Assembly: GCA_950097015.1 (NCBI GenBank)
Contig: CATNEN010000007.1
Coordinates: 3,596,001-3,660,000, forward strand
Source of the DNA: Macrostomum hystrix
Lineage: Eukaryota; Animalia; Platyhelminthes
Reading direction: 5' to 3'
Length of the DNA stretch: 64,000 nucleotides
Shown here: positions 1-64,000 of the stretch, piece after piece
Numbering within the stretch: the stretch's first letter is position 1
How the letters are laid out: every line of letters starts with the position of its first letter
Program-made: the position numbers and the translations under genes
Notes under the pieces: generated by a model
The model's input: only the letters and a program-made list of their open reading frames with translations
Databases searched by the model: none
What the model was told of the DNA's origin: nothing

Positions 1-357
1 TTTGGCTATCGGAAAACTGTCTAGAAACTTGCTGCTTTATAATAAGTAAATTAGCAAAATAGATATGTATCGTAAAATTTATATAGAAGTAAAGTAAATA
101 TTTAAAAATATAGATATATATTAGAGAAAATGCCATTCGATCCTATTTGCAAAGTAGTAAAAGCTTTTAATTAGACAATTTAGTTTCATGTAAGGTAATT
201 AGAAAACTTTAGATGTTAAAATTGTGTCAGCAATGGAATCAATTACATAGTCAGATTCTAATCAGGGTGAAACTCGGGTGCAGCTTATCATCAGATAGTT
301 CATTCAGTTTTTACCTAATTCAACACTGCTGCTTGTATTGTACTTTCTGTGGTAAAC

Positions 358-3095
358 TCAGAACTTGAAGCCGCCTGGCGGGGCGTTCGTGTCGGTCGGA
401 GCTGAGAAGTCGATCTGGCCGCTCCCGGCGCCCCCAATGCCGCCGGCCTCATCGGCGCCGCCTTCGTCCTCGGCGCTGAAGTAGGTTTCAATCATCTGCT
501 GGGCCATTTCGAATACTCGTTCGTTCTCGTGCTCCTGCAGGGCTTCGAGTTTGTCTAGGCCGCCGCAGCCTTCAATCACGATGCACATGTCGTCGGCCTG
601 GCCGTACTTCTTGGCCAGACTGAGCAGGGAGTTAAGCGACTCCATTACTATGCAGACTATCTTGGCCTCTTGAACGGCCAGCATCTCGCAAAGGGCCGGA
701 ACAACATTCTGATTGGCCAGGTAGCTGATCTGGGCTTCGCTGCCGCCAGTGACCATGTTGGTTAGGGCCCAGGTGGCCTCTTTCTTGGCTTTGAAGTCGC
801 CGTTAACCATGATGCCAATTAGTGGCGGAATCAGGTTGTTGTCGATCACCTGAGAGTGAGAGATTGCAGCGAAATCAGTGCACAAGATGCCCAAAGGTCA
901 TCAAACTGAGGAAGGCAGTGCTGAAGGGTCATAAGACTGATGGAGGCGGTGATGGAAGGTCATGAGACTGATAGACGCAGTGATGGAAGGTCATGAGACT
1001 GATAGAGACAGTGATGGAAGGTCATGAGACTGATAGAGGCAGTGATGGAAGGTCATGAGACTGATATAGACAGTGATGGAAGGTCATGAGACTGATAGAG
1101 GCAGTGATGGAAGGTCATGAGACTGATATAGACAGTGATGGAAGGTCATGAGACTGATAGAGGCAGTGATGGAAGGTCATGAGACTGATAGAGGCAGTGA
1201 TGGAAGGTCATGAGACTGATAGAGGCAGTGATGGAAGGTCATGAGACTGATAGAGACAGTGATGGAAGGTCATGAGACTGATAGACGCAGTGATGGAAGG
1301 TCATGAGACTGATAGAGGCAGTGATGGAAGGTCATGAGACTTATGGAGGCGGTGATGGAAGGTCATGAGACTGATAGAGGCAGTGATGGAAGGTCATGAG
1401 ACTGATAGAGGCAGTGATGGAAGGTCATGAGACTGATAGTGGCAGTGATGGAAGGTCATGAGACTGATAGAGACAGTGATGGAAGGTCATAAGACTGATA
1501 GAGGCAGTGATGGAAGGTCATGAGACTGATAGAGGCACTGATGGAAGGTCATCAGACTGTAACGGAGGCTGTTTGGAAGATTAAAAGAACAGCGCCTCTG
1601 TCGCCAACACACCATTTGAATCTGTGATTGCGATCCGGCCAGCACATTGGAGAGGGCCCACGCAGCCTCCTTGACAATGTTAGGCTTATTGTGGAGCAGG
1701 AGACGGTGGCACTTTGGCAGGAAGCCGGCAGCCAGAGCGGTGTCAGTCTGCTCATCGGTGCCAGTCACAATGTTGCCAATGGTGCGCAGAGCCGGTGTCA
1801 CAATGGCGGCGTCAGTGTGGTCGAGCAGAGCCACCATGGTTGGCAGTACACCGCTGGCGATTACCTGCAGGCAATGGATTTGATCAGATATAATATCCAG
1901 CTATCCAATATCTGAGGGCGATGATAAACTAAGGGAGAAAAGGAGCAAAACTCACCTGACCAATCAGGTCATTAGCTGCGTCAGTAACGTAGCTCATCGC
2001 CCAGCAGGTGTCCTGCACGACCTCCTTGTGCGGCGCCTGCAGCAGGGCGGCCATGGCTGGCAGCAGTTCCAGCACAGCGTGCGACGGCGGCGGCGGATTC
2101 TTGTTGCGGCACAGGTTGCTAAGCAGCCAGGCGCAGTTGCCTAGCAACGAGACGCTGCCGTCCGATCCGCTGCTGCTGCTGGCCGCGGATTCGCGCGAGA
2201 TACGCTGCAGGAGGCGTAGCAGCGGCTGGATGACGCCAGCTTTGATGGAACGATCGCGCAGCTCCGAGCCGTCGCCGGCGATGTTGCCAAGAGCCCAGAC
2301 CGCCTGCTCGGCGATGTTCAGGTGCTCGGAATTGAGCAGTTCAATTAGAGGAGGCAGAGCGCCGGATTCGACAACAGCCAGGGTGTGCTTGCTCTCACCG
2401 CTGGCAATGTTGGTTAGGGCCCAGGCGGCCTCGAAAACAACCTGCAATTGGAGATGGAGGCATTCAAGCAATTTTCTATCTGTCACGGACATCTGGGATC
2501 TGTACAGGGCAGTTTAGCTGCCTGTACCCCGTGTTTACGGAAGCCCAGAAGTGAAAAGTTTATAACGTTCAGGGACTTTAAGAGAGGAAATAGGAAGATA
2601 TCTTTTGAAAGCTAGACCCACCTGGTGATTAGAGGGGCGAGCCAGCGCCAGTACTAGCTCGGGCAGGACGCCGCGGCTAACAAAATCATCGATTGGCGGA
2701 TGCCGCTCCTTGGACAGCGCCCGCCTGCAGGCTTGAATAGCCGCGAACCGATCAGCCGGCGAGCCAGTCTTCATAGCCTTGCAGATCTCGTCAACGCTGG
2801 CGTTGGCAAAGGCGTTGTTGGAGTCGCGCAGCGGGCTAAGTACACCTGACTTGCCGCTGGAAGTCTGCTGCTGCTGTTGCTGCCCAGCAACACCCAGGTT
2901 AAGATCGTCGTCCTCATCTCCGACGCCCAGATCGATGTTTCGCCGCTTCATCATCTGCTCAGTCTTGGAAGCCTTACGCAGTTCAACACTAGCGTCATTG
3001 CGTCGGCGACGCAGCTCTTCGCCGTCCTTGTCCTTGTTCTTGTATAGGCGGGAGCGCTCAGACGGAGTGCCGCCAGTGCGAGATGAAGACTCCAT
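358..3095 (-). CDS. KPNA: Importin subunit alpha (karyopherin alpha), 4 exons, 567 aa
   Basis: IBB domain ([15 protein letters not shown]...KRRNI) followed by ARM repeats ([46 protein letters not shown]). Exons 2622-3095, 1956-2441, 1613-1864 and 358-849 have GT-AG ends, all phase 0, and sum to 1704 nt. Confidence 0.96.
925..1560. repeat. 31-bp minisatellite (AGTGATGGAAGGTCATGAGACTGATAGAGGC), about 20 copies, in importin intron 3
   Basis: Period of 31 read directly (catgagactg at 961 and 992). Confidence 0.95.
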
Positions 3096-4145
3096 GTTAA
3101 GATAGCTGGGAAGGTCGGCTTCAGTAGCTATGTAGGAAAAAATGAAAAAAAATTAAAGCCAACTCTATTATACTTTATTTACTTAAAGATTACAATTTAG
3201 CAATCTAAAATTTATTATTCAGTGACTAAATTCCAATTCCAAACAAATATTTATTCTCTTCTTGGCAGATTAATAGGTTTTTACATTAAACTAGACTATT
3301 TAAATGGCTATACAAATTAATTTAGTAACTTCAAGCAATTTGTATTTAAGTTTGATGTCCTTAGGTCATTTTTGTAACAATTTATTTTAGAAAAAACCAG
3401 GGCAGTAGTTTTTTAGATTATATCTGGTTGATATGTCTGTTGATCTGGAGATGATGTCTGGTTGATATATTCTGCAATCTTAACAGTGAATTATTTTTGC
3501 AAAATATGTGTTGTGTTATCTTTTTATTTACTAGGTAAAATGTGAGTTTAGATTTTAAACATTATTTATTATTTGAAAAACCAAACCACCAAAATAAGAA
3601 ACCAAAAATCTTGACACTGAGTCTAAGGCGATCAAATTACTGGTGTCTAATAACTGCCATAGACTTTTACCTCAGTCAAAAGTAACCAAATGAAATTATA
3701 AAAAAAAATGGCAGACAAAAAACTTATTCAATTAAAACCTACAAATGCCTACTAATTGAATGCAAATAATTTCATTTTTCTGAAATTGTATAAATTTACA
3801 TTATAGTTAGGTTATTGAACTCTATTTTAATTAAAACTAATATTAACTAGAAATCGACAGGGCTGTTAAAGCCATCCAAAAAAATAACTACTGCCTTGTT
3901 TACACACTGCAAGACTCCAATGTGTCTCATTGTGGTCCATTTAAGTTTTTACACAGATTTGCCTAATAAGTAAATTTGCTATGTCCTAGTTCCCCCATTA
4001 AATGATTTTGACACAAAATTTGGTAGCAAACAAACAAAAGCACATTGATTAAAGCAGTAAAACAAGTCATAAGGCTTTAGAAAAAGTATTAAACAGCATA
4101 GTAATGGGTCCATCAGTACGGAAAGTTGCCAAAACTTCTCTCTGT

Positions 4146-4346
4146 GTAGAGTCAGTGATAGAGGAATTTGCTGAGGTAAGAGTCAAAAAGGTCACCATTG
4201 CCCATCAGCTAATCTCTGTGACCTTGAGATCACTCACCATAATCTGGTGCTACTGACATTTTTCATGCATAGTCACATTGTTAGCATGGCACTGGTGACC
4301 ATTTTTTGTCTCCCACCTCAGCAAGTTCCTTTGGCACTGACTCTAC
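4146..4346. mobile_element. Degenerate foldback/MITE-like element
   Basis: GTAGAGTCAGTGATAGAGGAATTTGCTGAGGTAAGAGTCAAAAAGGTCACCA matches the reverse complement of about 4292-4346 with scattered mismatches. No clear TSD. Confidence 0.45.
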
Positions 4347-7282
4347 CTAGATATGAGTTTTGGTTGGCAACTTTCTTTATTGGCTGAACCATTACTTTCC
4401 TGTGTAATACTGTTTCTCAAGCACAATGACCCATTTCACTGTTTTAATACCATAGTCTGGATATATACATTATCCAGGAAAATTCTGGCATACATTTGCC
4501 CTGGGCCAAAAAAATTGCTATATAAGTTTGGGTGTAATTAGTGTACATGTGTGATTAAGTTGGCATACTTCGCATATTTACAAAACCTGAAAACAACCCA
4601 ATTACTTTGACAAAGTATTCTATTTGCAATTGCAACTTTAAACTTTACTATAGTTTTTGGTAAGTCTGTTATTTATTTTGAGTGACAAACGAATTATCTG
4701 CACAATAATTACTTTATTACCTAAGATCTCCTCACATTTATAGTTGACATGAAATATTGGTAAGTCAAGGTTTAAATAGCAAATTTTAGTTGTAATATGC
4801 TGTCAGCAAAGTTGATCAGCAATGCTTGGAAAAGTCCCAACGCTCCTACATTGGCAGCTCAGCAAATGTTTTGGATGAATAACCTATTGCATATAACCTG
4901 CTGTAATCCTTGTCCCATTATTGTCACCCTTTGTAACTATAGTATAAGACTATTTTGACTTGAGCTGTGTCTTCTGCCTTGCTTTTTGTCATTTATATTT
5001 GAAATCTAGTTGGCATACAGTCATAATTTTATTATTTGGCTAACACTGGCATTCAAAAGCAAGCATCCTAATTTTCCTTCCAGCATACATTTAGCATGAT
5101 CTAGACTATGGTTTTATTAAACTAGTTTTTTTGCATACAATTTGAGGTCAGAATAATTTAACACAGGAAACTAAGACATCATAGTATATTTTACATAAGT
5201 AATATTCAATACAATAAGGAGTATACAATACTTTTTAATTTCGTAACAACTACTTAAGTACTTGCTACAGCAAAATGAATGAATTGCTAGTTAGATTTCT
5301 TTTTCTTAATTCAAACAAAAGTTTTATTTGCATTTAAATTAATTTCACTTATTAACAAATGTTGTGGAAAAGAACGCATATAAACAGCTTGATTTTTAAA
5401 TGATGCTAAAATAATCTACACAGTACAGTACAGGCCCAGATATACAAAGATAATAACATTTGTTAACATGACAAATTGTCAGTTGCCTGAGTGGCTGGTA
5501 GCTACCAAGGTGGACTGTTTATCATAAGGCTCATCATAAGGCTCATCATAAACAGTGCATAAAGCACTGTTTAACAGTTATTTAACATTTTCATTTTTAT
5601 ATAGCCTATAGGCTATAGGCCTGGTGGAAAGTTATTTGAGCTGGTTTATTATCATTGCTTAAATAAAGTTTTTTATAAGGACATGGTTTCTTAAAACGAA
5701 CTAACATTTTCTTTTAATGAGTTGTAGTTAATAGAATCAATATTGCAAAACAAAAATGTAATTGTTTTAGATATACATTAGTTCTAACCTATGTGAACAG
5801 AGTGGGGAAGCGAATCTTGAAAAAATATACGAAATCTTTAAGAAAACTTACGTGGGCAACTTAATGACAACCAGTATAGGTAACAAATTAAATTTAAATT
5901 ATGACACGTGAGTCGGGAACAGACGTATAAAGTAAAGTAGTAGCGTGCGTCCGTGCGGAATCTGTACTTGTGAGTACGGTTTGTATTGGCGGGACTAACG
6001 ATGCCATAAAACAAACGATAAGTTGACTAAAAAGCAGGAGGCTGAATTCACGAAAAAAAGGTTGTTTCGCGGTCAAATAAAGTTACTTTTCTAAACATAC
6101 GTGTAATAAAATTGCAAAATACTTAAAAATTTATTTTTTCTGTTTGCAATCCGAGATTTCCAAGGACTTATATATATAACTCTTTTCTGAATAAATTATC
6201 CTCCGACTTCATCAATCCTGGTCTTTGTTTCCTTCTCATTTCGTCATTCTTACCTTTTCTAAGAAGCATTTGCATGCTACAAAGATCGATGTCACACAGC
6301 ATACAAGCTAGTTTTTTGACAATTCAGTCGAATTGCTAAATACAAGAGCTTATCTTTATAGGATTTCCCAAACATTGAAACTTCCTTCCTCCTTTTGACC
6401 TTAACTTGTGACGGCCAGTTGACTGATTTGTTTTAGAACAGAAGCCTAAATTCGTCGATTGCACATTACCGGATGATCATGATTTCGTTTTCATCCGTTT
6501 TCATCTTGTTGTCTACTTAAGTAGTGATCAACACTTCATATGTGTAAATATTTTGTCTTTTATTCATATTTTCCTAGTAATCTGTGTATTTCACAATGCA
6601 ATACAGTTCATATTTTTTTGGCAGACTTTAAGCGACAATTAAGATTATAGTTCTGTTAATATGCATAATAATAAAAGTATATAACTTTTGTTGAAAGATG
6701 GCTGTCTCCGGAAAAACACAATAATATTTTTAGGTCATGAAAATCACACTATTTTTCGGATATTCAGGCGGAATGAATTTTCTTCCTGTGCAGAGCTTCT
6801 GATTGGAAATCGTACGACAACGCAACAATAGACGCGAGGTCTATTTTCCTCGATGCGGTACTCTGAAAAAGTGGCAGAGATTTATTATTTAATACTCGTA
6901 GTTGCTAGAAGCTTATGTACAAACTAACTGTTTCATAGAAAAATGACAAAAAGCCCCGATCAGTTGCATTATATTCTGTCTTAGTGCTCGGATTATATAT
7001 TCAAGAGAAACAACTCGCTGCAAAACAGACTGCAAACAATTATAGAGGGGCTAAGCATCGTTTATAGACTGCACTACAATTAAGTAGGTTGGATATATTA
7101 TAATTCCAATTTACACGTTCACGTGTATTATGTAAAGCATCGAAATAATCTGTACAACACATGCTCGTAAAATATCACGTGTATAGTTATAATGCCTGAA
7201 GTTGCACAAAAACCATAAGAAAAAACTTAAGAGCCTATTTGTCTATGTGCGAGTAATGTATGTAAATTTCGGCAGAATTAAC

Positions 7283-10200
7283 TTACCTTTTTGCACCTGC
7301 ACCAGGCACAGCCAGAATTGCACTCATTAGCTCGGCGCACTCTTTTGAGCAGCTGCGCAGTGCCAGATCGTGCAGTGTGACATTCCGTGTCATCAACAGC
7401 TGCTGATTCACGGCGCCCAGCACTCTGGGAGACTGCAAAGCGAGACTTTGAACTTTAAATATGTGCGACTCACTCTTCAGATTTAGGTAAAGCATTTTCA
7501 AATTACTATGCATCACCTCGGCTAGCATGACGAGCTGGTGCACGAGCTCGCGACCACCAGAGCTGACCAGTCGCTCCAGCCTGTTGAGCAGATCGCGCAC
7601 CCTGCCTTCTGCTTCGGTCGGATCGAGAAGCTTGCGCACCAGCAGGAACAGACTGGCATCGTAGGTAGCCCGCAGGCACTGCAGCAGAGGCCTCTCGGGA
7701 TTCGCCACCCGATGAGCTTCAGACAGTGCGATTAGAAAGCTCGGTCCGTACTTTTGAAGGCCTATAAGCAACACACTAGTCTCTTCTAGAAGCATTGTCT
7801 TCTGATGCTGAACCTGAATGGCGGCTTCAGTGACCGCTTCCGGTGTGAAAGACGCAGGCCAGAGGAGGCCGCGGACTAGGGACGTCAAGAGGCGCGAGAC
7901 TCGCTGGTCACCGAAGCTGCGAAGCACGTCCATCATGATGGGACAGCCAAACTCTACAATGGTCGTGTTTGCATGCTCAAGGGGTGGATCGGAACTTTGC
8001 AAAATGCCGTAAACCAAATTTGCACGTACGATCGAAAATAATTATATATTATATTCCACCTTTGTAGAAAATATGAAGATTTTAGACGAATATAGATAGA
8101 TAGAATAGATAGAATAGATAGATAGAATAGATAGATAGAATAGATAGAATAGATAGAACAGAATAGAATGAATAGATAGAATAGATAGAACAGAATAGAA
8201 TAGATAGATAGAATAGATAGATAGAATAGATAGAATAGATAGAACAGAATAGAATGAATAGATAGAATAGATAGAACAGAACAGAATAGATAGATAGAAT
8301 AGATAGAATAGATAGAATAGAATAGATAGATAGAATAGATGGATAGAATAGATAGAATAGATAGAATTGATAGAATAGAATAGATAGATAGAATATATAG
8401 AATAGATAGAATAGATAAAATAGAATAGATAGAATAGATAGAACAGAATAGAATAGATAGATAGAATAGATAGATAGAATAGATAGAATAGATAGATAGA
8501 ATAGATAGAATAGACAGATAGAATAGATAGAATAGATAGATAGAATAGATAGAATAGATAGAATAGAATAGATAGATAGAATAGATAGATAGAATAGACA
8601 GATAGAGTAGAATAGATAGATAGATAGAAGATAGATAGAATAAGAAGATATTATGTTTTTGCAGGAGGGCTTATGGGCAATGGCGCATCATTTGTGACAC
8701 TGGACCCGCAGCCTGTGAAGAGTCAATTTTTCCCATTCCGATGAGCCATGAGCACACACGGACACAGGTGTGTCCATCTGCCCTGACTTTCGATCTCATC
8801 GCCAGGCAGAGCTGTACACTCTCACTGTGCCTTGGAGGTTGGCCTTCAAGGGCGTAAATTGCACAACAATGCCCCTAAACCTTCTCTCCGCGGCTGCGCC
8901 CCAAATGAATGTGGCCTCGCTGCGGAAATCGAGCTCAGGGATCTTGGTGCGAGAGGCAAGAGCGTTAGACCGCTCACCCACCCCCTCGAAGATCGATGCA
9001 AGTTTGGATTAAAAGCAGCTAACCATTGCTTTGATGATTTGCTCGCGAGAAATCCCAAAATAGTTCAGGCTTTCAACTAATGTCGGAGATCCAAGCATGC
9101 CACCCCAACAACAAGTACATCTGGCGCAGTTCTTACGCTTCTTGTAGTCTGAGCAGATGCAGCTGAGGCTCTTGCGACCGTAGAGAAGCAGTTTGTCCAC
9201 CATTGCGTAGGGATCCAAGTCCTGAGGCGTGTAGTTTTGAAATATTCGTTCGTTAATCGAAATCAGGGGTCTGGGTACTTCTACGTTCCTGTAGTTCGCG
9301 GGCCAAGAGACATTTCAAAGGAAGATCGCGGGCCGCATTGACATGGGAGAGATGGACAGGGGAGAGATGGACAGGGGAGAGATGGACAGGGGAGAGATGG
9401 ACAGGGGAGAGATGGACAGGGGACAAATGAGACATGGGAGATATGAGACAGAGGAGAGATGAGAAAGAGGAGAGATGAGAAAGAGGAGATATGAGACAGG
9501 GGAGAAATGAGACATGGGAGATATGAGACAGAGGAGAGATGAGAAAGAGGAGAGATGGGACAGAGGAGAGATGAGACAGAGAAGAGATTAGACAGGGGAG
9601 AGATTAGACAGGGGAGAGATGAGACAGGGGAGAGATGAGACATGGGAGATATGAGACAGAGGAGAGATGAGAAAGAGGAGAGATGAGACAGAGGAGAGAT
9701 GAGACAGAGAAGAGATTAGACAGGGGAGAGATTAGACAGGGGAGAGATGAGACAGGGGAGAGATGAGGCAGGGGAGAGATGAATAGGGGAGAGATGAGAC
9801 GGGAGAGATAAGACAGAGGATAGATTAGACGGGAGAGATGAGACAGGGGAGAGATGAGACAGTGGAGAGATGAGACAGGGGAGAGATGAGGCAGGGGAGA
9901 GATGAATAGGGGAGATATGAGACAGAGGAGAGATGAGAAAGAGGAGAGATGAGAAAGAGGAGAAATGAGACAGGGGAGAAATGAGACATGGGAGATATGA
10001 GACAGAGGAGAGATGAGAAAGAGGAGAGATGAGACAGAGGAGAGATGAGACAGAGAAGAGATTAGACAGGGGAGAGATGAGACAGGGGAGAGATGAGGCA
10101 TGGGAGAGATGAATAGGGGAGAGATGAATAGGGAGAGATGAGACGGGAGAGATAAGACAGAGGATAGATTAGACAGGGGAGAGATGAGACAGGGGAGAGA

Positions 10201-11020
10201 TGAGACGGGAGAGATAAGACAGAGGATAGATTAGACGGGAGAGATGAGACAGGGGAGAGATGAGGCAGGGGAGAGATGAATAGGGGAGATATGCGACAGA
10301 GGAGAGATGAGAAAGAGGAGATATGAGACAGAGGAGAGATGAGAAAGAGGATAAATGAGACAGGGGAGAAATGAGACATGGGAGATATGAGACAGAGGAG
10401 AGATGAGAAAGAGGAGAGATGAGACAGAGGAGAGATGAGAAAGAGGAGAGATGAGAAAGAGGAGAAATGAGACATGGGAGATATGAGACAGAGGAGAGAT
10501 GAGAAAGAGGAGAGATGAGACAGAGGAGAGATGAGACAGGGGAGAGATGAGGCAGGGGAGAGATGAATAGGGGAGAGATGAGACGGGAGAGATAAGACAG
10601 AGGATAGATTAGACAGGGGAGAGATGAGACAGAGAAGAGATGAGACAGAGGATAGATTAGACAGGGGAGAGATAAGACAAGGGAGAGATGAGACAGGGGA
10701 GACATGATACAGAGGAGAGATGAGACAGGAGAGATGAGACAGGGGAGAGATGAGACAGTGGAGAGATGAGACAGGGGAGAGATGAGACGGGAGAGATGAG
10801 ATAGAGGAGAAATTAGACAGAGGAGAGATCAGACACGGCTGCATCTGGCCCGCGGGCATCTGGATCCCTGGTCTAAATCAATCATCAATAACCATCGGTG
10901 GATCACCTCAACGAGCTGGTGCAGCTCCATGGCCGCTGTGCTGTAGGGACTCTGCAGAAGACCGCTGGTAATTCCGCCGAATTCCAAGCCGAGGACCTCC
11001 TTGAACTCAATTTCCAAATC
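7283..11020 (-). CDS. Highly divergent annexin-like protein (partial multi-exon model; may extend to about 13382 upstream and below 7283 downstream)
   Basis: Exon 10907-11020 (DLEIEFKEVLGLEFGGITSGLLQSPYSTAAMELHQLVE) joins in phase 0 to an exon starting at 9221 (DLDPYAMVDKLLLYGRKSLSCICSDYKK). ORF 7283-8017 has three helix-D/E-like segments (FGCPIMMDVLRSFGDQRVSRLLTSLVRG; RPLLQCLRATYDASLFLLVRKLLDP; TLHDLALRSCSKECAELMSAIL). Their spacing is about 85 and about 77 aa after removing an 84-nt GT-AG intron (7433-7516), close to annexin repeat spacing. Similarity judged by eye only. Confidence 0.5.
8095..8605. repeat. Compound (ATAG)n/(AATAG)n microsatellite
   Basis: Directly visible. Confidence 0.95.
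8660..8985 (-). mobile_element. tRNA-derived SINE, family A
   Basis: Reverse complement of the family consensus: A/B-box head (..GAGCGG..GAGCTCGATT..), body GGGGCGCAGCCGCGGAGAGAAGG, CTGCC-TGAC hairpin and 3' GGCTGCGGG stem arm. Confidence 0.85.
9264..10870 (-). mobile_element. hAT-like non-autonomous element with internal purine-rich satellite expansion
   Basis: Ends CAGGGGTC... and ...GATCCCTG; subterminal GGCCCGCG(GGCC) motifs; flanking 8-mers ATCGAAAT and GTCTAAAT (6/8 identical, resembling an NTCTAGAN-type TSD). Interior 9345-10830 is GAGAGATGAGACAGGGG-type repeat. Confidence 0.65.
9345..10830. repeat. Purine-rich 15-18 bp variant minisatellite (GGAGAGATGAGACAGGG/GAGG)
   Basis: Plus strand is almost all G/A. 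It produces the spurious LISPLSHLS-type ORFs. Confidence 0.95.
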
Positions 11021-11467
11021 CTGCGAGAAGCCAGTCGTTTTTTTCGTTATAAATTCACTAGAACAAAAACTGAGACTTATTTTTTGTTTATTGAACTATA
11101 AATGTACTCACGATAGAGTAGAGTTGCTTGACTCTTCGCTGAATAGTGAGTCGATCTCTGAGACTCTTGTTGACAAGACACGAAATCAGTGTCTCATTTG
11201 CTCTTCCTGGATATATTTAAAGTTCATTATGTGCTTTGATTGCGTTTTCAATTAATAATTTAATGAAAAATCTAATACTAGCGTGAAATAAGCAATTAAA
11301 GTTTTTATTCTACTCGTAATTATCTATTGACGATATAGTCCAAAGAAAAAATTCTAACTGGGAAAAGTTAAAATGTGAAAATGTGAGAAAAAAACTAACT
11401 TTTTTGTTTATTTCGAGTTAAAAAAGATAAGTTTTTTAAACACTAAATTTGAAAATCAGTTTTTTTA

Positions 11468-11775
11468 AATGGCAGAACGGTCTATCGCGTTTGCCTCTCG
11501 CGCCAAGGTCCCTGAGCTCGATTCCGCGGCGAGGCCCACATTCATTTGCATGGGACGCAGCTGCGGAGAGAAGGCTTGGGTGCCTGGGGATCATAAATTG
11601 CCTGACAATACGAAAGTCGGGGCAGATGTACATACCTGAGTGTGTGTGTGTGTGTGTTTGCGTACAGTATCTGTGTGCGTGTATGATTTGGAGTCAGCGG
11701 AATGGGCAGAATTGCCTCCTTGCTGGCTGCGGGTCTAGTGTCATTAAATGATTTGCCACTGCCCGCAGCCCTGCA
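11468..11775 (+). mobile_element. tRNA-derived SINE, family A
   Basis: GGCAGAACGG..CCAAGGTCCCTGAGCTCGATTCCGCGGCGAGGCC head; 3' stem GGCTGCGGG...CCCGCAGCC. Confidence 0.85.
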
Positions 11776-12408
11776 GCAAAAATATTTTTCTGGAAAAGCC
11801 TATTTCAATTGCAGATCACGTATTTAGATAGTTTTAGATGTTCAATTTAGACTTCGTCACGTGACGCATCATCAGTAGCTCATCTGAGCCACTGTTGAAA
11901 CTTTGCACACCGGATCTCTGGTTAATTGCCCTGAGCTTATCAGCGGTGCTCCCCTGTTCAGCCATATCTGGCTAGGAAATTCCTTTGAACATGGGGTCAA
12001 TTAGCCCCGCCAGCTACTCAATGAAACTCACCCGCTACCTAATCACAGAACTGACCACAGGAGGCCATTTCGTGCGAAGAATTTGATTTGACATTTGATT
12101 CACATTTGTAAATTATAAAAAACTGTGGTCCATTAAAGTACCTTGCGCTCGATAATAACACAATAATACAACTTTCAATCTCGACTTTGGCAAAAGTGAA
12201 TTCAATTTTGACAGCCCATAGGACAAGCTTGAAGTGACACAGACGGCAGCGAGCATTGGCACATCATTTGGTAAAAAAAATTAGTCTAAAATCGCTAGGT
12301 TTTTAGTAAGGAGGACTATGATTCCTTAATTAAACGCTGCTTTTCTTTAATTGGATGCACTTCCGACAGTCTTTACCACAGACAGCCGGCAGCCAGTGTT
12401 TGTTATTA

Positions 12409-13121
12409 TAGCTTTTGCCATTCAATCTCAGTGTTTTGTCATTCATACTCAGCCCCCATAGAATTAATCCAGCCAGTTGGCGTGGTTTGGCCCATAGACT
12501 ATCGCTCTGTGCCATTCAATCTCGGGTTTTGTCATTCAAGCTCAGGCTTTATAAGCTCGGTCTCTCAAACGCAGTCCTCCCAAAGACAGCTAAATTACAA
12601 ATTTATTCCATAGCATTTGCTTACATCGCCCGACTTACATGTGCTTACATGGGCCATGTGCTTACATGGAGCGCCTGGGCCACGTTGCACTAGACACTCT
12701 GAAGGCCGCAAACTGGGAGATTGCCTGCATCCGACTGTATCCACGGTGCATTATGCAAATTCCTTTTCTCTGAGTCACTGTTCTGATCCAAGACATAAAC
12801 AATTCCGCTCAAATCCGTATTTTCCTCACTATGATGCTAGAGGTGTTTGACTTGTAATGTGTATGAACTGCATTATGTTTAACAAGTTTAACATGTCTGT
12901 TTTTCGGTCCTGTGTTACATGAGCCGAGCTGAGGAATAATAACCTGTTCATTCCTTATCCACATTCCTTCTCCACATTAAAGCCTGAGTTTGAATGACAA
13001 AACCCGAGATTGAATGGCACAGAACGATAGTCTATGGGCCAAACGGCGCCAACTGGCTGGATTAATTCTATCGGGGCTGAGTATGAATGACAAAACACTG
13101 AAGATTGAATGGCAAAAGCTA
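12409..13121. mobile_element. MITE/non-autonomous DNA transposon with about 140-bp TIRs and TA TSD
   Basis: 12409-12550 (TAGCTTTTGCCATTCAATCTC...) is a near-perfect inverted copy of 12978-13121 (...GATTGAATGGCAAAAGCTA). TA flanks both ends. Confidence 0.8.
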
Positions 13122-14077
13122 TATTAAATTGAACACAGCTTTGATTGAAGATCAAATGTTAAAACAAAAACTTACTGATTTTGTTATATCTGCACACGTA
13201 GTTGGCCTCTGAAATTGAGTTTTTGAGAACAAAAAAGTGAGAATAAATTTCAAAGGTCTAGCGAATTTATGTAGAGTAGTTTGTTCAATGTGACCAACTC
13301 ACTCAGGTAGTTGCACAGCTGCACCAGTGACTGTGCTGATGTGTCCAGACTGTCGGAATCAGCGCTCTTTGATGAGCTGGCCTGCAGGAAATTCGTATTG
13401 TGAATGAATTAGTTGATGGCTTCAAAAGAATTAGTTGATAGCGCAGGTAAATCTTACGGAGCTCGACGCGATTGAAGAATTTGAGTTCTGTCGCCTGGCC
13501 TGGCTCGACTGACTTGACGATGTCTGGCCGTATCCGTGGACTCGATTCAGCGGTGGCAGTTTCAGAACCTGTGGTGATTTATGTTGCCTTTCTGATCAGC
13601 ATTCGGAGATCTTATTGTTAGCTTTGTCTGATTGGCGAGCACAGTTCTTAATGTTCAAACCGAGTACTTTTAGATATTACGTAAACAGTTATTTCAACGC
13701 AATGAGCAAACTGGATTCGTATTATTTCTCACCTTAGCTTTTGCTGCCATGCTTGGGTTAGCTGAAATTCGTAGAGTAAGTTACATTTATTGATATCAGA
13801 TCAAAAGTTAACCAAAGTGAGAGAATTAAGTAATTCTGTGATTAACTAATTCTCTAATTCTCTCAGGCATTATTGTGTTATGCTTTTCTACTTTGAGGAA
13901 GCGATCAACCCACTTGTATTTGCTTACGTCTCCACAAAATCATTGATTCTTAAAAATGTACTTTTGTTATGTATTTCTTTGAAACTTTTTTATCTGGTAG
14001 TGCCACTGAGGGCTTTCTATCACGATGACGTTAAGGTACTGCCAGAAAAAAAATTTATTGCAAAGCCAATCTTGCAC

Positions 14078-14545
14078 TGGGGTGAGCGGCAGAGCGGACA
14101 AACGCGTTTGCCTCTCGCACCAAGGTCCCTGAGCTCGATTCCGGGGTGAGGCCACATTCGTTTGGGGCGCAGCCGTGGAGAGAAGGCTTGGGGGGGCTTG
14201 TCGTGTAATACACGCCGTTGAGGACCAACCTCCAAGTTACAGGGAGAGTGTACTGTTGTGTTCTAATTGACACAAGAGTTTTGTTGATTGAAGTTTCACG
14301 CTCAGAGACACAAGTCTCGCTCACATTATATTTATAGAGTTCATCTCCTACTTGCACGTTGCTTAATAATGCACGTTGACAAATCAATACGCAATCCTAC
14401 TCACTCTAGCCTGAGTGCAGTATGCGCCCACGCACGCATTCAATATGGTCAATAGTTCATTGTCAGTTTTCAAGCATATGCGCAAGCATTGTCAATCACA
14501 ACATGTACACTGCCTGACGATGAGAAAGTCAGGGCTGATGTATCA
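14078..14545 (+). mobile_element. tRNA-derived SINE family A, interrupted by a solo LTR
   Basis: Head and body run to GAGAGTGTAC at 14253 and resume at TGTACACTGCCTGACGATGAGAAAGTCAGGGC from 14504. Confidence 0.85.
14254..14503. mobile_element. Solo LTR (250 bp)
   Basis: Termini TGTTGTG...CACAACA (TG...CA with inverted repeat). 5-bp TSD TGTAC at 14249-14253 and 14504-14508. Removing it restores the SINE consensus. Confidence 0.8.
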
Positions 14546-15504
14546 TTACCCTGACAGTTCGATTGTCACCAAATGGTGTATCCATTATCTTGCACAGATG
14601 AAGCTAAGTAAGGCAATTTTTAGTACTTACTAACAATGAGGTCTATCCACAGTTGTTTGATCAGTACTTGCGACGCAATCTCTCCCTAGAAAGACACCGA
14701 AAGCAGGCTTATTTTGGGAAGGCAGCTCGGTATGAGCAAGTTTTTGGACAGCCTGAATGCATTCGCGATGGTAGAAGTGGAGTCAGGCACATAAAAAGTC
14801 AGGTTCTTTTTATGATCCCCGCGGCCTCTGCAATTGTCATTGTGCATAAATAGCAAACTAAGCTATCTGTGTGAGTCCCGTTTCTCCTCTCCCTCTGCCC
14901 CCCCAGGCCCTCTAATCTCCAAGAGCCTATATCCATAGTTCCACAGTGAACCTTCCAGCCCTCACCCCAGGTGCTCACTCCTCAAAGCAAGCCATAGCAA
15001 TTTCTACTCTGCCTATTATCCCTAATTCGGCGCACCTGCGCTGACACACTAAGCTAGCTAATTACTGTGCAGTCAGCAGGTTCACACACTCACAGACAAC
15101 TCCACTAGAGTATAGCAGAGCACACACTGCATCGACTGGCAATAACTCACCTGTCTCACCAGTCGGCCCGCGGGCTTTCTATCTGGTCCTATCCTTCTGT
15201 CGCATTGCAGTGCCAAATATCACTCAAAATGAAGCTTTTGTATAGGATATCCATAGTGACTATATTCTCATCGATGTTTTTTTTTAAATTCACACTCAAA
15301 GAAATCAGCATTGCTTAAACGTGCACTACATTTTTTACCTTTTTATATTGAATTAAATATACTAAAGCATCCAGCCTGCTTAAAAACTGAATTATAAGGA
15401 TTGCCCCATGAAGCTGTTGTCGGCTGATGCTGACGTCACTTTAAATTGATGATGGACTTGATGATACTCATCACATGTAGCATTCTATCCAAGCTCATAT
15501 GAGA

Positions 15505-16870
15505 TTATGAATTCTAGATAATAAACCATCTAGGATTCTAGATAAAGAACCATCTGGGATTCTAGATAAAGAATAAACTGGGATTCTAGATAAAGAACCA
15601 TCTGGGATTCTAGATAAAGAACCATCTAGGATTCTAGATAAAGAACCATCTGGGATTCTAGATAAAGAATAAACTGGGATTCTAGATAAAGAACCATCTA
15701 GGATTCTAGATAAAGAACCATCTGGGATTCTAGATAAAGAATAAACTGGGATTCTAGATAAAGAACCATCTGGGATTCTAGATAAAGAATAAACTGGGAT
15801 TCTAGATAAAGAACCAAATGGGATTCTAGATAAAAAAACCATCTAGGATTCTAGACAAAGAGCCACCTAGGATTCTGGATAAAGAACCAAATGGGATTCT
15901 AGATAAAGAACCATCTGGGATTCTAGATAAAGAATAAACTGGGATTCTAGATAAAGAACCAAATGGGATTCTAGATAAAAAAACCATCTAGGATTCTAGA
16001 CAAAGAGCCACCTAGGATTCTGGATAAAGAACCAAATGGGATTCTAGATAAAGAATAAACTGGGATTCTAGATAAAGAACCAAATGGGATTCTAGATAAA
16101 GAATAAACTGGGATTCTAGATAAAGAACCAAATGGGATTCTAGATAAAGAACCATCTGGGATTCTAGATAAAGAATAAACTGGGATTCTAGATAAAGAAC
16201 CAAATGGGATTCTAGATAAAAAAACCATCTAGGATTCTAGACAAAGAGCCACCTAGGATTCTGGATAAAGAACCAAATGGGATTCTAGATAAAGAATAAA
16301 CTGGGATTCTAGATAAAGAACCAAATGGGATTCTAGATAAAGAATAAACTGGGATTCTAGATAAAGAACCAAATGGGATTCTAGATAAAGAACCATCTGG
16401 GATTCTAGATAAAGAATAAACTGGGATTCTAGATAAAGAACCAAATGGGATTCTAGATAAAAAAACCATCTAGGATTCTAGACAAAGAGCCACCTAGGAT
16501 TCTGGATAAAGAACCAAATGGGATTCTAGATAAAGAACTAACTGGGATTCTGGATAAAGAATCAAATGAGACTCTAGATAAAGAAACAAATGGGATTCTG
16601 GATAAAGATCCAAATGGGATTATGGATAAAGAACCAAATGGGACTCTGGATAAAGAACCAAATGGGACTCTAGATAAAGAACCGTCTGGAATTTTAGATA
16701 AAGAACCAGTTGGGATTCTAGATAAAGAACAATCTGGGATTCTAGATAAAGAATAAACTGGGATTCTAGATAAAGAACCAACTAGGATTCTAGATAAAGA
16801 GCCAACTAGGATTCTAGATAAAGAATAAACTGGGATTCTAGATAAAGAACCATCTGGGATTCTAGATAAA
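15505..16870. repeat. 24-bp minisatellite (GGGATTCTAGATAAAGAACCATCT) with 241-bp higher-order repeat
   Basis: ORFs 15971-16228 and 16212-16469 translate identically at an offset of 241. Confidence 0.95.
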
Positions 16871-17077
16871 GAACCAAATTGGACTCTCGATAAAGAATTT
16901 GCCTTTGTTGCCCAATTTGTTTAAAAAAAATTGACAATTGCTGTCTTTATTTATTAGCTGAATTTTCAGTCACATGCGTGTAATGCAAAACTTTCTCGCT
17001 CAAAGATAACGGAAATCTATAAAATAGAGTATCGATAAAACTTTTGTATTTCAGTGCCGCATAAAATGGGATCTCAG

Positions 17078-17595
17078 TGCGATACTTTGGGATCTCAGTG
17101 CGATACTTTGGGATCTCAGTGCGATACTTTGGGATCTCAGTGCGATACTTTGGGATCTCAGTGCGATACTTTGGGATCTCAGTGCGATACTTTGGGATCT
17201 CAGTGCGATACTTTGGGATCTCAGTGCGATACTTTGGGATCTCAGTGCGATACTTTGGGATCTCAGTGCGATACTTTGGGATCTCAGTGCGATACTTTGG
17301 GATCTCAGTGCGATACTTTGGGATCTCAGTGCGATACTTTGGGATCTCAGTGCGATACTTTGGGATCTCAGTGCGATACTTTGGGATCTCAGTGCGATAC
17401 TTTGGGATCTCAGTGCGATACTTTGGGATCTCAGTGCGATACTTTGGGATCTCAGTGCGATACTTTGGGATCTCAGTGCGATACTTTGGGATCTCAGTGC
17501 GATACTTTGGGATCTCAGTGCGATACTTTGGGATCTCAGTGCGATACTTTGGGATCTCAGTGCGATACTGTGGGATCTCAGTGCGATACTTTAGG
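17078..17595. repeat. Near-perfect 21-bp minisatellite (GGGATCTCAGTGCGATACTTT), about 24 copies
   Basis: Directly visible, with variants only at the right edge. Confidence 0.97.
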
Positions 17596-17742
17596 ATTTT
17601 TGTACGGAAATTCAGTGTTATACAACGGATACGCGGCTCAGGGTATTGGTCCTGTGTAGATCTTAGACTTCGATCCTCTAGTTAAGCATTCTGTGACTGC
17701 TATTATATGCTACCCTGGTTAGTTGTTTGTGGCCACTGGCAG

Positions 17743-19929
17743 TCAATACGGTCCCACCCGACCCCGCCTGCCGTGGCAGGTGATCAACCGGTTGAAGCAA
17801 TGCCGGAAGGTCGGGTTGAAGCAGTAGTAGAACAAGCCGCTGGTTCCGTTGGCGATGTAGTGCAGCATGTACAGATAGTCGGAGATCAGCTGGCCCGTCT
17901 GCGAGTCCAAGTGCACTTCAACGCCTAGGGTTGGCAAAGCGCTGAATCCAACGGTGGGCAGGTTTGTCAGCAGGTAGAATGCTGATAGAACCAGGATCAA
18001 GACTGTCCCAGAACGGCGCTGTGAGTCCAAGTCGCCTTTCGACTGGAAAATTAGTCATTGTGAATGCTAACTTCGCTTCTAATTAATTTCCGTTCCCGCA
18101 ACAAAATCCAGACCATTGGAGAGGTAATGCTAAAGATTAAAATTATAATTAGCAATCGTTTTATAAATGTTGATAATGCTAAAAATGCTAACTGCTACTA
18201 AACTGTATTAGTAGTATGCCATAAAACGCTCTTCAAGACTTGTACAGCGCCGTACACAACCATTTACCTTAGAAGTAACAAAACTCAGGTAAGGTATCTT
18301 CAGTGTCCGGAAGGTAACTTTAGTGTCTCGAAGGTACGTATATAAAGTGTCCCGAAGGTATCTTCAGTGTCCGGAAGGTAACTTTAGTGTCCCGAAGATA
18401 TCTTCAGTGTCCCGAAGGTAACTTCAGTGTCCCGAAGGTATACTTAGTGTCCCGAAGGTATACTTAGTGTCCCGAAGGTATCTTCAGTGTCCGGAAGGTA
18501 ACTTTAGTGTCCCGAAGGTACGTATATTAAGTGTCCCGAAGGTATCTTCAGTTTCCGGAAGGTAACTTTAGTGTCCCGAAGGTAACTTTAGTGTCCCGAA
18601 GGTATCTTCAGTGTCCCGAAGGTATACTTAGTGTCTCGAAGGTATCTTTAGTGTCCGGAAAGTATCTTCAGTGTCTCGAAGGTATCTTCAGTGTCCCGAA
18701 GGTATCTTCAGTGTCTCGAAGGTATCTTTAGTGTCCCGAAGGTATCTTCAGTGTCTCGAAGGTATCTTCAGTGTCTCGAAGGTATCTTCAGTGTCCCGAA
18801 GGTATCTTCAGTGTCTCGAAGGTATATTCAGTGTCCCGAAGGTATATTCAGTGTCCCGAAGGTATCTTCAGTGTCCCAAAGGTATCTTCAGTGTCTCGAA
18901 TGTATCTTCAGTGTGCCGAAGTTAACTTTAGTGTCCCGAAGGTATCTTCAGTGTCCCGAAGGTATACTTAGTGTCTCGAAGGTATCTTCAGTGTCCCAAA
19001 GGTATCTTCAGTGTCTCGAATGTATCTTCAGTGTGCCGAAGTTAACTTTAGTGTCCCGAATGTATCTTAAGTGTCCGGAAGGTATCTTAAGTGTCCGGAA
19101 GGTAAGTTTAGTGTCTCGAAGGTATCGTCAGTGCATTATTTTAAAAACCAATAAAGGCAATATTGAACCTCACTTTAGAGTTTATTTTAGTATGTCATTC
19201 CATGGCTACTTGAGTGGACAGTCAGGTGAAACTCACGTTGGTCTGAAACTGCTGCTTAGTTTTCCTAGCCAGTCGGTAGAGTGCAATCACGAGGCCGAGG
19301 TTACAGCTGATCAGCACGGTACACGGGATCACCGAGTACATGACGAAGTCCACCATGCGAAATGACTTAGCTAAATCTGTCCTTAGGTACGTGCATTGAA
19401 TAACCCACTGATCTGTTTCAGCCGAAGTTGAGTTACTACTCGAATTAGAAGGAGCACTGTCAAAGTAGGTGCGAGTGCCCAGGTTAAAGAACAGCACCAC
19501 ATTGCGAGCGGCAGATACTAGGAACAATGCACTCAGCAGCAGCGGCACAAACACTCGGGAGGTTTGCGGCGCACGCCAGGTTGGCCGCAGGATGCAGACT
19601 AGGCGAACAGCGGACATTGCCGCGAGAATCCAGAGGGCCAGGTCACCGAATAAGTACACCAGGAAGGTGTGAAGTCGGCAGGCTGGCTCGCTCAGGAATC
19701 GGATGTCGTACAGGAAGAACAGGCGGATCCAGTAGCGCGACACCGCTGTTAAGAGGACCAGAGCGTCCGCGACAGACAGTGACACGAACAGTCGCCTGGT
19801 GTTGGGACCGGCCAGGCTTGGAAACCGGACAAAGATCACCGCCGACATGATGTGGCCGAACAGTCCGCCGAATAGCAGGATGGTCAGGTAGACTTTGTAG
19901 GCCGTGTTAATTGCACTTTCCGTACTCAT
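17743..19929 (-). CDS. Class A (rhodopsin-like) peptide-receptor-type GPCR, 2 exons, 330 aa
   Basis: Exon 19237-19929 (TM1-5; SLSVADALVLL, C in ECL1/TM3, FVMYSVIPC) and exon 17743-18042 (TM6-7; AFYLLTNLP). Donor AAC|GTGAGT and acceptor TTTTCCAG join in phase 0. Confidence 0.88.
18295..19125. repeat. 20-bp minisatellite (GTGTCCCGAAGGTATCTTCA), about 40 copies, in the GPCR intron
   Basis: Directly visible; the unit contains a GAAG-GTAT-CTTC mini-palindrome. Confidence 0.95.
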
Positions 19930-21369
19930 GATGGCTGCCTAAGTGTTTAAATATCAAAGTTTGCTAAGGCCATTCAAGCGCTCAATTTAGATAAGCTCAA
20001 GTATATTTATCTGATTAGCCAGCAAACGAATATGCTCAAATATTAATCTGATTAAAAATGTTTTTTTTCGTGAAATCCTCAAACCAAGATTTAAAAAAAA
20101 AACTACATACCAAAAACCAACTTCAGTTGAAAGGGAAATCAAAGTGCGACTATATAGAGTCAGATACAGATGATTCAGTTTATTTTCCAGCGAGCACTCT
20201 CTTGGTACACCTTTGGGATTAAAACAGTTTTTATGCGGTTAAGATGCCAGTGCTGCTGACGAGGCTTTGGATTGGCTGTTCAGAGAGCATCGAACACGAA
20301 GCTTTTTGCGGTTAAAGTTAAAGCTAATGTATACGCCCGCTACATAGTTCGTGCATAAAAATCGATGAAATTCTGCCGGCAGCAGGCCGCAAGCAAATGA
20401 CCGGAAAAGAGTTTCAATTTCGATTCGATTGTTACTGTTTTTTTAGTTTGATCAAAACGTTTAGTACAAGCACGCCTAAAATGACTGAATGGTCTCTAAA
20501 AGTGCTCTAAAAGTGCCTCAGAAGAGAGCGCATGCACAAAAAGTAAGAACTGGGAGATGATGCACTTAAGGTCCAAATAATTAGTTGCCATGCATCCGAA
20601 CTCGGATTATGACAAAGTGTAGCATCCAGGTTGAAACAAAAACAGGTTAGACAGTTTTTGTGGCCTGAGCCTTTTCTATCAGATCTGCTTCCGGCCCGCC
20701 GTCTGATTGCGAAGCTCTGTGGCACTGACAACAAAGTCAACTTCGTGCCGACAGCTCGCAGCTTCAGCCGTCAAACAAGTTCATGAAATTGCCCTTCCTC
20801 CCACTATGCATAGAAATTCAAACAAAGGGTCATTTCAGACATGGGAAGCCTGACGTGAAATAGCACCGCAACCAATTTTACTAAGCAAGCACTGGCGTTG
20901 CCGGCTTAAGTCAACAGCTGTGGATGACGTCAATGAAAGCTGCGAAAGCATTTGATGTAACGCAGCTAGGCTGCACTGATCTAAGCTCAGCAAGCCGGCC
21001 CCTCTACTTTATGAGCTGAAATTGCGTTGCAATTCGGGCAAGTTGCGACTTAAAGATGATTTTTTCCAGCTCGTTGCCCGAGTATATTCGGATTGTTAAA
21101 TTGGAAAACCTTACTTTCTCTCATGGGCTTAAAATATAAGCTTATGATGCGAAATATGGCTTCATATGTACCAGCAGACTAAATAGAAGGAATAAGATTT
21201 ATAATATTAGTCTCTACCATTGTGAAATGACAGTTAAGGAATATAACTGGAATTTTTTCTTTGATTCCTATCAAGACAGGAAATTGAGAAATAAGTCCTT
21301 TTGTTAAGGACATAGTTCTGATCCACTATGAGTCGATTTAATAACTCGCGAACGTTTCGGACAGGCGGC

Positions 21370-24109
21370 TCACTTGAGGAACTTGTGCTGCAGCAGCCTG
21401 GAGGCCTCCGGTCGATTCTGAGGCAACTTTTCAACACACAGGTGGTAGAAGTCGCGCAGCTCGCTTGACATGCTGCGCGGGAGCTCCGGCATGGGCTTGC
21501 TGTTAACCGTCACGGCCAACAAGAACTGCATTCGAATTTCACTGTTCGGCGGCTCCATGGTGCCCATTTCGAACACGGTGCAGCCCAAGGCCCAAACGTC
21601 TGTCTTTGAAGTATAGGCGACACCGTCTTCTTCCGGAGACAGAATCTCCGGGGCCATGAAGAAGGGAGTGCCGCACTGGGTCTGCGTCATCATCATCTGC
21701 GAGCTGCTGATCTCGCGGGCGAAGCCAAAGTCAATGAGCTTGACAATGCCCGGATTGGTGAGCATGATGTTTGAGGACTTGATGTCGCGATGAATGATCG
21801 GCTTTGGTAGGCTGTGCAGGTGTTTCAGGGCTTGGCACACCTGCGCCAGTTTGAGTAGGGTAAGTTTGATATAGGAACGCACACTGTACATTCGGTCAAG
21901 CTTCAGGAAAAACTCATAAAACATCAGATTAACACTTGCCTGAATGGTAAACTTCTTAATACCATCTTCAGGGATAGGCTTCTTCTGCTGTCTCATGATT
22001 ACTTCAATGGTGCATCCAGATAGGAGTTCCGAGAAGATGTAGAATTTTCCATCCTTCTCTTCGGCCTTGAGGAAGCGAACAATGTTCTCGTGTCGGACGT
22101 AGCGTAGGAGGTCCATAGCCTGCTTTTCCGACATAAAGATTCGCCTCTGGGCTTCAGTGCTCATCGGCACGTGCGGCTTGATGACCTTCACAGCCACGAA
22201 CTGGTGCCGGTCGGTGAAGGCTTTGTAGACCTTGCCGAAGCCGCCGGTTCCTATTGGCTTCTTCTTGTCATCCTCAATAAAATATTCCCAGTGCTCGAAG
22301 GAGTCGTCAATCTCCGCTGTCGGTGTTGACGGCTGGCGTGGAAGACTTGGGTAGGATGGCGGGTCGGGCGTCGGCCTGTGAGGTTTTGGGAATTAGTGAC
22401 GTAGGTTTGCTTAGAAAAGGTTTTCATAGATCGAACGCGAAAAAACACGGATTACAGCATTTACTCACTCATCTGGGTTGCTCACGGATGAACGGCCGTT
22501 GCCGCCGCCACCGCCGCCGCCCCCCTGCAACAGGTGCAGAAGGTGCCGATTGCCCTGTCCGTTAGCAATCTGGGCCGCGTTCTTGCCTTTCTTGTTTCGA
22601 GCATTAAGATTGGCACCGGCCTCAACCAGCAGCCGCACCACCGTACAGTTCATATCATCGGCGCCCGCAGCGATCATGATGGGCGTGTTGCCGTCGGAGT
22701 CCGGCTTGTCCAGAGCCACTCCGTTCTGATCGAGATAGCCGAGGAGCTGGTGATTAGCGTGTTTAGCAGCGTAGTGAGCAACCGTCTGGCCAGCACGGTC
22801 GGCCACCCGGATGTTGCAGCCGCGTTTGTGCAGCAGCTGCACAGTGGCGAAGCAGTTTTTCTCGGCGGCGCACAGAATGGCTGTCTCGCCCTGACGGTTT
22901 TTTAGATCCAATGGTGCTCCATGGTCGGCCAGCAGCCTCACGATGGCCTCCTGTTTACAGTAGGCGGCGCGTAGAGCTGGACTCACACCGTTTGCGTTCT
23001 GATGGCCAGCATTGCAGCCCTCCTTGAGTAGGTACTCAACCGTCTCTAGTGGCCCGACTTGGCATGCTGCCAGCAGCGGCGTTTCACCGTCCTTTGAGTT
23101 AGGCGTATCGAGCATCAGGCCATGGCTGCGCAATGTTTTTAGCAACGGTAAGCGTTGCGCAATGACCGCAAGGTGAGCGTAGCCGTAGCCATTGCGATCT
23201 TCGAAGGTGAATTCCTTTGTTCTACTGGCCAGAAGGCGCACGATCCGGTCCGGAGAGCTGCTGACTATCGAACAGGCGAGCGGCGTCAGGCCCTGACTGT
23301 CAGCAGCGTCCGTGTTTGCCCCGGCGTCCAGCAGCATCTTCATGGCTGTCTCGCGACCATTGAGCACCGCTGAAAACAGCGCAGTTCGCTTGTTGGAATT
23401 CCGGTGATTTACCCGGCTCCTGGCCAGCAGGATCTTCAGAATTTTGTCGTGTCCGTTTTGAGCAGCGCAGAACAGGGGGATGTTGCCTTCAGAGTCGGCG
23501 ATGTTGTAATCGGCGCGACTGCGCTCCAGCCGTTCTATGATGTCTAGGTGACCGTTTAGAGCAGCCACAAACGCCAGAGTGCGACCATCGCTCAGTTGAG
23601 CATCGCACGCAGATTTTTTCGGGTTGCGGTCCAGCCAGAACTCAATCAGCTCAAGGTTGCCCTCCTGCGCGCAGTGCATCAGTAGCGAGCCGTGGATTCG
23701 CTCGTCAAATTGCAGAGCTGATCGTTTCCGCTCCATCATCTTGACCAGGCCGAGGTTGCCCTTGATCAGAGCCAGGTCCGTCGCTGTCAGGCCCTTCTTG
23801 TTCTTTAACCGCATCTCGGCGTTCCGTTCGACAAGCACTAGAGCTGTCTGCCACTCCTTCTGCATTATGGCTATCATCAATGGAGTGTCGCCGTCTTCGT
23901 CAGCGACGTCAACGTCTGCTCCAGAGTTTAGCAGTGTAGCTACAGTGCTCTCGTGGCCTTGGTGCGCAGCTAGGTGTAGCGCCGTCAGCTTCTTCTCGCC
24001 ACGGAAGTCGGGATCAACGCCGGAAGCGACCAGTCGCTGGCACATCGAGCCGTTGCCATCGATGGCAGCTTTCAACAGCAGCATCGAGTTACCACGATTC
24101 TGACCTTGG

Positions 24110-24148
<39 letters not shown>

Positions 24149-24357
24149 ACCAAGTCAGCCAGTAGCCTGGCAAATAGACTGGCACCACTGCTGGAGTCTA
24201 GGGAGTGGTGGGGAATAATTTTTGTGAATGCCACTACTTGAAGTGGTAAAGGCGAATGTTTTAACCGAATGACTATTATCATCAATACACAAATAGACTG
24301 TGGAATATTCGTTTTTTTGCTTTTGTCAAGCAGGTGTGGTGCCAGGGCACTGAGCAC
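21370..24357 (-). CDS. Ankyrin-repeat protein with C-terminal Ser/Thr kinase (STE/MAP3K-like); true 5' end uncertain
   Basis: About 16 ankyrin repeats after a polyQ tract. The exon ends GA|GTGAGT at 22469 and joins in frame to an exon from 22375 (IGTGGFGKVYKA, VAVK, HRDIKSSN, DFG, GTPFFMAPE, DVWALG). A 99-nt GC-AG intron lies at 21841-21939. Confidence 0.88.
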
Positions 24358-24459
24358 TTGCTCTGCACTGTATATAGAATGGATGATTATTTATTGCTGC
24401 GTGACTATATCTGACACAGATTTGATAACTGCTACGTATTAGCCACCCTAATTCTGAGC

Positions 24460-25440
24460 ATCACTTCGTGGTCCAAGCAGGAACTGTCCTGCATCACATG
24501 ACCACTTCGTGGTGGTCCAAGCAGGAACTGTCCTGCATTACATGACCACTTCGTGGTCCAAGCAGAAACTGTCCTGCATCAGATTGACCACTTCGAGGTG
24601 GTCCAAGCAGGAACTGTCCTGCATCACATGACCACTTCGTGGTGGTCCAAGCAGGAACTGTCCTGCATCACATGACCACTTCGAGGTGGTCCAAGCAGGA
24701 ACTGTCCTGCATCACATGACCACTTCGTGGTGGTCCAAGCAGGAACTGTCCTGCATCACATGACCACTTCGAGGTGGTCCAAGCAGGAACTGTCCTGCAT
24801 CACATGACCACTTCGAGGTGGTCCAAGCAGGAACTGTCCTGCATCACATGACTACTTCGTGGTCCAAGCAGGAACTGTCCTGCATCACATGACCACTTCG
24901 AGGTGTTCCAAGCAGGAACTGTCCTGCATCACATGACTACTTCGTGCTGGTCCAAGCAGGAACTGTCCTGCATCACATGACCACTTCGAGGTGGTCCAAG
25001 CAGGAACTGTCCTGCATCACATGACCACTTCGTGGTGGTCCAAGCAGGAACTGTCCTGCATCACATGACCACTTCGTGGTCCAAGCAGGAACTGTCCTTC
25101 ATCACATGACCACTTCGAGGTGTTCCAAGCAGGAACTGTCCTGCATTACATGACCACTTCGTGGTCCAAGCAGAAACTGTCCTGCATCAGATTGACCACT
25201 TCGAGGTGGTCCAAGCAGGAACTGTCCTGCATCACATGACCACTTCGTGGTGGTCCAAGCAGGAACTGTCCTGCATCACATGACCACTTCGAGGTGTTCC
25301 AAGCAGGAACTGTCCTGCATCACATGACCACTTCGTGGTGGTCCAAGCAGGAACTGCCCTGCATCACATGACCACTTCGAGGTGGTCCAAGCAGGAACTG
25401 TCCTGCATCACATGACCACTTCGTGGTCCAAGCAGGAACC
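24460..25440. repeat. 44/41-bp minisatellite (CACTTCG[TGG]TGGTCCAAGCAGGAACTGTCCTGCATCACATGAC), about 22 copies
   Basis: Head-to-tail units with no spacers; internal hairpins GACCAC-TTC-GTGGTC and GCAGG-AACTGT-CCTGC. Confidence 0.95.
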
Positions 25441-26123
25441 ATCCGCGACCACGCATTTCTTGAGACCGTGATCCCCTGATCTACTTTTGAAACTCTGAGA
25501 TTTCAATAATCAATTTGCTCTTTGTATCCATGCTTTTCTAATTCCTCAAATTACTCATTACTTATTACTCATCACTCATTTACGCATTTCAATTAAGTTT
25601 CGTTAGTTATCTGCTTTTAATTGACTTTAACATCCTAAGAGCTCAGAAAACAGCGGATAGCCGCAGTACGTCGTACCAAGTGTATTTGAGTGTTTGTATG
25701 CTGAACTTACCATCGTCAAAGAACATTTCGAGACGCAGCGATTTTGATTTGTATCGGATTGAAATACAGCTCACTAAACTCAGAAGTCAGCTCAAAAAGC
25801 GCTAAAAATGGCTTCGAAATTTAAGCCAATTTTGCACTTGTTTCTGCTCGATAAACGAGAAAGTAAAAAAGGCACAACAAATAAATATATTTCTACTTAG
25901 CCAGAAATTTTAGTACCTTGAAACAACCCACGCCGTACGAGCTAGAGTGGAAGGCTGATTGTAGCTCGTACGCAACAGCGCTTTTGCACTTTGGGGTTGG
26001 AGAGTACATAGCCACAGCTGTACGCGCACCGCGTACTCAATTGCAAGTCCAGCCACCTTTAGCAGTGTTTGCAAAAACACAGCCGCTTTGTATCCCTTTG
26101 GCCGCGCATTAAAGTAAGCAAGT

Positions 26124-26157
<34 letters not shown>

Positions 26158-27456
26158 ATGCATAGCCCACTTATTGGGACTCGCGTATGCATAGTGACCC
26201 GTGCTCTTGGGCCGAAATAAGTGTTGGGCCAGGCCCAAGAAGTGCGTCCAACACTGCCAAAAATTTGGAGCTATTAGGAAAAAAAAATATCCACTGAAAC
26301 CGCATTTTTTTTGTCCAAAAGAAAAAATTCATTTTTTTCATTTGCAATTGAAGATTTTTTATTAATCTAATAATAATTGCTGGCCCAATAATGTGAAAAC
26401 TGATGCAAACAAACGTAACTGACCCAATAGTGTTGTTCGGACAAAATGCGAATTATGTGCTCTAGCATTTTTGAATCGAATTTTCAAAGCCGCTACTGAT
26501 AGTAGTATTTTCGAATTCGTTTTAGGCGGCTCGCTTTTAAAACTCGCGTTCAATGAGACTGACTCCCCTCTGTATTTCTAATGCACAGTGGCTGTGTGAC
26601 TAGGAAGTAATGAATGTTACGTTGATTGTGAAACTGTACTTCTGTCCATAAAAATCCCCGACTGCAACTGAATGTGCAGGTATAGCCTTTTAGTTATTTA
26701 CAATTTATAACGCTAGTTACAGGATGGAGGGTGGGAGCTTTGTTTGACGACAGAATGCAAAATCTAGAATATTCATGCGTTCATATTAGAGATTTTAACA
26801 CAGTTAAAATTATTGTATTATTCGTAGTGCAATGCAAAAGAGCTATGCGCTTTTAAAGATTTAGTATTTTAGCATTGTCGCATTAGACATTACTAAATTC
26901 CCAAATATTTATCTACCAATTTAAAAGAACTTTTAACTAAGATTCAAATTCACTTATGGAGTCCAGAAGCTGACTAAACAGAACAGTGAGAACTCATACT
27001 CCTAAAATGAAAACATTTTTGCTCAATGAATCAAAGGCATCGATTCTACAAGAATCAAATTCCAGATGACAAGTTGTGGCACTATGTATTGCCTATATTT
27101 TACTAGCGCGCAGCTCTTAAAGGCTGTCTTCAAAATGCCATCAGTTTATCACACATGCAGACTTATGCCTATGGATCATTTAAAAGGGCCTCGTGTTCTG
27201 GGGTTGTTGTTGTTGACCTGAAAGTGTTGGGACAGCCTATTGGGGGGCTCTTGCTCTATCCACTGAATTAATCGATAACGCCCCATCTACATTTAATTGG
27301 ACGCCTTGTTTCACACCCTGTACAATTTCACAAACCCCTAAAATCTTTTACCCGTCTGAACCAGTAAGAAATGAACGACATACAAGCCCTACTAAGCCAA
27401 AGAGGGTGGACCCCTGTTCTGTCTTTATTAGCATAAAAAAACTAGTGAAAAGCTTT

Positions 27457-27553
27457 TTAAGTGACTGCTTCGATCCTTAGTATTTTAAGTGACTGCTTCG
27501 ATCCTTAGTATTTTAAGTGACTGCTTCGATCCTTAGTATTTTAAGTGACTGCT
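27457..27553. repeat. 28-bp tandem repeat (GTGACTGCTTCGATCCTTAGTATTTTAA), about 3.5 copies, just upstream of the ATG
   Basis: Directly visible; each unit carries a TTTTAAG acceptor-like site. Confidence 0.9.
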
Positions 27554-27563
27554 TGTCGCCACA

Positions 27564-30500
27564 ATGAGGCGACAAGCGAACAAGAAGGGAAGAAAGAAAA
27601 AGAAAGACTCTTCAGAATCAGAATACCATCCGAACTTTCGCGTGGAAGTAAGGTTCGACAAGAGGCACCCATCTTATGGCCAAACGAATGTTGTATATTT
27701 GAAAGACTTGACATACTCGGGCAAGCTGTGCCATGGCACCAGAGTCTCAATGGCTTGGAAAGCGAAGGAGTGGTTCGGTACCGTCACAAATATGTAAGTA
27801 GCAAATTACTTTCCAACATTTGTCTTTCTTTGTTCGCTTAACATTTTGAGACCACTAGCCAAAAGCAATTTTGATTTTCGGAACACTGCTTTGCAGATAT
27901 GTCGACGTTGATCCGCTTCCAGCTGGTGCAGTTACCTCGGGACTTCGCACTACACTAACAGGTAGGCGGCGAATAAACTTCTGGAATTCACTGAATCAAA
28001 AAGCCTATAGCGTATAGATATATTTCACCTAAAAGAGATGCAATATGCTTTATGCAGTTTAGGGAATATGAACGTACTCGAACTTAAATTTGATTTCGTG
28101 AAATTTACGGAATATAAAACGCGCCTTTATAAAGAGCATCAAGAACTGTACATTTCGATGCAATCCCAATCTACGATCATTACAGCTGAAGAACTTAGTC
28201 AAGGCAAAACTCCCGGCGATTGCTTTGAGGACTATTATATTGGTAAGTAATAAAAGCATTGTCACCAAAATTAAGAAAAAACCCGATTCGATTCGATATT
28301 AAAAAACTCACACGTTACAGAAAAGGAGAAGGAGTACATAAATAAACAACTCAGCGAAAAATCCAGTCAGTCCAAGAGAGAAAACTACGCTGATTCTGAG
28401 AGACAAGTCAGCTGCCTTGATTCGCTTCCTCCTGCAGCTTCACACACTGCCAAACTGGACGATCTCAGCAGCGCCTCCAATCGATCCGCTGATTATGAGA
28501 GACAAGTCAGCTGCCTTGATTCGCTTCCTCCTGCAGCTTCACACACTGCCAAACTGGACGATCTCAGCAGCGCCTCCAATCGATCCGCTGATTATGAGAG
28601 ACAAGTCAGCTGCCTTGATTCGCTTCCTCCTGCAGCTTCACACACTGCCAAACTGGACGATGTTAGCAGCGCCTCCGATCGACCTGGTGAGTCCCGCTTG
28701 ACAATGCCATATGAATAAGAGCTAAAACAGACCAATTTTAGCATTGAAATATTAAAAACGCATTTCCTGGAACACTGCTGAAAGACACTAAACAGTCGGC
28801 ATTTTTCAGCTTAGAAGACAGGGCATTGTTGGGACATGCAGTTCAAAGTGTGTTCTGATAAAACAGGGCATTTTTAGGACATGCAGAACAAAGTGTGTCG
28901 CGATAAAACAGGGCATTGTTGGGACATGCAGATCAAAGTGTGTTTCGATTCAACAGGGCATTGTTGGGACACAAGAGATTATGTAAAGTGCATGCAGGAG
29001 ATAAAAGTGTTCAATGTTTTCTCCCTTGTGTGCAGATTCGGTTGCTAAGGAAAAGAAGAAGCGAGGCAGCAGCGGCAACGGCCCTTCGGCTCCAAAGTCT
29101 GTCAAATTTGACGATGTCAGCGGCGCCTCAAATCGATCCGCTAATTCTGAGAGCGGAAGCGTCGGTGTCGATTCGCTTCCTTCTGCAGCTTCACAGACTG
29201 CCAAACTGGACGATCTCAGCAGCGCCTCCAATCGATCCTCTGATTCTGAGAGACAAGTCAGCTGCATTGATTCGTTTCCTCCTGCAGCTTCACACACTGC
29301 CAAACTGGACGATCTCAGCAGCGCCTCCAATCGATCCGCTGATTATGAGAGACAAGTCAGCTGCCTTGATTCGCTTCCTCCTGCAGCTTCACACACTGCC
29401 AAACTGGACGATCTCAGCAGCGCCTCCAATCGATCCGCTGATTATGAGAGACAAGTCAGCTGCCTTGATTCGCTTCCTCCTGCAGCTTCACACACTGCCA
29501 AACTGGACGATGTTAGCAGCGCCTCCGATCGACCTGGTGAGTCCCGCTTGACAATGCCATATGAATAAGAGCTAAAACAGACCAATTTTAGCATTGAAAT
29601 ATTAAAAACGCATTTCCTGGAACACTGCTGAAAGACACTAAACAGTCGGCATTTTTCAGCTTAGAAGACAGGGCATTGTTGGGACATGCAGTTCAAAGTG
29701 TGTTCTGATAAAACAGGGCATTTTTAGGACATGCAGAACAAAGCGTGTCGCGATAAAACAGGGCATTGTTGGGACATGCAGATCAAAGTGTGTTTCGATT
29801 CAACAGGGCATTGTTGGGACACAAGAGATTATGTAAAGTGCATGCAGGAGATAAAAGTGTTCAATGTTTTCTCCCTTGTGTGCAGATTCGGTTGCTAAGG
29901 AAAAGAAGAAGCGAGGCAGCAGCGGCAACGGCCCTTCGGCTCCAAAGTCTGTCAAATTTGACGATGTCAGCGGCGCCTCAAATCGATCCGCTAATTCTGA
30001 GAGCGGAAGCGTCGGTGTCGATTCGCTTCCTTCTGCAGCTTCACAGACTGCCAAACTGGACGATCTCAGCAGCGCCTCCAATCGATCCGCTGATTCTGAG
30101 AGACAAGTCAGCTGCATTGATTCGTTTCCTCCTGCAGCTTCACACACTGCCAAACTGGACGATCTCAGCAGCGCCTCCAATCGATCCGCTGATTATGAGA
30201 GACAAGTCAGCTGCCTTGATTCGCTTCCTCCTGCAGCTTCACACACTGCCAAACTGGACGATCTCAGCAGCGCCTCCAATCGATCCGCTGATTATGAGAG
30301 ACAAGTCAGCTGCCTTGATTCGCTTCCTCCTGCAGCTTCACACACTGCCAAACTGGACGATCTCAGCAGCGCCTCCAATCGATCCTCTGATTCTGAGAGA
30401 CAAGTCAGCTGCCTTGATTCGCTTCCTCCTGCAGCTTCACACACTGCCAAACTGGACGATGTTAGCAGCGCCTCCGATCGACCTGGTGAGTCCCGCTTGA

Positions 30501-33500
30501 CAATGCCATATGAATAAGAGCTAAAACAGACCAATTTCAGCATTGAAATATTAAAAACGCATTTCCTGGAACACTGCTGAAAGACACTAAACAGTCGGCA
30601 TTTTTCAGCTTAGAAGACAGGGCATTGTTGGGACATGCAGTTCAAAGTGTGTTCTGATAAAACAGGGCATTTTTAGGACATGCAGAACAAAGTGTCGCGA
30701 TAAAACAGGGCATTGTTGGGACATGCAGATCAAAGTGTGTTTCGATTCAACAGGGCATTGTTGGGACACAAGAGATTATGTAAAGTGCATGCAGGAGATA
30801 AAAGTGTTCAATGTTTTCTCCCTTGTGTGCAGATTCGGTTGCTAAGGAAAAGAAGAAGCGAGGCAGCAGCGGCAACGGCCCTTCGGCTCCAAAGTCTGTC
30901 AAATTTGACGATGTCAGCGGCGCCTCAAATCGATCCGCTAATTCTGAGAGCGGAAGCGTCGGTGTCGATTCGCTTCCTTCTGCAGCTTCACAGACTGCCA
31001 AACTGGACGATCTCAGCAGCGCCTCCAATCGATCCGCTGATTCTGAGAGACAAGTCAGCTGCATTGATTCGTTTCCTCCTGCAGCTTCACACGCTGCCAA
31101 ACTGGACGATCTCAGCAGCGCCTCCAATCGATCCGCTGATTATGAGAGACAAGTCAGCTGCCTTGATTCGCTTCCTCCTGCAGCTTCACACACTGCCAAA
31201 CTGGACGATGTTAGCAGCGCCTCCGATCGACCTGGTGAGTCCCGCTTGACAATGCCATATGAATAAGAGCTAAAACAGACCAATTTTAGCATTGAAATAT
31301 TAAAAACGCATTTCCTGGAACACTGCTGAAAGACACTAAACAGTCGGCATTTTTCAGCTTAGAAGACAGGGCATTGTTGGGACATGCAGTTCAAAGTGTG
31401 TTCTGATAAAACAGGGCATTTTTAGGACATGCAGAACAAAGCGTGTCGCGATAAAACAGGGCATTGTTGGGACATGCAGATCAAAGTGTGTTTCGATTCA
31501 ACAGGGCATTGTTGGGACACAAGAGATTATGTAAAGTGCATGCAGGAGATAAAAGTGTTCAATGTTTTCTCCCTTGTGTGCAGATTCGGTTGCTAAGGAA
31601 AAGAAGAAGCGAGGCAGCAGCGGCAACGGCCCTTCGGCTCCAAAGTCTGTCAAATTTGACGATGTCAGCGGCGCCTCAAATCGATCCGCTAATTCTGAGA
31701 GCGGAAGCGTCGGTGTCGATTCGCTTCCTTCTGCAGCTTCACAGACTGCCAAACTGGACGATCTCAGCAGCGCCTCCAATCGATCCGCTGATTCTGAGAG
31801 ACAAGTCAGCTGCATTGATTCGTTTCCTCCTGCAGCTTCACACACTGCCAAACTGGACGATCTCAGCAGCGCCTCCAATCGATCCGCTGATTATGAGAGA
31901 CAAGTCAGCTGCCTTGATTCGCTTCCTCCTGCAGCTTCACACACTGCCAAACTGGACGATCTCAGCAGCGCCTCCAATCGATCCGCTGATTATGAGAGAC
32001 AAGTCAGCTGCCTTGATTCGCTTCCTCCTGCAGCTTCACACACTGCCAAACTGGACGATCTCAGCAGCGCCTCCAATCGATCCTCTGATTCTGAGAGACA
32101 AGTCAGCTGCCTTGATTCGCTTCCTCCTGCAGCTTCACACACTGCCAAACTGGACGATGTTAGCAGCGCCTCCGATCGACCTGGTGAGTCCCGCTTGACA
32201 ATGCCATATGAATAAGAGCTAAAACAGACCAATTTCAGCATTGAAATATTAAAAACGCATTTCCTGGAACACTGCTGAAAGACACTAAACAGTCGGCATT
32301 TTTCAGCTTAGAAGACAGGGCATTGTTGGGACATGCAGTTCAAAGTGTGTTCTGATAAAACAGGGCATTTTTAGGACATGCAGAACAAAGTGTCGCGATA
32401 AAACAGGGCATTGTTGGGACATGCAGATCAAAGTGTGTTTCGATTCAACAGGGCATTGTTGGGACACAAGAGATTATGTAAAGTGCATGCAGGAGATAAA
32501 AGTGTTCAATGTTTTCTCCCTTGTGTGCAGATTCGGTTGCTAAGGAAAAGAAGAAGCGAGGCAGCAGCGGCAACGGCCCTTCGGCTCCAAAGTCTGTCAA
32601 ATTTGACGATGTCAGCGGCGCCTCAAATCGATCCGCTAATTCTGAGAGCGGAAGCGTCGGTGTCGATTCGCTTCCTTCTGCAGCTTCACAGACTGCCAAA
32701 CTGGACGATCTCAGCAGCGCGTCCAATCGATCCGCTGATTCTGAGAGACAAGTCAGCTGCATTGATTCGTTTCCTCCTGCAGCTTCACACACTGCCAAAC
32801 TGGACGATGTTAGCAGCGCCTCCGATCGACCTGGTGAGTCCCGCTTGACAATGCCATATGAATAAGAGCTAAAACAGACCAATTTTAGCATTGAAATATT
32901 AAAAACGCATTTCCTGGAACACTGCTGAAAGACACTAAACAGTCGGCATTTTTCAGCTTAGAAGACAGGGCATTGTTGGGACATGCAGTTCAAAGTGTGT
33001 TCTGATAAAACAGGGCATTTTTAGGACATGCAGAACAAAGTGTGTCGCGATAAAACAGGGCATTGTTGGGACATGCAGATCAAAGTGTGTTTCGATTCAA
33101 CAGGGCATTGTTGGGACACAAGAGATTATGTAAAGTGCATGCAGGAGATAAAAGTGTTCAATGTTTTCTCCCTTGTGTGCAGATTCGGTTGCTAAGGAAA
33201 AGAAGAAGCGAGGCAGCAGCGGCAACGGCCCTTCGGCTCCAAAGTCTGTCAAATTTGACGATGTCAGCGGCGCCTCAAATCGATCCGCTAATTCTGAGAG
33301 CGGAAGCGTCGGTGTCGATTCGCTTCCTTCTGCAGCTTCACAGACTGCCAAACTGGACGATCTCAGCAGCGCCTCCAATCGATCCGCTGATTCTGAGAGA
33401 CAAGTCAGCTGCATTGATTCGTTTCCTCCTGCAGCTTCACACACTGCCAAACTGGACGATCTCAGCAGCGCCTCCAATCGATCCGCTGATTCTGAGAGAC

Positions 33501-36500
33501 AAGTCAGCTGCCTTGATTCGCTTCCTCCTGCAGCTTCACACACTGCCAAACTGGACGATGTTAGCAGCGCCTCCGATCGACCTGGTGAGTCCCGCTTGAC
33601 AATGCCATATGAATAAGAGCTAAAACAGACCTATTTCAGAGTTGAAATATTAAAAACGCATTTCCTGGAACACTGCTGAAAGACACTAAACAGTCGACAT
33701 TTTTCAGCTTAGAAGACAGGGCATTGTTGGGACATGCAGTTCAAAGTGTGTTTTGATTAAACAGGGCATTGTTGGGACATGCAGATCAAAGTGTGTTTCG
33801 ATTAAACAGGGCATTGTTGGGACATGCAGATCAAAGTGTGTTCCGATTCAACAGGGCATTGTTGGGACACAAGAGATTATGTAAAGTGCATGCAGGAGTT
33901 AAGAGTGTTCAATGTTTTCTCCTTTGTGTGCAGATTCGGTTGCTAAGAAAAAAAAGAAGCGAGGCAGCAGCGGCAACGGCCCTTTGGCTCCAAAGTCTGT
34001 CAAATTTGACGATGTCAGCAGCGCCTCTGATCGATCACCTGAGTTCAGGGGCAACGTCGGGACAGGCGTGATGTTTGAGAAGTTGTCTTTTGTTGGCCAT
34101 TCTCAATGTTCTATTGAGGCTGACGCATTTTTGGGCGTGGCAGATGATGCTGCAACGTTTGCTCTTCTTGAACCAGTTACTGCAACGTTTACTCGAAGTG
34201 GATTGTCTTTTGCTGCTGGTTGCGGTGACCCGTATGCTTTGTCACCGTGTGACTCAGCCCAAGGCCTGGTGGATTCTGACTGTAATCTGGTTAATTGTGA
34301 ACTAACCGAAGTTCCTGTCGAACATGTTTTACGTGATTTTAGCGATCTATCAATGCCATCTCAGCTTGTGAACTATGTTAGTACCGAAGAAGTAAAACAT
34401 CATGAAAGTAGTCTTCATTCTCATCACGGTGATATGTTTGGCCCTCAGACGACACATGAAGTTTTACCTGAAGGCGGCTCAACTGTAAGACAAATCGAAG
34501 AGAACTCTGAATCTGTAGACTTTGATTTGCCGTGTAAAGCAGAAAAATGTCAACCTAAAGGCAGTGTAGTTTTGCAGAAGTTTGTTTCCTCGATTACCAA
34601 GATCCACCACTGCAAGTATTGTGGCAAAATGTTGACAAAAATCTCGAGACATTATAAAACTTCTCACAAGAAGGAATCTGATGTTATGCGCATACTTAAG
34701 ATGCACAACAAGTCACGCCGAAAGAGGGCGTTTAAAGCTTTAGAAATTGAAGGCGACTTCGTTCATAATAGAATAGTGTTAGCAAAGCAAGAGGGAGAAC
34801 TGATAATTGCTAGGCGGCAAAAGGACGATGAAAACAGTCCGGATGACTTTTTGCCTTGTCATACGTGTTTTCAATTCATAAAAAAAGATCTTCTTTACCG
34901 ACACAAGAATACTTGCTCAGGAAGCCTGCACGATATTCTTGAGGAAGACAGCAATGACAATGAAAGTGAGGATTCAATAGACTCTGCGAAGTCAATGCAG
35001 GAAAAAGAAAACCGAAGTGTATCGACCAAATACTGCCAGCAGCTGTCACGCCTTCTATTGTCAAATCCGGCAGCGGGATCGAATCTCTTAGATCCTGAGT
35101 CAGAACTCTACAAGACCGTGCTGTCGAAGCTTGCTGCTGACGAGGTTTTTGATGTTATTTGTACGGAGGATCTTATTCTTCGTCTCGGAGAGCGGTATAG
35201 ATCAAAGCAGAAGAAGCTTAATCGGCAGCATGTTTCAAGCGTTATCAGAGATGCTGCACGCATCTTAATCGAGCTTCGGAAAATTCACGGAAATCATAGC
35301 TTGAAGCATTTCTTACAGCCACACTTTTTCGACGACTGGATCGACATAATAAGAAAATTATCTAAAGATGCACCATCATTTGCACTTCGAGCAGGAAATT
35401 TTATTCCTCATCTATGCAACATAGTGATTGGAGACGCCATCCGTAAAGGGGATGATAGTTTAAAAAAGTCAACGTCCGATTTCCTTACGTTGAAAACCAC
35501 GGAGTACCATCCACTTGTCACCGCTAAATGCTTGAAAGAACTAAACGATAAAGCATCACGTCCACAGGACTCAGTGCCTCTGACGGAGGACATCGTCGCC
35601 GTCTCTACTTTTATTAAATCCGCAATCGCTAGAACAATTGAGGAGGCAGAAGATGCGCTAAAATGTAGTAAATCGCCAATGCCTCGTTTGTATCGCGAGC
35701 TTGTTTACTTGGTAATGACAAAACTAGCATTTTACAACCGACGTCGCTCAAGCGAGATTTCTGAATTGGATTTTGATCTTCTAAAGTCCATGCATCAATC
35801 CCACACGCATGAGGATTTGCATAAGTACATGTCACCGCTAGAGCAGAAACTGGCTAGCAGATTAAAAATTGTCAACATAGCAGGGAAGAAAGGCCGCTCC
35901 GTCCCAATACTAATTGAACAGCTTTGCTGGAATGGAATCCTTTGCATTGAAAAGTGCAGAAAACAGGCCGGAGTTAAGGACAACAACAACTTCGTATTCG
36001 CCATTCCGGGCTACGATGAGTCTGTATACCGCTGTTCAGTTGCGATCGACCAAGTTGTACGCCTCGGTAACTTGGAGTTGAAGAGACCGGAATTACTACG
36101 ATCAAGATATTTGAGACGCCACTGCGCTACTGTTTCACAACTGCTTGATTTGACGTCAGCAGAACTAGACTGGCTTGCACGGCACCTTGGACATGACATA
36201 ACAGTTCACAGGCAGTACTACAGAATGCACCAAAACACACTTGAGTTGACCAAAGTTTCACGAATTCTGGAAATTATGGACAGCGGAAAACTTGGTCACT
36301 TTAAGGGCCGAAAACTCGAGGACATTACTTTAGAAGAAATGGACAGTGTGCTACCCATCGGAGCCGACGAAATCGACGTAGAAGCCTCTGCGTCCGCTGA
36401 ACAAAGTAAGCAGCCGAAGCGAAGCAGCAGCAACGATTATTCAAACGATTGCTCGCCTTTAACGGTTGCTAAAGTCAGTCCAAGTCAGTCCAAGAGAGTT

Positions 36501-37248
36501 GGCCTCAGCAATCAAGGTCCAACGACTGCCCAACATGGCGACAGGTCACCACCGTCCAGCAAAGAAGACGGCATCACAGACAAGTTTTCCCGGAGAGTTG
36601 AAAAGGCAAACGCGAAACATTCAAAGGAAGCTTCGAAGTCAGGTGAGGAGACGATAAAATAAAATAAATATCGTAATATATTCAGCTTGAAATCCTATAT
36701 AAATAGGAGCTAAAGCAGGGCTGATAAACTTTTCGGTGTTAATATTAAAAACGCATTTCCTGGAACACTCCTGAAACTGAAAGACACTAAACAGTCGGCA
36801 TCTCTCAGCTTAGAAAACAGGGCATTGTTGGGACATGCAGATCAAAGTGTAATGTGATTGTATTGAAGAGCACATTGTTAGGATATGCAGACCAAAATGT
36901 GTGTTCTCATTGTGTGAACTCCCTGATAGTGTTTTGACGACTTAGTGCTAGGTTATGTTATTGCTGTATGTATGGTAGGTATGGTATGGTATCTTATTTA
37001 AGTTAGATATTGCAGTGTTCCGCATTGCCTCATTACGTGCATATGTCTACTTTCCTTTTTCAGCAAAGCGGCTCACAGATGAACAGAAGAAGGATATGTG
37101 CGAGGCATTCGCTCACTTCATTCAACAAGGCACTCTTCCTGGGAAGAAGGATATTCTGGAGCTGCGGCCTGATTCGATGGCTAACATTGAATGGAAAAAA
37201 ATCAAAGACAATTTGAGGGTAGCAGTGGTTAAGGCTCGCAACAATTAG
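27564..37248 (+). CDS. Multi-exon tyrosine recombinase-domain protein, predicted about 2180 aa
   Basis: Exons 27564-27793, 27897-27961, 28063-28242, 28321-28686, 29036-29536, 29886-30485, 30833-31234, 31584-32183, 32531-32833, 33183-33584, 33934-36642 and 37064-37248. All are GT-AG and sum to 6543 nt in one frame. YR motifs: YNRRRSSEI (R), GKKGR (K), YLRRH (R), RHLGH (H), HRQYY (Y). Also CxxC..H..H and CxxC..H..C zinc-finger-like motifs. Confidence 0.8.
28395..33935 (+). repeat. Nested tandem array: six intron+exon units (652-947 bp), each exon with 1-4 extra 99-bp repeats
   Basis: Exon lengths 501, 600, 402, 600, 303 and 402 fit 204+99n; introns are 347-349 bp and near-identical. Confidence 0.95.
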
Positions 37249-38224
37249 TAAAAGAAGTTATTCGGCTTTCTTGCTTTTCGGGACTAATAGTTGCAATTTT
37301 CTGAATTAAAAAAAGAGCTATTACTTATCAAATGAGATAAATTACATGACATCAACAAAATGATGCTTCAAACACAGGATATGTGTCGTTTGTATGTAAT
37401 TTTGTGTAGCAAAGGACTCTGGGTGGACAACATTTGTATCAGAAGGTTTTTTAAGCTAGTTTATTGGTCTTGCTGTTACTTTTATATTAGTAGACTCAGT
37501 CTGAATATTATTGTTAGTAAGATGCGAGGATTTTAATTCAATGCCCTTTTCACTGCTGGTACAACAGTACCAATACAAAACAGTACAACAGTAAATTACG
37601 GAAGCTCTGTACCTTTTTGGAAAGGAGAAGAAAAAAGATTTACAGCTATTTACATCAGTAGACACTAGACAATGACCAATAAGGAGTGCGTGCTAGCTTT
37701 GCTTTGGGCGGCGGGCGGGTCTAGCTGTCAATATTTGTCATTGTTCTTTTATTTTCATTGTAATTTCATTATCCTTTCAATATTGTCTGTTTTTTTCACG
37801 CTTTATGCCCAATAATCAATTCATCGTGAACTTATTCAGATATAATCATTTTAATGTTTTATTAAAAGAAACAGACGAGCATGAGCAGGAAACAATGCCA
37901 CCTTGCACACACTACTGCTACAGAATGGAATGGATGGCTGGGGAAGGGGCACGGAGCAGCTGATGGGCTACAGGCACTGCGGCACTTTCGATCCGCTTTA
38001 ACAAGAAAATAAAGGGAGGGAATTTTCCCCAGCGCGATAAAAAGATTCCTTATTGATTTAATGCGTGATAAAATAGGATTAGACAAATAGCTACCAGTTT
38101 CTATTGCCATGCTACTTTTGAGACTACTGTTGTCTAATCATTTTATCACTAATTAAATCAATTAGTATGCTTTTATCGCTTTTCGTGTTTAATCATCAGT
38201 GATTTATTATTTTCGTGCTTCTTT

Positions 38225-38815
38225 GTATGTCTCATCTATTTTATCGCCAGTTAAATCAATTATTTCATTTTATTGCTTTCTATGCCTTATCTTCTACTTA
38301 TCGCAGTTTAATTCAGCAGTTATCATTTTAATGCCTCTTTTAATGTCTAATTATCCATTTTATCGCCATTTAAATCAATTATTTCATTTTTATTGCTCTC
38401 TATGCCTAATCTTCTACTTATCGCAGTTTAATTCAGCAGTTATCATTTTAATGCCTCTTTTAATGTCTAATTATCCATTTTATCGCCATTTAAATCAATT
38501 ATTTCATTTTTATTGCTCTCTATGCCTAATCTTCTACTTATCGCAGTTTAATTCAGCAGTTATCATTTTAATGCCTCTTTTTTAATGTCTAATTATCCAT
38601 TTTATCGCCATTTAAATCAATTATTTCATTTTATTGCTTTCTATGCCTAATCTTCTACTTATCGCAGTTTAATTCAGCAGTTATCATTTTAATGCCTTTT
38701 TTTAAATGTCTAATTATCCATTTTATCGCCATTTAAATCAATGATTTCATTTTTATTGCTTTCTATGCTTAATCTTCTACTTATCGCAGTTTAATTCAGC
38801 AGTTATCATTTAAAG
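38225..38815. repeat. About 120-bp AT-rich tandem repeat, about 5 copies, inside the right arm of the YR element
   Basis: TTAATTCAGCAGTTATCATTTTAATG recurs with a period of about 120. Confidence 0.9.
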
Positions 38816-40020
38816 CTTTTTTTTAAGTCTAAAATTATACGAGTATATTTTCACATTTTTTCATCTTTCATATAACTTCTAAATATTTGTCAATTCGATA
38901 AATAATTATTCACTGGACATTCACAAACATAATTTTTTTAAATATAATTAATTATCGTTTCGTTATATTAAAGTTTGTTATATTCCCGCTCAGTTTTTTT
39001 CACAATGGACCTTAATCTTTCTTAGTGCAGGACCCATTCGACGCACCAAAAATGCGTATTAGACTTCTATTAGTAAGTGGAGAGTGCATTTGATCCTAAA
39101 ATGTTTTAAAACAGTGTTGGACGCATGTGTCGGGACACGTGTGTGTATAATTTTTCGTGTGTCCGTGCAGTCCCTATAAGTGCCCACTTTTATACAAGTG
39201 GCCAATAAATGCCCGGTGCCCGTTTGTGTGTGTGTGTGTGTGTCTAACAAATTACAAGCTTTTGGAATATCGCATAATGATCCTTAATTCTTAACCCTTA
39301 AGACAAGACAACTCCAGTAGGCATCAGAATCCCGGATCCCAACACTCGGCCTCAAGCCATAAACTGGCAGCCCGCATGAGTATTTTAACCCTCTCTGTGT
39401 CTGCTTTGTACAAATGAGATTAGACAATGCAACTAAGCAAATCAATTTGCTTTGGTAAGGTAATTTGAGAATTATCAGCGAGAAAACTTTTGAGTCGAAG
39501 AAAATAATGTCGAAACTTCGGCCCTGTTTCTCTCACGAGACAAGATAATGTTATAACATAGATCTAAATTAATATTTACGGACACTCTAGAGACGTTCGC
39601 AAACCTTCGATACAGTACTGAGCAGTTCTAGAACTTTTATTGTAAATAAATTTCCAAACACGGTGAAAGCTTAGTGGTAACTAGTACGTGTACGTGCAGT
39701 TAACCGGTGGCACAAGACACGAATCATTAAATTTGTTATGCTCGTATTATGGCATTCAAGCCGCGAGCTATACGTCCTCTCTACAGAGTTTTCACTATTT
39801 TATTCGTAGAGGATCGCATATATATTCCATAGCTTTGTGTTGCATTTAAGTCGCAAGATTTTTTTAACTATCGGAGGGATTTGTAGCCAAGTTGCTAGAG
39901 CTTCATGCAATGACCCAGCTATGCCTGGGTTGCGAGCGAGAAAGGTAGAAAACGTGCCCTCTAGCATGGGCGCGGGCGGCTGTTTATATATTGTACTTTA
40001 ATCTATACGAGTATTATTAG

Positions 40021-40402
40021 GGGGTCGGTGGCAAAGCGGTTAACGCGTTTGCCTCTCGCGTTTGCCTAACGCGTTTGTCCCTAAGTTCGATTCCACGGCG
40101 AGGCCACAATTATTTGGGGCGCAGCCGTGGAGAGAAGGCTTGGGGGCTTGTCGTGCAATTTACGCCCTTGAGGGCCAACCTCCAAGGCACAGTGAAATTT
40201 ACACTGCCTGACGATGCGAAAGTCATGCAGATGTACGAGTACACACCTGTGTGAGCGTGTGCCTGCGTACGGTATCCGTGTGCGTGCTTGCTCAGGAGTC
40301 AGCGAAATGGGCAGAATTGCCTCCTCGCTGGCTGCGGGTCTAGTGTCACTCAATGATGGGCCACTGCTCGCAGCCCTACTGCAATTATTATTATTATTAT
40401 TA
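40021..40402 (+). mobile_element. tRNA-derived SINE family A with (ATT)n tail
   Basis: GGGGTCGGTGGCAAAGCGG head, family body and ATT-repeat tail. Confidence 0.88.
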
Positions 40403-40471
40403 ATCTCGTATATTATTCAATCACGCGAAGAGCAAAAACTAGCGTGCGAAGCGTACATAAAGCAATATAAA

Positions 40472-40600
40472 ACCCAGCTAAAAATGGGTACCAGCTGGTT
40501 GTATGAAACTTGCTTGGGTGTGGCGACGTTCCCAGTCCACGGACTGAACAGCAGTACACAGCAATATCTGCTGCTGGGTCACTGGCCTATCATCTGGGCT
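40472..40600 (+). mobile_element. 5'-truncated fragment of the CORE-type SINE (family B)
   Basis: CCCAGCTAAAAATGGGTACCAGC...GGGTGTGGCGACGTTCCCAGTCCACGGACTGAAC matches 57357-57440. Confidence 0.6.
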
Positions 40601-41483
40601 AAGTGCAATTTCAAAAAGGAGATGTAAGAATGAAGGATTTAAGAAACATCTTCCGCTGGAACAATGGTAGAATGACCATTTCTCGCGCCGGCCGACGACG
40701 TGGCAACGCGAGCCACCTGTGCAGCGCAGTATATAGTGACCGATTTTCTGCCTCAGTCTAAAAGGGTATTTAGTTCTACTCAATTATTGTTTTTCTACGT
40801 TACTCCATTTTAAAAAGTAAATTTCTTTTTTAAACGATAGGAATGCTTACAAAAATATAGATAAAACTATATTTGAATGACAAGGATAATTATTTACCAA
40901 ATGGAAATGCTATCAACATACAATAACAATGACCTAAAAAGAAAAAAGAGAAATCAAATGTATCGAATCGACTGCAAAAATAAATATGCTAATTTAATTA
41001 AAGTTCTGTAATTAAATTAATATATACATGCATATAAAAAGAGAAATATTTGTAAAATAATGCATAATTTAATGTAAAAAAGAAACTAAAATGTTTTAAA
41101 TAAAATAAAATATACATAAATCCAGTCACACAAGTCTTAAAGTCCCGATCTTTAACGTATCTCTGCAGCTAGATACGTTAAATTATAAATTTAACCGTTT
41201 AACTTGCTTTTTGATGACTGACGTACTGTTATAAAAAAATCAACGTTAGCTGTCCCATTCACATACTAATGTTAGATAAAATGCATTAAATGCAAAAAAT
41301 TTAATACTTAAAAAATTATATAACGAAGAATAGAATAGTAAATTCTTGTTCTAAGAAGTGTTTTTTTGTTTTAACTGTGCGCGCAAAAAAGCGCTCTAGT
41401 TTGTAATTGTTCGTCATTTTAAATTTCACAGAACGGCGCTCGAGCGTTGTTTAGGGAAAAAATTAGTTTATTTGATAATAATC

Positions 41484-44400
41484 ATGTCTAGCAATAAGCC
41501 AAGTTTCTTTATTTGTATAATATTACTTATTTTATCACTAGCATCAGTTAGTTCTACTGATTCATCAACAAACACCCCGGATGTTACTGGACCCGTTGGG
41601 GCCTCCGAGTGCTACCGGAATCGAAAGCCGAACATGTGCTTGACCACATTCTGGAACTTGGCCTATGGCAGGGTGCCAGTGGCCACCAACACCTGCGGCG
41701 CCACGAATTCAGAGAAATTTTGCGTGCAGACCTCAATCCAAGCCACCGCAATTCAGGACCGCTACTGCTCCTACTGCTCGCAGGCCGAGATTGATAAGTC
41801 CCACAATCCCAAGTTTCTCACGGATTTTAACAAGGACAAGTTCTTGAAAACCTTCTGGCAGAGCCAGACATTGTATGAGACGTTGACTCGGAGCAGCAAG
41901 TTTAATGTTAATATCACTATCGACTTTGGTAAGCCTTTATCGTTCAGTTTGTCCAATTCCTCGTCTTAAATGTGATATTCGGGATAAATTAAACTAGGCA
42001 ACCACACACACACACATACACACACGCAAATTTCAATCGCAGCTGAAGCTGGCACCTATTTTACAACTGGGTGAACTGTTTTGCGCTGAGATTCGAACCC
42101 CCGAATGCATTTTGCGCTGAAATCAAAAGCTCTAACCACGTCACTGCAGGGCTATGGGCTCCATTTTATTAGTTGAAAGGGAAGAGAACTCGATTAAAAA
42201 ATGATTAATAAGTCAACAAAAAATTGTGCTACAAATTTTTTATTTACACACAATAAAGACTTCGGGAAATGTGAAATAGTCTTAATCTTGCTCCCTTATA
42301 ACGAGAAAAAGGTTTAGATCTTTTAAAGACCCTTGACAAGAAAAAACAAATTCACTGACCAGCTGCTACACATTGGGTTCAGGCATCCAGACCCAGGTGA
42401 CCTACATCCGGCTGCAGTTCCAGTCGCCCCGGCCGCAGAGCATGGTCATCTATCGGCGAAAGAACCGCACCTCGGCCTGGGAGCCGTGGGCCTACTTCAG
42501 CCAGAACTGCGAGGCGCAGTACAAGATGGTTTCGGACGAGCCGATCAGCAATGAGAACCGGTACAAACCAGTTTGCAGCACCCGCTTCTCGGACATGGTG
42601 CCGCTGAGCGACGGCACAGTGCTGTTCGTATCCTTGATGAACAGGCTGGAGGACAACGACAACGATGAGTTCTGGAAGAATAGCGAGCTGCAGGTGGGAT
42701 GTCTTGCTTTTTGAATGGCAGATACTTTAGAATATACTCTACGGCATCATCTTAGGCTAAGCTACCGATCCTGTCATGGTCTGCAAATTTGCTCCCTTGA
42801 AAACAGGAATGGGTTCTGGCCTCCGACATTCTGATCAGCCTCGATCGGCTCAACACTCACGGAGATACATTCAGCGCAGACGTGCTCTACAAGTACTTTT
42901 ACGCAATCACCGACATCACAGTTGGCGGCAGGTGAGAGTAGCACATGTCTTGTCAGGTAACTGAGTTAGTACCAAACCACTAAAGATTACTCCAACAACT
43001 CCTGCCCAGGTGTCAGTGCAACGGTCACGCAGCAGTGTGCAACACGAACCCCAGCACTCAGGAACGCTACTGCTTGTGCCAGCACAACACCGAGGGCAAC
43101 CAGTGCGAGAAGTGCCGCAAGGACTACAACGACAGGCCCTGGCGGGCGGCAACCAAAGAGAATGCTTGGGACTGCCGGCCCTGTAACTGCTCAGGCAACA
43201 GCGAACAATGCATTTTCGACTGGGATCTGTACTACGCTTCTGGCAATGTCAGTGGTGGCCGCTGCATCAATTGTCGCGACAACACCGAGGGCCCGCACTG
43301 CGAGAAGTGCCTGGCCAATCACAGGCGACCTTCGGCTGGAGCCAGCGGCTGCGTGGCCTGCAACTGCCACCCGCTGGGCTCGCAGCACGGCCAATGCGAC
43401 GATCAGGGCCGCTGCGTCTGCCAGCCGGGAGTCACCGGCGACAAGTGCGACAGGTGCCTCACCGGATACTACAACCTCACGGCTAGTGGCTGCCTGTGAG
43501 TTCTGCCGCTTTCTATGATTATATATTGTATAATATGTGGAAACGCATTTTCTACAAGTGCAGCTGCACCACTGGGCCTTGCTCATACATTGTATAGTAA
43601 TAAAATCGAGTTAGATTATTTCAGAAACACTTGAGAACTGTGTTCACTCGCTGTGACCTGGGCTTCAGTGAGTGCCTAGTATCTGACCCTCATGGTACCG
43701 CTTCTCAATGGCAACAAACTCCAATTCTAACTAAATCGTGGAGAAGCTTGCTCAATCAGATATATTAATAGGTGTATAGATAACAAAAGCGGCCTCTCTG
43801 CTCTACCTGCCTGTATATTGCCAGGGTCAAATTGTGGCACTAGCGGCAAGCACTTAGGTAGGAAGAGATAATAAGCCAGAAGCAAGATTTTGTTAATAGC
43901 CACCACTTGAAAAAACTGGTCAGGCCTAGAGGCGGTTATTTGAGCTTTGAAAATGTTCTGAATAAATGAGTTACTGGGGCAGTAAACTATCAAACATTTC
44001 AAAACCCATTTAAACAACTGAATCGGATTATTTTTTAGGGGTATTCGGAGGTCTACGAATGAAGGCCGATTGTTGCACTCATTGAATGTCTATGGCCATA
44101 ACTTGCTGCATCTGTCTTGCTAAACTGGTCATAACCTCGGGCCATAGACATTTGTAGCGCGCACTCAGACAAAATTTCGAGCGCATTGTTGCAAGTGGAG
44201 AATATCGTGTACTAAATATAGAAGGCAATCGTATGCTGGATACATCTGCGGCTGCTGCAGGCCCATTTCCAACGAAACCGATTCTGTGTAGGGCCTGGGC
44301 TTTGGGATGCAACGGGGGCATGGAAGACAAAGAAAGGGAAGGAAGGAAGGCATATGGCAGGCCTATCCTTCCCAAACCCCATGCAAATGAACAGAACTTT

Positions 44401-47400
44401 GCCCACGAATTTCGCCAACCAGACTAGCAGGCCCTCTCGAGGTGATGCAACTGGCCCTCCTGCTTTGGCGTCTGCTGGCGGCAGGGGCCCGCACACCACT
44501 ATCGATCGATTGTGTATGAGGGCCGCCACACAGGGGAGACTGTTAGAGGGATACAAAGGTAAAAGCTTGATTAGTGTACACCATTCTGCATTCGTCCACA
44601 GCTGCGTCCCAGCAGAATTTGCATTGTGCAGTCCAGACAGTTGTGGTGTGCCTCTAGCCAATATTCGGGAATATTTTCTGTAGTGGGAACACTGAAATGC
44701 CTAATTTATGCCTAAATTCACGATTCACGATGCGCAGTAGGCAGTGAAAAAATCCCATATCCGACATATTCTCACGATAAGTCTTTTTAGTGTCGGTGGA
44801 ACTGAAACTATTCATAACTACCTGTCTCATACTGCCCTCTCTAAACTACCTGTCTCATACCGCCTTCTCTAAACTACCTGTCTCATACCACCCTGCCTAA
44901 ACTGCCTGTATCATACCGCCTTCTCTAAACTACCTGTCTCATACCACCCTCTCTAAACTACCTGTCTCATACCACCCTGCCTAAACTACCTGTCTCATAC
45001 CACCCTGCCTAAACTACCTGTCTCATACCACCCTGCCTAAACTACCTGTCTCATACCACCCTGCCTAAACTGCCTGTCTCATACCGCCTTCTCTAAACTA
45101 CTTGTCTCATACCACCCTCTCTAAACTACCTGTCTCATACCGCCCTCTCTAAACTACCTGTCTCATACCACCCTCTCTAAACTGCCTGTCTCATACCGCC
45201 TTCTCTAAACTACCTGTCTCATACCACCCTCTCTAAACTGCCTGTCTCATACCGCCTTCTCTAAACTACCTGTCTCATACCACCCTCTCTAAACTGCCTG
45301 TCTCATACCACCCTCTCTAAACTACCTGTCTCATACCACCCTGCCTAAACTACCTGTCTCATACCACCCTGCCTAAACTGCCTGTCTCATACCGCCTTCT
45401 CTAAACTACCTGTCTCATACCACCCTCTCTAAACTACCTGTCTCATACCACCCTCTCTAAACTGCCTGTCTCATACCGCCCTCTAAAGCCACTCCGTTTG
45501 ACTCTCGCAGACCCTGCGGCTGCACAGCCCAAGGCACGGTGAACAACACAGGCGAGTGCCACCCAATCAATGGCGACTGTCTTTGCAAGCCGAACGTGAT
45601 TGGCCGCCTCTGCGACCAGTGCCGACCGTTCTTCTTCGGCCTGAGCTCCTCGGACCCAGACGGCTGCCAGCAGTGCTTCTGCTACGGCCACGCTACGAGC
45701 TGCCGGCTGCATCCGGCCATGGCACTGCAGGACATCGTCGAGAACTTCTCCAACGAGCTGGCGAGGCCCTGGGGTGTCGGCTTCCAGCGCCGACGCATCG
45801 AAAGTCTCGTCTCGGTGGAGGAGCAGAATGTCTCGGCCGCCGGCGCTGTTGAAATGTTTCCCGATCGGCGAATCTCAGCTGCTCAGGTAGAATTTCAATT
45901 TTACTAGCCAATAATGATACTATTATTTTCAGGGGCTGTGGGCTCTGGCACATTTGGTGACCCACAGCCAGCGAGCAGGCAATTCTTCCCATTCCACTGA
46001 CTCCAGAGGCACAAGCGAACATAGATACTGTACGCAGACACACTCACACAGCTGCGTTCATTCGCCCTGACTTTCTCATCGTCGGTGTACGCTCTCACTG
46101 AGCGTTGTAGGTTGGCCCTCAATTCCGCGCCAAGCCCCCCAGCCTTCTCTCCGCGGCTGTGTCCCAAATGAATGTGGCCTCGTCGCGGAATCGAGCTCAG
46201 GGACCTTAGTGCGAGAAGCAAACGCGTTAACCAACTGCCACTGAGCCCATTTTCCTAGCCAAACCCGATTTCAATCAGAGCTGGGTGAGCCTTCAGAGCG
46301 TTAAAGCTTGCATGCAAAACAAGTTCAGGCTTGCCGTAATCAGACTCCTACTACTCATCGAATGGACTCAATCTTGAGCTTGGCATGGGAGTTTGAAAGC
46401 TACTGATGACAGGATTTTATTAGACAAGAGATAATCAGACAATCTCGTAAATTTTACCTTCCAACTCCCAATGCTGCCAGGTCGGACTGGAGTCGCCGTT
46501 CAACACCCTGTACTTCACCCTGCCGGCCAGAATGCTGGGCGACCAGTCCGGCTCCTACAACCGGATGCTGCGGCTTGACATGTCGCTGCCGGAGGAACCC
46601 ACGCCGGACAGCCGCTCCGGCCTTCTAGACGTCGAGCTGGAATCGCGCGGCCTGATCTTCTCGGTGCCGTTCGACGCCTCGCAGAGCGCGGATCGGCCGA
46701 AGCGCGGCCGGTTCAGCCTGGCCTTCCGCCTGGCCCACGACCCGGCCAGCTCCGTGTGGCGCCGGCTTAGCGAGTCCCGCGAACTGTTCCGCAATGTCCT
46801 GGCCAGCCTGACCCAGATTCGAGTCCGGGCCAACTTTCGGGGAGTTGACTCCGGCGCTACCAGTGAGACTGAAATAAAACACTTTCTGGCTGCTTTGTCT
46901 GTTCATCGCATCCTTCTTACAGCAAGGCGTTTTTCGTTCAAAGGCGGACAGCTGTTGGCCATGGGGGGACGCTTTTCAAGCGTCTTTTTTAACGATACCC
47001 GTGCTACTAAAAGTAGCACAGGGAGATATTACAGCCTTAGATGCTCTAATATTAGATATATTAGAGCATCCCATCGTTGTGTACATCTGATCAGTCCATG
47101 GACTGGGGACAACTAAGTCAATAACTCATGAACAGAAAATGGTTGGAAATAAGCTTCTCATTCATAGCCACATTTTTCCCTAGGAAATAACATTTTGGGA
47201 GGCTGAGGGCACTGCTTGTCGGCAGTCAAATTGCGGTCAGCGAGAAAGCGATTCTGCCCGCTAGCCTGAGCACACACACGCACACATATTGGTACTCAGA
47301 CAGACACTCACTGGTGTGTACCACCTTCCAGACTTTCTCATCGCCAGGAAGTGAATACCCTATCTAACAGACCCCATGCCTTAAATGAATGCGAGCAGGA

Positions 47401-50400
47401 CAAATGAGTCCCAATCTCAGAGCCCAGCAAAAGTAAATGGAGATACGTTTGGAAATTATCCCACCAATTTCTCCCAACCGTCCGCAGTCTACGCCAGCCT
47501 GTACGGCATGACACTGGAGAGCACGGCGCCTCGCAGCATCGCCGCCGCGTCCGCTCCCGACGCCAGCACCATGCACGAGTGCGACTGTCCTGAGGGCCAC
47601 AGTGGACCGATGTGCCAGCGCTGCAAGCAGGGCTACCGGCGGGCCGTACCCAATACCGGGCCCTACGGAGCCTGCGTGCCCTGCGACTGCTTCAACCACT
47701 CGGCCGTCTGCGACAGCGAAACAGGTGTGCGACTTGCTCCTTCAAGATGTTGCTTGTTGCCATGGTTACAACATCCTATCATATTCTGGTGACTTTATTA
47801 ATTTGATCAATTTCTTCAAATCTGGTGATTTGATGAATGGGTTTTGCTATGACTCTTGTCATAGTTATTGTGACTCTTGTCATAGTTATTGTGACTCTTG
47901 TCATAGTTATTGTGACTCTTGTCATAGTTATTGTGACTCTTGTCATAGTTATTGTGACTCTTGTCATAGTTATTGTGACTCTTGTCATAGTTATTGTGAC
48001 TCTTGTCATAGTTAGTGTGACTCTTGTCATAGTTATTGTGACTCTTGTCATAGTTATTGTGACTCTTGTCATAGTTATTGTGACTCTTGTCATAGTTATT
48101 GTGACTCTTGTCATAGTTATTGTGACTCTTGTCATAGTTATTGTGACTCTTGTCATAGTTATTGTGACTCTTGTCATAGTTATTGTGACTCTTGTCATAG
48201 TTATTGTGACTCTTGTCATAGTTAGTGTGACTCTTGTCATAGTTATTGTGACTCTTGTCATAGTTATTGTGACTCTTGTCATAGTTATTGTGACTCTTGT
48301 CATAGTTATTGTGACTCTTGTCATAGTTATTGTGACTCTTGTCATAGTTATTGTGACTCTTGTCATAGTTATTGTGACTCTTGTCATAGTTATTGTGACT
48401 CTTGTCATAGTTAGTGTGACTCTTGTCATAGTTATTGTGACTCTTGTCATAGTTATTGTGACTCTTGTCATAGTTATTGTGACTCTTGTCATAGTTATTG
48501 TGACTCTTGTCATAGTTATTGTGACTCTTGTCATAGTTATTGTGACTCTTGTCATAGTTATTGTGACTCTTGTCATAGTTAGTGTGACTCTTGTCATAGT
48601 TATTGTGACTCTTGTCATAGTTATTGTGACTCTTGTCATAGTTATTGTGACTCTTGTCATAGTTATTGTGACTCTTGTCATCGAAACTGAAATAACTCTA
48701 GACTGGTGATATTTAGTGCACGAGAGCAACGAAAACAGAACAGGCGATATATATATTTTATGCGAGGGCTGGCTGACTATCAATTCATTGTTCGCGCTAT
48801 TTTATCACCTCTAATCCTTGCACGGATTAGAGGTGATAAAATAGCGCGAACAATGAATTGATAGTCAGCCAGTTAAACAGACGGCTGCCAGCGCGGTGTA
48901 CTCAGCGTACGCGCGCTGGCTGCAAGTCACTACATAACAGAAACCTGACACGAAGCATATGTGTGTGTTTTATAAGAAGCAATTCGAATAATAATCCATA
49001 AACAGACATTCATATACTCGTACATCGTGATAAACACGACAGTATCCTCAGTCAAGAGTTGTTGGCAAAAATGACCCCCAGTCAAAACTTTCCTCCCTTC
49101 AACCCCAACTCCGTCAGGCGAGTGCGGCGGAGTTATAAGACGCGACGGTAAGAACATTCGCATCTGCAACGACAACACCGTCGGGTTTAAGTGCGACCGC
49201 TGCGCAGACGGTTACTATGGCAACGCGTCGAGCGGCGAAAGAAACGCCTGCAAGCGCTGCCCATGCCCCGGCAACTCCACCTGCGCCCGGGACCAGCGGA
49301 GTGGCCAGGTGGTCTGCACCCAGTGCCCGCCGGGACTGTCCGGCATCCTCTGCGACATCTGCGCTCTGAACTTCTACGGCAGGCCGCCCTCCTGCCAACC
49401 GTGCGACTGCAACGGCAACACGGATCCCAACGACCTGCAGGTGAGCTCGCACTCGGTTTGAGTGAAATCTGCCGCTTGCTCGAAATTCTCAGCCATGCCA
49501 CTCGATTAAAGCGGTCCGGTGAAAAATGCTTTAGCAGCAGAAAAACCACGGGGTGTTTCAAATACCCGCTGTACTTCGCAATACTCTACGATGAACTAAC
49601 TTTCAAAGTCATCCTAAGTCAGCATCGTCGAGACATTCAGCGATTCTTATCAAAGACCCTTGCGACAATAACAGCTAGCATTGCTCTGCATTATCCTCTA
49701 AGGCGAATCCATATTGGTTCAGCATTGCTCTGCATAAACCTCTAAGGCGAATCCATATTGGTTCAGCATTGCTCTGCATAAACCTCCAAGGCGAATCCAT
49801 ACTGGTTCAATTATATTCTAATGAACAATTTAATCAATACAATATAATCAACAATAGCAGCGGAAACAGTTCCATGATGAAATTTTGTGAGTTGAGAAGC
49901 TATGCCTATATTGGTGGTTTTTGCCACCAGACACCCCAACGAGAAACGTTGAATATCTCGACGATGACGATCTTTGTGATTCTGGAAGTTTTTTTCATCG
50001 GATAGAACGGAAATTTTAGCCAATTCTTCATTTACAACTCAGACGCTTCAAACAACAGGCAGAATTGCTAACCTGTTGACCGCGGATCCACAGACCCCAT
50101 AATTTCACTCCGTTAAGCCTCCAACTCGATCTGCACCGGCCAGGTGTGCCACCCGGATACCGGCGTCTGCACAAAGTGCATCCACGACACCGGAGGCGAC
50201 AAGTGCGAGCGCTGCAAAAACGGTTTCTATGGCGACGCGTTGGCCCCCGGGGGGGCGAGCTGCCGCTCCTGCGGCTGCCACCCGGCTGGCACCAACCTGA
50301 CTGCCACCTGCAACCCGGTCTCAGGAGAGTGCCAGTGCCTGCCCAACGTTGACGGCCGACAGTGCAACACCTGCCAGCAGGGCTTCTTCAACATCAGCAG

Positions 50401-53400
50401 TGGCACTGGCTGCCAGGTCTGCGCCTGCAACCACACCGGCACCGGCGGCTCCGCCACCTGCCACGTGGACACCGGCGCCTGCGCCTGCCTCTCTGGCGTG
50501 GCCGGGCTCAAGTGCGACTCCTGCCTGCCGGGCTTCTTCAACTTCACCGACCGCGGCTGCACCTCCTGCCAGTGCAACCCACTGGGCATCCGGGATCCCG
50601 GCCAGGCAGTCTGCGACTCCGCCGGCCAGTGCAGCTGCAAGCAGCACATTGTCGGCGCCAAGTGCGACCGCTGCGCCGAAAATCGGTTTGACGTTGCTCG
50701 AGGCTGCCCCGAATGCCCCGACTGCTACGGAGTCGTGCAGCAGCTGGTCCGTGACCTACGCCTCGAGTTGGCCGCTATTGAAGGCCTCTTTAACGTCACA
50801 CCGGATGTGTCGGCCGTCGGCAATATTCGAATGCGGCTGACGGCTGCCAGGGAAAAGGCTGCGGAACTGTTGAAGCGGTTGGAGACCGTCCTAGGACCTG
50901 GGGTGAGTAGGGATCCCACTGCTCAGTCTGGATCCCACTGCTCAATCTGGATCCCACTGCTCAATCTGGATCCCACTGCTCAACCTGGATCCTACTGCTC
51001 AATCTGGATCCCACTGCTCAGTCTGTATCCCACTGCTCAATCTGGATCCCACTGCTCAATCTAGATCCCACTGCCCTTTGCAGCTGACGCAGACCAACCA
51101 GCGCCTACTGCAGAGCCTGAGCCAGCAGCTGGACGAGGCCAGCAACCGGCTGTCTCAGGCGGACGTCAACCTTAGTGAAGCCCAGCGCTTCGTCTCAATG
51201 CAGTTCCCTTCGATGCAGAGCGAACTGAACCGCCTGAGCCAGACCATCGAGTCGGACAGGTTGAGGTCAGTCAATGTCACCCTCGACCAGACCGAGCAGC
51301 TGCTGGGAGAGTACCTGGCACTCAGTCGCGCCATCAACAAGACAAACAGGGACCTGCTAGTGAGTATTCTCGCTGCTTGAGTCTCCGCTATAGTCGCAGT
51401 TGAGACTGACTGTTCCACCTGATCCGCCATTGCCCCAGGATCGGCTGGACAGTGTTCGAACCGCCTCCGGGGAGCTGGAACGCCAGGCCGACGAGCTGCG
51501 CCTCCTGGCCAACCAGAGACTGAAGGAGTCGCAGGCGCTGTCCGCAGAGCTGGGCGCAGCTCCAGCTCAGGTGGCTGCTGCTGAGCAGCGTCTCACTCAG
51601 ACCGGACAGGAGGCGGACGCGCTGACCGAGTTGGCCAGGCAAGCCGAGGCGTCGGTGTTAGAGGCTCGCGGAAATGCCAGCGAATTCATGGCCAGGTAAA
51701 CGGCAACCAATTCTTCACTGCAACCAAATCCTCACTGCAACCAAATCCTCACTGCAACCAAATCCTCACTGTAACCACTTCCTCACTGCAACCAAATCCT
51801 CACTGCAACCACTTCCTCACTGCAACCAAATCCTCACTGCAACCACTTCCTCACTGCAACCACTTCCTCACTGCAACCACTTCCTCACTGCAACCAAATC
51901 CTCACTGCAACCAAATCCTCACTGCAACCAAATCCTCACTGCAACCACTTCCTCACTGCAACCAAATCCTCACTGCAACCACTTCCTCACTGCAACCACT
52001 TCCTCACTGCAACCACTTCCTCACTGCAACCACTTCCTCACTGCAACCACTTCCTCACTGCAACCAAATCCTCACTGCAACCACTTCCTCACTGCAACCA
52101 TATCCTCACTGCAACCAGATCCTCACTGCAACCACTTCCTCACTGCAACCACTCCCTGAAACCAGCGCATTATTGCCTCCCGCAGGTACCACCGGTTGTT
52201 GGGGCTGCTGCCTCAGTCTGACACAGCCCAGCTGATTAGTCTGAACTCTTCGATAGCCGATCTTGCACAGCTCAATGATCAGGTCATGCAAAAGTACAAC
52301 AACGTGGCCGATCGCCTCCGCATCGTCAGGGCGAACCTCACCCGGGTGGTCGAGCTGGCCGAAGTTGATTTCCGGCGTCAGAACGAGAGTCAGGCCAGGA
52401 CGGACCAGTTTTATCAGGACCTGTTGAAAAGAAAGGCTGAAGTTCAGGTAAGGCTTCTAAAAATGCTACATCAAATGTATAATCTTAGGCTTGATTAACA
52501 TAACTAATTTCATACTAAGCCTTTTTGTGACGAATATACGGAAATTGTCATAAGGAACATTTTGAAGGTCGCGCGCAAGGCACGCATGTCAAAATTCGAT
52601 GCTGGGCTGGAATGTAACATAATTATAATATCATCCGATGCTTTTAATCATGTGCTGAAATTACCTTGAAGCTCCCCAGTTCCTAAAGCCAGACTTATGT
52701 TGTAATCTTCGTTTGTGCGATAGGTGCTGCGTAGTAAGTTCTACAGGCCGTGAGCAGTCAGGGCATGAACGGGGTTTGATTACTGGTCCGCGAACAGGTA
52801 TCGCTCAATCAATATGTCAGCGATGATTAGACAAAATATTAATTCGGCGTCGTCAGTCCGAACACATCCATCGAATGGTTCTGGAATCCATCGAACTCGT
52901 TTTTGGTGTACAATTGTGTGATGTTCAAATGAACTCGTACAATCGCGTGTTTTTCCTCAGGCGATCGTGGACCGGTCGCTCGTCTACAACTCAAGCGCCT
53001 ACAGCCTGCTGGAGAAGCTGCAGAACTACGAATCCGCCATTCAGAAGTCGCGCAACGATGCCTTGCTGTCAGTCCAGCAGCTGAACAATGTCCGGGAGAC
53101 TCTGACGAACGCCAGCAGCATGGTTCGAGAGGCGCAGCGGCTGCACGACGAACATGCCGCAGCCGCGGGGGAGGCCTCCATCATGGCGGAGCGTACCAAG
53201 CAGCTGGCAACTGAACTGTTCAACGTGAGCAGGACCGATGATTCTGAGTCCGAAACCTGAAAAATTATATCCAAAGCTGAATTTTATTCTACTTAGAGTT
53301 TAAGCTAATCGTTTAAAAGCCACAGTTCTGACCAAACCACTTCAGCGCTCGGACAGTCTGCTAAAGGAGTCGAACGCCAACCTGTCGGAGGCGATGTCCG

Positions 53401-54057
53401 CCTACCAGCGCGTCCGGGCTGTGGCAGATTCGCTGGACAGCATGGAGATCCGGCTGAACCAGATCTTGGACAAGCAGGCAGAAACCGATCTCAAACTTGG
53501 TCAGCTGTCCAAGCTATCCAGTGAAGCGAAAGTCAATGCCAGCGCGCTGCAGAGAAGCATCGCCGACCTCACCAGAGACATTGAGGCTCTCGTGGACATT
53601 TCCAGTGAGTTCTAATTTCATTCATTGATGCGGTGGCTGTCACTGTTGAGATTGAGAAGGTCTTCGGTGCGCGTTGTGCTGATTGATTTGTTGATTGTTA
53701 CAAGCCAGGCTAGGAAACTATCACCGCTTCACCGTATTCTCGCTAATTAAGCTCGAACTAACAAAAATGCTCACCACGACAGAGAACAGCGACTTCTACG
53801 CCCAGGCGGACGCGCTGAACGCCAGCATCGATGCGCTGCTGCGCAACGCAACCGGCGCAGGCGGCGGCATCACGGAGAGCGAGCAGCTGCGTCAGGCCTC
53901 GGAGCTAGTGAGCCAGTACCAGCTGGAGCAGGACAGCGTCATGCGCGAGATTGACTGGCTGGAGAAGGAGCACGAGCGGCTGTCAAAGGTCACCCAGGAA
54001 TTGGGGGCCTACGAGGGCTCGAACTGCTGGTTCCAGTTCGCCAGAAATGTCGAATAG
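41484..54057 (+). CDS. LAMC: Laminin gamma chain, 15 exons, about 1678 aa
   Basis: Signal peptide, LN domain, LE/EGF repeats, L4 domain, further LE repeats, then coiled coil. Exons 41484-41928, 42383-42693, 42807-42931, 43010-43495, 45511-45886, 46481-46862, 47488-47724, 49118-49440, 50144-50902, 51084-51359, 51439-51695, 52186-52447, 52961-53224, 53346-53604 and 53783-54057 sum to 5037 nt with consistent phases. The NTDPNDL motif and C-terminal C..E support a gamma chain. Confidence 0.93.
42080..42152 (-). mobile_element. tRNA-like SINE head (third family) or tRNA pseudogene
   Basis: Reverse strand reads GTGACGTGGTTAGAGC...GGGGGTTCGAATCTC (A/B boxes). No full cloverleaf is evident. Confidence 0.4.
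44812..45485. repeat. 28-bp minisatellite (TAAACTACCTGTCTCATACCACCCTCTC), about 24 copies, laminin intron 4
   Basis: Directly visible; it runs to within about 25 nt of the acceptor. Confidence 0.95.
45910..46240 (-). mobile_element. tRNA-derived SINE family A
   Basis: Reverse complement of the family; 3' stem variant GGCTGTGGG/CCCACAGCC. Confidence 0.85.
47195..47360 (-). mobile_element. Diverged 3' half of SINE family A
   Basis: GACTTTCTCATCGCCAGG and CTGAGCACACACACG match the family in reverse orientation. Confidence 0.5.
47845..48682. repeat. 21-bp minisatellite (TGTGACTCTTGTCATAGTTAT), about 40 copies, laminin intron 7
   Basis: Directly visible; a single T-to-G variant recurs at 48015, 48225, 48414 and 48582. 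Confidence 0.97.
48769..48872. repeat. Perfect inverted repeat: 49-bp arms, 6-nt loop
   Basis: 48769-48817 is the exact reverse complement of 48824-48872; the loop is TTGCAC. Confidence 0.95.
49675..49808. repeat. 44-bp tandem repeat, 3 copies
   Basis: CAGCATTGCTCTGCATAAACCTCTAAGGCGAATCCATATTGGTT at a period of 44. Confidence 0.85.
49870..50020 (+). repeat. Dispersed repeat shared with about 62070-62215
   Basis: GATGAAATTTTGTGAG...TTTTGCCACCAGACAC...GAGAAACGTTGAAT...TTTGTGATTCTGGAAGTT occurs at both loci. Confidence 0.8.
50911..51072. repeat. 19-bp minisatellite (TGGATCCCACTGCTCAATC) filling laminin intron 9
   Basis: About 8 copies between donor and acceptor. Confidence 0.9.
51716..52155. 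repeat. 17-bp minisatellite with two variants (CACTGCAACCAAATCCT / CACTGCAACCACTTCCT), laminin intron 11
   Basis: About 26 copies; period of 17 read directly. Confidence 0.95.
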
Positions 54058-55074
54058 TGCATCAAGACGCATTGAACATGCTTGCTTCGATAGAAACTGT
54101 AAAATTACATGACCGGCAGTTTGTGCGCTGCTCGCTTATTGTTAGAATTGAGTGCCATCACTCAACCATGCACCCCATTTGGACTCAAGACTCACAAGCC
54201 AGTACATCTTAGGAGGCAAAATATTTCAGCCTGAGCTACCCGGGCCCTTAAAGCCGCTAGGTTAGTAATAACGAATAACGTTATAACGAATTCCCGATCA
54301 GCGCATTGTGAAATATGCTGATTGTCTATCTAAGGTCAAATCATTTGGTATTGCAATAGCACGATGTAAAAGTGTATCATAGCTCGTACTTTTAATTTAC
54401 AGCACTTTTGTTAAGTAACTGCTTTAGAATCGATGTGCAAAACATTTTTAGTATCTGCGTGTACTTTTAACTGAATGAAAATGTATTTCGATAAGTTACC
54501 TCTATTGACACTAGGAAAAGCAGTTCTTAGACAGATTCGTTTTTCATTAGGGTAATTTCAGATTTTTCTGAAACAAAGCTGCTAAATTTTGGTCGATTGG
54601 GCGAAACAAAAAGTTTTGCGAACTCAAACTGAGCTTTGAGCAAACTGCTTACACTTATTGCTTTCGGCAGCCACTGCAGCTCGTGCTGCTGCCATAACAT
54701 TGTACTAATTTCTTCTCTTTACTTAGTGCAATTTTATTTTATTGAACTTGTAACTTTCTGTAAGTGTTCTCGCATGTTGCTCTAAAGAAATGTGGCAATA
54801 AATGCAGCAGAAAAAATGCTGCTCGACTGGTTGGATATGCCCTGGTCTCACTTCTTTAAGTCTGTCTGTCTGTCTGCCTGCAAACTGTCAAAAATGAGCT
54901 ACCTGTGGCTGTGTTTTGCTTAGCAATGGCCTTGGTTATGTCGAGTGTTTATTTTATCGAGAGCGAGTAAAATACAGAAATTGTAACAGCATACTACAAA
55001 ATAAAAACAATGGAGAGAGAACTAAATCGTCACTCGAGGGGCCAGCTCGTACAGCTCAGATTCCAGCCGTCCAA

Positions 55075-58000
55075 TCACAGCTCGTCCTTCTTCTTGTCTG
55101 GGCTGGCCTCAGCCTGCGGCGGCTGCCACTCGTCGGCGGCTCCCGATGGCCCGCCGGCCATCTCATCCTCTTCCTCTTCGGCCGCGCCAGTCTGCTCCGT
55201 CGGCTGCCAGGTGCGGTGCGGCGCGAACACGCTGTCGTCGCTGCCGGCGGTGCGCAGCAGCTTGGGCAGGCGATCCGCTTCCGGCCCGTTTCCGGCGGCC
55301 TCGTGCATGCCAAAGACCAGAACGTTGTAGTCAGCCACGGCTTTGCTGATAGGCCGGTATTGCTGATGGGATTTTGTGGGGCTCATATAAATGCTCATAT
55401 TGAAGCGCTGATCAAATTCGACTGTTGCTACTTATCCAGCTTTGGGCAGTAGCGAGGGATTTAAAGATCCAGACCTTGCTCTATCAACTGGCACAATGTG
55501 TCCTGCTCTACCTTTCTCTTAAGCTTCATTTCCAGCTCCTCGTCTGACAGAGCTCCGTCCATGTCCAAGTCGGCGGCCTTGAAAATGGCGCTGACAGCCG
55601 TGGCGAACTCCTGATTTGCTGCCAGCACGTCGTTGTCACCGGCGAGGGTCTTCAATAGCGCCGCCTCCGTCCTGTCATCTTTCGGCAGGATTTCAGCGAA
55701 GACATGCCTAAAGTGTTTCGAGTTGTTGAGTTGACAACAGTAGCATTAGCCAAATATGCCTTTTTAGTGTGGTGGTCCTACATTAGAGACACATGACACA
55801 CTAGACCTACCTGATGCTGTCAACGTCTCCAAGAATGCTATTCTCGACGCTTCTGAAGTACACTCGCTTGAAGTTCAGATTCGTGCTGTAACTCGGCATG
55901 CAGGTGCCCAGCGGGTACTTTTTCATTGGCGGCCACCAGATGTTAACTGCCAGGTTGTTATCAAAGGAGCGCACCTGATGAACCCTGGAGACATTGGAAA
56001 TACATTATCAATAATGTTGAGTTACCACACCATCACCGCTAACACTGCTTAAACAGCAAGCAACAGCAAAGTGTTCACGACTGTGATCAGACGATGCTCA
56101 CCAGAACAATGGGATGTACAGGCAGTCGCCGGCCTCCATCTCTCCGATATGAAACTCCAGGCCTTTGAACTCTGGCCGGCTGTCCAAGTCGATTCTAAAG
56201 CATTATTTTCGAGCTAATATAAAGCTATTGTATTCCAGACTTCATTCATTGATAAAAACTAGAGAATGTGCGCGCCCACGAGAGAAAACTAACTGCGGTG
56301 TGGGCAGCAGGACATCCGGGACAGGCTAGCTATCAACCCGGATGTTGAAACGCATTATAGCTAAGTTTCTTGGTATGCAGACTCTTTCTTGCTCACTGCT
56401 CACTCAAACGGTATCTGGCAGTGAGGCAGAGCAGTAAAACGAGTTGCTCACTTATCAACATCCGCTGTAGAAAATGAGCCCTCGTCCTTGTCGATGATCT
56501 TGTTCGCCTGCTCTTCGTACTTGGTTGTATTGAGAAACACCAGCTTCTTGCGGCCGCGGTAGAGGCAGTTGATGTTCTCGTAGGCATCGTGATGAATCAC
56601 ACTGGAGGTGCCACCGCTAGAGAACCAGACAACGTGGGTGTCGAGGCCGCCCTGCAGGAAATACTTGCACTGCAGCGGAAACGGCAACAGCAGGTCACTC
56701 CTGGAACATTACGAAGCAGCTTAATTAGTTCCTACCTAAGGGTGGATGTGCGGTCCCCGGCTTTCTTATCTTCGGCCACCATGTTATGTTCGTTAAGGCA
56801 TCTGAGCCCTCAACTGAATGGCAGCATTCAGGGACAACTGAAGTAGATCGTGTATATAATGAAACTTCAGTTATCCTTGGCAGTATTTTGCTTCCTAGGC
56901 GACTCCTTCTAACTAGAACCCTAACTTTTTTCTTCCAAAGAAATTGAAACAATCGTACAAGTTACGCCGGGGGTCGGTGGCAGAGCGGTCAACGCGTTTG
57001 CCTTTCGCACCAAGGTCCCTGAGCTCGATTCCGCGGCGAGGCCACATTAATTTGGGGCGCAGCCGCGGAGAGAAGGCTTGGGGTCTTGTCGTGCAATTTA
57101 CGCCCTTGAGGGCCAACCTCCAAGGCACAGTGAGAGTGTACACTGCCTGACGATGAGAAAGTCAGGGTAAGGTGTACACACCTGTGTGAGCCGGTGCCTG
57201 CGTACATAATCTGTGTACATTGTATCACCTTGAGGTTGTAGCCTAGTGGTTAGAGCGTCGGACTCACGACTTGAAGGTCGGGGGTTCGATTCCCGACTCC
57301 ACTAGAAAAATTTGTGTCCTTTAGCAAGACACTTAACTCTGCATTGCTTCAGTTCACCCAGCTGTTAAATGGGTACCAGCATCAGCTGGGATAATTGAAG
57401 GTGGGTGTGGCGTCCCCCCAGTCCATGGACTGAACTGCCGTACGCAGCCTTCAGATGCGCCGCGCAATAGCTGCGACTGTGCTGGCCAGATGCAGCAATA
57501 GCTGCATCTGGCCTAATTGGGGCAGGTGTAATCAATTATTAATAATTATTATTATTATTACATTGTATGCTTAGGAGTCAGTGGAATGGGCAGAATTGCC
57601 TCCTCGCTGGCTGCTGGTCAAGTGTCACCAAATGGTGTGCCATTGCCCGCAGCCCTCCAGCAATTATTAATACTATTGTCATTACATTTTACGCCGTACT
57701 TACAACAAGTACTCCGGCACATCGGACACCATGTAGATATTTGAGGTGTTGTAGATCTCGAGAAACTTCTTAAAGTGAATGAAATTGTAGTTCTGCGAGC
57801 GATTCTCCTTCTTGCTGTGCTCAATGAAGATGTCGCCAGCGGGTCTCGGCGGTACCACGGAGCTGATGTACTCGTCCGTCCACTTGCTGAATGCGGGCGA
57901 CAACTTGGCGGCGCCCTTGAATAGTAGAGGTCTGTTCTTCAGAACGTAGTTGTCGATAAACTCCTGCGGCGAAATGAAGCCATCCACCTGGTCGATGGGC

Positions 58001-58119
58001 AGGTTGGATCCCTGCTTACCGAAGGCTTCCAGGTGACCTTGGCGAGTCTCGTCGGTTCTTGCCAGCTGCAGCTGAAGCAGCAGCGGCAGCAGAACTGACA
58101 GGGCTTGTAGAATCTGCAT
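55075..58119 (-). CDS. Secretory-pathway JmjC/cupin-like 2OG-Fe(II) oxygenase with EF-hand and C-terminal KDEL, 6 exons, 486 aa
   Basis: Exons 57704-58119, 56452-56700, 56102-56194, 55811-55984, 55512-55707 and 55075-55407 sum to 1461 nt with consistent phases. Signal peptide MQILQALSVLLPLLLQLQLA; NRPLLFKGAA; WFSSGGTSSVIHHDAYENINC; GDCLYIPLFWVHQV; EF loop DLDMDGALSDEE; ends KKKDEL. Confidence 0.9.
56968..57670 (+). mobile_element. tRNA-derived SINE family A, split by a nested CORE-SINE
   Basis: Head GGGTCGGTGGCAGAGCGG...GAGCTCGATTCC; the 3' part resumes after 57568. Confidence 0.88.
57226..57558 (+). mobile_element. tRNA-derived CORE-type SINE (family B), full length with 10-bp TSD
   Basis: A box TAGCCTAGTGG, B box GGTTCGATTCC, CORE-like GTGTCCTTTAGCAAGACACTTAAC...CCCAGCTGTTAAATGGGTACC, and (ATT)n tail. 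TSD TACATTGTAT at 57216-57225 and 57559-57568. Confidence 0.85.
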
Positions 58120-58547
58120 CGCTTTGTCAAGTGTCTTTGAAGCTGCAAAGCCTAAAATCACGGCACAATCTACGTCTTAATAACAGCACAGCTCGAGGGG
58201 GTCAGCTTGCTCAGGTTTAAACTTGCTGACGTGGCAGACTCAATTTGGTTGGAGGAAGTGACAGAGATGAATGAAAGCAGAATAGAAGACTATTTGAGCT
58301 GAGAAGGAGGGGTCAAGACTCTCTGGCACGCGTTCTCGAGAAGCGTGCAGCGTCACAGACCAATAGTCCTGGCAGTGTGCTCGTCTCTCTATCTCTCATT
58401 TTATTGCAACTATCGCTTGCGCATTCTCCTTGTCTGCCCCACCAGCTCTTTTTTGTCTGGCTACTCGCTCCAGCCGGAAAAAGATTATTTTAGCTGTCCG
58501 CTGTGCTTCGTTTCGCAAGTCTGCGCTCTGGGGTGGTCGTTGTGAGC

Positions 58548-58664
58548 ATGGCACAGTGGGTGCCGAGCTGCCGGGCTGGTTGGCTCGGGGTGGTGCCAGG
58601 CCTCGTGCTCGCGTTGGCGTGCTCAGTTGCGATTTCCGAGTCCCTTTCAAGTCGTTCATCTCAG
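58548..58664 (+). CDS. Possible first exon (signal-peptide-like) of an unidentified plus-strand gene
   Basis: MAQWVPSCRAGWLGVVPGLVLALACSVAISESLSSRSSQ followed by CAG|GTCGGG; GC-rich and head-to-head with the JmjC gene. No downstream exon identified. Confidence 0.25.
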
Positions 58665-59252
58665 GTCGGGTCTGCAAATTCTGTCTCACTCTAACTGGGC
58701 CTGCCTGTCTGACCTACCTGCGACCCCCGAGCCCACCTGTGTGTGTGCTCATCTGGGCATTTCAAAATACGCTCGTAACAAAACAATATTTTTTGTTTAC
58801 AGAAAATCTCAGGGACAAACAAGTCGAGATATTGTAAGCAGCTATTTTTTAGTTGTCTTCAAACTAACGTATAATCGCATATGCACTTAGTGGGCTTCAA
58901 TTCAACGCTTCGAGCATACCCTCTAAGACTGAGTAAGCTGGGTTTACTCAGTGCGTCGTACCTGAGCTCAAATCAGCGGTGATTCCTTGATTTGGTTTTG
59001 GGCCAAAGCTTTGGACACTAATGTCTAGAATTAGCAATTTTATTCTCTTGCCAGCCTGTATTGATGTTGGAGTATGGGGATGAGTTTTAGCGGACAGCCT
59101 AAAGCTTATTCTTAATCTGTTTATTCTTCTGTCTAGCCATTCCAATGGAAATTTTCCTATTGGAATGCAAAGGTCTTAAAATCTCTTTAGTCATTAAATA
59201 TAATTTTAAACAATAAAACGAATAAGGAACAATAGTTCTGAAACCTAAAAAA

Positions 59253-60785
59253 CACACGAAGCTGAACTTCAGTCCTGTCTCTCTTTCACACGAATCTGAA
59301 CTTCAGTCCTGTCTCTCTCTCACACGAAGCTGAACTTCAGTCCTGTCTCTCTCTCACACGAATCTGAACTTCAGTCCTGTCTCTCTCTCACACGAATCTG
59401 AACTTCAGTCCTTTCTCTCTCTCACACGAATCTGAACTTCAGTCCTGTCTCTCTCTCACACGAATCTGAACTTCAGTCCTTTCTCTCTCTCACACGAATC
59501 TGAACTTCAGTCCTGTCTCTCTCTCACACGAAGCTGAACTTCAGTCCTTTCTCTCTCTCACACGAAGCTGAACTTCAGTCCTGTCTCTCTCTCACACGAA
59601 GCTGAACTTCAGTCCTGTCTCTCTCTCACACGAAGCTGAACTTCAGTCCTGTCTCACTCTCACACGAAGCTGAACTTCAGTCCTGTCTCTCTCTCACACA
59701 CGAAGCTGAACTTCAGTCCTGTCCCTCTCTCACACGAAGCTGAACTTCAGTCCTGTCTCTCTCTCTCTCACACGAAGCTGAACTTCAGTCCTGTCTCTCT
59801 CTCTCTCACACGAAGCTGAACTTCAGTCCTGTCTCTCTCTCACACGAAGCTGAACTTCAGTCCTGTCTCTCTCTCTCTCACACGAAGCTGAACTTCAGTC
59901 CTGTCTCTCTCTCACACGAAGCTGAACTTCAGTCCTGTCTCTCTCACACGAAGCTGAACTTCAGTCCTGTCTCTCTCTCACACGAAGCTGAACTTCAGTC
60001 CTGTCTCTCTCACACACGAAGCTGAACTTCAGTCCTGTCTCTCTCACACACGAAGCTGAACTTCAGTCCTGTCTCTCTCACACACGAAGCTGAACTTCAG
60101 TCCTGTCTCTCTTTCACACGAAGCTGAACTTCAGTCCTGTCTCTCTCTCACACGAAGCTGAACTTCAGTCCTGTCTCTCTTTCACACGAAGCTGAACTTC
60201 AGTCCTGTCTCTCTTTCACACGAAGCTGAACTTCAGTCCTGTCTCTCTTTCACACGAATCTGAACTTCAGTCCTGTCTCTCTCTCACACGAATCTGAACT
60301 TCAGTCCTGTCTCTCTCTCACACGAATCTGAACTTCAGTCCTGTCTCTCTTTCACACGAATCTGAACTTCAGTCCTGTCTCTCTCTCACACGAATCTGAA
60401 CTTCAGTCCTGTCTCTCTCTCACACGAAGCTGAACTTCAGTCCTGTCTCTCTCTCACACGAAGCTGAACTTCAGTCCTGTCTCTCTCTCACACGAAGCTG
60501 AACTTCAGTCCTGTCTCTCTCTCACACGAAGCTGAACTTCAGTCCTGTCTCTCTCTCACACGAATCTGAACTTCAGTCCTGTCTCTCTCTCACACGAAGC
60601 TGAACTTCAGTCCTGTCTCTCTTTCACACGAATCTGAACTTCAGTCCTGTCTCTCTTTCACACGAATCTGAACTTCAGTCCTGTCTCTCTCTCACACGAA
60701 GCTGAACTTCAGTCCTGTCTCTCTCTCACACGAAGCTGAACTTCAGTCCTGTCTCTCTCTCACACGAAGCTGAACTTCGCCCAGT
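59253..60785. repeat. About 34-bp minisatellite (CACACGAAGCTGAACTTCAGTCCTGTCTCTCTCT), about 44 copies with variable (CT)n
   Basis: Directly visible; the unit matches the stop-codon region of the adjacent lectin genes. Confidence 0.97.
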
Positions 60786-61500
60786 CCTGTTCTCAATCTC
60801 CGACTCGACCTGAGCGTCAGTGAACAGCAGCAGGCGGCACAGTCGTGACCTCCTGTTGTACAGCGCGCGTCTGCAGTTCACGTCTAGACCAGCTGCAGTC
60901 ACGCAGCTGACAGCGCTCGGCATGCCGTACAGGTCTTTGTAGCAGTACTCGGAGCTCGGGTTGTAGCTGGTCCTGTTGAATGCAACTCGCTTCCAGGAGG
61001 CCGTTCGAACTTTCAGGGCATACTGACTCATCGGTCTGAAGTCGCACATGTATCCATGGAGCTTTTCTGAGCAATATGTATTGGCCAGTTTTCCCGAACC
61101 CTGTGAAGGGAACAGAAGCAGGCAGTCCTGCGAGGCAAAGTCTGGATCTATAGTGAGCCAGAGCGAGCTATCTCCACAACGGAAGAATTCCGTTGTCTTT
61201 TATTAGCAGCCAGCCGGCTCTAGAGGTCCCTCGCTCATCGGGAAGGTCGGAGGACGCTCCAATCCATAAGTTTTGGCTGACAGATTGGCCTTTCAAAGAG
61301 CCGTACATATTTGCCAGCTCACCTCCAAGCGCTGAGCACTCCAAATTGGCCTCACACCATGAGTACGATTGAGCAATTTGATTAAACCGGCACTGACCAG
61401 ACGAGTCGGTGAACGGACTCGGACAAGGCAATTGAGCCTTGGTTGTCGGCAGAGTTAGTAGCAGCTGTAACACCAGGTACGTCCGGGCTCTTGGCTTCAT
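60726..61500 (-). pseudogene. C-type lectin-like + PAN/apple-like secreted protein, copy A (+1 frameshift near 61178)
   Basis: Signal peptide; SWCEANLECSALGGEL; LWIG; after a 1-nt shift, QDCLLL...YCSEKLHGYMCDF; then SAVSCVTAAGLDVNCRRALYNRRSRLC. Clearly paralogous to copy B. The lesion could be a sequencing error. Confidence 0.7.
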
Positions 61501-62625
61501 CCGACCGATGATTTTAAGGTAAAAGTGTAAATCCAAGGCTATCTTCTTTTCTATTATGCTGCAATGTTTATTATTGTCTCGCTTCCAACTCGCGCACAAG
61601 GCTCTTCCAGGAAGAAATGCACCCTCACCTTCACTTTCCACCAAACCAGCAGGGTTTTTTCAGTAAAGGCAGATTTTAATGTTCAAAGTAATATAATTGA
61701 ATTAAGTGGGTCTAATATTAAAAGCATCGAACTAATAGCTAATGGGTGCCTCCCAATTGATCCCAATGCGTCCATCACAGTCGCTTTTAACCAGACTTTC
61801 CTTCTTAGCCGCTGGATTGACATCCACTTGAGGTAAATTTGGCTGAGTGCTATTTTCCCCGCACGAGCGTACGAGTAGTATCCATGAGCGTGAAAAAGGC
61901 TTCCGTGAGTGATTGCTAAACAGGTCAAGTGTCTGTCGCAATGAGGATTTTTTGAAAAAAAATATCGGAATCCGCAAAAACCTAAACGCGAGAACCTAAA
62001 CCGAATGACCGATTTTCGTCAAAGTCCACCATGGATCAACATTTTCCACCTTATAACAGCCGACATGGTCATAGGATGAAATTTTGTGAGCAGAAAAATG
62101 ATGCCTATATTGTTGGTTTTTGCCACCAGACACACCGACGAGAAACGTTGAATGTCTCGATGATGACGAGTTTTGTGATTCTGGAAGTTGTTTTTATCGG
62201 ATAGAGTGGAAATTTTGGCCCGTGATCTGGATTTCTGTTTTGATTATCTTGGGAGATACAGAAGGGAGACAAATGTGGGTATTTGAAATACCCCATGGTC
62301 TTTCTACTATCAAGTAACTCAAGTAGGAAATTAATTTCGGGGTTCGTAGAAAGTCTGGAGAATCCGATCTAAAGACTCTTAGGAAGTTCGAACCGCAATT
62401 GTTTTTAAATCCATCACTTTCGCATCAGATTAACAAAAAGACAATACGGTGCTGCCAGGTTCGACCATAGATTCTCCGCAATTTAATGTACTCTAAAATC
62501 AGTTTGCGATTTACGACATCCCAGACATCTTGACAGTCGCATTGTTCCTATAGCTTATAGTTTGATTAAAATGTTTATTTCATTATTTTCACTGTGAAAC
62601 ATTGCAAGGACTATGCAGTCCTCTC

Positions 62626-63360
62626 TCACACGAAGCTGAACTTCGCCCAGTCCTCGCTGTTCTCGATCTTAGATTCGACCTGAGCGTCAGTGAACAGCAG
62701 CAGGCAGCACAGCCGCGACTTCTTGTTGTACAGCGCGCGTCTGCTGTTCGCGTCTCGACCAGCCACAGCCACGCAGTTGACAGCGCTCGGCATGCTGTGC
62801 AGGTCTTTGTCGCAGTACTCGGAGCTCGGGTTGTAGCTGGTCCTCTTGAACGCTACTCGCTTCCAAGCTTTTGACTTCAAGTTGCTGACAGATCCGATCA
62901 CAGGCTTGAACTCGCAGAGGTAACCAAAGCCAAGATCACAGTTACTGTTTTTCAGGCCTCCAGGATTTTCTGCATTGATAATTCGCACGCAGTCCTGGGC
63001 TTCTAGATCTGGTTTGTTTCGGTACCAAATGGTGTCATTAAAGGTCAGAATACCTTTGTCATTGATGAGCTACCAGCCTGACTTGTTATCGACTCGCTCA
63101 TTGGCAAGATCCGATACACCAATCCACAGGCTTGGGTTGGAATGTCGTCCTATTATCGAGTCAAACGCATTGTCCAGCTCGCCTCCACGCAATGCACAAT
63201 GCAAGTTGGCCTCGCACCACGAAAATGTAGGCGACGTGTTGTTGTACAGCCAGGATCCAGATGAGCTCGCGCTAAACGGATTCGGACACACCGACTCAGC
63301 AGGCACTGATGACAACAGAGCAGAAATCAGGTGGATCAGTGACACCGCCCAGAACTCCAT
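62626..63360 (-). pseudogene. C-type lectin-like + PAN/apple-like secreted protein, copy B (single in-frame TAG at 63070-63072)
   Basis: ORFs 63070-63378 and 62626-62988 are in the same frame, separated only by TAG after SGW. Motifs: SWCEANLHCALRGGEL, LWIGVSD, QDCV, CDLGFGYLCEF. Confidence 0.75.
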
Positions 63361-64000
63361 CTCTCTAGCACCTGTCAATATTAGGTTGGGACTATCCTTT
63401 CCGAGCCGCAGCTTGTGCGTGCATCCATAATCTTTTCTATTCTACTAAGCAAGCATTGGTCTGTCGCTGCTTGCTCAGGGGAGTGTCGCTTCTCTCAGCT
63501 CAGGAACCGTTCAGCTCAGAAAGGAAATTAACGCAAATGAAAGCTGCAGCGTTAAACGTCAATTGTATTCTTCTCGGCCTGTCAAGTAAGTGTGGCTTGG
63601 CTTGAAATGAAGCTGAATGTTTAACGTTTCCGATGTATTGTTTCAGAAAATGGGAAATAACAAATCGACTTTCATAACACGCAACCTATTGATCGATCTC
63701 TCCGAATCGAATCGAAGCAGGTCTTTGTCAAAGATTCTCAACTAACCTGGCCTAGACATTTTTCTCTTAACGGCAAGATCAGACACCATGATTCACTAAT
63801 CTTCATTATCAGATAATAGTTTCTTCTATGAGTTGAAACTATTGGCCAGCCCGCCTCCCGTCGATTGGGTCGCACCACAAGTTCTGAATGTTCTCATTTG
63901 AGTTCTTGTACAGGAGCAGACGACTGAGCTTGCACTGAACTCACAATCTGCGGTACAGTATCGAGCGAGTGGAATGTAGTTTAGAGCAGTGTTTTTGCCT

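What the first reader, a model, noticed from the sequence alone, without database searches (positions are those of the whole stretch)
26155..39224. About 13-kb intron-rich tyrosine-recombinase element sitting in a (TG)n microsatellite with bipartite inverted end motifs
Seen in the sequence: a large YR exon (R-K-R-H-Y motifs YNRRRSSEI, GKKGR, YLRRH, RHLGH, HRQYY), (TG)n tracts in the same orientation on both sides, and two motif pairs mirrored at the ends (CACTTAT[T/A]GGGACT and the exact 14-mer TGCGTCCAACACTG). The motif spacing differs between ends (75 vs 57 bp). A short palindrome CCACTT-TTATAC-AAGTGG with a 6-bp spacer lies just inside the right end. Established knowledge: Crypton-type elements use a YR, and YR sites are inverted arms around a 6-8 bp spacer. 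Inference: this is a microsatellite-targeting YR transposon, unusually large and multi-exon, and possibly a new or poorly described lineage.
Basis: partly seen in the sequence, partly recalled or inferred. Interest (0 to 1): 0.85.

Follow-up and report, generated by a model that had tools for sequence, protein, structure and literature searches.

The report
Microsatellite-targeting transposon amplifying its end sites
This is a real jumping gene that lands only in GT simple repeats using a cut-and-rejoin enzyme (most likely the catalogued but little-studied CryptonV kind), and it is long because one exon-plus-intron unit carrying copies of the element's own end signal was duplicated in tandem, a pattern that recurs in flatworm and fish relatives.

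Summary
The element is real: 13,072 bp (26154-39225) between (GT)14 and (GT)9, with one 12-exon gene whose large exon folds as a tyrosine recombinase with intact catalytic residues. Near-identical copies of relatives in Macrostomum lignano, hake, catfish and a beetle sit between (GT)n tracts at different sites, always with GT on the coding strand. That matches Repbase's microsatellite-targeting CryptonV, though I could not compare sequences with it. The scan found such elements before (s1-084975, s1-344279, s1-291349).

Three corrections. (2) Seven of the 11 introns come from a young 5.2-kb tandem array of exon+intron units. (3) The new point: in all four elements with such an array, the array intron carries 2-4 copies of that element's own end motif (shuffle tests 0, 0, 3 and 41 per 1000; this window is the weak one). 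I found no report of this in the held papers.

Likely mechanism: excision as a circle and reinsertion by GT-spacer exchange.

The parts
26126..26153 (+). Left part of the target microsatellite, (GT)14
26154..26265 (+).
   Evidence: 76-77% identical to M. lignano left ends
27455..27554 (.). 28-bp tandem repeat (3.6 copies) just upstream of the start codon; no end motif
27564..27793 (+). Coding exon 1: basic stretch plus a small beta domain with weak Tudor-like resemblance; 65% identical in M. lignano
   Evidence: best Z 5.7; weak
27897..27961 (+). Coding exon 2 (predicted; conserved in M. lignano)
28063..28242 (+). Coding exon 3 (predicted; acceptor placed by reading frame)
   Evidence: inference
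28321..28686 (+). Coding exon 4 with three 99-bp repeats, ending in the array's donor site
28687..33933 (+). Tandem array: seven 347-349-bp introns (first six 99.7-100% identical, seventh 95%) and six symmetric phase-1 cassette exons of 303-600 bp (29036-29536, 29886-30485, 30833-31234, 31584-32183, 32531-32833, 33183-33584), 936 codons of Ser/Ala-rich repeats, each starting with a basic cluster
28818..33869 (+). 45-bp repeats inside each array intron, carrying 22 copies of the end-motif core TTRTTGGGAC, all on the + strand
33934..36642 (+). Large exon: acidic linker, two zinc-finger-like motifs (about 34600-34920), helical region and tyrosine-recombinase domain; catalytic codons R 35745, K 35886, R 36114, H 36192, Y 36219
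36643..37063 (+). Last intron, a diverged paralogue of the array intron (65% overall), with one end-motif copy at 36821-36834
37064..37248 (+). Last coding exon: small helical domain, 59% identical in M. lignano; stop at 37246-37248
38234..38832 (.). 120-bp AT-rich tandem repeat (5 copies); no end motif
39112..39225 (-). Right end: 14-mer 39112-39125, inner motif 39170-39185, non-conserved palindrome 39184-39201, outer motif 39199-39214 within the imperfect inverted repeat
   Evidence: 81-82% identical to M. lignano right ends
39226..39243 (+). Right part of the target microsatellite, (GT)9

Best explanation
An intact, autonomous tyrosine-recombinase DNA transposon, most likely of the CryptonV group, inserted into a (GT)n microsatellite of a Macrostomum-type flatworm. 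SHOWN: boundaries at the GT tracts; recent mobility of close and distant relatives; fixed orientation; YR fold with intact catalytic residues under purifying selection; one motif repeated in a conserved, asymmetric pattern at both ends; the same motif inside the introns of a tandem exon+intron array. INFERRED: the protein binds the end motif, pairs the two ends and excises a circle whose joint is right arm + (GT)3-4 + left arm. It reinserts by strand exchange between that GT spacer and any genomic (GT)n; because GT repeats are not palindromic, only one orientation works, and no true target duplication is made. INFERRED, weaker (about 0.6): the intronic motif copies are accessory binding sites for the element's own protein (self-regulation or help with end pairing), and tandem duplication of a frame-neutral exon+intron unit changes their number without breaking the gene, lengthening a dispensable linker before the recombinase.
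For: Six M. lignano copies 99.8% identical that diverge right at the GT tracts, five different right flanks. Two copies each in hake, beetle and catfish, 98-99% identical, bounded by (GT)n at different loci. All 13 insertions seen have GT on the coding strand. Outer motif cores lie about 21 bp from the tract on both sides; left cores near +20, +53, +71 and inverted +79 to +88, right near +21 and +49, in flatworm, hake, catfish, beetle and (left end only) leafhopper. Model pLDDT 90.6; top matches XerA, XerH, Cre (Foldseek E 1e-3 to 1e-2; VIA Z 13.9, 12.9, 11.7). R389, K436, R512, H538, Y547 at least 90% conserved in 100 relatives. Divergence by codon position 0.27/0.17/0.64. Array-intron motif test: M. 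lignano 0/1000, catfish 0/1000, hake 3/1000, window 41/1000; ends of other species score at background, except that the two flatworm elements cross-match. Motif counts in arrays 22, 29, 20, 36 against 0-1 in 10-51 kb of flank. YR sites are inverted arms around a 6-8-bp spacer and a circle is the proposed Crypton route (PMC3212892).
Against: No CryptonV sequence was available, so membership rests on behaviour and host range. No circle, transcript or binding data. The window's own intron test is only marginal (41/1000; 2 of 145 flank windows score as high). The first His of the HxxR motif is replaced (Arg here, Thr in the consensus). The beetle element has the end plan but no array, so the array is dispensable. 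Other arrays in these elements lack the motif, and Macrostomum genomes are rich in tandem repeats (PMC5730564).
Confidence: 0.75

Rival explanations
1. The transposon is as described, but the array is an ordinary minisatellite expansion and the intronic motif copies do nothing; they are relics carried along by the duplication.
For: Tandem repeats are everywhere in this window (43 rows); the element has motif-free arrays too; each array is one event, so the high counts are not independent; the window's copies are one base shorter than the end motif.
Against: Four of four arrays, in three well separated lineages with three different motif versions, hold clusters of 2-4 copies of their own end motif, all on one strand; M. 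lignano has a second, unrelated 38-bp array with the core. The fish arrays were picked from protein repeats before looking for the motif.
Confidence: 0.3
2. The arrays are made by the element's own protein: binding at internal sites brings misaligned units together and promotes tandem gain and loss. The sites are a cause of the array, with no benefit to the element.
For: Copy number differs among near-identical copies: 8, 9, 9, 10+, 13, 17+ in M. lignano, 10 versus 9 in hake, 8.5 versus 11.5 in catfish. Arrays recur at motif clusters.
Against: No GT spacer sits at a unit boundary in the window's array; unequal crossing-over explains the variation once two units exist, and the window shows a two-unit 1698-bp higher-order repeat at 99.9%. 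Assembly error may add to the copy differences.
Confidence: 0.2
3. The clade is not CryptonV but a separate, uncatalogued group of microsatellite-targeting YR transposons.
For: No Pfam hit to DUF3504, GCR1_C or DUF3435 in the window protein or 70 relatives; earlier animal Cryptons were reported without terminal repeats (PMC3212892); the flatworm pair sits on a long branch (1.58).
Against: CryptonV is the described YR group with microsatellite targets; this clade is abundant in fish, insects, echinoderms and molluscs, where Repbase curation is dense. From memory (not checked here), CryptonV elements have inverted ends and some encode SET domains, as the fish members do.
Confidence: 0.15
4. A domesticated single-copy host gene with coincidental GT flanks, or an element whose crossover is the lox-like palindrome inside the right end.
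For: Purifying selection and a multi-exon structure are also host-gene traits; the palindrome has a 6-bp spacer.
Against: Relatives are multi-copy, dispersed and share sequence right up to the GT tracts on both sides; the palindrome is lost in the sister element and lies 24-41 bp inside the boundary.
Confidence: 0.04

Closest known systems
CryptonV (Kapitonov and Jurka 2012, Repbase Reports; cited in PMC8869645)
   Same: YR-only DNA transposon of animals; inserts specifically in microsatellites.
   Different: No sequence comparison was possible. I found no published account of the end-motif plan, of exon+intron arrays, or of end-motif copies in introns (only three held papers name the group; the main review was not held).
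CryptonA / CryptonI (PMC3212892)
   Same: Animal YR transposons without reverse transcriptase.
   Different: Reported without terminal repeats and without a C-terminal domain; CryptonA relates to DUF3504, which does not hit here. This element has imperfect inverted ends, N-terminal zinc-finger-like motifs and a conserved C-terminal exon.
CryptonF / CryptonS (PMC3212892)
   Same: Short shared sequence at both ends taken as the crossover; proposed circular intermediate.
   Different: Fungal and oomycete hosts, GCR1_C domain or TATGG ends; none found here.
Starships (PMC10104507) and Tn916/Tn1549, lambda integrase
   Same: YR excision and reinsertion at a preferred site; lambda and Tn1549 integrases use extra arm-type sites besides the core (own knowledge); both appear among the fold matches.
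   Different: No DUF3435 hit, no cargo genes; the extra sites here lie in introns and vary in number.
Galileo / Foldback elements (PMC3688188)
   Same: Transposase-binding sites multiplied by tandem repeats inside the element.
   Different: DDE transposase, and the repeats lie in long terminal inverted repeats, not in coding exon+intron units.

Membership tests
Crypton (superfamily) | Encodes a tyrosine recombinase with catalytic R-K-(H)xxR-H/W-Y | tested here: met
   Fold matches and conserved residues; first His of HxxR replaced across the clade
Crypton (superfamily) | No reverse transcriptase or DDE transposase in the element | tested here: met
   All ORFs and exons accounted for
Crypton (superfamily) | Dispersed, near-identical copies with sharp shared ends | tested here: met
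   Shown for sister and distant families; not shown for this exact family
Crypton (superfamily) | Short direct repeat at both ends as crossover, no terminal inverted repeat (as described for CryptonF/S/A/I) | tested here: inconclusive
   GT units are a direct repeat on both sides, but imperfect ~26-bp inverted repeats are present
Crypton (superfamily) | Circular excision intermediate | not testable with these tools
CryptonV | Specific insertion in microsatellites | tested here: met
   13 insertions in 6 families next to (GT)n, one orientation
CryptonV | YR groups with Repbase CryptonV proteins | not testable with these tools
   No Repbase or Dfam sequences; review not held; tree built only from unnamed relatives
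CryptonA | DUF3504-type YR; no terminal repeats | tested here: not met
   No DUF3504 hit; inverted ends present
CryptonF | GCR1_C domain after the YR | tested here: not met
Starship | DUF3435 captain recombinase and cargo genes | tested here: not met
DIRS / Ngaro / VIPER | Reverse transcriptase and RNase H beside the YR | tested here: not met

The most novel reading that the evidence does not exclude
These transposons keep a variable-number array of their own recombinase-binding sites inside the introns of the recombinase gene. Gain or loss of frame-neutral exon+intron units would tune how much protein is made or captured, a self-set activity dial that arose more than once in flatworm and fish elements and has not been described for a eukaryotic transposon.
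Probability: 0.3. Interest if true: 0.75.

Novelty: new variant of a known kind. Interest (0 to 1): 0.55.

Why it matters
Crypton transposition has not been demonstrated experimentally (PMC13565253). This intact element supplies exact ends, a predicted binding motif, a predicted circle joint and a simple target, with an end plan conserved across three phyla, so the long-standing circle model can be tested directly in a tractable flatworm or in cell culture. A YR that integrates in one orientation into (GT)n could also be a useful tool. The end-motif copies in tandem exon+intron units link transposon self-regulation to exon duplication, and explain a class of 'uncharacterized' repeat-rich gene models in fish and invertebrate annotations.

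Tried and rejected
Pfam on the big exon: nothing real; the PDB sequence profile hit only zinc fingers weakly, so the YR call rests on fold and motifs. Palindrome as a lox-like site: rejected, not conserved. The 14-mer as the defining end motif: rejected, it is family-specific at the right end. A candidate second left end at 11640-11657: no motif pattern and no YR nearby. The ungapped end-motif matrix scored the window's intron weakly (28/1000). Sea-cucumber, Diabrotica and leafhopper loci: no complete pair of ends within the fetched DNA; two look-ups returned nothing. Atlas searches on exon 1 and the last exon gave no named family.
Full report
Observation. The described features are present. 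A (GT)14 tract at 26126-26153 and a (GT)9 tract at 39226-39243 bound 13,072 bp. The ORF at 33912-36662 holds the named motifs. The best relative is a Macrostomum lignano protein (64% identity), so the window is from a Macrostomum-type flatworm (inference).

The enzyme. Pfam does not recognise it. A model built from 100 relatives has pLDDT 90.6; its top structural matches are XerA, XerH, Cre, integron and Tn1549 integrases (Foldseek E 1e-3 to 1e-1; VIA Z 13.9 for XerH over 298 residues). R389, K436, R512, H538 and Y547 of the modelled part are conserved in at least 90% of relatives and are intact here; the His-to-Tyr distance of nine residues is as in lambda integrase and Cre (own knowledge). 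The first His of HxxR is replaced throughout the clade. Two zinc-finger-like motifs precede the core. Against M. lignano the three codon positions differ at 0.27, 0.17 and 0.64, which is purifying selection. There are 5239 relatives at E up to 0.001, in beetles, fish, echinoderms, molluscs and a priapulid; several fish and sea-urchin members add a SET domain. In a 38-row tree the two flatworm proteins form a 100/100 pair on a long branch among these; the tree has no outgroup and no named Crypton.

Mobility and target. The M. lignano protein lies on six contigs. The copies are 99.8% identical, end exactly at (GT)n tracts and have five different right flanks; both ends are 76-82% like the window's, while the interior DNA aligns only at the YR and last exon. 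Two copies each from hake (17.9 kb), the beetle Phaedon (9.6 kb) and a catfish (11.7 kb) are 98-99% identical and also stop at (GT)n with different flanks. All 13 insertions, including a leafhopper left end, have GT on the coding strand. For the window's own family no second copy or empty site was seen.

The ends. Left end and reversed right end align from their first bases as an imperfect repeat of about 26 bp, in the same register in both flatworm elements. The unit is one motif (about GGCAYTTATTGGGAC in flatworms, TGGGG[C/T]CC in hake, TGTGGGGAC in catfish, TGTGGCA in the beetle, TTGTCGGGAC in the leafhopper). Its layout is conserved: left cores near +20, +53, +71 and one inverted at +79 to +88; right cores near +21 and +49. 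The palindrome is a by-product between the two right copies and is absent from the sister.

The gene and the array. Exons 1, 2 and 12 are conserved in M. lignano. Exon 1 folds as a small beta domain whose best three matches are Tudor domains, but weakly (Z 4.7-5.7). From 28687 to 33933 lie seven introns, the first six 99.7-100% identical, and six symmetric phase-1 exons that repeat the start of the YR exon plus two to five 99-bp units; a two-unit 1698-bp block is duplicated at 99.9%. So the element is large through a young tandem amplification. The sister has an unrelated-looking 655-bp exon+intron array of 8 to 17+ units, hake a 745-bp array of 9-10 units, catfish a 461-bp array of 8.5-11.5 units, all with exons of 3n bases upstream of the YR exon. 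The M. lignano gene model is spliced across array introns, and that annotation was built from RNA-seq (PMC5730564), which is indirect support for splicing. The beetle element has no such array.

End motif inside the array introns. The core TTRTTGGGAC occurs 24 times in the 64-kb window, all inside the element: once at the left end, 22 times in array introns, once in the last intron (0.15 expected). In the sister it occurs in the 655-bp introns and again in a separate 38-bp array. Because tandem copies are not independent, I scored 70 bp of each end against one array intron versus 1000 shuffles: M. lignano 0, catfish 0, hake 3, window 41; ends from fish or beetle score at background on flatworm introns and the reverse. 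Within each element the intronic copies share one strand, and flanks hold 0-1 copies. Spacing between intronic copies does not match the end layout, so they are clusters of sites and not captured ends (inference). The window alone would be weak evidence; the replication in three other elements carries the claim.

Mechanism. Established: YRs exchange strands across a 6-8-bp spacer between inverted arms, and a circle is the proposed but unproven route for Cryptons (PMC3212892; PMC13565253). Inferred: the outer arms are symmetric about a pure (GT)k spacer, so excision gives right arm-(GT)k-left arm; the shortest uninterrupted right tracts are 5 units, compatible with k of 3-4. Spacer identity with any genomic (GT)n explains both target choice and the single orientation. 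The repeated motif changes with the element lineage, which points to an element-coded binder and not a host factor; the zinc fingers or the last-exon domain are candidates. The intronic copies would then be accessory sites. Multiplied transposase sites are known in Galileo's long inverted repeats (PMC3688188) and inhibitory subterminal sites in piggyBat (PMC11707139), but not, in the papers I could search, inside exon+intron arrays.

Comparison and verdict. It works like a Crypton and behaves as CryptonV is said to (PMC8869645). It fails the domain tests for CryptonA, CryptonF, Starships and DIRS. CryptonV membership by sequence could not be tested (about 0.75-0.8 likely). I rate it a new variant of a known kind, interest 0.55: the element type is catalogued, while the conserved end plan and the intron-borne end sites are specific, replicated and testable.

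Noticed in passing
window 22465-24357 (-): 630-aa ORF of ankyrin repeats with a poly-Gln stretch, 1.8 kb left of the element; host gene.
   Followed up: partly
window 41472-41969 (+): Signal peptide plus laminin N-terminal domain exon (laminin or netrin), 2.2 kb right of the element.
   Followed up: partly
window 11640-11700: (GT)9 followed by a few bases that resemble the start of these elements' left ends, but no motif pattern and no YR nearby.
   Followed up: partly
window 894-60778: About 20 unrelated minisatellite arrays (periods 9-44 bp) outside the element, as expected for Macrostomum.
   Followed up: no
window 36643-37063: The intron after the YR exon is a diverged paralogue of the array intron, so the YR exon is bracketed by related introns; this hints at an older duplication.
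   Followed up: partly
L004 15283+ and L005 17104+: Two M. lignano copies share the same right flank (one insertion on duplicated chromosomes or haplotypes) yet differ in array length (13 versus 17+ units) and tract length.
   Followed up: partly
L007 23808-24840 and L009 23086-24097: The hake element carries a second small called gene (108 aa) downstream of the SET-YR gene; L009 lies inside an intron of a P-type ATPase gene.
   Followed up: no
L014 and L015 about 7915-9625: SET-domain exons inside the catfish element, annotated as a separate gene upstream of the array.
   Followed up: no
L013 29150-29230: A second cluster of the leafhopper end motif 10 kb downstream of the gene, laid out like another left end; the right end of the first element was not found.
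   Followed up: no
P0033, P0035, P0038 (fish proteins of 2400-4150 aa): Annotated proteins with four YR-core matches each, probably merged models of stacked elements.
   Followed up: no
P0003, P0004, P0005, P0007: Beetle proteins from different families (Phaedon, Gonioctena, Agrilus) have very short branches (0.03-0.06) in the tree, which suggests horizontal transfer.
   Followed up: no
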